Source of the DNA: Scyliorhinus canicula
Lineage: Eukaryota
Direction: 5' to 3'
Assembly: GCF_902713615.1 (NCBI RefSeq)
Contig: NC_052153.1
Span: forward strand, 80,108,608-80,172,607
DNA: 64,000 nucleotides
Shown in pieces: positions 1-64,000 of the stretch. Both the position numbers and the translations under genes were made by a program. Numbering within the stretch: position 1 is the stretch's first letter; each line of letters begins with the position of its first letter. Below the pieces are notes generated by a model that was given only the letters and a program-made list of their open reading frames with translations, did not search any database and was not told the origin of the DNA.

Positions 1-1530
1 CAGCTAGACTTACCAAAACCTGTTCTACCAGGCTCTGATGGCCGCAGCCTCTCCCTCCCCTCCCCCCTCCCCCCCCCCCCCCCCCCCCCCCCCCCCACCT
101 CACTCCCGTTCACTGGCTGGCTTAAACCGGCAAACGTTGAGGTCCCCTTGCCCGGTCCGAGGAAAAACCAAGAAATCCCCTTAGCACATAACCCAGCATA
201 CCCACCCAAGACCCAAAGAACCATTATTGCAAATGAGAGTCCCAACTCCTGCCTGGTCCAAATATACAGCCGTTGACTGATTTAGTACATTCACCAACAC
301 GCAGTGAAGAAATAAAGTTACATGAGGCTACATCGGTACAAGACCCACTCTCAGTCCCAATTCTCAATTCTGCCACAGTCCTTCTGCCTTTGCAAAGCCC
401 TTCCGTCGCTTCCGCTGTCCCAAAATAAAAGTCATTGGGCGAGATTCTCCGCAAATGTGGAGAGTCGTAAAAGCTGCCGTGAAACTGGCCGTGTTTCACG
501 GCAGCCTTCACGCCCGTTCCCGGGGCCCGATTCTCTCCCCCCCCAATCGGGGCTAGGAGCGGGACCCCGGGAATCACGGCGTCGCGGCCTTAACGACCGT
601 CGTTAAAGCTGACGCGCGGCTGGCGTCTGCGCGGGTGACGTCATCATGCCATTGATGAAACCCGCGCATGCGTAGTTCCGCATTTCTCCATTGCCGCCCG
701 ACAAGATGTGGCGGCGTGATCTTGTCGGGCGGCGGGGGGGAAATAGTGCGTCCCTTTTGGACGCAGGCCCGACGATCGGTGGGCACCGATCGCGGGCCTG
801 TCCCCTCCCGAGCACAACGGTGGTGCTCCCGCCCCAAACGGGCATCCAGCGCCCGTTTTTACGACGGCAGCAAGCAGGTGTGTTTGCTGCCGTGGAAAAA
901 CGGGCGTAAAGGCCCGTCCACTCGGCCCATCGGCCGCGGAGAATCGGCGCTCGTCGTAAAAAACGGTGAGCAGCGATTCGTGGCGTGGGTATGGGGGTGG
1001 GAGAATAGCGGGAGGGCGCAAAAAATGTCAGGAGGCCCTCCCGCTCTTCTCTGCTCCTTAGATTTGTAGGTCACCCTGAACTTATTAGCTGGATATACTA
1101 TGCCGCACTACAGCTTGATGTACAGTGCCTTCTTCACCCGGCTGACGGCCGCCCACCTCTTCGCCAGCTCCACCGTAAAGTCGTGGTATATAGGTATACC
1201 AGCTCCAGCCCACTGCACCTCCCGCTTCTGTTTTGCCCAGCACAGGACCTTCTCATTCACGCTGTACCGACGGAAACAAACAGTTACTACTCTTGGCAAC
1301 TCACTCGCCTTTGGTATAGGCCTCCATGACCTATGAGCCCAATCCAGTTCGGATCGAGAGGGATCGTCCCCCTTCCCCAATGGCTCTGCCAACATTGTGG
1401 CAAAATACTCCGTTGGCCTCGGGCCTTTCACTCCTTCGGGCAGACCCACAATCTTCAGATTCTGCCGTCTGGATCTGTTTTTCAGGTCTTCCATTTTGGC
1501 TCACAGACCCTTGTTGGTCTCTATCACCTT
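1..1530 (-). mobile_element. L1-clade LINE fragment (ORF1 RRM/CTD and downstream spacer), split by a MITE at 437-1045
   Basis: EDLKNRSRRQNLKIVGLPEG...ELDWAHRS...IYHDFTVELAK is a typical L1 ORF1p signature; it continues as DFYFGTAEA beyond the MITE. Confidence 0.85.
437..1045. mobile_element. GC/CpG-rich palindromic MITE (PIF/Harbinger-like), right end truncated
   Basis: Terminal GGGCGAGATTCTCC and internal GGAGAAT repeats; interrupts L1 ORF1. Confidence 0.65.
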
Positions 1531-3573
1531 CTACAAAGCCTAAGGGGCAATTTAACATGACCAATTCACCTAACCTGCACATCTTTGGACTGCGGGAGGA
1601 ATATGGAGCATCCAGAGGAAACCCCGCTGACATGAGGAGAATGTGCAAACTTAACATAGTTCTGAGGTTGGAACCGGAATTGGGTCCCTGGCGCAGTGAG
1701 GCAGCAGTGTGGCAATTGTGCCACTGTGATTTTGCAATCAACCCGTATTTTCCCAAGTGACAATTAATTTTTTCACCTGAATTATTCTTTCTAGAACTTT
1801 CCCCTGCACTAAAGATTAAAAAAAATAAATTTAGAGTATCCAATTCATTTTTCCAATTAAGGGGCAATTTAGCCTACCCTGCACGTCTTTTGGGTTGTGG
1901 GGGCAAAACCCACGCAAACACGGGGAGAATGTGCAAACTCCACACGGACAGTGACCCGGAGCTAGGATTGTCCCGAGTCCTCGGCATCATGAGGTAGCAG
2001 TGCTAACCACTGTGCCACCATGCCGCCCCAAAGTCTCCCATTATAACTACTCTGTACTTCTTACACTTCTCCGTAATTTCCTTTCAAGGATCTTTGAGCA
2101 CTATAAATTCTGGATCTTGGGTCTGCTTTCATAACCACGTGCAAACTGTGGAACTAAGTGTAGCCTCATATGACCAGTTAGTTTCAAAACCAATAATAAT
2201 AACAATCGCTAATTCTCACAAGTAGGCTTCAATGAAGTTACTGTGAAAAGCCCCAGTCGCCTGTTCGGGGAGGCTGGTACGGGAATTGAACCCGAGCTGC
2301 TGGCCTTGTTCTGCATGGCAATCCAGCTGTTTAGCCCACTGTGCTATTGGAAATCTATAGTTTTTTTTGCAAAAAAAAGCAACTTATGATTTTATACCAA
2401 ATATCTCAATTTTTAAGTATTTCTCTCTTGTGAAATAGTGAAGATGATATGTCTTTTAGAACCTAAATAAGAATTGTGAAGTACTTGTCCATGAAGACAT
2501 AATTCCAAAGAGAAGAATCATTTGTTAAGGTATGATTCTAATACAGCACTATATTTTGTATTGTTTCTCACCTCTCATGAAAGCAATCACTCCATGCCAA
2601 GTTACTTGCGAATATGGACGGCACAGCGACATAGTGGTTAGCACTGTTGCCTCACAATACCAAGGACTGGAGTTCAATTTCAGCCTTGGGTGACTCTATG
2701 TGGAGTTTGTATGTTCTCCCCGTGTGTGCGTGGGCTTCCTCTGGATGCTCTGGTTTCCTCCCACAGTCCAAAGATGTGCAGGTTAGGTGGATTGGCCATA
2801 CTAAATTGCCTCAGTGTCCAAAATGTTCAGCGGGGTTATTGAGTTACAAGGATAGGGTGGAGGCGTGGGTCTAGCGAAGCTCTTTCAGAGGGTTGATGCT
2901 GACTAAATGGGCCAAATGGCCTCCTTCTGCACTATAGTGATTCTATTGCTTGGCCTAAATACATGTGAGCTATGACTGTGAGGGCAGATAGGTTATCTTT
3001 TGTGGGGAGCATTGTAGCAAATCCCAATCTTATGGTGTTTGATCGCCAAATACATTTCTCCTCCTTAATTCAGTTACCACACCAATATTTTCTTTTATAT
3101 GATTAAAAATAATAGGGCAGCACTGTGGCGCAGTGGTTTGCACTGCTACTTCACAGCACCGAGGATCCGGGTTTGATCCTGGCCCCGGGTCAGTGTCCAT
3201 GTGGAGTTTACACATTCTCCCCATTTCTGCGTGGGTCTCACCCCCACAACCCAAGATGATGTGCAGGGTAGGTGGATTGGAAACCCTTAATTTAAAAAAA
3301 AAGAATTGGATACTCTAAATTTATATTTGAAAAATGGTTACAAATAATAACCTTAAAACTCTGCATCAGTGTAACGCATGAACTGTAAATCATGCTCCCA
3401 TGGCACTATTCAAAGAGGAGCTCTCCCCAGGTCTGGACAATATTCATCCCTCAACCAACAGCACTAAAACAGATTATCTGGTCATTCATAGCTTCTCTAT
3501 TTTGCGGAACCTTTGTTCCCACATTGGCCAACAATGTCGATACTATATTAAGGGTAAGTGCTTTCGTTGAAAG

Positions 3574-4799
3574 TGTTACAACACCCTGAGCGAGTCCGCG
3601 GACAATTCCAGGCACTCGGGCACCGGAGTCCCAACATAAGTGAATTAACCAATAATTTGTATTAAGGTTTTGAGATCTTTAGCCCTCCACTGCTCCAATG
3701 ATTTACAGGAGTAAATCACAAAAAAACTGTTTTCCAAGAACAGAAGAGATAAACATGTAATGGCGCTGATAGAACGGTCTGCTAATCTAATTATTCCCCT
3801 CCTTCACCGTCCCACCCTCTACCCACACACATGACAGACACAGTGTGGGGTAGGGAAGGATTAAAATAATTGGGGGGGGGGGGGGGTTATATGGGAATGA
3901 GAGGTGAGCATCGTTGCTGCTGAGATTGTCGTCTTTGCAGTCAGCTATCTTCTAGGGACGCAAAGTATTGAAACCACAAACTGGCTTGGACCTTCCAGCT
4001 TGAATCTTCAGGCCGGACTCTCAGGCTATGGAATCCCCTCTAGGGTGACACTTTAACTTGTGTTGACATGAGCCTGACCATGGAAGATGCACTGTAGGTC
4101 CATTCAGTTCCTTATCTGTTGTCAGCTTTAGCAGATTGGCCAATAGATTGTCTCAGTTAAACAGAGCATCAGAGCAGCAACTTCCACGAGCCTGAGAGTG
4201 GTCTGGTAAATTACAGGGAGTCAAATCCGGATAGATTCCCCCCAGCTTGGTCTCCATGCTTTGCTCACTAGCTGGATAGAGAGAAAGCACTGGCTGCTCT
4301 GTTTGCCTGGAGTGAGCTCCAGCTGCGATATCAGAGAAATCCACCCTTTTCTGGGATTGAACCTGGGACCTTGGTGCCGTGAGGCTAACCACTGCACCAC
4401 CATGCTGCTCTCCTGGGAGAGATATTTAACAGAGTTCTGCTCAGCTGGGTTCAGATCAAACAGAAACCCAAACAGACAGAGTCACACAGCAAGGTGCCTT
4501 CCGGAAAAATCCGGACCGATCCACATCGAGAATCTGTCAAGTGCCGGGAAATTAAAGTAGCCAATTGGCTGCCAGCCATGTCCGTCACAATATATCATCA
4601 CTGGACCAAACTAAGTAGCACAACTGGCTGGGGGGGGGGGGGGGGGGGGGGGGGTGTCCTTGGACCAGACCAAGTATCACATTAAACTGTTGAAAAGCAA
4701 AGGCTGACGTATTGCAGAAACCAGTATAATAAAAAATAAAGGACTTAGACAGGGAAAACAAGGTTTAAACATGGGAATACTTACAATAGAAATGTCACA
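3574..4799 (-). mobile_element. Probable solo LTR
   Basis: TGTTACA...TGTCACA termini; 4-bp flanks aaag/caag (one mismatch). Confidence 0.55.
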
Positions 4800-4910
4800 C
4801 AAGTAACTTGTACATCTTGCCAAGGCGTCCTTTGCTGATAAGGAAATAAATATGGAGATGTGGCTGCTGTTATTTTTTTTGGAGGGTTTCCTATCAAGGA
4901 TCCAACATGT

Positions 4911-5889
4911 CCAGCCAGATCTATTCCTGGGGAGGAGGGCGGATGCCCTTGCCTTTGCCTCCCTGATCGCCTGCCGTAGAATCCTCTTTGGCTGGCGGTC
5001 AGCAGCACCACCCAAAGCTGCAGACTGGCTGTCCGACCTCTCGGAATCTCTCCAAATGGAGAAAATCAAATTCGCCATCCGGGGGTCAGACGATGGCTCC
5101 CACAAAGAGCCATTCACGCGACTGTTCCGGGACTTGTTTGTGGCCAACGAACAAGAGGAAGAATAGCCTAGGTAGTCAAGAATCAGGGGAAAGGAGTCAA
5201 GGCATGAAAGGGAGAGATAATCTGGGAGGGAGGAGGGGGGGGGGGGACACACACGGCTAAACCTGAGGAAAGAAAGGTGAACCACGGGGGGGGGGGGGGG
5301 GGGGGGGGGAGACAGCAAACCTGAGGAAAGAAAGGTGAACCGTGGAGAGGGGGAGAACAAGAGAGGACAACCAGCGAGGTGGGGGGGGGGGGGCATGGAA
5401 ATGGGAGCCGGAAGGAAGGCACGGGATACCAAAATGAGTATGACATCTCCAGGAGCGGGGAACAAGGAAAATAAAGACGGCGGACGGGAGGAGCAGCAGA
5501 AGCGGAGGCGAGCGCGAGACGGCAGCGAGATCCATCCGGGAGAAGCAGGCGACAACAACACGAAACACAGCCAAGTATCGCACACTATAATTATCTCCAC
5601 AGCACCCAAATGTATATTTGCCTCCCCAATCTCTCCCCCCCCCCCCCCCAAACAGTCGCCTACTTACGTGGTGTAAATAATTTTGCCAGGTGTACAGAGC
5701 TGCCGAGCTGGTGCACAATACCCCACCAGTTATTCTATTGCATTTTTTATTGTATATTTTTTTAACTATGTACCATTTTCTTCTCCTTGGTATGTATATA
5801 TATATATATATATATATGTTTCTTATCCTGTGTACATAACGGTAATTATACCTTGTTCAAAAACCCAATAAAAAACATTTATTGAAAAA
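4911..5889 (+). mobile_element. 5'-truncated L1-clade LINE (ORF2 C-terminus, G-rich 3'UTR, AATAAA, A tail)
   Basis: ADALAFASLIACRRILFGWRS...LQMEKIKF. TSD AAGGATC(C/T)AACATGT at 4896-4910 and 5890-5904. Confidence 0.9.
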
Positions 5890-7034
5890 AAGGATCTAAC
5901 ATGTAAGGGTTCAAACAGCTGCTTCTATAGCTCCTGCCTCCAACTGGTGGAATTGCTTTTGTGAAAAGGAGACTGGTGGCAATTCACTCATTTATTGACC
6001 ATCCAGCTCACAAGGATGTCCTGGTACATGTTGTGTGCCTTTTGAAGGCATATGTCTGCACTTGGCCGACCAATAGGATATTTTATTTATATACTTACCA
6101 TAAAATAAACATTAAAGGATGCTCAGATATATGGAAAAATGGGCATTGAACAAGTAAAAACTTTAAACAAATAATGCACCTTTCACAACCAATTCAGTAC
6201 TTATGAAACAGTCACTGTTGTAATGTAGAAAACCAACAATAAATTGAGCTAAAAAAGGTGCCACAAACAGGAATGAGAGACTGACCAGATCATTTGTGAT
6301 ATTGGTTGAACCCAAAGCAGAGATTTTATCCCTATATTTCTCTGCATCACAAAGCCTGCCCACTTCCACAATTCCCACTCCATCATTACCTCAGGCCATA
6401 TATTGTTGCATCCTTTCTATATTCCCCTTTAGCTTCTGGACTCAATTACTCCAATGTTATCCTGACCACATCCTCCATGTCTGTAAAATGTCAGCTTATC
6501 CAAAACTCTGCTGTTCTTTACCTATCAAGCATTGTCCTTTATCCTCGCATTTAAATTTTTCATCTTTTGTTTAAATTCCTAATGGTCTATTTCATCGCTA
6601 TCTAGCGTCACGTTTGTCCTCCTACAACCCTTGCTTACACTTGTTTTAATTGTAACTTTACTTCCTTTGCCCAATTAGAACTGTTATCAGCTGCCTAAAA
6701 CTCAATCCTTTTAGGAATTACCTCCTAAACCCCTCCACAATTTCTTAAATTTAAAAAAAATTGAAGGAAGTAGGTTTTAGAGTATGCAATTCATTTTTTC
6801 CAATGAAGGGGCAATTTAGCGTGGCCAATCCACCTACCCTGCACATCTTTTGGGTTACGGGGGTGAAACCCATGCAAATAAGGGGAGAAAGTGCAAACTC
6901 CACACGGCCAGTGACCCGGAGCCCGGATCGAACCTGGGACCTCGGTGCCGTGAGGCAGCCGTGCTAACCAGTGCACCACCATGCTTCCGTTTCCTTCAAT
7001 TTGTTTTGTGCACCCGATCCTTATTTGCTCGTCA

Positions 7035-7400
7035 GTCTTGGCTCAGCAGTAACACACATACATATCTTTGGATCGGAAGGCTGGTTCAAGCCCATTTCGA
7101 GACACTCACGACGCCATTAAAGCGGACATGTTAATGTCATACTGAGGGAGTGCTGCACTGCAGAAGAGTTGAATTAGGTGTTAAACTGAGGCCCCGATTG
7201 CCCACAGGTGGAAGTAAATGCTCCCATGGCACTGTTCGAAGAGGGGCACTCCCCAAAATCTGGACAATGCTCATCCCTCAACCAACAGTACTAAAACAGA
7301 TTTATCTGGTCATTCACATCTGTGTTCTTTTGCGGGACCTTAGTTGCCATATTTGCCTTCAATATCTATACTTCATTAGCTGCAGGTGCTTTGGTATATG
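7035..7400 (+). mobile_element. DeuSINE (SacSINE1/AmnSINE1-like), old; other copies ~3390-3530, 6165-6330, 19250-19380, 38870-39300, 62770-63115, 63445-64000
   Basis: tRNA-like head followed by Deu-domain-like gttaaactgaggcccc...cccatggcactgttcgaagag...catccctcaaccaaca. Confidence 0.7.
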
Positions 7401-7409
7401 AAAGATATT

Positions 7410-7535
7410 GGGCGGGAATCTCTGGCCGGGTTTGCCTGGCGACCGGAGAACCCCGCCCGAGGTCAATGGATTTTTCCATTGGCGGCGTCTCGCCCATGGC
7501 GTTCTTGCGGTGCACGGGGTGGAAGAATCCTGCCT
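7410..7535. mobile_element. Short Harbinger-like MITE
   Basis: TIRs gggcgggaatct / agaatcctgcct; 3-bp TSD ATT. Confidence 0.65.
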
Positions 7536-9079
7536 ATTACAGAACAACCTGCATTTCTCTAGCATCTTTAACATTGTAAGATGCACTCTTAAACAAAATT
7601 TGACACCAAACGACGCAAAATATTAGAATGGGCATGGTAGATTTTAGTGTGTTCTGTGAAGGGGTGAGCTGGATCCCCTATATTCAACCCCCTTAAGTTT
7701 TAAAAAAAATTTAGGGTATGCAATTCATTTTTCCCAATTAAGAGGCAATTTAGCATGGCCAATCCACCTACCCTGCACATCTTTGGGTTGTGGGGGTGAA
7801 ACCCACGCAGACACGGGGAGAATGTGAAAACTCCACACGGACAGTGACCCAGAGCCGGGATCGAACCTGGGACCTCAGCGCCGTGAGGCAGCTGTGCTAC
7901 CCACTAGGCCACTGTGCTGCCCCTCAACTCCCTTAGTTGGTCACAACAAAGATTTATCTTTCTTCTTCATGAGGATATACCTTTTTCAAATGAGAATGTA
8001 TTTAACTATTTATACTGAGAGCAATAAGGAGCCAATCAAAAAAGGTTTTCTGGAGTCAAAGTACGAGCAAATGTATTAACGACTAAATCCCAAAATAAAT
8101 AAAAACTTAACGCCAAGCATTTGGCCCTCATGTAAGCATTCCGAGTACCACACACGCAGGCACCCTTTTAGTTATTGGTGGCTGTGCACTTGCCAACTCT
8201 ATTAGCCTGCAAGAGTGCCATGAAATCAGGACTTGCGCCCAGCCTTCTGAACAGCATTGTGGGTGGTCTTACACCACCTGGACTACAGTGGCAGCTCACA
8301 ACCACTTTCTCTGGGGCAATTAGGGATGGGTAATAATTGCTGGCCTTCCAAGTAATGCTCATGTCTCATAAACCAATAAAAGAAAAAGTGTAACTTTGTG
8401 CTCCTTTTCCTCCTCCAATTAAATTTCATTCAACAATAATAAATATAACCTTGGTAATGGAATTACTCAACATTGAGCACCAGTTTGTTACATTGCCATA
8501 CTTATAGCCTATTTAATTTGCTACTGTACCAGATATATTAGCTGTGACGTCTATCTCAACAGGGAGTCCTGTTTGCCAGCCTTACAAAATGGTTCATCCT
8601 GAAATTATGTGAACTGTTCTTGTGGTTTCTTACTCAGCACATCAGAGTTATAGTTTATAATATTTTGTGATGCTTCCCAAAATGGGATAAACTGCTCACA
8701 CTCCCCATTTGAGCCCACAAGCGAAGAGTGACCACCTGGGTAACATACTGGAATATTACAGATGTCGGAAAAGACAAATACTGTCTTAAGGACAAAAATG
8801 ACAGAAAATCTAATACTTTTAAGGTAAATGTACATGTCGCCACAGTCCCAGGTGACCATCAGCTGCTTTCCCCTTACAGAGCGAGAGCTGACTAGTGGTG
8901 TTTTAACCTGAGGGTCACCAGACCTCAGGCAAAGGGCATGATGGCATAGTGGTAGCACTGCTGTCTCACAGCGCCAGAGACCTAGGTTCAATTCTGGCCT
9001 TGTGTGGCTGTGTGAAGTTTGCACTTTTACCCATGTCTGTGTGGGTTTCCTGACAATTATGTTTTTGAATGCTCATCAA

Positions 9080-9590
9080 TGGCCTCTCATCTTCCACCCT
9101 TCATAAACTTATCGAACACTCTGCTACTTGTATTTGAACTTGCACCAAATCCCCTTCACCTCTATAATGCTCCCTGCTCTGCACTGGCTCCAGTGACAAT
9201 GTCTGAAGTTTTCTGTTCCAAAACCGGTTTTCAAATCCCTCTCTGTAAATTCCTCCTCCAGCCTTACAATCCTCTAAGATCTCCACACTCTTCAATTCTG
9301 GCCTGTAGTGCATCTCCTACTTTTATCGTTCCATCGTTGGCGGCCATGCTTTCAGATGTGAAGGCCCCAAACCCTAGAATTCCCTAAATCTCTCAGCGCC
9401 GCCCCCCCCCCCCCCCTCCTCGTTTAAGTCACTCCCAAAGCTTCACCATTTTCACCTAGCTTTTGGTCATCTGTCTCAATACCTTGTTATGTAACTCAGT
9501 GTCAAACAAATCTTTTGTTTGACAATGGTGCTGTGAAGTACCTTGGGATTTTTTTCTATTGTGTTACAGGGGCTAAGTAGTTGCAATTAT
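9080..9590 (+). mobile_element. L2-like LINE 3' fragment (related pieces at ~6330-6740, 22730-22885, 42400-43310)
   Basis: Pyrimidine-rich decayed ORF end and L2-type tail ctgtgaagtaccttggga...; LIQNSA remnant at ~6497. Confidence 0.55.
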
Positions 9591-10135
9591 CATCAATATG
9601 GGCACAGGGAATAATCCTTGCACTGGATCAGGTAGGCCGAAGGCACATCGGACATTGGGCTTTGAGCCTCATTCACCTGAAACCTCAGGTCTGCAGATGT
9701 CTGCTGGGAGTGTCCAGGCAGCTAACTGCCAAAGTGGATTTAAATTTTGTGCCACTGCAACACCAGCAGTGGCCGGGTCCAGGAGATGGGGGAAGGAAAA
9801 TAGGGGCGTGATTGGAATGGAAGGAAGGAATACAGCCCACTTTTACATAGCCAGCTTCAAACAGTTGCTGGATCTGGGGTCTGACAGCTATTTTAGGAGC
9901 AAGCCATAGACTCCTTATTATAATGTATCTGGCAGTGGATCTCTGGCACAAAATGAGCAAATGTTTCCACCCCGCCATACTGGAGGCTTAGGCACTAATG
10001 TTGTGCCTGAAAAATAGGTGCAGTGCGACTGAATTTCTAGCTTTTTGGTATCCTAAAGCATAAAAACCAATAGATAACTTTCAAAATGCAAAATTAATTG
10101 GGTTTTTAAAAGCTTAACATTTCATAAGTAAATTG

Positions 10136-10141
10136 TTTATT
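10136..10141 (-). terminator. Candidate distal polyadenylation signal AATAAA
   Basis: TTTATT on the + strand ~950 nt after the stop; TE-like sequence resumes below ~10040. Confidence 0.55.
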
Positions 10142-10292
10142 AAAAATACTGCATTATGTAATACTACACTAAAAAGCTAGTAAGTATGCAACTGTGTAAA
10201 GATGCAACGTTAAAATTACATGCTTCCCAAAACAGCAAAGATCAAAAATAGAAGAAATTCCCACCATTAAGTTTCACTTAGTACATCACTAT

Positions 10293-10298
10293 TTTATT
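10293..10298 (-). terminator. Candidate proximal polyadenylation signal AATAAA
   Basis: TTTATT on the + strand ~800 nt after the stop. Confidence 0.45.
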
Positions 10299-11095
10299 GT
10301 CAATGCACATGAAACTACCACATAACGTTGTTCCCTTTTAAAGTGTGGATAAACCACATCAATACGAATAGAAGTTGACCAAAATTGAAAAATCTATACA
10401 AAAAGGTACAAATGTCTTGTATGGTAAATGATATGCATGCTTCTCAGAAGAGAAGAGAAATGGGGAGGTAGAAGATTCCTATGTAAAGGTTTTAACAAAT
10501 ATTGGTCTACTTACAACAGGAAACCCTTTCCTGAAAAAGGCACTAGCATTTGGTTGTTGACATTACATATCAAATTTAATATTGTCAATAGCAAACAAAC
10601 ATTCGCCTTTTCCCCACCATTATAGAAAATAAAAAGAGTATATGGGTGAGATGATGAAAAACTTGTTATAAAAATTCACATTCTTGCAGACAGTTTCTTC
10701 TGAACTTACTTCCATAAATGACATCACAAAGAGATGAGGATATTCCTTACAAATTGGATCATTTGCACATGGCAGCTTTGTAAAGTGTATCTGCATGAGT
10801 GACAAATCCGTTTCAATTCAAATATCACAACTGTTTTTTTTGTTAAAAACTTACTGCCTCTTAGGAAAGCAGTAGACAACCCATTGGAACAGTGAGTACC
10901 AAGTAACTGTGGTCTATCATATGGAAGTAAAAATGTTAAGTGTGTAACAGTAAATTTACTATTGTCTCCTTGTCGAAGGAAGCAGGTTACACAATTATCT
11001 TGAGCACTATCTGTACACGATGAATGCATTTTGCAAAGTCAGGATTCAGTTAAAATTGCACCTCCCTCACCAGCTTTTCGGTACTTATTTTGTTT

Positions 11096-12334
11096 TTATC
11101 TTGAAACTACTGAGCTGATTGAATTATAAGACGTTCCCCCATTGCAACTAGATATGTAAGTTTCATGCCCATTAGTATCTAAATTAACTTTGAAAACGGC
11201 TGAGGCCTTTAAAAGAAAGTCTGCAGCATCCCGACGACCCAGTCCTCTTAGTTTTGACATCAAAAGACCCACAGAGTTCTCTGGTGAAGCTGCCCACTCA
11301 GCCAATACAGCACCAGTTGGACTTGTCAAAAGTTTGCCTTCTTTTAAAGTTCCGTTCTGAACATTGAGTTTTGCAACAAGATCATCAAGTCCTAAGTTTG
11401 TAGCCAAAAGGCACCAGTCTTTACCCATGGGATCTGGTGGGTCCAGTAAGCGGCTAAGTTTCCTTCTTGCAAGAAGATTCAGTTCAGATACAGGAATATC
11501 CATACCTAGGTTTCCTTGCGAATAGATATCAAGGCAACCAAAGCATAGAATGCTACTAAAACTCTCTTTATAGCCCCCTATGGTATTGGTGAGTGAAGTC
11601 TCTTTCTGAGCTTGAGCTCTGAAGAAGTCTCTAGGCTGATAAACCATAACAAGTTCACTATGCTCCCTAAGCTGCTGGGGGCTCAAGTAATGCTTGACGG
11701 TCAGGATTCCTGGCAAAGTAGATGCCATTAGATTATCAATGACGCTACAAATGGAATCCAGAAACATAAAACATCTTATTTTTTCGGTTTCTGATCCTCT
11801 CACTTGTACTTCCACACCCTGTCCATGGTTGACCAGCAACACCAAGACTTCAGTTCCTTTGTTGGATATTTTTGATCCATTGGTCCATAACCTTACATCC
11901 AGTTCACCTTCGGAGTTCTGCTGATGTATCCATCTACAGAGGTTCACCTGCACTTTGTGGAAAGTACCACAAGGGTATGGGGTATGGTGCTCAACAGGCA
12001 CAAAGCGGACCCCTCCATAAACCATCATTTCATCATCTTCATCAGTCCAGGATCGGTGTAGACCATCTACTTTAATTAGAGCAGGAATATCTACCATGGA
12101 TCCATTTGTTAAATCCCGAGCACAGATGTCCATTGCCTCTAGAATCTGCAACAGCTCCTCCACATCCTTCTCGGATACCAGCCGCAGGATATCATCTATT
12201 GTGTACCGGCCCCTGTAGTGGTGCAAAGCCTTTTGATTTTCATTGGACAAAAGTTTTCCCAGTACATTGGTGCATAGCCACCGAGGATCCAGAAGTACCA
12301 CATCTTGGATAGTTTCACTTTGTAAAATATTGAT
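11096..12334 (-). CDS. DAPK1: DAPK1 last coding exon (COR, death domain, Ser-rich tail), 1239 bp including stop
   Basis: Acceptor ctttgtctcatag, then INILQSETIQDVVLLDPRWLCTNVLGKLL...RRKLSRLLDPPDPMGKDWCLLA...GRRDAADFLLKAS...GTSYNSISSVVSR*, the DAPK1 C-terminus. Frame is continuous with the upstream exons. Confidence 0.99.
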   Translation of the reverse strand: MNILQSETIQDVVLLDPRWLCTNVLGKLLSNENQKALHHYRGRYTIDDILRLVSEKDVEELLQILEAMDICARDLTNGSMVDIPALIKVDGLHRSWTDEDDEMMVYGGVRFVPVEHHTPYPCGTFHKVQVNLCRWIHQQNSEGELDVRLWTNGSKISNKGTEVLVLLVNHGQGVEVQVRGSETEKIRCFMFLDSICSVIDNLMASTLPGILTVKHYLSPQQLREHSELVMVYQPRDFFRAQAQKETSLTNTIGGYKESFSSILCFGCLDIYSQGNLGMDIPVSELNLLARRKLSRLLDPPDPMGKDWCLLATNLGLDDLVAKLNVQNGTLKEGKLLTSPTGAVLAEWAASPENSVGLLMSKLRGLGRRDAADFLLKASAVFKVNLDTNGHETYISSCNGGTSYNSISSVVSR

Positions 12335-12754
12335 CTATGAGACAAAGAAGATGGAGTGGAGATTAGTGGATTTGAAATGATTAATCTTAGCTTCAGTAAT
12401 AAATCATCTTAATTTAGGCCTGACTTATTTTCAGTCCAAACTTGTTACCAAAGAGCAAGAGTGTTTCTCAACCAACTCAATCCACTGGAGAAGTGTACAA
12501 TGTAAAATGCATTAAGAAAAGGCAGTTTTATTTACGTCACTATTAACAATACACATAATTATCAACTTAGATAACGTGACACCGATTATACTTCAAAAGG
12601 AATTAATTGGATCCAAAGAACTTTGGGTTACCCCGATGATGCAAAAGACATTTTCTGAATGCAAAGTATTTCTTCACATTTTCTAAATTTTCGCTCTTTA
12701 TTACCTGCACTTAAACATTGTTTAATTAGCTTTCCCGAGAGAGTCATAAATCCA

Positions 12755-13406
12755 AGCAGAAATGTATAGCCAATTTCCGCACACATCAGTACAGCCTCAA
12801 CCGGGACCTTTGATTCATTAAAAAAAAATATTTAGAGTACCCAATTCATTTTTTCCAATTAATGGGCAATTTAGCGTGGCCAACCACCTACCCTGCACAT
12901 CTTTGGGTTGTGGGGGCGAAGTCCACGCAAACACAATGTGCAAATTCCACACGGACAGTGACCGAAAGCCAGGATCGAACCTGGAACCTCGGTGCCGTGA
13001 GGCTGCAGGGCTAGCCCACTGCGCCACCGTGCTGCCCCGGGACCTTGGATTCATGTCACATTACATTCAACCCCACCATCTGGCCTGGACTTGCGAAATC
13101 CTATTAGTTGGCCTGGCTTGAGATAATTCACATCTCTTTAACCTGTGATGATCCCTCTCTCCAGTTGCTCCATCTGGACCTGTAAAGACTTAGTTACCTG
13201 CAAAGACTCGTATTCAAAGGATCGTCTTGCATCTTTGACTTTGTCTATATATCTGTTTCTGGAACCCACCTCTTCATTCACCTGAGGAAGGAGCTGTGCT
13301 CCGAAAGCTAGTGATTCAAAACAAACCTGTGCTCACCCCAGTCTAACGCTAGCAATCTGTTTTATGCAGCAAAGTTTATTAAGCAAAGAGGCATCTCCAC
13401 ATCATG
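12755..13406 (+). mobile_element. 3' fragment of a second Penelope-like family (GIY-YIG C-terminus plus terminal repeat with hammerhead), split by a V-SINE
   Basis: Reads QKCIANFRTHQYSLNRDL/GFMSHY across the SINE, resembling the Penelope C-terminal motif GLNRDLGFMSHY. Hammerhead at 13278. Confidence 0.75.
13278..13314 (+). ncRNA. Minimal type I hammerhead ribozyme motif (Penelope-associated)
   Basis: TCAC-CTGAGGA-A-GGAGC-tgt-GCTCC-GAA-AGCT-A-GTGA: stem I, CUGANGA core, stem II, GAA, palindromic stem III, CUA cleavage triplet. Confidence 0.8.
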
Positions 13407-13604
13407 CCTTCATTGACAAAGATCTGGATTTACATTTAAACGCAAGAACTCGTGCACAAGATCTAAGATTTCATAACTTGCAGATTAATATCTGAGACTC
13501 ATTGGATGGAGGGAGTCAACAAAATCTGGCCTGCTCTATACCCATTGCATACACACAATAATGCAGTAGGAAAGCACTGGTGAAACAAGGGGCTTCACAG
13601 AGTG

Positions 13605-13607
<3 letters not shown>

Positions 13608-13636
<29 letters not shown>
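13608..13636. repeat. (GT)n microsatellite
   Basis: About 14 perfect GT units. Confidence 0.95.
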
Positions 13637-13640
<4 letters not shown>

Positions 13641-13896
13641 CCCCACAAGGATTATAATGAGGATAGCTTCATAATATACTCAATACAAAATGTTCAGCAT
13701 TGCAGTTGCTAAACACCTATTTAACGTTTAACTTCCATAATATTGGGTAATTGTTTAAAAGAGAAAGTGGGCCAGTTTGGCAATTATAAGAATAATTTGT
13801 AATTTAATGCCTGGTTCTTGACTTTGTGCATTAATGTAAACTGAGTGATACTGAGCTAGCAGTCTGTTTTATACAGCAAAGTTTATAAAGCAAAGA

Positions 13897-15946
13897 GGGT
13901 AAGAGGGCCAATCCATGGCTTACAAAAGAAATTAGAAATAGTATCCGATACAAGGAAGAAGCATATAGATTAGATTGGCCAAGAAAAATAATAGGTCTAA
14001 GGATTGGGAGCAGTTTAGAATTCAGCAAAGAAGGATGAAGGGATTGATTAAGAAGGGGAAAGTACAGTCCGAAAGGAAGCTTGGAGGGAACATAAAGACT
14101 GACACTAAGAGTTCCTATAAATATGTGAAGAGAAAGAGATTGGTAAAAAGAAATGTCGGCCTTCTACAGACAGAAACAGGGGAATGCATAATAAGGGACA
14201 AATAAATGGCTGCACAATTGAATACATACTTCACAAAAGAGGACACAAATCAGATCCCAGAAATGCTGGAGAATGAAAGGTTTAGTGAGAGGGAAGAACT
14301 GAGGGAGATCAACATCAGTAGAGAAGTGGTACTGGGAAAATTGATGGGATTGAAAGCAGACAAATCCCCAGGGCCTGAGAATCTGCAACCCAGAGTGTTT
14401 AAGGAGGTGGCTCTGGAAATAGTGCATGCATTGGTGGTCATCTTCTGGGATTCTATAGACTCTGGAACTGTCCCTGCAGATTGGGGGGTAGCTCATGTCA
14501 CTCCGATATTCAAAAAGGGAGGTAAAGAGAAAGCAGGGAATTATCGGCCAGTAAGCCTAACATGCGTGGTGGGGAAAATGCTTGAATCCATTATCAAGGA
14601 CTTTATAGCGGAACATTTAGAAAGTAGTGGCAGGATCAGTCAGAGTCAGCAAGGATTTATGAAGGGAAAATAATGCTTGACAAATCTGTTGGAATTCGTT
14701 GAAGAGGTAACCAGTACAGTTGACAAGAGGGAACCAGTCTATGTGGTGTATTGGGACTTTCAGAAGGCGTTTGACAAAGTCCCGGTTAAGAGATTATTGT
14801 GCAAAGTTAAAGCGCATGGGATTGGGGGGAAATGTATTGAGGTGGATAGAAAACTGGTTGGCAGAGAGGAAACAAAGAGTAGGGATTAATGGATCCTTTT
14901 CAAATTGGCAGGAAGTAATTAGTGGGGTACGACAGGGATCAGTGCTTGGACCCCAGCTATTCACAATATATATTAATGATTTGGATGAGGGAACAAAATG
15001 TAACATCTCAAAGTTTGCAGATGATACCAAATTAGGTGGGAGGGTGAATTGTGACGAGGATGTAGGGATTCGACAACAAGATCTGGCAGGTTGGGCGAAT
15101 GGACAAATCAATGGCAGATGCAGTATAATTTGGATAAGTGTGAGGTTATTCACTTTGGAAGCAAAAACAGAAAGGCAGATTACTACCTGAATGGTTGTAA
15201 ATTGGGAGAGGGGAGTGTGCAGCGGGACCTGGGTATCCTTGTGCACCAGTCACTGAAGGTAAACATGCAGATGCAGCAGGCGGTAAAGAAGGCTAATGGT
15301 ATGTTGGCCTTCATTGCAAGAGGTTTCGAGTATAGAAGCAGGGATGTGTTGCTGCAATCGTATAGGGCCTTGGTAAGGCTACACTTGGAGTACTGTGTGC
15401 AGTTTTGGTCTCCTTCTCTGAGGAAGGATGTTCTTGCTCTCGAGGAAGTGCAGCGAAGGTTTACCAGACTGATTCCAGGGGTGGCAGGACTGTCATATGA
15501 GGAGAGATTGACTAGGTTGGGATTGTTCTCGCTTGAGTTGAGAAGAATGAAGGGGGATATCATAGAGACTTATAAAATTCTAACAGGACTGGACAGGGTA
15601 GATGCAGGGAAGATGTTACCAATGATGGATGTGTCCAGAACCAGGGATCACAGTCTGAGGATTCAGGGTAAACCATTTCAGACCGAGATAAGGAGACATT
15701 TCTTCACACAAAGAGTGGTGAGCCTGTGGAATTCATTACCACAGGAATTAGTTGATGCTAAATCTTTAAATCTATTCAAGTGGCGGCTGGATATAGCACT
15801 TGGGACGAATGGGATTAAAGGCTATGGGGAGAAAACAGAATTAGGCTATTGAGTTGGATGATCAGCCACGATCGTGATGAATGGCGGAGCAGGCTCAAAG
15901 GGCCAAAAGGCCTCCTCCTGCTCTTATCTTCTATGTATCTATGTAT
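13897..15946 (+). mobile_element. CR1-clade LINE, 5'-truncated, decayed RT
   Basis: KSPGP, NYRPVSLT, DFQKAFDKVP, QGSVLGP, KFADDTK, LVRLHLEYCVQFWSP. CR1 3' tail with (tctatgta)n-like repeat. Confidence 0.95.
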
Positions 15947-18900
15947 ACCTCTCCAATGTTTATAAAGTTTAAAAACCTGGATGGAAGTGACAGAAAGAAT
16001 AAACGTTGCCTCATCTGTACACCAAAAGGAGCAGCACGGTAGCACAAGTGGGTAGCGCGGTGGCTTCACAGCGCCAGGGTCCCAGGTTCTATTCCCCGCT
16101 GGGTCACTGTCTGTGTGGAGTTTGCACATTCTCTCTGTGTCTGCGTGGGTTTCCTCCGGGTGCTCCGGTTCCCTTCCACAGTCCAAAGACGTGCAGGTTA
16201 GGTGGATTGGCCATGCTAAATTGCCCTTAGTGACCAAAAAGGTTAGCAGGGGTTATTGGGTTATGGGGATAGGGTGGATGTGAGGGCTTAAGTGGGTCGG
16301 TGCATACTCGATGGGCCGAATGGCCTCCTTCTGCACTGTATGCTCTATGTTCTAAAGCTGGGAGATAAGAAATAAATTTGCTGGCCCTGGAAGGTTTCCA
16401 AGAAAGTGCTCTCAATTTTCTTTTTCTTTCCAATGTTGCCTGCAATTATAATTGTTTACTCTAAAAACATTCTCTGTATGTGTTGTACGGGATTGGTCAG
16501 GCGTTGCACATGCAAATATTTTTTAATCCAGTGTTTGAAAAATAAAATTTTTGTGGCTCTGTTTTCAATTGCAAAATGTGTGAGAATGTAATCCCTAAAT
16601 TCAGTTCAAATATTGTTGGACCACGACCTTGGTAATTAACCTTTGTCCACAAAGGACTATGGACATCCATCTCTCTCCATTACAGAGAAACAATTGGTTA
16701 TATAGCTTGTAGGGAAAGGTAAGGAGACAGGCTTTCACAAACTACCATTGCCAGTATGGGGATAGAACCTGCATCGTTGGCATTATTCTGCACTCTAACC
16801 ATCCGGCCAACTGAGTTCACCGACCTCCACATTTGGAGCTTATCACCATAATAATCTCCAGATCCTCAGGCAGTGCAAGTTGTTGGCTGAGTATCTTGTC
16901 GTGCACCTGACAACCCAGGACAGCTGCGTTTCTTCAAAGAGAAACTTAGTACTTGTATTTTGTCAAGCTTGCAAGCTACACTCTTCATTTTAATTTTGTT
17001 CCATTTAATAGCACGCAACAGGAAGAGATATATAACCAAGGACTTTTGTTACAAAGCTGTATCAGTACTGCAAGATGTGGGAGTTGTTTGTGCAATATAT
17101 TATTCGATTATATACGCAAAACTCCAAATGTGCAGCTAAATTTGATTACAAGACATTGGTCTCACTGGGACATTCAGATGATAAACTGTAAAACTGAAAT
17201 TCAGGTGGTTTCTAACAAAACATCTGAATTCTTAAAACTAGATTTTCTTTTGTGTAGGTTTTCTTTGCACTCACTGATGTTGAGTTTAGTCAGCAAGAGG
17301 CAGGATACTCTGTGTATTAGACATTTAAAAAAGGTTAAAAAATTGCCGACTGATGTATTTCACTAAAAAAATAGAATTGAATACAGCAACTTCGTAACTA
17401 AATAGCAACAGAGACAATTATATTTTAAGCAAAGGAAGAACTTGCTTTCATATCGCCTTTTTTGCTTCAGCTGTGTAACACTTGTAAATTAGGAAATTCC
17501 AATTTGTACATGTGGAGGTGCCATGCACAAATAATGGGTGTGATCCAATTGCCACACTGCGCCTGCAAGTCAGCTCGCCGTGGCATGACGTGGGCGATAA
17601 AAGCCGCTAAACCCTACTCCTGGGATCGACCCAGCTCGTAACACCTCATGAGATTTAACGGGATCTCACAAAATGTTGCGATGTAAATGCTGCGCAATGG
17701 GGCGGCACGTGGTGCAATAGTTGGCACTGGGAATATGGCGCTGAGGACCTGGGTTCAAGTCACTGTATGTGTACAGTTTGCACATTTGCCCCATGTTTGC
17801 GTGGGTTTCACCCCACAACCCAAAGATGTGCAGGTTAGGTGGATTGGCCACGCTAAATTGCCCCTTAATTTGAGAAAAAATGAATTGGGTACTCTAAATT
17901 TAAAAAAAAGAGTCTCACTTTAATGTGCAGTTTCCTGGGTTACCCGAAGCATTGGGATCTAACCCCTTTGCCTTGGAGACTTTGGCTGAGTGCCGTTTGG
18001 TAGTGGTCTCCGCAAACAGGGACCAGACAGAATGGCACTCTTTTAAAAAAAATTTAGAGCACCCAATTCATTTTTTATCCAATTAAGGGACAATTTAGAG
18101 TGGCCAATCCATCTAGCCTGCACATCTTTGGGTTGCGTGGAATGAAACCCATGCAAACACAGGGAGAATGTGCAAACTCCACACGAACAGTGACCCAGAC
18201 CCGGGTTCGAACCAGGGACCTCAGTGCCATGACGCAGCAGTGCTAACCACTGTGCCACCATGCTGCCTGTGGAATGGCACTCATGGGGGTCTCCCAGGGG
18301 AACGGAGGCACCCAGCTGCATACATTTTGGACACGGTGATGCCCTGGCACAGGTGGTGCCACCTAGGCACCCTGGGAGTGCTACATGGGCACCAGCCTTG
18401 CACTGCCAGCTGGCACTGTAAAGGTGCCAAGCTGTCATTTTTTGCATGCACATGATTGGGCCAGGGGTATCCAGCATGGATGTTAGGAAGGGTGCGGGGG
18501 CAGCACGGTGGCTCAGTGGTTAGCATTGCTGCCTCATGGCGCCGAGGTCCCAGGTTCGATCCCGGCTCTGGGTCACTGTCAGAGTGGAGTTTGCATATTC
18601 TCCCCGTGTTTGCGTGGGTTTCACCCCCACAACCCAAAGATTTAAAAAAATAAATAAATTTAGAGTACCCAATTATTTTTTCCAATTAAGGGGCAATTTA
18701 GCGTGGCCAATCCACCTATCCTACACATCTTTGGGTTGTGGGGGTGAAACCCACGCAGACACGGGGAGAATGTGCAAACTCCTCACGGACAGTGACCCAG
18801 GGCCGGGATTCGAACCCGGGTCCTTAGCGCCGTAGGCAGCAATGTTAACCACTGTGCCACCGTGCTGCCCCCACAACCCAAAGATGTGGATAGGTGGATT

Positions 18901-20369
18901 GGGCACACTAAATTGCCCCTTAATTGGAAAAAATGAATTGGGTACTCTAAATTTATTTTAAAAATGGAGGGATGCGGGGGACCGGGAACCCTCCCAACCT
19001 CCCACAGAGCGCTCGGGCTGGAGCAAGAGAAAGGCGGTCGCTTCGGGGGCCTCGGAGATTGGGATGCCATTTAAAAATGGTGTCCCAATCTCTTGTTACA
19101 CTGGGAAGTTCCAGCAAGCGGAGCTCCTCAGTGTACAAAACGGGGCTATGTGCGCATTCCCCGCTGAGGCATTTTATACAACGCGACGGATAGCCATGTG
19201 TTTCTCGATGGTGTGAGTGCTGGGAACTGCGTGGCTAATGTGTTTTTGTTGATATTGTTGTGAAATAAATGTTTTCCACAGTATCGGGAGAACTTTCTTT
19301 GAAAATTTAAATCCAGTTGAGAAGGCAGACAAGACCTTGAGGTTTAATGTCTCATTTGAAAGCAAAATCACTCACAGTCACTGCAGAGAAAGTAGACGCA
19401 TTGGTTATCATCTTCTAAAAATGCTTAGATTCCAGAAGTGGAGTTTTTTCAACAAACGAGGGACTCAGAAAACAGGACACTATAGGCCAGTTAGCCTAAT
19501 ATTTCTCATAGGGATACTGTGAGAAACCATTAATAAGGAGGTTATATAGCAGGGTGTTTGGAAAATCATAATGGGATCAGGCAGAGCCAAGATGGTTTTT
19601 CGGAAGCGAGATCATTTATTAAGAGTTCTTTAGAGGAAGCAGCATGTGTGGTAAAATGGCCAACGGCCTGTATTTTACAAACAACCTAAGCAAGGTGGAA
19701 AAAAGATTGAAGACAGGTTTGAAGAACAACCATGACCCTATTACATTTAATACACGCTGAATATTTCATAATGAGTTATCGACAATGCTTAATCATTAAT
19801 ATATTAATAGAACAATCAATCAATTTCAAATAATTTTAAAAAATAAATTTAGAGTACCCATTTCATTTTTTTCCAATTAAGGGGCAATTTAGCATGGCCA
19901 ATCCACCTAGCTTGCACATTTTTTTTTTGGATTGTGGGGGTGAAACCCACGCAAACACGGGGAGAATGTGCAAACTCCACAGAGACAGCGACCCAGAGCC
20001 AGAATCAAACCTGGGACCTCGGCGCCGTGAGGCCACAGTGCTAATCCACTGCGCCACCGTTCTGCCCTATCAGCTTCAAATAATAAAAACAAAAGAAATA
20101 TTTGCGCTTTGGAGAGGGAGTGCATGACTCGTGCCGTTAATCTTGTGTGCAATCAAAATGCATCTCACTTCACTTGCCCTGGTCTTACGTGCATACATTT
20201 GAGTCACACCAGTAGGAAAAAACACGCAGATGGAAATCAGCGGAATGTGGCAACCCTACTTGTGGGCAACAGTCAGCAAAATGTCTCCTGGGCCACACTC
20301 AGAACCCAGATGGGTCGCATGTGGCCCATGGGCCACAGGTTGTCCACCGCTGATTTATAATTCATATCA

Positions 20370-21292
20370 ATGATTTATGTGAAGAGACTGAATACATGGT
20401 AGCTAAATTTGCCCCGGACATCAAGATAGGTTAGAAAGTAAGTTGTCAAGAGGAGATAAAGAATCTACAAAGGGACAGGTTCAAATCTGGCCGATGGGAG
20501 TATAATATTGGAAAATGTGAACTTGTCCACTTTGGCAGCCAGGAAGAATATAAATACTATTTAAATAGAGAGATATTGCAGAATTCAGAACTGCAGAGGG
20601 ATCTGCGTGTCCTGGTACATGAATCACAAAAGGTTAGTATAGCAAGTTATTTAGGAAGGCAATGGCACATTAGCTTTATTGCAAGGGAAATGGAATTTAA
20701 AAAATAGGGAAATTCTACTGTTTTACTCCAGCTGTACAGGACTTTGGTAAGACGACATTTGGAGTACTGCATACAGTTTTGGTTTCCTTATTTGAAAATG
20801 GATACAATTGTGTTAGAAACAGTTCAGAGAACGTTCACACAACTCATTCCTGGCATGAAGGGCAAAGATTGATCACGTTTGGCCGTTATCCATTGGAGTT
20901 TAGCAGAATGAGAGGTGATCTTATTGAAAAGATCACAAGGGGACTTGTTAGGTGGATACAAGGAAGATGCTTCCTCTTATGGGAGAGACTAGAATCAGTT
21001 TTATAAAATAACAAGTCTCCCTTTTAAAATGGATATGAGGAGGTTATTTTTCTCTCTCAAGGTTATCTGTCTGTAGAACCTGCTTCCCAAGAAAGCAATG
21101 GAGGCTGGGTCATTTAATTTTTTCAAGGCTCAGTTAAATACATTTTTGATGGACAAGGGAGACAAAGTTTATGGGGCCAGACAGTAAAGCGGAGTTGAAA
21201 TCACAATCGGATCAACCGTGATCTTATTGAATGGCAGGTGAGGCTCAAAGGGCTGAATGGCATATTTCTGTTCCTCAATCCAACCTTCCTAT
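20370..21292 (+). mobile_element. Old CR1-clade LINE 3' fragment
   Basis: Decayed LVRRHLEYCIQFW and RMRGDLIE; CR1-type 3'UTR. Confidence 0.8.
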
Positions 21293-22068
21293 GAAAATCT
21301 AGGTTATGTGCTATCATCCCCGGAGTGAGGCTTGAACCCACGATCTTCGGATTCTGAGGTGAGGATTCTACCCTTTACCCGAAACGGAAACCTTGGTTAA
21401 GTGGGAGCACTCTCATTTCTGGAGTCAGATGTTTGACTAATTCAGCGATTAATTCAATATTTGAGTGAATCCCTTTTTTTCTCCAGAATTCTACATCTTA
21501 AAAAGAGGATGTTTATTGAGAAATTCATACTGATAAATGTGGCTAGCTTTGTGTCTTAGTCTAGCCCATTTTGATTTGAAAGAATCATGCCATGCAGCCT
21601 TTTAAACTGTCAAATTGAGTGCACAGCAGCACATGTCTAAAGTAATCTGCTGTAAACCTTCTCTTTACAAATCTGAGCCTGTGAAAACAATAGTTTGGGC
21701 TGCTGGGTCAAGTTACTCATTTGTGCAAATAATTATTTGGACAAGGTACTAAATGGCAGATGCAGTCTGTGACAGCATTAGCCAGTGCTTTCAGAGGAGA
21801 GAAGATAATTGCAAGGATTCCACGTAAATAATTTGACAATTTGAAACAAAGGTTACACAGCACGGTTCTTTCCAATCAGGTTTCTATAGCTAATGACCTC
21901 ACTGATGTAAAACCACAACACAACTTCCAGGGCCACAAGAGGCAATTTAGCATGGCCAATCCACCTACCCTGCACATCTTTGGGTTGTGGGGGTGAAACC
22001 CACGCAAACATGGGTGGGGGGGGGGGGGGGGGGGCGAGAAATGTGCAGACTCCACACGGACAGTGACC

Positions 22069-22598
22069 CTCAAGTTGTCTTCTAGAGTGATTTTTCAAGT
22101 CGCCCACCTTGGCCTTAATGCTTTGTTGTCACCAGCCACCTGCGCCATATCCACTTCCAGGGAGGTGATTTGGTCATTTTGCCGAAAGAGCCACCTCCAC
22201 CTCCTCTAGCTCCATGCCCTGTGTCTTTACCACCTTATCCATTTTTGCCAATCGCTCTCGCATGGTTCTCAGAGACCTCCCATCATGATTTCTTACGTTC
22301 CCCTGCAAGGATGCCTGAGAGCATCTCAATGGATTGGCCACCGACTCTGCAGGAGCCTCCGCCAATTTCTTCACTGACAAAGCTCTCGAAGCCTCAGAGT
22401 TTGATGACGATTCCTTATTTTTCTGCTGCCTAGTTTTGTATTTATTGTCATCCCTTTGACAAGGAACTCTTAACCCATCAAACTAAACAAATTCCAACTA
22501 AAATCTCCTCAGAAAACCTGGCAAAATGGGCTTAAATCAATGTTCTCTGGCAGGAACCATCTCGTGTGCGACTACTTTCTACATGTTGCCACTGGAAG
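22069..22598 (-). mobile_element. L1-clade 5'UTR and ORF1 N-terminal fragment (decayed)
   Basis: Coiled-coil-like translation ending in DLKNHSRRQ, homologous to the ORF1 at 1108-1494. Confidence 0.65.
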
Positions 22599-22603
22599 TA
22601 CTC

Positions 22604-22712
22604 AAAAGGGAAAATGCTGGAAAATCTCAGCAAGTCTGGCAGCATCTGTAGGGAGAGAAAAGAGCTAACGTTTTGAGTCCAATGACTCTTTGTCAAAGCT
22701 AGAAAGTACAAA
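22604..22712 (-). mobile_element. ~110-bp Penelope-derived insertion (terminal repeat end with hammerhead)
   Basis: Near-identical to 48641-48737; flanked by the direct repeat ACTGGAAGTACTC at 22591-22603 and 22713-22725. Confidence 0.8.
22663..22700 (-). ncRNA. Decayed hammerhead motif, U3-A8 variant (G12A)
   Basis: Reverse complement reads AGCT-TTGACAA-A-GAGTC-attg-GACTC-AAA-ACGT-T-AGCT. Confidence 0.6.
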
Positions 22713-24728
22713 ACTGGAAGTACTCTCTCTCCTCCTTAATAATGGTTTCAAGTCACCTTTTGACCACATTCTTAATAATATTTCCTTCTTGGTTTTGGGT
22801 TAATTTTCATCTGAATACACTTCTGTGAGTGGTTTGAGATATTTTTCTACATAAAAAATGCTACATAGACAGAAGTTAATGTTGAATTAGAAATAAGGAG
22901 TGACTGGTCAGTTCCTTCCTGTGCTTCAGGTTAACTAAACAAAATGTTGGACTTAAGTTTTACAGTTTAATTTGATATCTGCAATTTATATGCACGTACT
23001 TCCCTATTTATCTTAGTTGGTGCAATTGCTTATGACTAACATCTGTTCGTGACCTTTTACGCCCCAACATGAGCTGAGTATTTAACTTATGTAGTCCTAC
23101 ATGCTTAATATGGGCCACAGGAAAGTCATCATGCATATAAAAATGATGCACATAAAAACGTATTGTTGTTAACATTCTTTGGTGAAAGGGCAGCACGATG
23201 GCACAATGGTTAGCATTGCTGCCTCACGGCGCCAAGGACCCGGGTTCAATACCCGCCTCAGGTCACTGCCCATGAGGAGTTTGAACATTCTCCTCATGTT
23301 TGTCTGGATCTCACCCCCACAACCTACAAAGATGGGTGGGTAGATTGGCCATGCTAAATTGCTTCTTAATTGGAAAAATAATTGGGTACTCCTAAATTTA
23401 TTTTTTTTAAAAAACATTTTTTGGTGAAATCACAGACCGATCTCTTCATTCTGAAGTAGGTAGAATTCTCGTTTAAATTCTAGTCAGGGATCTCCAGCTG
23501 ACTGCAATTGTTCATGCATCCAGCAACATGGTATTATCAGCATGTACGCTGAGAGGCATATTGTTTACAAATAAGTAGATGATAGTTTATAAGATCTAGA
23601 AGTATTTGGGTTTTCAGAGTCTCCAGCTTTTCTGGAACCAGTGCATATCAGTGATGTGCTACAGATGATGCTCTTTAATAATCAACTCAAAACCTTTAAG
23701 CTGTAAAACCTATGTTAAAATTAACCTGCAACAGCCCACAATTGTATTTTTTTGTAAAACTAACCTAGTTGGGAGAACCAGGTAAGGAAAAGTATTTGGT
23801 GATACATCAAAATATAAAGAACGTACAACCCAAAGAGTAGCCACTAACCCAACTAGCCCTGTTGGTGTTCATAGTCCACACAGGTAAACAGTCCTAATCA
23901 TGCTTACCTCCCCTGCTCCCATATCCCAAAGTTCTTTATCAATCTGCTTTTGTTATTTACAGCAGTCACAAGTGCAAGATTGGTGGATTGCTCGATGAGT
24001 ACCACCACAAAGTGGTCAGCTGATGTTGACTAAAAATGCAGGTACTGATCAACTACACAATTATTGCAACACCACTCTTGCAACATGCTGACACTCCCAT
24101 TGTTCTGATACAATAAGAGTACAAGACTCAGGGCAGTCTTAAAGCAATGATGATGAAACAGTGATATTTGGACCAGGTTTTATGGAATGAAAGTGACACA
24201 ATAGCCGAGATTTTTCCACAAGAGCAAGTTCAGCAACCTAGACTGTAAATGTAGTTGTCTACCACACAGAGCCCGCTGTTTGATAAGTTCCCATGTATTT
24301 TGATTACAAATGTAGGTTCAGTAAAGCGAGGGGAATCCGATGAGTTTCTTAAAAGTCTTTGTATTCAGCAAACAACATTGCCTACTCGAGGCCTTATACA
24401 CCTCACCGGGTCCTGTCACCTTTCTAGTCAGCCCACACTGGCTGAGCTTTTATATCATTGCTAATAAGCTACCCTGTCCATAATGGGGGAGCTTGCAGCA
24501 TTAACACAGAGAACAATCATCCCCAGCTGGATGTGTCCCATGCAAGTTATTAAATAAGAAACAAAATATCATGGTAGTGAATGAGAAGTGTGGCCATTTT
24601 TCCTCCCCATGAATCCACCAATTGGATGCCAATTTTTTTGCTTTAAATTTGCTTTCATGCTAATTTGAAGTTCGGTACACATCTAAGGTACGCCTGAGCA
24701 ACGGTCCACCCTACGCTGATATTTTCTT

Positions 24729-27409
24729 TTTTAAAAAATGTTTTTTATTGAGTTTTCATATTTTATATCCAACAAATTACAAATTATTAGAAAAAAAAAG
24801 ACGCAAAAAATTAACATGTACATTTACAGGTAAGCATCTTCATAATAACAACTGTGGCCGCCCCCTTTAGCCGGCATACATATTTTACATTCCCCAATAT
24901 GGCCGAGGCACATGTTTATAGGCATTTATTTACAGTTTGGTTTTGGGCCTTAGCTAGCCATCAAACCCCCATAACGAACCCGTAGCCCTCCCCCCCCCCC
25001 GCCCTGCTACCTTCCCCCGATTCCCGTCCATTTTCCCCTGATTCTTGGCCACCCGACTATTCTTCCTCTTTTTCTTTGGCCACAAACAGGTCCCGGAACA
25101 ATTGCATGAATGGCTCCCACGTTCTGTGGAAGCCGTCGTCTGACCCTCGGATGGCGAATTTGATTTTCTCCATTTGGAGAGATTCCGAGAGGTCGGACAG
25201 CCAGTCTGCAGCTTTGGGCGGTGCTGCTGACCGCCAGCCAAACAGGATTCTACGGCGGGCGATCAGGGAGGCAAAGGCAAGGGCGTCCGCCCTCCTCCCC
25301 AGGAATAGATCTGGCTGGTCTGAAACCTCGAAGACCTCCACCCTCACCCCCACCACTTTGGACATAGCCTTGAAGAAGGCTGTCCAGTACTCCACAAGTC
25401 TGGGGCAAGACCAGAACATGTGGGCGTGGTTGGCCGGGCCTCTTTGGCACCGTTCACATCTGTCCTCCACCTCCGGGAAGAACCTACTCATACGGTTTCC
25501 TGTTAAGTGGGCTCTAGTTGCGTCAGGCTGAGCCTTGCGCACGTGGAGTTGACCCTATGCAGTGCTTCGCTCCAGAGTCCCCACCCTATCTCAATCCCCA
25601 GGTCGTCCTCCCATTTCATTCTTGTTGCGTCCAGTACGGTGTTGTCCCTTTCTGCCAGTCAGTCATACATGTCGCTACAGTTCCCTTTCTCTAGGATACT
25701 TGCGTCCAGTAGGTCTTCCAGTAGTGTCTGTCGTGGCGGCTGTGGGTACGTCCTTGTCTCCTTTCGTAGGAAGTTTTTGAGCTGCAGGTACCGTAGCTCG
25801 TTCCCCCCGGCTAGCCGAAATTTCTCTGTCAGTTCGTCCAGTGTTGCGATCCTGTCGTCCGTGTATAGGTCCCTGACTGTCAGTGTCCCCCCGTCCTGCC
25901 TCCACCTTTTGAAGGTGGCGTCAGTCAGTGCTGGTTTGAACCTATGGTTGTTACAGATGGGAGCCTTGTCCAACATTTTGGTCAGGCCAAGTTGCTGCCG
26001 CAGTTGGTTCCAGGATTGGAGGGTGGCTGTCACCACTGGGCTGCTGGAGTGTTTTTTGGGTGGGGATGGGAATGCTGCCGTGGCGAGGGCCCGGAGGGAG
26101 GTCCCCATGCAGGAGGCCTCCTCCGCACGCACCCACTCAGCTTCTGGCTCCTGGATCCATCCCCTTACTCGCTCGGCTGTTGCCGCCCAGTAGTAGAATT
26201 CGGGAGGGCTAGCCCCGCCCTGGATTTTGTTTTTTGGAGGACCTTTTTTGGGATCCTAGCATTTTTACCCCCCCCCCATACGAACGCCATGATAAGTTTG
26301 TCCAGCACTTTGAAAAAGGCCTTGGGGATACCGGAATGGATCTAAACAGGAAGAGGAACCTGGGCAGTACGTTCATTTTGATCGTCTGGACTCTCTCCGC
26401 GAGGGAGAGCGGGAGTGTGTTCCATCTTTGCAGGTCCTTTTTTACTTCCTCCGTCAGGCTGGTGAGGTTCCATTTGTGGATCCCTTTCCAGTCATGGGCT
26501 ATTTGGATCCCCCAGGTAGCGGAATTTGTGTCGGGCTTGTTTGAACGGCGGCCCCTTTAGTGCTGCCCCCCCCGCGGGTGTACTGGGAAGATCTCGCTTT
26601 TGCTCATGTTGAGTTTGTAGCCCAAGAAGGCTCCAAACTCTTTCAGGAGTGCGATGATTCCGTCCATGCTGCTTTGTGGGTCCGAGATGTAGAGGAGCAG
26701 ATCATCTGCATAGAGTGAGACTCTGTGCTCTCTGCCTCCCCTTCGGATCCCCCTCCAATTTTTTGCTGCCCTGAGCGCGATTGCTAGCGGTTTGATTGCT
26801 AGTGCGAACAGCAGCGGGGACAGTGGGCATCCTTGTCTGGTGTCCCTGTGCAGCTGGAAGTATTGGGAGTTGGTATTGTTGGTCCGTACACTCGCCATGG
26901 GAGCGTTGAATAGGAGCTTTACCCAAGTGGTGAACCCTGTTCCAAGCCCGAACCGCTCCAGTACCTCTATGAGGTATTTCCATTCGACTCTGTCGAAGGC
27001 CTTTTCTGCGTCCAGGGAGACAATCACCTCTTGTGTTCTCTCCCCGGAGGGGGTCATTATCACGTTGAGCAGGCGCCTGATGTTCTAGGTAAGCTGTCTA
27101 CCTTTGACGAAGCCCGTCTGGTCCTCTGTGACCGCCTCAGGTACACAGTCTTCTAGCCTTTTGGCTAGGATTTTGGCCAGTATTTTGGCGTCTGCGTTCA
27201 GCAGAGATATGGGTCTGTATGACCCACATTCCGTTGGGTCTTTGTCTTTCTTAGGTATCAGCGAGATTGAGGCCTGTGCTAACGTGGGTGGCAGTGTGCC
27301 CCTAGCTAGCGAGTCTGTGAACATCTCCTGCAGGTGCAGGGCCAGCGCTGTCGCAAATTTTTTGTAGAAGTCCGCCGGGAATCCGTCCGGTCCCGGCGCC
27401 TTCCCCGTC
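24729..27409 (-). mobile_element. 5'-truncated L1-clade LINE (ORF2 RT to 3' end, frameshifted)
   Basis: GKAPGPDGFPADFYK, SYRPISLLNADAKIL, SLDAEKAFDRVEW, TRQGCPLSPLLF, LYADD and CCHC-like RCERC...HMFWSC. Perfect 16-bp TSD ACGCTGATATTTTCTT at 24713-24728 and 27410-27425. Confidence 0.95.
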
Positions 27410-27460
27410 ACGCTGATATTTTCTTGGTGGAATTGGTCAAACTACCTCCATTAGTTTTAT

Positions 27461-27607
27461 TAGTTTTTTGAAGAATAAAGGGATTAAGGGTTATGGTTTT
27501 CGGGCCAGAAAGTGGAGCTGAGTCTACAAAAGATCAGCCATTACCTCACTGAATGGCAGAGCAGGCTCGAAGGGCCAGATGGCCTACTCCTGCTCCTAGT
27601 TCTTATT
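27461..27607 (+). mobile_element. CR1 3'-end fragment
   Basis: Matches the reverse complement of 57192-57341. Confidence 0.8.
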
Positions 27608-28420
27608 TGTAATATACAATGAATTTGAACACTAGCAAGTCTAATCACTAGCCCAAGGGCGGTTCATGACTAATGGTTCGAGTGATCTAAAATGAAACAA
27701 TTTATTGACTATAAACACACATTGTTGCCAGGTCATAGCGGTGCTGTGAAAAATGGCAGGAATGCAGCAAAACCACAATTGTCATCCTAGCCCTGAAAAA
27801 AATAGAGCTAAGAAAATGAGCTTCCAACTGTTGTTGACATGAGATAATAGTGGAGCCACTCAAACACTAGGAAAATTATGTGGTGCAAACAGCTATAGCC
27901 ACAAGGGAATATGGTCTGGATTTACACCGCCCGGTAGTGGAGTTCCAGATATGGCAGAGAATCCAAAGTCATCAAAAAAATGGGATCTGGCCCCTGCTAG
28001 GGGCGGTATCAAGGTTCGTGCCCGAAGCCAGCAGGAGGATGCAAATATAAACAAAATGATCTATTTGCATCCTATTAACGGGCTGTGTGCCAGATTCTCC
28101 AAGCCTGTGTGAATCTCCAGTCCTCTGGGCAAGAATTGGTGCATCCGGATGCTCTGGTTTCCTCCCACAATCCAAAGATGTGTAGGTTAGGTGGATTGGA
28201 CATGCTAAATTGCCCTTAGTGTCCAAAAAGGTTAGGTGGGGTTATTGGGTTCCGGGGATAGGGTGGAAGGGAAGGCTTAAGTGAGTTGATGCAGACTCGA
28301 TGGGCCGAATGGCCCCCTTCTGCACTGTATGTTCTATGTAATCTATGTAAATGAGGAAGGAGGCATTGCTGAATTGGTTTTTGTGGAATTAGGTGGGTCT
28401 AGTGGATCAAGTGTCAGTAG

Positions 28421-29253
28421 TGTGACGATTGGAAGATTTTAGGACAATTGGCTTCTAAATATTGGGACAATTTAAGGGTCAAAAGCCTGAGGTTAGAATG
28501 AGTTTGTTTAAAAACGATTTGGCATTGCTTCTCGGAAACAGCAGGTTAAATTGGCAAGGAATGTATTGATCAATCTGGGCGAATGCATAGTGATTTGCCG
28601 AGAGATGTCCATGGGGAGTTAATTTGCTTTTGCAACCTGCAGAGATAATGCGTTTTCAGCTTGGGAAGATGAGGTCATTGCTGGGTGGAGCTCAGAAAGG
28701 CAGAGAGTATGGAGAAGCTTTGAGAGAGAGAGGAGCTGAGTTCTGATCGGCTTGATTCTCAGTCCACAATTCTTTCCAAATAGGATAGACTTAAAGAGTA
28801 ATGATATTTTAATGCAGAGCAGTCTTGTCTGAAGACAAAGGAGAAGCTGAAACAACCTAGCTGAAGCAGCTATTTGAAGATCTTGAGCCAAAGTCTGAAG
28901 GGGTTCCAAATGGAGCCAAATCTGTTTTATAAAGTTTTATGCCCAACTGATACTTTATGCCCAACTGATTTTAAACTGGATTAAGAGCTGTACGTTTATG
29001 TTCTTGTTGTATAATGGGATATTGAGCAGTAGTGTTAAAGTGTAAATGTAAGCTGTTCTTTTCGGGTATGAAGTTAAAAGTTGAATATTGTATTTATAAT
29101 AAAGTTTGGTTTTAGAAATACTAAAGCCTATTTCTTCATGCAATCACTCCTGGAGCAAATCATTATTTCTGCACAGTCTTACAATAAACAAAAATATTAG
29201 GGGTTCAGTCCAGTATCCTCGGCATTGCTGGGGTCCGCTCTGGGATTGTAATA
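28421..29253 (+). mobile_element. Solo LTR (Gypsy/ERV-like)
   Basis: Starts TGTGAC, internal AATAAA at ~29098, ends gggattgtaaTA (CA>TA); 4-bp TSD GTAG. Confidence 0.75.
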
Positions 29254-29476
29254 GTAGGGAAACATTTTAATGAGCATAGTTTGAGGGGGGAGGATTTAAG
29301 TGCAGGAGGATTTGTCCCAAGTAAGTCGGAATCAGAGATTGGCAGGCAAAACTGGATTGGGACAATTGGCTTCCTTTAAGTCGGAGATATTTGGAGTGCA
29401 ATCGAGATACATTCCCAAGAGGGTAAAAGGTAGAGCAACAATGCCAAAGCTTCCTGGACGACAAGAGAAATAGAAG

Positions 29477-30013
29477 GCGCGATCTGCCGGCCACATTGCG
29501 CCCTAATGGGTGCGCGACATGGCTGGTAGATCCCGGGTGAAGCCTTCCCCGTAGGCTTCCCGACAACCATGACAGCTCACGGGATCTACTGAGTCCGGGT
29601 AGGGAGGGGAGGGGGTGGGAAGGGTTAATGCAGGGTGGCCTCCTGGCCCTCCCCCTGGAATGTAGGCACCCTAGCACTGCCACCCTGGCACTGCCAGGGA
29701 CCCCATAGTGGGGTGTCCTCACTTGGGGGTTGTGGGGTAATGCCATCTGTGTGGGGGGGTGTGGGGAACCCACAAGCTCATTTAGAGACCGGGGCAACCT
29801 ATCAAAATGGTGGCCCAATCTCAGAGCTCAGCTCCCCAGTAATAGAAAAAATTCTAAGTGTGGGCTAAACTGGTGAGAAATTCCCCAGCGTCCAAAAAAG
29901 TGACTAAGTGTCATTAGATAGCAGTGGGGTACACGCCAGCAGAGCTGGCGGGAAACTCCTAGTAAAACCCGCCAAAAATGACACTTTGAAACTTTTCCAT
30001 TAAATCATGCCCA
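29477..30013. mobile_element. Older MITE-like element (related copy at ~17536-19240 broken by four SINEs)
   Basis: ggcgcgatct...aaatcatgccc termini; ggcactgcc-rich interior. Confidence 0.5.
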
Positions 30014-30019
30014 GAGAAT

Positions 30020-30706
30020 AAGATGAAGCAGATAAGGGGCAGAGGTCAGGTAGATGGTACAAGTGAAATATAGGCTGAAAATGAACAGTTTAGAAGGGAA
30101 GTGAAAAATAGAAATTTGATAGGCAAACAGATAGTATGAGAAGAGGTTGGAAGCCAAGATGAAAAGAAATCTAAAAGTCTTCTACAGGCATTTGAATATT
30201 AAAAAGGTAAAAAGAGGGATGGACTTATTCGGGACTAAAAGGGATGTATACATGGAGGCAGAGGATAATGTGCTGAAGTGAGTGCATTGTATTTGCCTTT
30301 ATCAAGGAAGAAAATACTGCCAAAGACAGAGTGAAAAAACTGTTAAGGTACTGGATGGGCTAACATTGATAAAAAGGAGCTATCAGAAAGGCAGTTTCTA
30401 CTTAAAAGTTGATAAGTCACTGGGATCAGATGGGATGTATCCAAGGAAGCTGAAGGAAGGAAGGGTGAAAATTGTGGTGGTACTGGCTAGCCATCATTTT
30501 CAATCCTCCTTAGATGCCAGAGGATTGAAGAATTGCAACTATCATACCCTGTTTAAAAAAGGATCCAAGGATAAACTACAGGCCGGTCAGTTTAACCTTG
30601 GTGTTGGGAAACCTTTCAGAAACAATAAACCGGTACAAAATTAATACTCACTCGGACAAGTATGGATTAACTAAGAAAAGGCAGCACTGATTTGTTAAAG
30701 GCAAAT
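30020..30706 (+). mobile_element. Old CR1 internal fragment
   Basis: LKVDKSLGSDGMYPRKLKE and LFKKGSKD remnants. Confidence 0.7.
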
Positions 30707-30914
30707 TGCTAAACACAATTAAAATGGCGACATGAACCAATTTTCTAGACTTCATTTCATAGGCAGTTTACAAATAATGAAAGTAGGTGTCATTTAAAAT
30801 TGCAACAGTATGTAAACAGTATAGTGAGAAATAAGCCATTTGTCAAGCATGGAGAATGAATTATAAATGTAATCTTTTCTAGACTAACTACTAATAAAAA
30901 AATATAACACTTAC

Positions 30915-31103
30915 TTCTCCCAAACTGTGCAATTGTTGGGCGACTTCCCTCAGGTCTTCTTCACTCACCAAGGGATTAATTTGGTCCTGAACATCACACA
31001 CAAACTGTTGCCATGACATAAATTGGTTGGGTCCATTTTGTTTTCTCCAGGAAGGCAGTGTCGAGATGATTTTCTCACCGAGGAATGTCATGGGTAGACA
31101 AGC
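30915..31103 (-). CDS. DAPK1: DAPK1 penultimate coding exon (COR), 189 bp, phase 0-0
   Basis: ACLPMTFLGEKIISTLPSWRKQNGPNQFMSWQQFVCDVQDQINPLVSEEDLREVAQQLHSLGE, versus human ...EKIISTLPSWRKLNGPNQLMSLQQFVYDVQDQLNPL. Acceptor cttttag, donor GAA|gtaagt. Confidence 0.97.
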
Positions 31104-33639
31104 CTAAAAGAGTTCAAGACATGTATGTTGCTCAGTTATTACCTTATAGGATAATAGAAAAATGCAAGCCGATTTTGAAAACTATATTGTAATAATAGTA
31201 TCAAGATTGTGACTTCTGGGAGCGGCATGGTGGTTAGCACTGATGCCTCAAGGTGCCAAGAACCTGGATTCGATCCTGGCCCTGGGTCACTGTCCATGTG
31301 GAGTTTGCACATTCTCCCCGTGTCTGCGTGGGTCTCATCCCCACAACCCAAAGATGTGCAGGGTAGGTGTGGCCATGCTAAATAGCTCCTTAATTGGAAA
31401 ATAAATCGGGTACTCTAAATTAAAAAAGATTGTGACTTTTGCATGGACAAGTAAACTAGATATTAACATCAAGTCTCCTAAAGTGCATTTTCCCAATTTC
31501 ACCCTCTTCTGAAGGTGAGAATTGACACTATTACACCACCCCATAGGCACTAGCAACATTCAGACACTCCCTGAAGATACCATTTCCTTCACAAGCCAGT
31601 GAATTCCTCTGGTTATTTTACAATGGGAGTATCACATTCTAATCGAATCTAATCCCATCCTCACATGATGTCAACTCATGTATTTCCTAACCAGAATCAA
31701 CAAACAGCAATCAGGAACTAGAAGTTGTTCTGAATTTCTCCTCTCCAGCCCGGATCCTTCCTGGTTTGTATGGCCCAGGATTGTATGTCATGGTGCACTT
31801 AAGACCGCAAACTACTTGGACAGAGTGATGAGGCAATTTGTTGAAAATGAACTGCAAAAGGAAGAAGGCCTCTTTTTTTCCCTCCCCGAGCTCTTCCCCC
31901 AATAAGATGTTGATACATTAGTTTTAAAGGCAGCTTTATTTTTGAAACTAAAATGCTTGTGGAACTATATGCCATACATAAAGTCCAAAAGCTTTTTTGA
32001 GCAGCCAAACAAATTAAAGTACCTTACAGTAAAGATCTCTAATTGTTGAATACACTAGCAGCAAGGTCTTGTGCATGAACAATTATTTAAGTGCTGCTGA
32101 ATGCAGCTTATAGCATAAACAAGACAAACGTGGTTCAAATTTCTAAAGTGCTTGCACTGGAAACAGTTCCATACTATAATCAGGGCGTGAGCATCCACAT
32201 CAGCTGCCAAGGCATCCCAAGGGGAGATAAAAGAAAATGAAAAGGTAAAAGGATGGAGATTAGAATGAGATAAATGGAAAAGAAGTGTGAAAAGAACAGA
32301 AAGCAACAGAAGGAAAAGAGAACACAAGGATAAACACACAGTATTATAAAATAAAATGTCAAGATATTAAAAATTCTACATAAAAGCAGCAACAACACAA
32401 AACTTTGTAAACTGTTTTTATTGTTTCAAATTGGTGCGCCTACAATTGCGTCCATACATGAAGAATAGAAAAAAACCTCACAGTAAGTGAATGCTGTAAA
32501 GGATAATTTATTAAGTAGCAGTAACAGAAGTCCAAAAATATATTCTTTGAACTCCACAAAATACTGTTGATTTTTAACGAGGGCACTCTGAGCAAATACA
32601 TTAAGATAAATGAACTAAAGTTGAAGGGTCAGTCGTAATCAAATAAAACAATGTCAGTGTTTAAACACAGCCTTTGGAACATGTTGATGTTGTACTTGAT
32701 TTATAGCCACGTTCCTCTAATTGCAAACAGAATACTAAAATGTCCAGAAATGTAGGTACTGAGATCAAGTGAAGTCTGGGGTCTTACACTCAGTTTGTTG
32801 TGACCACACCAATCTAAAGCAGTTTTTACATCAGCATCAATAGGACGTGCGAGACGCTGATTCTTGAAATTCAGATTAGGGATGTCAACAAAAATCTCAA
32901 CAGGAACTTGGCAGGGTCACCGATGACATGTTCAGGAAGACCCCTGTGCTGTCAGTGCACAGAATCCATTGAATGTCAATCTGCTACAGCAATACTGTTT
33001 GTGTTTGCCTATCAGATGGAGAAGCTGTTTGGTCCAATGATATAAAGAGATTAGTCTGTGTGCAGGATAACTCGACATGTAATTGGATGTATCAAACAAT
33101 CTTTCCCTTCCATGTCCCTGTGTGGAGTTAGGACTTGTGCTATGAGAGTCTCTGGCGCTGTGAAGCAGCAGTGCTAACCACTGTTCCACCCTCTTGCATC
33201 TTGTTAACTGATAATTACAGTAGTGATGAGATTGTGGATGTAACTGCCAATGAATCACAGACACAGTTGCTGAAAATGTTTTTTTCTCTAAAATGCAGGT
33301 GGTGCGTTGGGTCACCTTTTTGGTGTTAGTGTCCACAGTTTATAACAGATGAATCGCATTGCCACCAACATCAGTATAAACGGTGGGCATTGTCCATTTG
33401 ATTGAATTATGCTTGTGAGAGGAATGCAAAGCATCATCCTGGTTTCTTGACATGACTACTGGAAGTGGTGAAGGTCAAGCATTTGAAACACTTTATTTGG
33501 TCTTGCGTTCTGGGGGTTAGTCAGACCTGAGGCTGGGGAAGAGGAGGGCTAATGTACTCCAACTATGTTGGCAAATCCTTTATTTTAACAGTCCTTTCAC
33601 CATTCCATCCAACTCACTTGTAGTAACATGTCCATATTG

Positions 33640-35155
33640 CAAGGAAATGTTGTTGTGTATTATGTCTACTGAGTCTACGGGTGGAAGTCAGAAACAAGAA
33701 AGGAGCAGTCACTTTATTGGGAGTTTTCTATAGACCCCCCCCAGTTGCAGCAGAGAGATGGAGGAATAGATTGGTCGACAGATCTTGGAAAGGTGCAGAA
33801 GTAACAGAGTTGTTATCATGGGTGACGTCAACTTCTCTAATATAGATAAGTCCCTGGGCCAGATGGGATATACCCAAAGTTACTATGGGAAGTGAGGGAG
33901 GAGATTGCTGCGCAGTTGCCAATGTTCTTTGCGTCCTCACTCTTCACTGGAGTAGTACCCGATGATTGGAGGGAGGCGAATGTTCAAGAAAGGGAATAGG
34001 GAAATCCCTGGGAATTATAGACCAGTCAGTCTTACGTCTGTGGTGAGCAAAATATTGGAAAGGATTCTGGAGATAGCATTTATAATTATTTAGAAAAACA
34101 TAGTTTGATTAAAGATAGTCAGCATGGCTTTGTGAGAGGCAGGTCATGCCTTACAAGCCTCATTGAATTCTTTCAGGATGTGACGAGACACATTGATGAA
34201 GGTCGGGCAGTTGATGTAGTGTATATAGATTTTAGTAAGGCATTTGAAAAGGTGCCCCATGGTAGGCTCATTCAGAAAGTTAGGGGGCATGGGAAATTTG
34301 GCTGTCTAGATACAGAATTGGCTGGCTGAAAGACGACAGCGAGTGGTAGTGGATGGAAAGTATTCTGCCTGGAGGTCAGTGACCAGTGGTGTCCCGCAGA
34401 GATCTGTTTTTTTTTAAAACATAGAATTTACAGTGCAGAAGGAGGCCATTCGGCCCATCGAGTCTGCACCGGCTCCTGGAAAGAGCACCCTACCCAAGGT
34501 TAACACCTCCACCCTATCCCCATAACCCAGTAACCCCACCCAACACTAAGGGCAATTTTGGACACTAAGAGCAATTTATCATGGCCAATCCACCTAACCT
34601 GCACATCTTTGGACTGTGGGAGGAAACCAGAGCACCCGGAGGAAACCCACGCACACACGGGGAGGATGTGCAGACTCCGCACAGACAGTGACCCAAGCCG
34701 GAATCGAACCTGGGACCCTGGAGCTGTGAAGCGATTGTGCTATCCACAATGCTACCGTGCTGTTCTGGGACCTCTACTCTTTGTGGTTTCTATAAATGAC
34801 TTGGATGAGGAAGTGGAAGGGTGGGTTAGTAAGTTTGCCAATGCTACAAAGGTTGGCGGAGTTGTTGATTGTGTCGAGGGTTGTTGCAGGTTACAACAGG
34901 ACATTGACAGGATGCAGAGCTGGGCTGAGAAGTGCCAGATGGAGTTCAACCGAGATAAATGTGAAGTGATTCATTTTTGAAAGTCGAATTAGAATGCTGA
35001 AGACAGGGGACGGGATTCTCCGACCCCGCCAGGTCGGAGAATCGCCGGGGACAGCGTGAATCCTGCCCCGCCGCCGGCGACCGAATTCTCCGGCGGCAGT
35101 TTTTTGGTGGGAGCAGGGATCACGTTGCACCGGTCGGGGCTGTTGGCAGTGGCCG

Positions 35156-35187
<32 letters not shown>

Positions 35188-36575
35188 CGATTCTCTGGGC
35201 CCCAATGGGCCGCCCTTTTTTCGGCCGGTCCCGCCGGCGGGAAATACACAAGGTCCATACCGGCGGGACCCGGCTCTGAGGGCGGCCTGCAGAGTCCTCG
35301 GGGAGAGGGGGGGGGGGGATCCAGCCACAGGGGGGCCCCACACGGTGCCCTGGCCCGCGATCAGGGCCTACCAATCTGTGGGCAGGCCTGTGCCGTGGGG
35401 GCACTTTTTTCCCTCCGCGCCAGCCTTTGTAAAGCTCCGCCATGGCCGACGCAGAGAAGAAACCCCCTTGCGCAGGGATCACGCCACCGGTTCTTTTTTA
35501 AAAAAATTTAGATTAGCCAATTATTTTTTCCAATTAAGGGGCAATTTAGTGTGGCCAATCCACCTACTCTGCACATTTTTGGGTTGTGGGGGCGAAACCC
35601 ACGCAGATACGGGGAGAACGTGCAAACTCCACACGTACAGTGACCCAGAGCCGGGATCGAACCTGGGACCTCAGCGCCGTGAGACGGTTGTGCTAACCAC
35701 TAGGCCACCGTGCTGCCCTCCGCCAGCGGTTCTGTGCATGCGCCAGAACACCCTGGCGCTCCCGCGCATGCGCCAACTCGCGACGTCCGGTGGAGGCCCT
35801 TCAGCATCGGTTGGCATGGCGCCAACCACTCCAGCGCCAGCCTAGCTGGAGTGGTTCGCGCCGGAGTGGTTCACGGCATTCTTTGGCGCCGGTACGGCCC
35901 GCCCGCCGGTTGGGGAGAATGCCAGTCAGGATTCTTGGAAGGGTGGAGGAACAGAGGGATCTTGGGGTCCATGTACATAGATCCGTCAAAGTTGTCACCC
36001 AGGTTGATAGGCTTGTTAAGAAGGCGTATGGTATGTTGGCTTTCAATAGGGCGGATTAAGATTAAGAGCCACAAGGTTTTGCTGCAGCTTTATAAAACCC
36101 TGGTTAGAACACACTTGGAATATTGTGTCCAGTTCTGGTCGCCTCATTATAGGAAGGATGTGGATACTTTGGAGAGGGTACAGAGGAGATTTACCAGGAT
36201 GTTGCCTGGATTGGAGGGCATGTCTTAGAAGACAGGTTGAGGGAGCTAGGGCACAAGATAATGAGAGGCATGGATAGACAGAACTTTCCCCAGGGCGGAA
36301 ATGGCTGTTTCGAGGGGACATAATTTTAAGGTGATTGGAGGAAGGTATGGGGAAGATGTCAGAGGTAGGTTATTTACGCAGAGAATGGTGGGTGTGTGGA
36401 ATGAACTGCCAGTGGAGGTGGTGGAGTCAGAGTCATTAGGGACATTTAAGCGACTCTTGGACAGGCACATGGACAGCAGTAAATTGAAGGGGTATGGGTT
36501 AGGCTGATCTTAGATTAGGATAAATGGTCGGCACAACATCGTTGGCTGAAGGGCCTGTACTGTGCTGTAATGTTC
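33640..36575 (+). mobile_element. HER1-like CR1 LINE with internal deletions, interrupted by a V-SINE (34418-34762) and a MITE (35008-35927)
   Basis: Endonuclease remnant LLGVFYRPP; SQHGFVRGRSCLT, DFSKAF, KFANATK, LEYCVQFWSP; tail gggcctgtactgtgctgtaatgttct. Confidence 0.92.
35008..35927. mobile_element. Harbinger-like MITE containing a V-SINE at 35493-35718
   Basis: ggacgggattctcc...ggagaatgccagtc; AGG on both flanks; subterminal hairpins. Confidence 0.7.
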
Positions 36576-38215
36576 TTTTTTCCACACACTGTATTGAAGA
36601 AAAGCAAATAGAATAGCTTTGTGGAAAGGACGAAAGCCCCTACACATCAAACCATGACTGATCTTCCACCTTAGCTACACTTTCCCACACCATCCCCATA
36701 TCCTCGATTTCATTGGTACTCAAAAGATGTAATGAACTCTGTCTTGAATATGTTTAAAGACTAAGCATTCAGTTCTCCGGAGTAGAGAATTCCAAAGGTT
36801 CACAACTCTTTGAAGAAGTCTCCTCATCTCAGTCCTAAACGATCAACTCCTTATTCTGACTCTGTGAACTGATAGTTCCAAGCTCCTCAGCCAGAGGAAA
36901 CATCCTCTTAGCAAACATCTTGCCAAGTCTCTCAAAATAATTTTTTTTTCTTTTAATGAGATCACTTCTCAGTCTTCGATACGCTAGGGAATATAGGCTC
37001 AATCTACTTGAACTCTACACATTGGACAATTCCTTAATTCCAGGAATCAGTCCAATTAATCTTCCTTGCACTGCCTTGAAGGCAAGTGCATCTTTCCTTC
37101 AGCTTTACAAGAGGAAAGGAAAGAAAGTGCATTCAAAACACAGCATCTGGGTAGCACGATGGCGCAGCGGTTAGCACAGCTGCCTCGTGGCGCCGAGGTC
37201 CCAGGTTCGATCCCGGCCCTGGGTCACTGTCCATGTGGAGTTTGTACATTCTCCCAGTGTTAGCGTGGGTTTCACAGGTGGATTGCCACGCTAAATTGCC
37301 CCTTAATTGGAAAAAAAATAATTGGGTACTTTAAATTAACAAAAAACCCACAGCATCCAAGGATAAAATGGTGCACAAGTTTACAAAAATGTTTTCAATC
37401 ATTTTCTGAGACCAAAAAATCCCCCAAATCAGGAAGACTTACAAGAACTTTACCCCAGGATACTTTAATACTACTCCTCTTCCAATCCATTTAATTAAAC
37501 AGTCATGATGGCATAGGAGGCTATTTGGCCCACTGAGTCTATGCCAGCTCCCTATATAGGACAACCCAGTCAGGTCCACTCTCCAACTTTAAGTTTAAAA
37601 AGTTTTTAAATTTTTAAAAAACAAATTCATTTTTTTTACAATTAAGGGCCAATTTAACGTGGCCAATCCACCTACCCGGCACGCATACACGGGGAGAATA
37701 TGCAAACTCCACACGGACAGTGACCAAGAGCCGGGATCGAACCTGGGACCTAGGTGCTGTGAGGCAGCAGTGCTAACCACCGCACCACTGAGCTGCCCAG
37801 TCAAATATAATCTGTTTACAAATCAGCACTGCCTATTTTGAATTAATTCAAGTCTTTCATAGAGTGAGTGTTAATTCTTTCACCGGTTATGGTTTCTGAA
37901 AACCTTACTGGCCACTGATGTTAAAGATAAAGATCCTTTGTTGTCACAAGTAGGCTTACATTAACACTGCAATGAAGTTACTGTGAAAAGCCTCTTGTTG
38001 CCATATTCCGGTGCCTATTCGGGTACACAGAGGGAGAATTCAGAATTCTCAGCTGGTACGGGAACCCGCGCTGCTAGCCTTGTTCTGCATCACACACCAG
38101 CTGTTTAGCCCACTGAGCTAAACCAGCCCCTGACCAACCTATAGTTATTAGAAACCTCCTTGTCCCCTTTCTTGAAAATATGCCATTCATACAGTACAGA
38201 GTACAGTTTACTTAC

Positions 38216-38336
38216 AGAAAGAATACAATTCCTTAATTCTAGCAGGTGATTTCGTAGCAGCTTCATGTCCTTCGATCCAGATGCACCAGCATCCAGCACA
38301 AATAATCTATCAGATATCTGCATATCGTTTCCAAAC
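38216..38336 (-). CDS. DAPK1: DAPK1 coding exon (end of ROC), 121 bp, phase 2-0
   Basis: (R)FGNDMQISDRLFVLDAGASGSKDMKLLRNHLLELRNCILS, versus human RFGNDLHISNKLFVLDAGASGSKDMKVLRNHL. Acceptor ttcttag, donor TCT|gtaagt. Confidence 0.97.
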
Positions 38337-39368
38337 CTAAGAATGTACAAAGCAATAATAATAATGATAGCACTGGAAGAATACACTGTATCAACAAAGT
38401 TTAGAACAGATTCAGTGCTACTGGCAGCAATGCTGAAGTCATAGGACCCTGGCTCCCACCCAGGACAATAAATATAAATGTTTTTCAACAAAACAACACA
38501 ACTTAGATGTTCAGTTAAATGTGATAAATGTGAAAAAAAGAAAACAGTTGGCAGTGAGAAGTAGTGGATGAGAATACCTGGATTCTACCAATTACAAAGT
38601 CATAAAGTCTTGTTTAAGACTAAATATAGCTATTCCCGCCAGTCACTAAAATTGCTTTGATGGCCTTTTACAATCTTACCACCATAACACTGAGCCTCAA
38701 AAAGTAAAACAATTTGTTGTTTTTATAATTAGTAGTGGCTCCAGCCATACTTTATCAGTTACAACCGGTAACAGCTGAGTTCTTCACAGGAAAAATGCTA
38801 ACAAAAGGGAAATGGTTCTCGTTTCCCAGGGAAATGGTCAGTGTATCACTTTTTGTAGCAGGTCACTGTGAAGCAACTTTTACAGGTCATTCTCCAGTGA
38901 CTATTACATTTCTCACATCCCAGAGCACTTCAGACAATTAAAGTACTTTGAAGAGCAGACACTTATGTAGGTAAATGTGACAGATGTTTTAAATACAGAC
39001 AAATCCCACAAAGAGCAGGGAGATGAATTAATATCTAATTTTATTTTATTTGTGATGCTGATCTGGGGACAAAAGCTGGTTTGAAGATGAGGAGAGTTGC
39101 ATGGTGAACTCTTTTTGGAACAGTACCTGGGATCAGATGGGTGCTTCTGTTAAACATCTTCCTTTATAAATGCCATTTCCAATAGTGCAGAAATCCCACA
39201 GCACCAGTTCGAGTGCTGGCCTGGATACTGTGCTCAAATCCTGGACTGGGTTTAAACCTACAAATTTGCAGGTGAAACCTCTTCTAATTGGACCAAGCCG
39301 CGAATCAAAGAGGCATCGAAGGAAAGTGAAATCTTTAAAAGAGAGTTCAGACCACTTTGACTACTTAC

Positions 39369-39507
39369 CTACTTTTTATTTCTCTTACAAATGTTAGATC
39401 TTTGTCATAGTCAAATTCCCCTCCAAATGAACGGGGACAGTTCACAATATCTGCATGTGTAGCGACAAGAATAACCTGCAAAGGACTTTTCAGCTTTCCG
39501 CCAAATG
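39369..39507 (-). CDS. DAPK1: DAPK1 coding exon (ROC), 139 bp, phase 1-2; not in ORF track
   Basis: Manual translation AFGGKLKSPLQVILVATHADIVNCPRSFGGEFDYDKDLTFVREIKS(R), versus human AFGGKLKNPLQVVLVATHADIMNVPR. Acceptor ttcttgatag, donor AG|gtaagt. Confidence 0.97.
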
Positions 39508-41427
39508 CTATCAAGAAAATAAATCACTGTCAGAATAAACATAAAGCAGATTGATCATTAATTTTATGTTCATTTCAAGTCCATCCCATTCGTAATTTGA
39601 TTGTCATGAATAGTATTGATCCCACACAGATGAGCTATCCACTACGACCACATTGTAAGACTCTTATCAGAGATTATAAGGATGGCACAGTGGCACAATG
39701 GTTAGCATTGCTGCCTCACAGTGTTAGGGACCCGGGTTCGATTCCAACCTCGAGTCACTCTGTGTGGAGTTTGTACATTCTCTCTGTGTTTACGAGGGGT
39801 TTCCTCTGGTGTTCTGGTTTCCTTCCACAGTCCAAAAATGTGTTGGTTAGGTGGGGTTACGGGGATGGGGGGGGGGGGGGGGGGGGGGGGGGCGCTAGGT
39901 AGAGTGCCCTTTCGGAGGGTTGGTGCAGACTCAACGGACTGAATGGCCTCCTTCTGTACTGTAGGGATTCTACAAAGTAAGTTTAAATTCCAGTGATAGT
40001 ATTTCCAAGTTCAGGTGAAAAGTTCAAGGTTTATTATAACTGTAAAAATCGGCATATAGAAATTAAGCGTTCAAGAGGTTTGCATGTTGTCATAATAAAA
40101 CATTGTAACCTTTAAAAAGGCTTGCCAGAGCTCAAGAGGAAAAAACAGTTAAAAATTTTCAATCCCCGTAAAAACCAGTAATACTGACACCATGAATACT
40201 GGAGTTTTAAAATTTAAGATCTACAAGGTCACCGAGACAAGTTTTACTGTAACCTTACATTTCCAAGTTTGCCAAGAGCAGCATTAAACTCCTTTTAGTT
40301 TTCATTATTTTCACAGCTAAGAAACATGTAGAAATTCCCATTTGAGGAATACGTGGGCATTTAAAACCAGTGATATTTAAAGAGAAATGCATCATTTTAT
40401 TAAACATGAACTGTCTGGACTTGCCTTACAGTCACCTCTGCATAGACTTTGCAGAAAACAAAAGCATGAGTTTGTAGAACCAATATTAAATCCACCTTGT
40501 TGCAATTTAGTTTTGTTAACTGGAAATTTATATATTATTAATTTGAAGAACAAACTACCGTAGGTATTTATAACTGATTAGCAATATTACCAAAATATTT
40601 ACAATGTATAGCAGAAACTGTTCCACAAAGTTTCAGTGATTCAGTTATCTTTCTTATTAACTTATTCTATTTAAATTTCAAGGATTCATGCAATTTGGAA
40701 ATGACAGTTGCAGTGCTTTCAACTCATTGGTGAATAAATCCCAAAACCAAGGCACACTCAAAATAATGGTATAGATTTACATATGGCTCACTAAGGCATA
40801 AAGCTTTGACTCTGTATGTCATGTAGAATAATTTATTGTAATGGTTTTATAGTGCCATCTGCTGGGGATAGTGGTATGGTATGGAATCTCTATGTTGGAA
40901 CACAGATGTAACCAAACTATGTAAATCCAGTTTACGTCTTGGCTGTATAGGTAATTAGAAAGAATATTTCTCCCTAACACTAATTTTTCCTCCTAAAAGT
41001 GTCCACATGAATGCTCACCCTCTCTGCTGTTTTGCTTGTCCCACACAATCCAGAACTTCCTGCAATTTTAAGACATCCATCTTGTCAAATACTACGCACT
41101 CTCTGTATGGCGATAGACCTTAAACTGACTGCAGCATGTGCCTCATTCACTATTTGTGATCAACTTTCTACCTCTGCAAAATTATCTACCTGTACCGTCT
41201 TTTATCTCACTGTTGCTGATCATCGGTCTATTTTTATTTATTCATGGGATGTGGATATTGCAAGCGAGGGTCAGCCTTAAAACTTAATTGACTTTGAAAA
41301 GGTGGTGCTGAGCTCCCTTCTTGAATTGCTGCAGCCCACGTGGTGTAGCTACTCGTAGTGCTATTCAGTAGGGAGCCCCAGGATTTTGACTGAACAATAA
41401 TGAACTAGTGACATATTTCCAAATCAG

Positions 41428-41855
41428 ATTGCTTCTCGGCCTTTTGGCTAAGGTGAGCATGAGGTGGGCAGCACAGTGGATAGCACCACTGCCTCATAGC
41501 GCCAAGGTCCCAAGTTCGATCCCGGCTCTAGGTCACTGTCCTTGTGGAGTTTGCACATTCTCCCCGTGTTTGCGTGGGTTTCGCCCCCACAACCCAAAGA
41601 TGTGCAGGGTAGGTGGATTGGCCACGGCAAATTGCCCCTTAATTGGAAACTCTAAAATTTAAAAAAATATATAAATAAATAAAAAAACGATGAGCATGAG
41701 GTCAGGTGTAATGCTGTGGGGACCATGAATCAGATTCAATTTAAATTTGAATTTGAATTGTTTTTTGGAGCAGGCAAGGGGTTTGACCCTGTCCACACTC
41801 TGAGCTGTGGCTTTGTAACTCTGATAAAGTAATAATCAAAAAAAAATATATATAT
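41428..41855 (+). mobile_element. U2 snRNA-headed, A-tailed retroposon (SINEU-like), interrupted by a V-SINE at 41466-41690
   Basis: Head ATTGCTTCTCGGCCTTTTGGCTAAG matches U2 nt 1-25 at 24/25. Unique ~125-bp body, A9/(TA)n tail. Perfect 15-bp TSD ATATTTCCAAATCAG at 41413-41427 and 41856-41870. Confidence 0.85.
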
Positions 41856-44060
41856 ATATTTCCAAATCAGAAATGTATGTGACTTGGAGGGGAACTCCGG
41901 GATGGGGGTATTCTTATACACCTGCTACCCTTGCCCTTCTGAGACAGTACAGTTTGTAGGTTTGGAAGATGTTGGCGAAGGAGCCTTGGCAAGTAGGCAC
42001 AGTGTATCTTGTTGATGCCACACAATGCTTTTGTTCAACTCACTGTTTAAATAAACACATAACTAAAAAACCGAGTTAAATAATAAAAGCTGTATAAAAG
42101 TAGATCAAACTTGCAGTGGGTATTCAATTATATCTGTGCCGTCAGTTGCCGGCAGAGGGTAGCAACAAGAGGCACTGAGACTCTATCGGAGATGTTCATT
42201 GCCCGTCACTTGAATATAAGACAGTTAACAGTCCCGTGCCTGAATATTGGCGAGGTCGTGTTTCATACAGGCATGGACTGCCTGATTAATCAAAGGAATT
42301 GAAAATCCAACCAAACATTGCGCAATCATCAGCAAGCATCCCTATTTCTGCCCTTATGATGGGTGGGGATGGGGCACAGCCATTACCTCCAAGTTTGACC
42401 TCTCCAAAACACGCAATCCCAAGAACCACCCAAAGTTAACTTCACTCAAAGATATATCACTCACAACATGTACTGTAGTTTTATTCACTTATCATCTTAG
42501 TCAAAACCACCTTCACCGCTGCTGATCTCCAAATCTTTTTTTTAAATAAATTTAGATTATCCAATTATTTTTTCCAATTAAGGGGCAATTTAGCGTGGCC
42601 AATCCACCTAGTCTGCACATTTTTTTTGGGTTGTGGGGGCGAAACCCACGCAGACACGGGGAGAATGTGCAAACTCCACACGGACAGTGACCCAGAGCTG
42701 GGATCGAACCTGGGACCTCAGCGCTGTGAGGCGGTTGTGCTAACCACTAGGCCCCGTGCTGCCCTCTGATCTCCAAATCTAATGAAATCAGAATTCTTGT
42801 CCTCATTCACAAATCTATGCATGGAGATTTTTATTCTTTGCAATCTCCTTATCCTTTGCAACCTCCTTCAACGGTGTCATTTTGTCTTCTGCTACAGGTC
42901 TCCTGTGGATCTCATCGACTTATTAGCATTAGAACTTTAAGCCATCAAATAGTATTCTCTCCAACTCTCGCCCTAAACTCTGTTTCACTTTGCTCCCTTT
43001 CGAAATTGCTTATCGTCACAAGTAGGCTTCAAATGAAGTTACTGTGAAAAGATCCTAGTCACCACATTCCGGCACCTGTTCGGGGAGGTTGGTACGGGAA
43101 TCGAACCGTGCTGCTGGCCAGCCTGGGTCTGCTTTAAAAGCCAGTGATTTAGTCCTGTGTGCTAAAGCAGCCCCACATTTAACAGTCTCTTCAAAACCTA
43201 TCATCCCAACTATGGCTTTGTTTCCATTTGGTGCTTGCACCTTCCCTGTGGAGTGGGTAGAAATATTTACTACATTAAAAGATGTTATATAAATGTAAGT
43301 TGTGGCAGTTTATCCCTTGTAGAGATTCTGTTCAGTTGTACACCAGTAACCAGTACAAGGGGTTATTTATTCATTAAAAAAAAATTCAATGTACTCAATT
43401 ACTTTTTCCCAATTAATGGGCAATTTAACGTGGTCAATCCACTTACCCTGCACATCTTTGGGTTGTGGGGGTGAGACCCACACAAACGCGGGGAGAATGT
43501 GCAAACTCCACACGTACAGTGATCCGGGCTGAGTTTGAATCCGGGTTCTTGGCACTATGAGGCAGCAGTGCTAACCACTGTGCCACGTGACGCCCCAAAG
43601 GGTTATTATTCACATCATGGTCAACACACCACACATGGGGAGGTAAGTATTACAGTCAATGCCAATTCCTGGCCTATTTAATATCTATGTATACACATTG
43701 CCAACCAAGCTCACAGGTTGGTGATTTAGAATATAAAGCATCAGCTTTTGGAATATAAAGCTTTGCCTCACCTATTGCCTCAACATGTAACATATCAATG
43801 CCACCATTTAATGTATCAAAGAGGTTCACAGTAGTTGGTGACACAAGGAAGGGAGAAGATTCCAATGTAGCTGAATGGTATTAAGGGAGAGGAATAAATT
43901 TGATTGGCCAAATAACGCGGTTATGATTAATTGTTCAAGTGAGAATTCTTCATGCGAGGCCGGAAAAGTGAACATCAGATATATTATTATTTCGTTATTG
44001 GGCCCATTCCCTTCCTTGGCAAGATAAAAGCAAAATAAGACAGATGCTTGCAATCTGGAA

Positions 44061-44195
44061 TAAAAACAGAAAATGCTCAGAAAAGCTCAGGAGGTCTGGG
44101 TTCTGATGAAATATATTAAGATTTGAAATGTTAACTCTGTTTGCCTGTCCACAGATGCTGACAGGCATGCTGAGGTTTTCCAGCATTTTTCTGAT
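44061..44195. mobile_element. Old Penelope-derived mini element with inverted ends and decayed hammerhead
   Basis: cagaaaatgct...ctcag at the left and ctgag...agcatttttctg at the right. GGGTT-CTGATGA...GAA-ATGT-T-AACTC at 44098-44137. Confidence 0.6.
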
Positions 44196-45574
44196 TTAAT
44201 GTCCTTTCTTAGTGTCCACACTGATATATGTGTTACCAGTTGTTGATTGCAAGAGGAAATCCTAATTGATTTCAATTTACCCCCCCCCCCCCCCCGTTTC
44301 CCATCTGGATGGACCGTAGGACAATTACACTAAATGACAACTCATATGTATTTACACCATCACACAAATAAGATACCAGAAATGTTGGGGAATGCAGGGT
44401 TTAGTGATCAACCACCCAAGTAACACCAGGTTTTCCATTTTATATGTTTTTAAACCTTTACATTCGGCATTACAGTGGGCCACAACAGGACGGCAATTTT
44501 CAAAATTAATTCTAAGGTTTCACTGCAAATTAATTTCGATTGAAGAATATCCTGAGAAAAGGCCATTTACTTCATGAGTTTATATTGTGCAGACTAACAA
44601 AAAGTGCTTGGGGTTAAAATGTGCTGTGCAAAGTGAATAATATTAAGGCCTTACTTAAACAGGACCAAATATAAAGTGCTACTATGTACAATTGTATGTT
44701 TCAGATTTTGGCATTCAACTTCAGGAGTATAGGGTCCAATTCTGGGCACCACATTTTAGTTAGAAGGCAAAGACTTTGGAGAGGGTAGAGAAGAGGTTTA
44801 CTAGACTGGCTCCAGTGATGAGGGACTTGCTGAGTGACTAACATAGGTAGATTGGTAAAGCTCCATGGTGCAGAACTCTTGAAATAAAAAGAAGGGTTTC
44901 CAGTGGCTGAAGGGTGTATAAAGAGAGGGAAGATTTAAAGTAATTGGCAAAAAAAAGCAAAGCCAATCCTTTTCACTGTACCTTGGTACATGTGACAATG
45001 AACAAATCCAATCCAATCCAAACCATTTTATTTTCACAATGTGTGGTTAAGATTTAGAATGCATACCTGATAGGGAGGTGGATAGATTCAATAGTTGCCT
45101 TCAAAAAGATAAATAGTTAATACTTGCAGGAGAAACATAGCAGGGGTATGGGGAAAGAGCAGAAGAGTGGAACCCACTGGATTCCCCTTTGCATCTGTGC
45201 TTGCTCTCAATGGGCTGAATGGCCTCCTTCTTTGATTCCAAAGGCCATTGAGCTTTATGAGTTCACTGCGACTGACGTTAGACAAAGACGAGAAGGCCAA
45301 CAATAGGATCACTTTACACTTTGTGACATGGTCCACAAACTTCGCCTGAGCAAAGCAAAACACCAAGTTTTCCCTTGATACATTGACACTGCTTTCGTAA
45401 TTTAAACGCAGCTTCCAAAGTCTGAAGAAACAAATGAAAAAATTGAAGTTTGTTACTTTACGGGACTTATTTTTCTTTATTTATTTGAAATGAGCCAAGC
45501 ACAGTGAAGGTTTTAAAAGATTTTGTCGGGAGTAATTGCTAATATTTGTAACACTTATCAGACTACATAAAACT

Positions 45575-46560
45575 ATTTCGCAATTTGGACTGACCGAAAT
45601 GTCCGACAAAGCACCATCTGCAATGACCACAGATTCACACAAGCACTCACTGACGTCACCTTCAAAAAGGTGGAGACAGGATGGGGGGACATTGACAGTC
45701 AGGGACCTATATACTGACGGTAGGGTCACAGCACTGGAAGGACTGATGCAGAGATTCCAACTAGCTAAAGGCAACAAATTCAGATACCTGCAGCGTAAAA
45801 ACTTCCTACAGAAGGAGACAAGGACATACCCGCGACCACCACGGCAGACACTATTAGAAGAGCTACTGGACACAGACATCTTAGGCAGAGGGAACATATA
45901 CACGAACGACTGCTAGAGGGCCAACACCAAACTGGACACGGCAAGGAGGAAATGGGAGGAAGATCTGGGCTTCAAAATAGGGTGGGGATTCTGGAGCGAA
46001 GCACTGCACAGGGTCAACTCTACCTCCACATGTGCGAGGCTCAACTTAACGCAGTTAAAAGTAGTACATAGAGCCCACTTGACCAGAATGAGCAGGTTCT
46101 TCCCGGAGGTGGAGGATAGATATGAACGGTGCCAAGGAGGCCAGGCCAACCACGCCCACAAGTTCTGGTCTTGCCCCAGACTTGCTGGGTACTGGACAGC
46201 CTTATTCATGGCAATGTCCAAGGTGGTGGGGATGAGGGTGGAGCTATCCCTGAAATTGGCGGTCTTTGGGGTAATCAGACCAGCCAGATCTCCTCATGGG
46301 GAGGAGGGCGGACGCCCTGACCTTTGCCTCCCTGATCACCCGCCGTAGAATCCTGCTCATTGGCGGTCAGCAGCACCACCTAAAGCTGCAGACTGGCTGT
46401 CCGACCTACCAGAATTTCTCCAAATGGAGAAAATCAAATTCACCATTCGTGGGTCGGAAGAGGGCTTCCACAAAACATGGGAGCCATTCATCCGACTATT
46501 CTGAGACCTGTTTGTGGCCAACACATAAATAAATAAATAGCCAGTAGCCAGGGGGGAAAT
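45575..46560 (+). mobile_element. L1-clade ORF2 C-terminal fragment
   Basis: Homologous to 25057-26000 (KRWRQDGGTLTVRDLY, RMSRFFPEVEDR). Confidence 0.9.
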
Positions 46561-47156
46561 AGACAGGACAGTTGTTTGTCTAAAGTGTACTTCACTCTCA
46601 TGAGCGATGAAGACTCTTGAAGTTATGATCTGTCTCTTTCCTATTGCCCCAGTCAATTTTGTATCTACGTTGCTACTGTCCCTTTTATTCCATGAGCGAT
46701 AACTTTTCTCACAAGTCGTTGTGTGGCACTGTATCGAATGCCATCTGCCACACAATGAAAAGATATGTACATCATCGCCAACTCCGAAGTCTTTTTAGAG
46801 TAATTTCACTTGAATCATTGAACAGTACTTTACAATTGGGATTTTTAAATTTAAGTTTTCCACCTGTGGCAGCATTTGCAAACTGATCCAATTGCTTTGC
46901 AAAACGAAATACCTTCTGTGTTTATAAGATGCCTATTTTAATGCTGTTTCAAGCTTGACAAAATTAAAACTTTCACCAGATTGTTCATTAGAAACAATGG
47001 CCTGGATACTGATGGTATTTGCCATCATTGCTTCTTTGAAACTGATTTGGAGTCCTCACATGTGCAGTTAAGCATAGAAATCGAGAAGTCAGGGGTGGCT
47101 GTCAGGGGTTCTATGCTTCTCAATTGAAATATTCTCAGACTGCAATTAGAAATCAT

Positions 47157-47567
47157 TAAACCGACGTGAAATTGCCCTTTTACGCTGCCGTGATTCCACG
47201 CATGTGCAAACTGACCGTTGTAATTTGGCACATGCGCAGGTGGGTTCTCCTCTCCAGGCCGGCCATGGCGGAGCCCTACAGGGGCCAGCGTGGAAGGAAG
47301 AAGTGCCCCCACGCAAAAGCCCCCCCCCCCCCGCGTAACCCACGCCGGCGGGACTGGCCAAAAACGGACAGCCGCTTGGCCCATCAGGGCCCGAAGAATT
47401 GCCTGGGGGGCTGCTGCCAAAGACCCCCACAACCGGCGTGGCGCGAGTCCCAGCCCCGCCTGAAAAATGGCGCAAGAGAATACGGCAGCCGGCGTCAGGG
47501 CAGGATTCGCGCCGCCCCCCCAGGGATTCTCCGACCCGGCAGTGGGGGGGGTCGGAGAATCCCGCCC
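47157..47567. mobile_element. Partial Harbinger-like MITE
   Basis: Ends ggagaatcccgccc; related in reverse orientation to 35008-35480. Confidence 0.65.
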
Positions 47568-48699
47568 ATTATCTTTGGACTGTGGGAGGAAACCGGAGCA
47601 CCTGGCGGAAACCCACGCACACACGGGGAGAACGTGCAGACGCCGCACAGTGACCCAAGCCGGGAATCGAACCTGGAGCCCTGAAGTAATTGTGCTAACC
47701 ACTATGCTACCGTGCTGCCCACACGGTATACAATATACATATATAATATACACATATACACACACACAATGGATCCCTCCAATTAGTGCCAGATTCAATT
47801 GAACATTGGGGAAATCCACACCACAGAGATTACTAGATCTTTGTGACCAGTTTGCTTTAACGCAAGGGTGAGTGTTGTCACATCATACAAACTGCAAAGT
47901 CTATGCCAATAGGGGTTTAGGTACTTAACTCTGCAGAATTCTACAATAACAATTTGTTCTTTTAATTTCTTATCCAATCCTATGTTCTACCTTAGAATTT
48001 CATAGCCCTTAGTTTATTTAGATTTCCAGTGTTTTGTCACAAAATAAGAACGCAAGAAATAGGAGTTTTTAATTCATGGGGCGTGCATGTTGCATTTAAT
48101 GTCCATCCCTGCTTGCCCTTCATAAGGTGGTGTGGAGCTGCCTTCTTGAACCACTGCTGTACGTACACCCACGGTGCTATTAGGGAGGGAGTTCCAGGAT
48201 TTTGACCCAGTGATAGCGAAGGAACATCAACATTGTTCGAAGCCAAGATTGTGTGGGGTTTGGAAGGGAAATTCCTGGTGGTGATGTTCCCATGTGTCTG
48301 CTACCTTTATCCTTCTAGATGGACGTGGTCATGGATTTGGAATGTGCTGTTTAAGGAGCCTTGGGGAGTTCCTGCTGGTACACACGGTGTGTCAGTGGCG
48401 GAGGCAGTGAACGATTGTGGATGGGGTGCCAATCAAGCGGGCTGCTTTATCCTGGATGGTGTGAAGCTTCTTGAATGTTGTTGGAGCTGCACTCACACAG
48501 GCAAGTGGAGAGTATTCCATTACACTCCTGACTTGTGCCTTGTAGATGGCGGAAGGCTTTGGGGAGTCAGGAGCCGAGTTATTCACTGCAGAATTACTAG
48601 CCTCTGACCTGCTCTTCTAGCCGGAGTATTTATATGGTACCAAAAAGAAAATGCTGGAAAATCTCAGCAGGTCTGGCAGCATCTGTAGGGAGAGAAAAG

Positions 48700-48737
48700 A
48701 GCTAATGTTTCAAGTCCAATGACTCTTTGTCAAAGCT
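48700..48737 (-). ncRNA. Decayed hammerhead motif, U3-A8 variant
   Basis: Reverse complement reads AGCT-TTGACAA-A-GAGTC-attg-GACTT-GAA-ACAT-T-AGCT (two CpG-type changes). Confidence 0.6.
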
Positions 48738-49544
48738 AACACACAGAGAAAGTGGGAAATGTTTATACTGTGGAGTGAGAATGAAAGATGAGACATAGCC
48801 ACAGAAACCCAGTGAAACCGAGTGCTAATGGCCACAGAAACCAAGGGGAAAGAGTGCTAATGGCAGTCCCCAGAGAAAACAAAAGATGTGAGAGGCCAAA
48901 CAGCAGAGAAACTGACATCAGAGGGTAAAGTCTAACAGATGTAGATGTGGGAGTAGGGAAAGGGGGAAGCAAAGTGGAGAAAGGGTAAAGAAAGGCGGAT
49001 AAGATGGTGGGGGAGGGGGATATATATTAAGAAAGACAAGAAAGAAAGAAATGGTAAGAGACAGCTGAAATGAACTGGGATGAAAACAAATGGATCGAGG
49101 TGGGGTGGAGCTAATCATCTGAAGTTGTTGAATTCGATGTCGAGACCGGAAGGCTGTAGCATGCCTAACCGGAAGATGAGATGTTGTTACTCCAGTTTGC
49201 GTTGAGCTTCACTGGAACATTGCAGCAGGCCAAGGACAGGCATGTGGGCATGGGAGCAGGGTCTTTTGTTAAAATGGCATGCAACGGGAAGGTCAGGATC
49301 CTGAATGCGCACAGACGGAGATGCCAGGCAAAGCGATCATCCAGTCTGTGTTTGGTCTCTCCGATATAGAGGAGATCACAATGGGAGCAGCGAATGCAAT
49401 AGACCAGATTGAAAGAGGTGCAAGTGAAACGCTGCTTAACCTGGAATGTGTGTTTTGGGCCTGAGATGGTAATCATGGAAGAGGTAAAGGGGCAGGTGTT
49501 ACACCTTCTGTGATTGCATGGAAAGGTGCCATGGGTGATGGGAG

Positions 49545-51022
49545 AGATATAGAGAAATACAGCACAGAACAGGCCCTTCGGCCCACGATGTTGCGCCGAA
49601 CTTTTGTCCTAGGTTAATCATAGAATTTTGGACAATTTTTCATGGCCAATCCACCCAACCTGCACATCTTTGGACTGTGGGAGGAAACCGGAGTACCCGG
49701 AGGAAACCCACGCAGTCACGGGGAGGATGTGCAGACTCCACACAGACAGTGACCCAAGTCGAAATCGAACTTGGGACCCTGGAGCTGTGAAGCAATTGTG
49801 CTATCCACAATGCTACCGTGCTGCCCTTAAGAAGTTAACCTACACTCCCTTATTCTACCCTAATCCAAGTACCTATCCAATAGCCGCTTGAAGGTCCATA
49901 AATTTTCCGACTCAACTACTACCACAGGCAGTGCATTCCATGCCCCCACTACTCTCTGGGTAAAGAACCTACCTCTGACATCCCCTCTATATCTTCCACC
50001 ATTTATCTTAAATTTATGTCCCCTTGTAATGGTGTGTTCCACCCGGGGAAAAAGTCTCTGACTGTCTACTCTATCTATTCCCCTGATCATCTTATAAACC
50101 TCTATCAAGTCGCCCCTCATCCTTCTCCGTTCTAATGAGAAAAGGCCTAGCACCCTCAACCTTTCCTCGTATGACCTACTCTCCATTCCAGGCAACATCC
50201 TGGTAAATCTCCTTTGCACCTTTTCCAAAGCTTCCACATCCTTCCTAAAATGAGGTGACCAGAACTGCACACAGTACTCCAAATGTGGCCTGACCAAGGT
50301 TTTGTACAGCTGCATCATCACCTCACGGCTCTTAAATTCAATCCCTCTGCTAATGAACGCTAGCACACCATAGGCCTTCTTCACAGCTCTATCCACTTGA
50401 GTGGCAACTTTCAAAGAACTATGAACATAGACCCCAAGATCTCTCTGCTCCTCCACATTGCCAAGAACCCTACCATTAACCCTGTATTCCGCATTCAGAT
50501 TTGTCCTTCCAAAATGGACAACCTCACACTTGTCAGGGTTAAACTCCATCTGCCACTTCTCAGCCCAGCTCTGCGTTCTATCTATGTCTCTTTGAAGCCG
50601 ACAACAGCCCTCCTCACTATCCACAACTCCACCAATCTTCGTATCATCTGCAAATTTACTGACCCACCCTTCAACTCCCTCATCCAAGTCGTTAATGAAA
50701 ATTACAAACAGCAGAGGACCCAGAACTGATCCCTGCGGTACGCCACTGATAACTGGGCTCCAGGCTGAATATTTGCCATCCACCACAACTCTCTGTCTTC
50801 TATCGGTTAGCCAGTTTGTTATCCAACTGGCCAAATTTCCCACTATCCCATGCCTCCTTACTTTCTGCATAAGCCTACCATGGGGAACCTTATCAAATGC
50901 CTTACTAAAATCCATGTACACTACATTCACTGCTTTACCTTCATCCACATGCTTGGTCACCTCCTCAAAGAATTCAATAAGACTTGTAAGGCAAGACCTA
51001 CCCCTCACAAATCCGTGCTGAC
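49545..51022 (-). mobile_element. Young 5'-truncated HER1-like CR1 LINE with intact 382-aa RT C-terminal ORF and a V-SINE in its 3'UTR
   Basis: ORF 49860-51008 is uninterrupted (DFSKAFDKVP, GVPQGSVLGP, KFADDTK, RPHLEYCVQFW). Confidence 0.96.
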
Positions 51023-51938
51023 TATGGAGTATGGTGGAGGAGAGGACTAGATTATTTTGGAGGGAACGATCTCTGCGGAATGCTGACAGAGGGAGTGAAG
51101 GGAAGATGTGTTCGGTGGTGGCATCAGCTGGAGTTGGCGAAAATGGCGGAGGCTGGTGGGATGTAATGTGAGAACGAGGGGGACTCTATCCTTGTTCCGG
51201 AGGGGGCAAGGGTAGTGGCGTGGGAGATGGACTGCACATTGTTGAGGGCCTAGGCCTAGTCAACAACTGTAGCTGGGAAACCACGGTCGAGGAAGAAGGA
51301 ACACATTTTTGAAGCACCATTTGGAAAGTGGCAAAATCGGAACAAATGCGACGGAGGCGAAGGAGTTGGGAGAAAGGGATGGAGTCCTTACAGGGTGTTT
51401 GGGTGAGAAGAGCTGTAGTCCAGATAGCTGTGGGAGTCAGTGGGCTTGTAATGGCTATTAGTAGATAGTCCATTGCCAGAGATGGAGACAGATGGGAAGG
51501 GAAGTGTCTGAGTTGGACCAGGTGAAAGTGATGGAGGGATGGAAACTGGAAGCGAAGTTGATGTATTTTTCCAGGTCCGGACGAGAGCATGAAGCAGCAC
51601 CAAAATAGTTATCAATGTATCGGTAAAGGAGTTGTGGGAGGGGACCTGGATAGGCCTGGAACAAGGAATGTTCCACATACCCAATAAAAAGGCAAGCGAA
51701 GCTCGGACCCACGCGGGTACCCATTGCTACACCTTTGATTTGGAGAAACTCAGACACTTCCCTTCCCTTCCTTGATCTTTCTGTCTCCATCTTTTGTTCT
51801 CTCTGGGGACTGCCATTAGCACTCTTTCCCCTTGGTTTCTGTGGCCATTAGCACCCGGTTTCCCTGGGTTTCTGTGGCTATGACACATCTTTCATTCTCA
51901 CTCCACAGTATAAATATTTCCCAATTTCTCTGTCTGTT

Positions 51939-51976
51939 AGCTTTGACAAAAAGTCATTGGACTCGAAACGTTAGCT
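51939..51976 (+). ncRNA. Minimal hammerhead motif, U3-A8 core variant, in Penelope inverted repeat
   Basis: AGCT-TTGACAA-A-aAGTC-attg-GACTC-GAA-ACGT-T-AGCT; one mismatch at the base of stem II. Confidence 0.65.
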
Positions 51977-52234
51977 CTTTTCTCTTCCTACAGATGTGGC
52001 CAGACCTTAAGTCCAGCTCAGTTTCTGGTCAATGGCACCGACAGTGAGGGATTTAGCGATGGTAAGGCTATTGAATGTCAAGAGGCGATGGCTAGTTTCT
52101 CTTTTGTTGGAGATGGTCATTGCCTGGCATTTGTGGCACAAATGTTACTTGCCACTTATCAACTCAAGCCTCAATGTGTCCATGTCTTGCTGCATTTGCA
52201 TGTTGACTGCTTCATTATCTGAGGAGTCTCAACA

Positions 52235-52410
52235 GGGGCTGGTTTAGCACAGTGGGCTAAACAGCTGGCTTGTAATGCAGAGCAATGCCAGCAGCACGGG
52301 TTCAATTCCTGTACCAGCCTCCCCGAACACGCGCCGGAATGTGGCGACCAGGGGATTTTCACAGTAACTTCATTGAAGCCTACTTGTGACAAGAAGCGAT
52401 TATTATTATT
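52235..52410 (+). mobile_element. Third tRNA-derived SINE family (other copies ~2192-2345, 37922-38130, 43006-43174, 52826-53001, all minus)
   Basis: ggggctggtttagcacagtgggctaaa head, gggttcaattcc B box, and tail cacagtaacttcattgaagcctacttgtgac followed by (att)n. Confidence 0.8.
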
Positions 52411-53737
52411 GAATGGTGGGGCAGCACGGTGGCACAGTGGTTAGCATTGCTGCCTACGGTGCTGAGGACCTGGGTTCGAATCCCGGCCCTGGGTCACTGT
52501 CCATGTGGAGTTTGCACATTCTCCCCGTGTCTGCATGGGTTTCACCCCCACAACCCAAAAGATGTGCAGGGTAGGTGGATTGGCCACACTAAATTGCCCC
52601 TTAATTGGAAAAAATAATTGGGTACTCTAAATTTATAAAAAAAAAGAAATTAAAAAAAAAGAAATTAAAAAATTATTGAATGGTGAACATTGTATAATCA
52701 TCAACAAACATCCCCATTTCTTTAAAAAAAATATTAATTTAGAGAACCCAATTCATTTTTTCCAATTAAGGGGCAATTTAGCGTGGCCGATACACCTAGC
52801 CTGCACATCTTTGGTTTGTGGGGGCAAAATGAAAATGAAAATCGCTTATTGTCACAAGTAGGCTTCAAATGAAGTTACTTTGAAAAGCCCCGAGTCGCCA
52901 CATTCCGGCGCCGTTCGGGGAGGCTAGTACGGGATTGAACTGTGCTGCTTGCCTGCCTCGGTCTGCTTTCAAAGCTAGCGATTTAGCCCTTTGCTAAACC
53001 AGAAACCCACGTAAACACGGGGAGAATGTGCAAACTCCACACGGACAGTGACCCTGAGACAGGATCGAACCAGGGACCTCAGCGCCATGAGGCAGCAGGG
53101 CTAACCCACAGCGCCACCGTTCTGCCCACATCCCCATTTCTGACCTTATAATGAAAGAAAGGTCATTGAGAAGCTGCTGAGTTTTGGATTGAGGACACTA
53201 CCCTGAGGAACTCCTGCATATCTTGCAACTGAGATGATTGCCCTCCAACCACCACAACCATATTCTTTTGTGCTACGTGTGGCCCCGATTCCCATCAACT
53301 CCAGTTTTGTTACATACGAATTGGGAGGATTAGGCCACTCAGCCACTCGAGCTTGATCTGCAATTCTATAAGATCATGGCTGATCTGGTTGTAACCTCAA
53401 CACCACATTCCTGAGTATCCCAAATAACTTTCCACCCGTTGTTAATCAAGAATCTATCAAGCACTGCTTAAAAATATTAAAAGATTCTGCTTAGAATGCC
53501 TTGTGAATCATTTTGTTACATGGATGATGCGTTAAGATTCCAGGTGTTCAGTTGCTTGGGCATCGTTGACTGGGCTAGCATTTATTGCCCATCTTCAATT
53601 GCCCTTGAGGGGGCAGTTAAGAGTTAACATCATTGCTTTTTAAAAATAAATTTAGTGTACCCAATTCATTTTTTCCAATTTAGGGGCAATTCATCATGGC
53701 CAATCCACCTAGCCTGCACATCCTTTGGGTTGTAGAA

Positions 53738-54730
53738 TGTAGCCACCTAAGATGGACACTGGGCTACCAAAATGGAGAACTACTAAGGCTGCAGGGAGAA
53801 AACAGTCTTAGTAAGGACAAGCAGTTTGCAGAAGGCTAATTAGCATTCTGCACGTACAAAAACCAGTTTATGGCCAGGTGCAGGATCTCAGCTTAAGGTG
53901 TAAATGGCAACAACGATTTGCATAGTAATGAGGTGATCCAGATCTGGGCCCACACAATAGAAACATTTGGGTTTGAATGGATACTTTGAGTGGACGCCCA
54001 GACGAAACGGCACCAGAAGTATCCATCACAAAGGACCCTAGAGACCGCCCCACCCATCGAGAAGAGACCCTCAGATTGGGGGGGTTTTGGAAAATATCGA
54101 TTGGAAGAAGACCCAATCGATACCTAGCAGGTGAAAGAGCCCGCCCCAAAGGGCACGGACCTCTCGGACCTATAAAAAGAAGGTCAAGCACATGATTCGG
54201 TCTGTTGCTTCCAGACTCCGGCCTAGGCTGTTGCATCCTGACTCCGACCCCAGCCTCCAGACTCCGTCTTTCATCACCGGCCATTGAGCACCAGCCATTG
54301 TTCAGTAAGTGCCAAAACAACGCTCGCTACGTGACCCAGGCATTGCTTATACTCTAGCCGACTATTAGTGAACAGAAGGTGCAGTCCAGAAAGGAACAAA
54401 GGCCTTGTCCCCTGACCTTGCTGGTTCCTACTTAGATAAGTATTTAGTCGTTTAATAGTAGAAATAAGTATTAGTCTTTAGCGTATGCATGCGGATTTAT
54501 TATATTGGTTATAATAAATATCGATCGTTTGAACTTACTAATCGGTGTACAGTTTTATTACTTTGAACCTGACCTTGATATACTTGTGAGGTGTCTAAAT
54601 ACGGCACCTGGCGACTCCGAGCAGAATTACATACACAGAGCTGTAGTAGTGTTAAGCACACGGCCTTTAAACGGAGGCGTGTTAATACACTCCAATAAAC
54701 GCGTAATACACTCAAGTAAAACGTGCAACA
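53738..54730 (+). mobile_element. ~1-kb solo LTR inserted into a V-SINE (start 53731 or 53738)
   Basis: TGT...ACA termini; TATAAAA at ~54171; AATAAA at ~54513 and ~54694; CpG retained. SINE halves lie on either side. Confidence 0.75.
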
Positions 54731-56865
54731 AGGGGCGAAACCCACGCAAACAAGGGGAGAATATGCAAATTCCACATGGACGGTGATCCAGAGCCGGGAT
54801 GGAACCCGAGACCTAAGTGCCATGAGGCAGCAATGCTAACCACTGTGTCACCGTGCTGCCCTAGTCAACCACATTGCTGTGGGTATGGAGTCACATGTAG
54901 GTCAAACCAGGCAAAGACTGCAGATTTCCGCCCCTAAAGGACATTAGTGAACTAGATGAGTTTTTACAACAATATTTCATGGTCATCATTACACTTTTAA
55001 TTCCAGATTTTTATTGAATTCAAATTTCACCAGCTGCAGTGGTGGGATTTTAACCTGATCCCCAGAGCATTACTCTGGGTCTCTGGTTGACTAGTCGAGT
55101 GACAATACCACTACGCCACCACCTCTCCAGTGTGATGATACACTGATTCCGCCTGCCCCCATATCTCATAGAAACATACTTAGAGGTAGCAGGTTGGCGC
55201 AGTGGTTAGCACTGTTGCCTCATGCCACCGATCACCCAGGTTCAATCCCTGACCCGGGTCACTGTCCATGTGGAGTTGGCACATTCTCACCGTGTCTGCG
55301 TGGGTATCCCCCACAAGCAAAGGATGCACAGGGTAGGTGGATTGGCCACGCTAAAATCCCCCTTAATTGGAAAAAACACAAAAAATAATTAAAAAAAAGA
55401 AACATACACTGAAAATGTTGGGGACCTCTGGAAGCGGCCTCCTGTTGCTCAACCACTTGGCATTTCTGCCTAAAGATTGCAGCGAACGATTCAGCCTCAT
55501 CGCATCTCCCCCAACATTAAGTTTGGGGATATTTGTGGAGCCTCCATTAATTGTCCATCACTATTCTCAGCTGGATGTGACAGGACTGCAGGTTGTGGAA
55601 TCACTTTGTTTTATCTATCACTTGCTTCTCATGCTGTTTGGTGCCCAAGTAGCCCGAGGTTGTAATTTCACCAGGTTGACACTTTTTAAGGTATGCCTAG
55701 TGCTGCTCCTGGCATGGCCTCCTGCACTCTTTATTGAACTGTGGTTGGTGTTAATGAAAGAGTGGGGGATATGCCCCGGGGGGTGGGTCTGAGGTCAATA
55801 TTGAGGACTCCCAGGGCAACTCCCTCCCAACTACATACCACCGTGCCGCTATCTCTGCTGGGTCTGAGCTTTTTTCTTCATTCCTCTAAACATCAGACAG
55901 TATATAGGCTCTTTCTGCTCCACCACTCCCTGTACAACCCCCTCATCCCAGGAATCACATTAGTGGACCTTCATTCATCCTCTGTAAAGCAAATTCATCC
56001 GTTCAAAACTGTACACAGTACTCAAATTGTACAATTGCAGCAAGACTTCCTTACTCTTGTACTCAAATTGTATTGTAATAAAGGTCTTCCGACCTGCTTG
56101 CTGTACCTGCATGTTAACTCTGTGATTCTGGGACATAGACACCTAAATCCCTCTGAACACCAACATTTAATAGTTTCTCACTACTTGAAAAATGTTTCTT
56201 TTTTTCCCATTCTTTCTATCAAAGTGAATAAACGCATTTTATTGAATCTGCCACCTTCTTTCCAACTCACTAATCTATCTATATCTCTTTCCAGGTTCTT
56301 GTATCCTCCTCACAGCTTACTTTGCTACCTAGCTTTGTACCAGCAGCTACATTACACTTGGTCTCGTCATTTAAGCTACCACTGTAGATTATAAATGGCT
56401 CGGAATTTGTACTCAAAACAGAAAATCTCTATTAGGTACAACTGCTTGTTTCTAAAACAATTCAACTTCACTACTATAGGGTTTTGTCATCTTTCTTCCA
56501 GCGCCCAAGGGTACATGCTATCTGCCCAGTGGTTCTGTTAGTCTTCAGATGAAAACAGATTCAGTATATTTTAGGTAACAACAAGGAGAAAAATAAACCT
56601 ACTCATTTGTTTTGTTGAAGACTTTACAAGGAAATATTAAGTTAAATCATTAGCACTTAAGCAAAGTGTGATTTTTAAAAGAATCTAAAGTAACGTCAAA
56701 GGTGAGTAAAAGCCATTCGACCATCATTACAATTCATATTTCTCGTCCACTAAATTTCCATCTAAAGAAGTAAACTTATTTTGAATGGTTCTCATGCTTC
56801 CTTTCTTGATGATCATAATTGGCTAATGAAGGTGTTCTGTGAACAGCGCATTGCTCAAAACTCAC

Positions 56866-57063
56866 CTAAAGGCTCTTCTGCTGGGAGTAGAGATTTGAGG
56901 GTATTGAGCCAAAAGGTCACTTGATTCAGTTGCATTTCATATGGTTCCTCTAGACTGAAAAGCACCATGTGGATAGCAGTGGAGTCATTTGCAGCAAAAT
57001 AATCATAACAGCTGTAGTAAGTAGGATTGCCAGAGAACTCCCAGACATTAAAATCACCAACCC
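56866..57063 (-). CDS. DAPK1: DAPK1 coding exon (ROC), 198 bp, phase 1-1; not in ORF track
   Basis: Manual translation GVGDFNVWEFSGNPTYYSCYDYFAANDSTAIHMVLFSLEEPYEMQLNQVTFWLNTLKSLLPAEEPL, versus human GVGDFSVWEFSGNPVYFCCYDYFAAND...EEPI. Acceptor poly-T-cag, donor G|gtgagt. Confidence 0.97.
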
Positions 57064-57184
57064 CTGAAAAAAAAAAGATAGAAATGCTTCAAATATTCTG
57101 AGGTGATCAATAATAGTTTAAAAAAGTACATGGGTTAACATTCCAATTTACTTTACTATTTCAAATTGCTGGAAAACAGCATTT

Positions 57185-58350
57185 ATAAGAACATAAGAAC
57201 TAGGAGCAGGAGTAGGCTATCCGGCCCCTCGAGCCTGCTCCGCCATTCAATTAGATCATGGCTGATCTTTTGTGGACTCAGCTCCACTTTCCGGCCCGAA
57301 TACCATAACCCTTAATCCCTTTATTCTTCAAAAAACTATCTATCTTTACCTTAAAAACATGTAATGAAGGAGCCTCAACTGCTTCACTGGGCAAGGAATT
57401 CCATAGATTCACAACCCTTTGGGTGAAGAAGTTCCTCCTAAACTCAGTCCTAAATCTACTTCCCCTTATTTTGAGGCTATGTCCCCTAGTTCTGCTGTCA
57501 CCCGCCAGTGGAAACAACCTGCCCGCATCTGTCCTATCTATTCCCTTCATAATTTTAAATGTTTCTATAAGATCCCCCCTCATCCTTCTAAATTCCAACG
57601 AGTACAGTCCCAGTCTACTCAACCTCTCCTCATAATCCAACCCCTTCAGCTCTGGGATTAACCTAGTGAATCTCCTCTGCACACCCTCCAGCACCAGTAC
57701 GTCCTTTCTCAAGTAAGGAGACCAAAACTGAACACAATACTCCAGGTGTGGCCGCACTAACACCGTATACAATTGCAACATAACCTCCCTAGTCTTAAAC
57801 TCCATCCCTCTAGCAATGAAGGACAAAATTCCATTTGCCTTCTTAATCACCTGTTGCACTTGTAAACCAACCTTCTGTGACTCATGCACTAGCACACCCA
57901 AGTCTCTCTGAACAGCGGCATGCTTTAATATTTTATCGTTTAAATAATAATCTCATTTGCTGTTATTCCTACCAAAATGGATAACCTCACATTTGTCAAC
58001 ATTGTATTCCATCTGCCAGACCCTAGCCCATTCACTTAACCTATCCAAATCCCTCTGCAGACTTCCAGTATCCTCTGCACTTTTCGCTTTACCACTCACC
58101 TTAGTGTCATCTGCAAACTTGGACACATTGCCCTTGGTCCCCAACACGGGGACCCTGAGGGACACCACTAGCTACTGATTGCCAACCAGAGAAACACCCA
58201 TTTATCCCAACTCTTTGCTTTCTATTAATTAACCAATCCTCTATCCATGCTACTACTTTACCCTTAATGCCATGCATCTTTATCTTATGCAGCAACCTTT
58301 TGTGTGGCACCTTGTCAAAGGCTTTCTGGAAATCCAGATATACCACATCA
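57185..58350 (-). mobile_element. CR1 LINE 3' portion with internal deletion near 58150
   Basis: ORFs 58107-58367, 57953-58168 and 57278-57901; (ttcttatg)n tail. Confidence 0.93.
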
Positions 58351-60657
58351 ATTTGGAAGTGCTCCATTGGGCTCAGTGTTGGACCTTTGTTGTTTGTTAT
58401 AGAATCATAGAGTTCCTACAGTGCAGAATCCCTACAGTGCAGAAGGAGGCTGTTCAGCTCATAGAGTCTGTACGAATCCTTTGGATGGGCACTCTGCCCA
58501 TTTACACTCCCCCCTGCCCTATCCCCATTATCCCGAACCTGGACATTAAGGGGCAATTGATCATGGCCAATCTACCTAAATCCACCACATCTTTGGACTG
58601 TGGGAGGAAACCAGAGCACCCAGAGGAAACCCACGCAGACACAGGGAGAACTTGCAAACTCCACACAGAGACCGGGATTAAACTTGGACCCTGGCGCTGT
58701 GATGCAGCAGTGCTAACTATTGTGCTACCGTGCCACCATGATTTCATTTTTTTTAAAAAAGAGTATTAAATTTTTTTTCCAATTAAGAGGAAATTTAGCG
58801 TGGCCAATTCACCTACCCCGCACATCTTTCTTGGGTTGTGGAGGTGAGACCCACACAGACAGGAGGTGAATGTGCAAACTTGACACGGACAGTGACCCGG
58901 GACCGGGATCGAACCTGGACCCTCTGTGCCGTGAGGCAGCAGTGTTAACCACTGCGCCACCTTGAGACCAGGAAGAAATCAGCCATGATCTGGTTGAATG
59001 ACGTTGCAGGCTCTAAAGGCTGAATTGCCTACTTCTGCTCCTAGTTCCTATGTAAAGCCAGTGGTTCCAATTTGTGGGTAAAGCGCCTAATAGGGTTGCA
59101 GAATTGTTCGCAAGAAATAAAATCACATTATTCTCATGCAGTGTAGTAATAATAGAGGGGTTTAAATATTATTGTAGGAAAGCTCTTCCTCTACAGCAGT
59201 AGGAAACAGAACAAGTCAACACACCTAGAAGCTGATTGTGAGCTGGGAATTGATGTTGTGAGCTGCAGTTTCTCTGGAATTCTGGAACTTAGTGCCTCTT
59301 TCCCTGCCCTCCCCCCCTCAATACAACCATCCAATTACAGTTTTGTCTCCTCCCCTGTTCTTGCTGATCTGTCAATCACAGCATTATGCTCCTACTTCCT
59401 GTGCTCACTGGCCCTCCGATCAAAGCCTCACCAACCCCTTTGATCCTGTATGCTCGCTGATTTTTCAAACAGTTTCCACCCCCTTTTCCCGCTCTCTACC
59501 ATCGCTTGCTCCTCTCCCTCCGTTTTGATGTTCAGCTAGTTGCCGACCTCCACTGAGTCAGCAACGGCACTCCTCTGCTCTGTGCCTCAACAGCCTTCGT
59601 AAAGATAGAGATCAGAGAATGAAAGGTGGAGCATATAGATGGAAAAGCAGAGGAGGCTTCACCTGACAGATGGGGGATAAGGAAGTGGAGATAGAGAGCT
59701 TCCTCTCAGACCAAGCCCAAGGAGCACTTAGGCCAAACCTGTAAAATGGGATTTTGACAAATTGCGTTGCAATATATGTTTGATTAGACCTGGTGAGCAA
59801 GTACATAGAAAAACATTTTTACAAAGTATTTAAAAAACATAGATTTTCATAGTTATACATTGGACAGTATTATATCTTGATTTATAATATGTACCATTTA
59901 ATGATTATACATTGAATGTTACTCTGCTGCTTTTGGTCTGGAGTCACGTTAATTTTCAAGTGTTCAAATGGAGTCACATCGAAAATGAGTTTGGGAGGTG
60001 CCGAATGAAGCAATGATTTATGAACTCATGGTGTTGAGAAAACAAGAAAAGCTCACAAGGCAGTTACATGGATGGAAGCATGGATCTTGATTGGCATACT
60101 ACTTCTGAAGTTGATGGATTTGTTCATTCCCTTGAAGGCTCTGGTTCTTGCTGGAATGGTTTGCCAGACCTCCGACACCACATCCAAGCAACTACTTACA
60201 TGAGAGTTTTGATGAAGATCGCTGGTTTATTTGATTGCAGGTAACATCACATCCAAGCCATGACATAGCTTTACCAGATTTGCAAACATGCTTGCCTCCA
60301 AATAGTTGAGTTCCCTCTCCCCTAAACCATTTATACCAAAGATCCCATGAATTATGCTGGCCAAGGTCATCTAACTCCGTCTGTGTGGGAATTAAATTTA
60401 GTTGCTTCCTGATTATATGGCTTAGCTGCTCACCACCATCAGAAGAGCACTTAGCTAATAAATGCTACACATTTTTAAACAAACTGCGTCTGTAATTGCT
60501 GCACTTGCATCACAAATTGTTTTACTCTGGTCTTGAGGAGTATTGAATTAACTTCAAATTAGTGATGTATACTGTAAATTCAATTAATCCTTTCAAACTG
60601 CTGTTTCACCTATTCAATTTTATACACCAACAATACAGTTCAAAAACTAGAAAGCTT

Positions 60658-60725
60658 GGGCGGGATTCTCCCCTACCCGGTGGGGCGGCGGGTCCCGGCG
60701 CCGAGGAGTGCCGTGAATCCCGCCC
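60658..60725. mobile_element. 68-bp internally deleted MITE
   Basis: Perfect 11-bp TIR GGGCGGGATTC / GAATCCCGCCC. Confidence 0.7.
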
Positions 60726-60848
60726 CATGAGTTTAAAAACAAGCCTCTTTAAATAAGTACTTTTTATATGAAAATTGCTTCACATTCCATTGCAGAGCAG
60801 ATATGAATTCCATGTCTTCCATTCTGTAGGAAAGTTCACATTTCTTAC

Positions 60849-61037
60849 CATTAACATTAGCATGTTGTATGTCTATAGCTTTAGTGGACTGGTCATCAGT
60901 TGCATAGTGTAGATTGTGCGTCGGTGAAACAAAAGCTTGCAGCATCCCTTTGGTTAGACTTGGTTCAAACATCATGCTCCGGCTCCTGACACTGACATTT
61001 TCACAGCCAGGGTACAGATTTGAAATGCTCACTGAAA
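60849..61037 (-). CDS. DAPK1: DAPK1 coding exon (ROC region; about human exon 21), 189 bp, phase 1-1
   Basis: Translates (V)SVSISNLYPGCENVSVRSRSMMFEPSLTKGMLQAFVSPTHNLHYATDDQSTKAIDIQHANVN(G), matching recalled human DAPK1 VSVSINNLYPGCENVSVRSRSMMFEPGLTKGML...DDQSTKAIDIQ. Acceptor tttttaag, donor G|gtaaga. Confidence 0.96.
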
Positions 61038-61140
61038 CTTAAAAATGAGAAGTTAGTCAAATAGGCTGTTTACAAATTTAATGGTTCTTAGATTAAGGTC
61101 ACAATCTAACAAAAGTAGTAAAGTTTGTTAACTATTATAT

Positions 61141-62564
61141 TTGTATCGGTAAAGATTAGAGATAAGGTATAGTTTTAGGTGGGTTTCATTTAATGTTTCT
61201 GTGCCGGGAAGGGACCTATAGTTAGATTCATGCTGGATAAAGATATTTGTGTGTGTGGGGATTGGTTAAGTTTCAACTGTGATAGAGGGATCTACGACAT
61301 GGAGTAAATATAGTTGCCCGTCAATTAGAGGACCTTGTAAGGGACAATTTTGCTTTCTTCTTTAGTTTTAGCTGGAAGCTATAGCAATTAGTGTAGAGGG
61401 AATATCTCCCAAAGTACTGCTAACAGCAGTTGAAGACGGGCCAAGAGTGAGACGGCAGCTGTCATAGCTCTTCTCAAAGCAGTAAAATCTAAGAAAGAAA
61501 GCTCCAGGGGAACTAAAGGAGGGTTGGTTGTAGAAACCTGGAAATAGAACAGGATAATGTTCAGGGTCAGCACAAAGTGGAGAAGGAATTGGTTGGTGAG
61601 AAGCTCAGTTTCTAAAGTAACCCTAAAGATTTCCAAAATAATCCTCAAGTCTGGAATGTCTTACTGCAGTCAGTGAAGTAACATTGAAAGTAATTAACAA
61701 AGTATTGGCTGGATATCAGAGTTTGTGTTAACAGTGGAAGTTAGTTAAGACAAATAAATCCTGAAGGGTTGGTGTAAAATCATGGAGTGGATTTGCTGGT
61801 AAAAGTACAGCAGAAACACTATTCACAAGAATCTTTTGCAAAATGAGGACTGGATTTTGGAATGTAAGCCGCTAATGGAAAGCATGATTTTTTTTTAATA
61901 TAAATTTAGATTAGCCAATTATTTTTTCCAATTAAGGGGCAATTTAGTGTGGCCAATCCACCTACTCTGCACATTTTTGGGTTGTGGGGGCGAAACCCAC
62001 GCAGACGCGGGGAGAACGTGCAAACTCCACACGGACAGTGACCCAAAGCCGGGATCGAACCTGGGACCTCAGCGCCGTGAGGCAGTTGTGCTAACCACTA
62101 GGCCACCGTGCTGCCCAGAAAGCATGATTATAAGAGAAGATTTTAAAAGTGTATTTGTGGAAGTAGAGTTTGGAAATTCTAACATGACAAACATCTGTGG
62201 GAATTCTGAGGAGAAATCCACAGGTACTAACATGGGTTCAGAATGGAGTACGTGTGCTTGACCACAGCCAAGCTGTGTGTTTTAAAAAAGGACTTTGTGT
62301 GCTAATGAGACTATTGTAGCTTCAAATGATCTATAGAACATAGACCATAAACCGGTGTGTTGTTAACATAAGGCAAAGGAGTATGGCATGAAAAGCCAAT
62401 TTTTCCATGTTTAATAAATTATTTTTCTCGTTGTTAAAACTAATTAGCAGTCCTGCGACTCTGTTCCTCCATGTTTGATTTTTAAAAAAAGTTACCTCTT
62501 TTGAGCCAGTATTCCATTCAGGGATATTTCCGGTTCAGTTATAACATCACCTGGGATTCTAACA
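61141..62564 (+). mobile_element. Solo LTR containing a V-SINE at 61890-62116
   Basis: Ends gggattctaaca like the 28421 LTR; AATAAA at ~62413; ATAT flanks on both sides. Confidence 0.65.
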
Positions 62565-64000
62565 ATATAAGCTATTCAAATGTAATTTTAACCTTTTTAA
62601 TAAATACCGGTGGTCAAGTGTGTGAAATGCACTAAGTTGGGCTAAACTGGTCTCAGCTGCAACAGCAGTCTAGGGGCTACACAATTGCCACTTCCCCTTT
62701 CTGACAGCAAAATGGGGAGGAAAACAAGTCAGCCGAAGCTCTTGCCTTCAATTACTATCCAGTGACTGCTGAATTATTTTTGAAGTCTGTTCACTGTTGT
62801 TTGTAGCCAAACATGACAGCCAATTTACATACAACAATGAGATGATTGACCAGTTAAATTATTTGTAGGTGGTGTTCATTTGGAAATAAATTATTGGAGA
62901 ATTTCCATGTAGTTTAAACAATGCCGTGGTGTATTGTTCATCCAAGTGAGGGGGCAAATGGAACCTCTGTTTATATAGGTCTCATCTGACAGGCTGTACC
63001 TCCTACATTGTATCACCTCCTTAGGACTGTAATGAAGAATCTGTTCTGGTCCTGAAATGGGTTTGAATCTGCGACAATTTGAGACAATAATGTACTAATA
63101 ATCCAGTGCTGACTGTTCAGTACAGTACCGGGTAGTGGCACGCCTATGATTTGCCATTTTGGGCACACAATGCCACAGTGGTTAGCACTGCTGTGTCACG
63201 GTACCGAAGTCCCAGTTTGGATCCCAGCTCTGGGTCACTGTCGAGTTTGCACATTCTCCCCGTTTGCGTGGGTTTCTCCCCACAATCCAAAAGATTTGCA
63301 GGGTAGGTGGATTGGCCACACTAAATTGCCCCTTAATTGGAAAAAAAATGAATTGGGTACTCTACATTTATGAAAACAAAATGATTTTCCATTTTAAATC
63401 CTTGTTCCAATCCCTCTCTCTTTTCACTACTGTTGTGTGTCAACCATGGCTCAGCTGGTCGCATTCTCACCTCTGAGTTACAAGGTTTCTGTTTCAAGTC
63501 CCTGTCCCACTCCAAGACTTTCTGTTCCCTTTTAAAAAAAAAAAAATTTTAAGTGCCCAATTCTTTCCCCCCAATTAAGTGGCAATTTAGCGTGGCCAAT
63601 TCATCTACCCCGGCACATCTTTGGGTTGTGGGGTTGAGACCCACGCAGACACTAGGAGAATGTGCAAACTCCACACGGACAGTGACCCGGGGCCGGGATC
63701 GAGCCCGGGTCCTCGGCGCCGTGAGGCAGTAGTGTTAACTACCATGCCGCCCACCCACTCCAGGACTTGGGCACAAATATCAAAGCTGACACTCCAGAAC
63801 ACCACAGAGGGATTGCTGCACTGTATTTTGTGGTGCTCTCTTGGGTGGCTACAAAAGATCCGCTGGCACTATTTACAGGAGGTGAAGCGGAACTATCCCT
63901 GGTGTCCTGGCCAATACGTATCCCTCAATCAACATGACAAAGGTAGAATACCCGGTCATTATAACATTGTTGCTTGTGGGGGTTTGCTGTGCACAAACTG

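Follow-up and report, generated by a model that had tools for sequence, protein, structure and literature searches.

Within the 64-kb window, which is the whole stretch of Scyliorhinus canicula DNA that we analysed, an element headed by the 5' end of U2 snRNA lies on the forward strand and is interrupted by a later SINE (Table 1). The element is flanked by two copies of the target-site duplication (TSD) ATATTTCCAAATCAG, identical at all 15 positions. The first nucleotide after the left copy corresponds to U2 nt 1, and the Rfam U2 alignment of the head matches human U2 at 25 of 26 positions, the sole change being C3 to T, at a CpG; scored alone against the Rfam U2 model, the head reaches 16.8 bits (E=3), far under the gathering score. 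Without the nested SINE the element measures 191 nt, made up of 173 nt, A9 and (TA)n, and 173 nt plus a tail is about the length of U2. Just 5' of the tail are the hexamers GATAAA (41823-41828) and AATAAT. The inserted tRNA-type SINE has its own TSD, TGAGCATGAGGT, with a 12/12 match between the copies; its best relative among the more than 40 copies in the window is about 90% identical, and ARAGORN called no intact tRNA in it. In all these respects our analysis agrees with the preliminary description of the locus, which had reported a perfect 15-bp TSD around a U2-headed element of ~190 bp, a start exactly at U2 nt 1 with one CpG change, an A9/(TA)n tail and a later SINE (there called a V-SINE) with a TSD of its own.

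Table 1. Coordinates of the U2-derived element, its parts and the nested SINE (positions within the window)
Feature	Position	Strand	Basis or remark
Outer left TSD	41413..41427	+	15/15 = 41856-41870; single copy in paralogous empty site 48113-48364
Head, U2 snRNA nt 1-26 (5' end and stem-loop I)	41428..41453	+	Rfam U2 model positions 1-26
12-nt segment without U2 counterpart; part of element, later target of nested SINE	41454..41465	+	exact repeat at 41691-41702
Nested tRNA-type SINE with A-rich tail	41466..41690	+	more than 40 window relatives at 69-90% identity; 12-bp TSD
Right TSD of nested SINE	41691..41702	+	12/12 match to 41454-41465
Degenerate U2 nt 28-40, branch-point recognition region	41703..41714	+	read from sequence; single-copy depth
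High-copy body, U2-derived by alignment	41715..41831	+	contig mapping at >=80% identity; U2 alignment versus shuffles
Within body: AT-rich linker and hairpin	41737-41760	+	
Within body: Sm site and start of stem-loop III	41760-41774	+	
Within body: stem-loop III remnant	after 41778	+	~11 nt missing relative to family
Within body: GTCCAC	41791-41796	+	followed by diverged 3' part
3' end and tail: ATAATC, A9 (41838-41846), (TA)n	41832..41855	+	read from sequence
Outer right TSD	41856..41870	+	15/15 match to 41413-41427

At 48113-48364 the host repeat has a diverged paralogue that aligns without gaps across the reconstructed empty site, which supports the insertion boundaries. The host site is an old interspersed repeat and not a U2 gene, and is probably located inside an intron. 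The bottom-strand nick deduced for the U2-derived element, AAATAT/GTCA, differs from the canonical L1 nick site, TTTT/AA; the A-tail together with the 15-bp TSD suggests mobilisation by L1 or Tx1.

Relation of the body to U2 snRNA

The element departs from collinearity with U2 at nt 26/27 and a second time past about nt 40. At the first of these points lies the 12-nt segment that later became the target of the nested SINE; judged by eye, it is possibly a partial duplication of the segment that follows it, which resembles U2 nt 23-38. Beyond the nested SINE, the branch-point recognition sequence GTAGTA reads GTAATG in this copy. The remainder had been described as a non-U2 body of ~125 nt, a view that our alignments overturn. 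The Rfam U2 model gave no match to the body alone at E<=10, and an Rfam scan of the whole window at the gathering threshold gave no U2 match beyond the head; U2 descent of the body was therefore established through alignment against shuffled sequences, with human U2 as the reference. The body aligns to the segment of U2 spanning the Sm site and stem-loop III with a score of 35; 2000 shuffles gave 15.8 +/- 2.7, and all of them stayed below 35. A family fragment, assembled by hand from the loose-end consensuses of mapped contigs, scores 57 (shuffles 13.4 +/- 2.6) and is identical to U2 at ~40 of 46 positions besides two indels; the contig consensus of the family is nearer to U2 than this copy is.

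We also observed that the 13 bases TTTTTGGAGCAGG at the Sm site (41762-41774) are identical to U2 and lie at the expected position, and that the Sm site, the stem-loop III homologue and GTCCAC follow one another in the same order as in U2. Judged by these alignments, the body is diverged U2, collinear with the snRNA. The stem-loop IIa region is apparently absent from this copy. The 10-bp hairpin noted in the preliminary description does exist; however, it falls within tandem AATTTG repeats, and we give it little weight.

Copy number and variation of the family

To the 333-nt stretch beginning at 41688, which lies downstream of the head and from which the simple-repeat tail (41832-41855) was left uncovered, we mapped contigs from four runs, three of DNA type and one of RNA. 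At >=80% identity, 810, 398, 148 and 62 contigs were mapped in the four runs, counts that include contigs on the repeated flank at 41952-41999. In run X4, 189 of the 810 contigs are at least 95% identical to the mapped stretch and 304 are below 90%. Summed contig word depth, a quantity that differs from copy number, is 10^3-10^4 over 41712-41831 (4,000-33,000 in X4) versus 3-60 in unique flank. The idea that the fusion of head and body might be single-copy, raised in the preliminary description, is contradicted for the body by these hundreds of contigs. Two states are private to this copy: an A at 41786, where 57, 45, 31 and 10 contigs in the four runs have C, and the deletion after 41778 of 11 nt that are present in family contigs.

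The locus displays three features of the SINEU class: a 5' region taken from an snRNA at or near nt 1 (41428-41453), a poly(A) tail with TSD (A9(TA)n at 41838-41855, 15 bp), and, for the body (41712-41831), a multi-copy family with derived states shared relative to U2. BLASTN found no second copy of the reconstructed element in the 64-kb window, which fits roughly one copy per Mb. A 31-mer search with the body listed runs of this species only, and so carries no information on other species. A 25-nt family consensus had no exact match among JGI metagenome contigs, and a search of a protein collection with the antisense ORF spanning the element, aimed at gene calls on other copies, returned no candidate. 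RNA contigs that hold the body are 260-998 nt long and have the element internal to them, which looks like passive inclusion in longer transcripts.

Depth is only 3-5 at 41700-41711 and rises to thousands from 41712 onward, and upstream of 41715 this copy reads GTAATGC where the loose-end consensus of the family has TCTCTCT; the 50 nt nearest the head may therefore characterise a subfamily or represent a secondary addition. Taken further, this departure from the family consensus and the single-copy depth, together with a head that is 96% identical to U2 against ~65-80% for the body, would fit a one-off event in which template switching or recombination provided a 5'-truncated family RNA with a fresh U2 nt 1-~40, a small duplication included, making the near-perfect head atypical of the family. 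Recurrent 5' gain of U1 or U2 sequence is indeed documented in SINEU-1 and SINEU-2 (PMC4494074). However, a template switch should copy from the U2 3' end or bring a longer part of U2, whereas only nt 1-~40 are present, in collinear register with the U2-derived body; moreover, the segment 41697-41714 of this copy seems to recur in one contig each of X4 and X1. We consider such a one-off addition unlikely.

Origin of the element and comparison with known retroposons

From these observations, we propose, with a probability of about 0.75, that the sequence at 41428-41855 represents a single member of an abundant non-autonomous retroposon family descended from a complete U2 snRNA. Perfect TSDs imply that the divergence from U2 predates the insertion and hence belongs to the source RNA. 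An ordinary processed U2 pseudogene was rejected on this ground, since behind a 25/26 head stands a strongly diverged body whose divergence is common to other copies; the statement in the preliminary description that this is not a simple truncated U2 pseudogene is upheld. A template-switch chimera between an snRNA and a 5'-truncated LINE, SINE or mRNA was likewise rejected, because U2 is also the source of the 3' part, which runs collinear with the head, and the window holds no LINE similarity to it. A classical Pol III SINE is at odds with the U2 head and with the T6 inside the element; this run (41761-41766) and a T4 at 41441-41444 argue against read-through by Pol III, an argument from T-runs that Kojima made for SINEU (PMC4494074).

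The mosaic of conservation, with the 5' end, stem-loop I and the Sm site kept and the rest drifted, would also suit retropseudogenes of a functional variant U2-like snRNA, one with an altered branch-point-binding sequence and expressed as snRNP RNA, whose abundance would yield the copies as by-products with no SINE lineage. The U2 length of the element and a fold energy modestly better than that of shuffles (z = -2.1) point the same way. In place of the 3' arm of stem-loop IV, however, there is an A/T-rich end and an A-tail; the copies number hundreds to thousands, far above the level usual for snRNA pseudogenes; and the wide range of contig identity (304/810 below 90%) is as expected of a propagating lineage; we found no evidence of small-RNA expression. 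We regard this explanation as quite improbable. Weaker still, to the point of being very improbable, is descent from a U2-gene-specific LINE of Keno/Utopia type that integrated into a U2 gene, was transcribed along with it from the U2 promoter and left a U2 5' stub joined to LINE remainder: the breaks in collinearity at nt 26/27 and past ~nt 40 do lie near the reported Keno/Utopia target region in U2 genes, but the sequence beyond the break is U2, its Sm site, stem-loop III and GTCCAC standing in the U2 order, and body and tail have no LINE similarity and no match elsewhere in the 64-kb window. The chimera of a U2 head and a foreign body postulated in the preliminary description, formed through Keno/Utopia or a parasitised U2 locus, finds no support for the same reasons, and the only likeness to these U2-gene-targeting non-LTR retrotransposons is the involvement of U2 sequence; the shark element contains no LINE sequence and sits in an interspersed repeat instead of a U2 gene.

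For a retroposon family of U2 descent, the following course is proposed. The family RNA would retain the 5' end and stem-loop I of U2 almost intact, the Sm site and a recognisable stem-loop III, its branch-point and stem-loop II regions would be remodelled, and a short, A-tailed, A/T-rich end would take the place of the stem-loop IV 3' arm and 3' box region. U2 genes have an external Pol II promoter and none internally; because U2 lacks an internal promoter and T5-T6 runs would stop Pol III, one or a few master loci would be transcribed by Pol II from outside the element. The transcript would end in an A-rich tail, and a LINE reverse transcriptase would copy it by target-primed reverse transcription into the old interspersed repeat, generating the 15-bp TSD. 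Afterwards this copy would have lost ~11 nt in the loop of stem-loop III and then received the tRNA-type SINE, giving rise to the 12-bp TSD. There is a small chance, in our estimate, that the master genes are still snRNA-like, with selection there keeping the 5' end/stem-loop I and the Sm site, and that snRNP export and Sm assembly take the RNA to the cytoplasm, where a LINE RNP would capture its A-tail; the result would be a SINE dependent on snRNP biogenesis, possibly an expressed, re-programmed U2-like RNA whose branch-point-binding sequence is altered.

In design the element is a whole-snRNA derivative, for which the closest known counterpart is crocodilian SINEU-3, rather than a SINE composed of a head and a LINE tail. 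SINEU-3 is a short, TSD-flanked, poly(A)-tailed retroposon that is essentially U2, rearranged internally and closed by a 3' end that is not U2; it exceeds 1,000 copies, lacks an internal promoter, and contains T-runs that speak against Pol III (Kojima 2015, PMC4494074). The shark element shares with it the A-tail, the TSDs, the mostly U2 sequence, the internal rearrangement and the non-U2 3' end, as well as the abundance, the lack of an internal promoter and the T-runs; it differs in its host lineage, a shark and not a crocodilian, and in keeping the Sm site and stem-loop III while the stem-loop IIa region is apparently lost. Nor did this one copy and its flanks give any sign of a Mariner-type target preference or of a Tx1-Mar partner. 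The likeness is one of design, and the two are presumably independent. SINEU-1 and SINEU-2 resemble the shark element in that their 5' end comes from an snRNA and starts at or near nt 1, in the A-tail, and in heads that may have been extended secondarily at the 5' side or partly duplicated; however, their U1/U2 heads sit on an unrelated or composite body, whereas the shark body is U2-derived and collinear.

Mammals, according to the work summarised in PMC4494074 (Van Arsdell 1981, Buzdin 2002, Garcia-Perez 2007), carry U2 retropseudogenes, polyadenylated or tailless, and snRNA-L1/Alu template-switch chimeras. These share with the shark element the LINE-mediated retroposition, with TSDs, of a Pol II snRNA sequence. 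The mammalian retropseudogenes, however, are independent copies of the functional snRNA, while the shark copy has derived substitutions and indels in common with hundreds of contigs and so descends from a diverged master.

In a search of published papers, we found none that ties SINEU or U2-derived SINEs to cartilaginous fishes, or such a family to non-crocodilians. For genome annotation, we stress that copies of a U2-derived SINE can be mistaken for U2 genes or pseudogenes. How elements that lack an internal promoter stay transcribed was left open for the crocodilian families (PMC4494074); a second, apparently independent U2-derived family, which is abundant and has many contigs 95-99% identical to this copy, would offer a tractable system for this question of how promoterless SINEs are transcribed.

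Insertion boundaries and the U2 head

The element at 41428-41855 arose by retroposition of a diverged RNA, itself derived from U2, and is one A-tailed member of an abundant family, flanked by target-site duplications (TSDs); it is a real feature, and was rightly spotted in the preliminary description. The 15-bp outer TSD, described there as perfect, and the 12-bp inner TSD were both exact on rechecking, and the element, put at ~190 bp without the later tRNA-type SINE nested inside it, measures 191 nt (173 nt followed by A9 and (TA)n). Its boundaries are those of a genuine insertion, because the host repeat has a diverged paralogue that runs gapless across the reconstructed empty site and carries one copy of the TSD. 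As had been claimed, the element begins exactly at U2 nt 1: the Rfam U2 covariance model places its position 1 at 41428 and matches this head over model positions 1-26, although the head alone scores 16.8 bits, far under the Rfam U2 gathering score. Rfam found no U2 gene in the 64-kb window. The family of the nested SINE numbers more than 40 copies across the 64-kb window at 69-90% identity (best ~90%), so that SINE density in the window is very high; ARAGORN called no intact tRNA in the nested SINE.

Features of the element and its surroundings (positions in the window)
Feature	Position	Strand	Observation
401-aa ORF	11096-12301	minus	Death domain, E=1.6e-13; weak COR-B match
Host of insertion	41250-41412 and 41871-42020		old interspersed repeat
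Outer TSD	41413-41427 and 41856-41870		15/15 exact
U2 head	41428-41453		U2 nt 1-26
Inner TSD	41454-41465 and 41691-41702		12/12 exact
Nested SINE	41466-41690		tRNA-type
Body	41715-41831		high depth from 41712
Host-repeat paralogue	48113-48364		one TSD copy
LINE RT ORF	49860-51008	minus	RVT_1, E=1.7e-24; only RT ORF in the window

The body as diverged U2

The sequence downstream of the nested SINE had been taken for a non-U2 body and the element for a chimera, which is contradicted by an Sm site, by a GTCCAC motif 3' of it (41791-41796) and by alignment to U2. The sequence TTTTTGGAGCAGG at 41762-41774 matches human U2 base for base across the Sm site and into stem-loop III; it occupies element positions 109-121, a few nucleotides downstream of its place in U2, a shift that fits a 12-nt extra segment. 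Against a human U2 segment (taken from a preprint and corrected at GGAGCAGGGAG via a published U2 primer), the body gave a local alignment score of 35, which none of 2000 shuffles reached (15.8 ± 2.7). The family consensus built from reads is much nearer to U2 than is the body of this copy, scoring 57 (shuffles, 13.4 ± 2.6); its alignment to U2 agrees at ~40 of 46 bases and includes a 4-nt insertion and a 1-nt deletion. By itself the body drew no U2 match from Rfam, which shows how far this copy has diverged. Since both TSDs are perfect, the divergence from U2 is older than the insertion and is a property of the source RNA.

From the alignment scores of the body and of the family consensus it follows that the element is collinear with U2 over its whole length. 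After nt 1-26 come the 12-nt extra segment and a degenerate nt 28-40 (GTAGTA changed to GTAATG); the stem-loop IIa region seems to have been lost, and the AT-rich linker beyond it is expanded. The Sm site and stem-loop III are next, and the 3' part, which has strongly diverged, closes with ATAATC-A9 in place of the stem-loop IV 3' arm. The body being U2-derived and collinear with the snRNA, the suggested link to Keno or Utopia retrotransposons is unsupported. The 10-bp hairpin at 41737-41760, AT-only with one G-U pair, lies inside tandemly repeated AATTTG units; it is probably a by-product of growth of the AT-rich linker that precedes the U2 Sm site, and not a structure under selection.

Copy number and the segment upstream of the body

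Logan contigs from three DNA-type sequencing runs and one RNA run were aligned to 41688-42020 at ≥80% identity, placing 810, 398, 148 and 62 contigs. Summed word depth, which is not equal to copy number, was 3-5 at 41688-41711, then 4,000-33,000 (X4), 1,700-13,700 (X8), 1,270-7,200 (X1) and 840-2,100 (X12) on 41712-41831, and 4-85 across most of the right flank (41868-41951). The body is high-copy, a claim that we hold to hundreds to thousands of copies because summed depth is not a copy count. The part of the host repeat at 41952-41999 has a summed depth of ~5,000 in X4. Of the contigs in X4, 33 are ≥99% identical to 41688-42020, 156 are 95-99%, 317 are 90-95% and 304 are <90% identical, a spread that shows the family not to be ancient debris. 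At 41786 this copy has A where almost all other contigs have C (57, 45, 31 and 10 contigs), and after 41778 the other copies are longer by ~11 nt, GAGCTGGATTA or GAGATGGATTA, which bring back GAGATGGAATAGG, the loop of U2 stem-loop III.

The contig comparison starts at 41688 and thus covers sequence 3' of the head. Upstream of 41715 the loose-end consensus of the family reads TCTCTCT, versus GTAATGC in this copy, and 41700-41711 is at single-copy depth. Two explanations fit: a subfamily whose stem-loop II region differs or is deleted, to which this copy would belong, or secondary addition of its first ~50 nt; secondary 5' additions have been described for SINEU-1 and SINEU-2 (PMC4494074). Two contigs, one from X1 and one from X4, join 41711/41714 to 41783/41799, with CTGCA between in the X4 contig, and may be other loci with the 5'-proximal segment of this copy and a shorter body, or assembly-graph artefacts. 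No other copies came from a scan of metagenome contigs or from a protein-level search using an antisense ORF through the element.

Retroposition, setting and relation to known SINEs

We infer that the source RNA is transcribed by Pol II from outside the element, at master loci; U2 genes are driven by upstream PSE/DSE promoters. The T6 at 41761-41766 and the T4 in the head would be expected to terminate Pol III, which supports Pol II, and the same T-run argument has been made for SINEU (PMC4494074). The RNA would end around the weak hexamers GATAAA and AATAAT and acquire its A-tail there, and a LINE would then copy it through target-primed reverse transcription. The putative bottom-strand nick, AAATAT/GTCA, differs from the canonical L1 TTTT/AA; the ATAT at its 3' end could base-pair with the terminal (UA)n of the tail. 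The RT ORF resembles solved RTs weakly and non-specifically, and has no special affinity to L1. RNA contigs bearing the body measure 260-998 nt and have the element internal, which fits passive inclusion within longer transcripts. The Death-domain ORF resembles the final exon of a DAPK1-like gene; were that correct, the element would probably be intronic and antisense to that gene.

The nearest described design is that of crocodilian SINEU-3, in which U2 lacks an internal segment and the 3' ~40 bp are not U2; it is present in ~1,600 copies, and no SINEU is found outside crocodilians according to that study (PMC4494074). Our literature searches returned nothing on SINEU or U2-derived SINEs in cartilaginous fishes, and the U2-derived family may already be catalogued in Dfam or Repbase. 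The proposal of an snRNA-derived SINE-like family finds support in the body, which is both high-copy and U2-derived, and is probable for the head.
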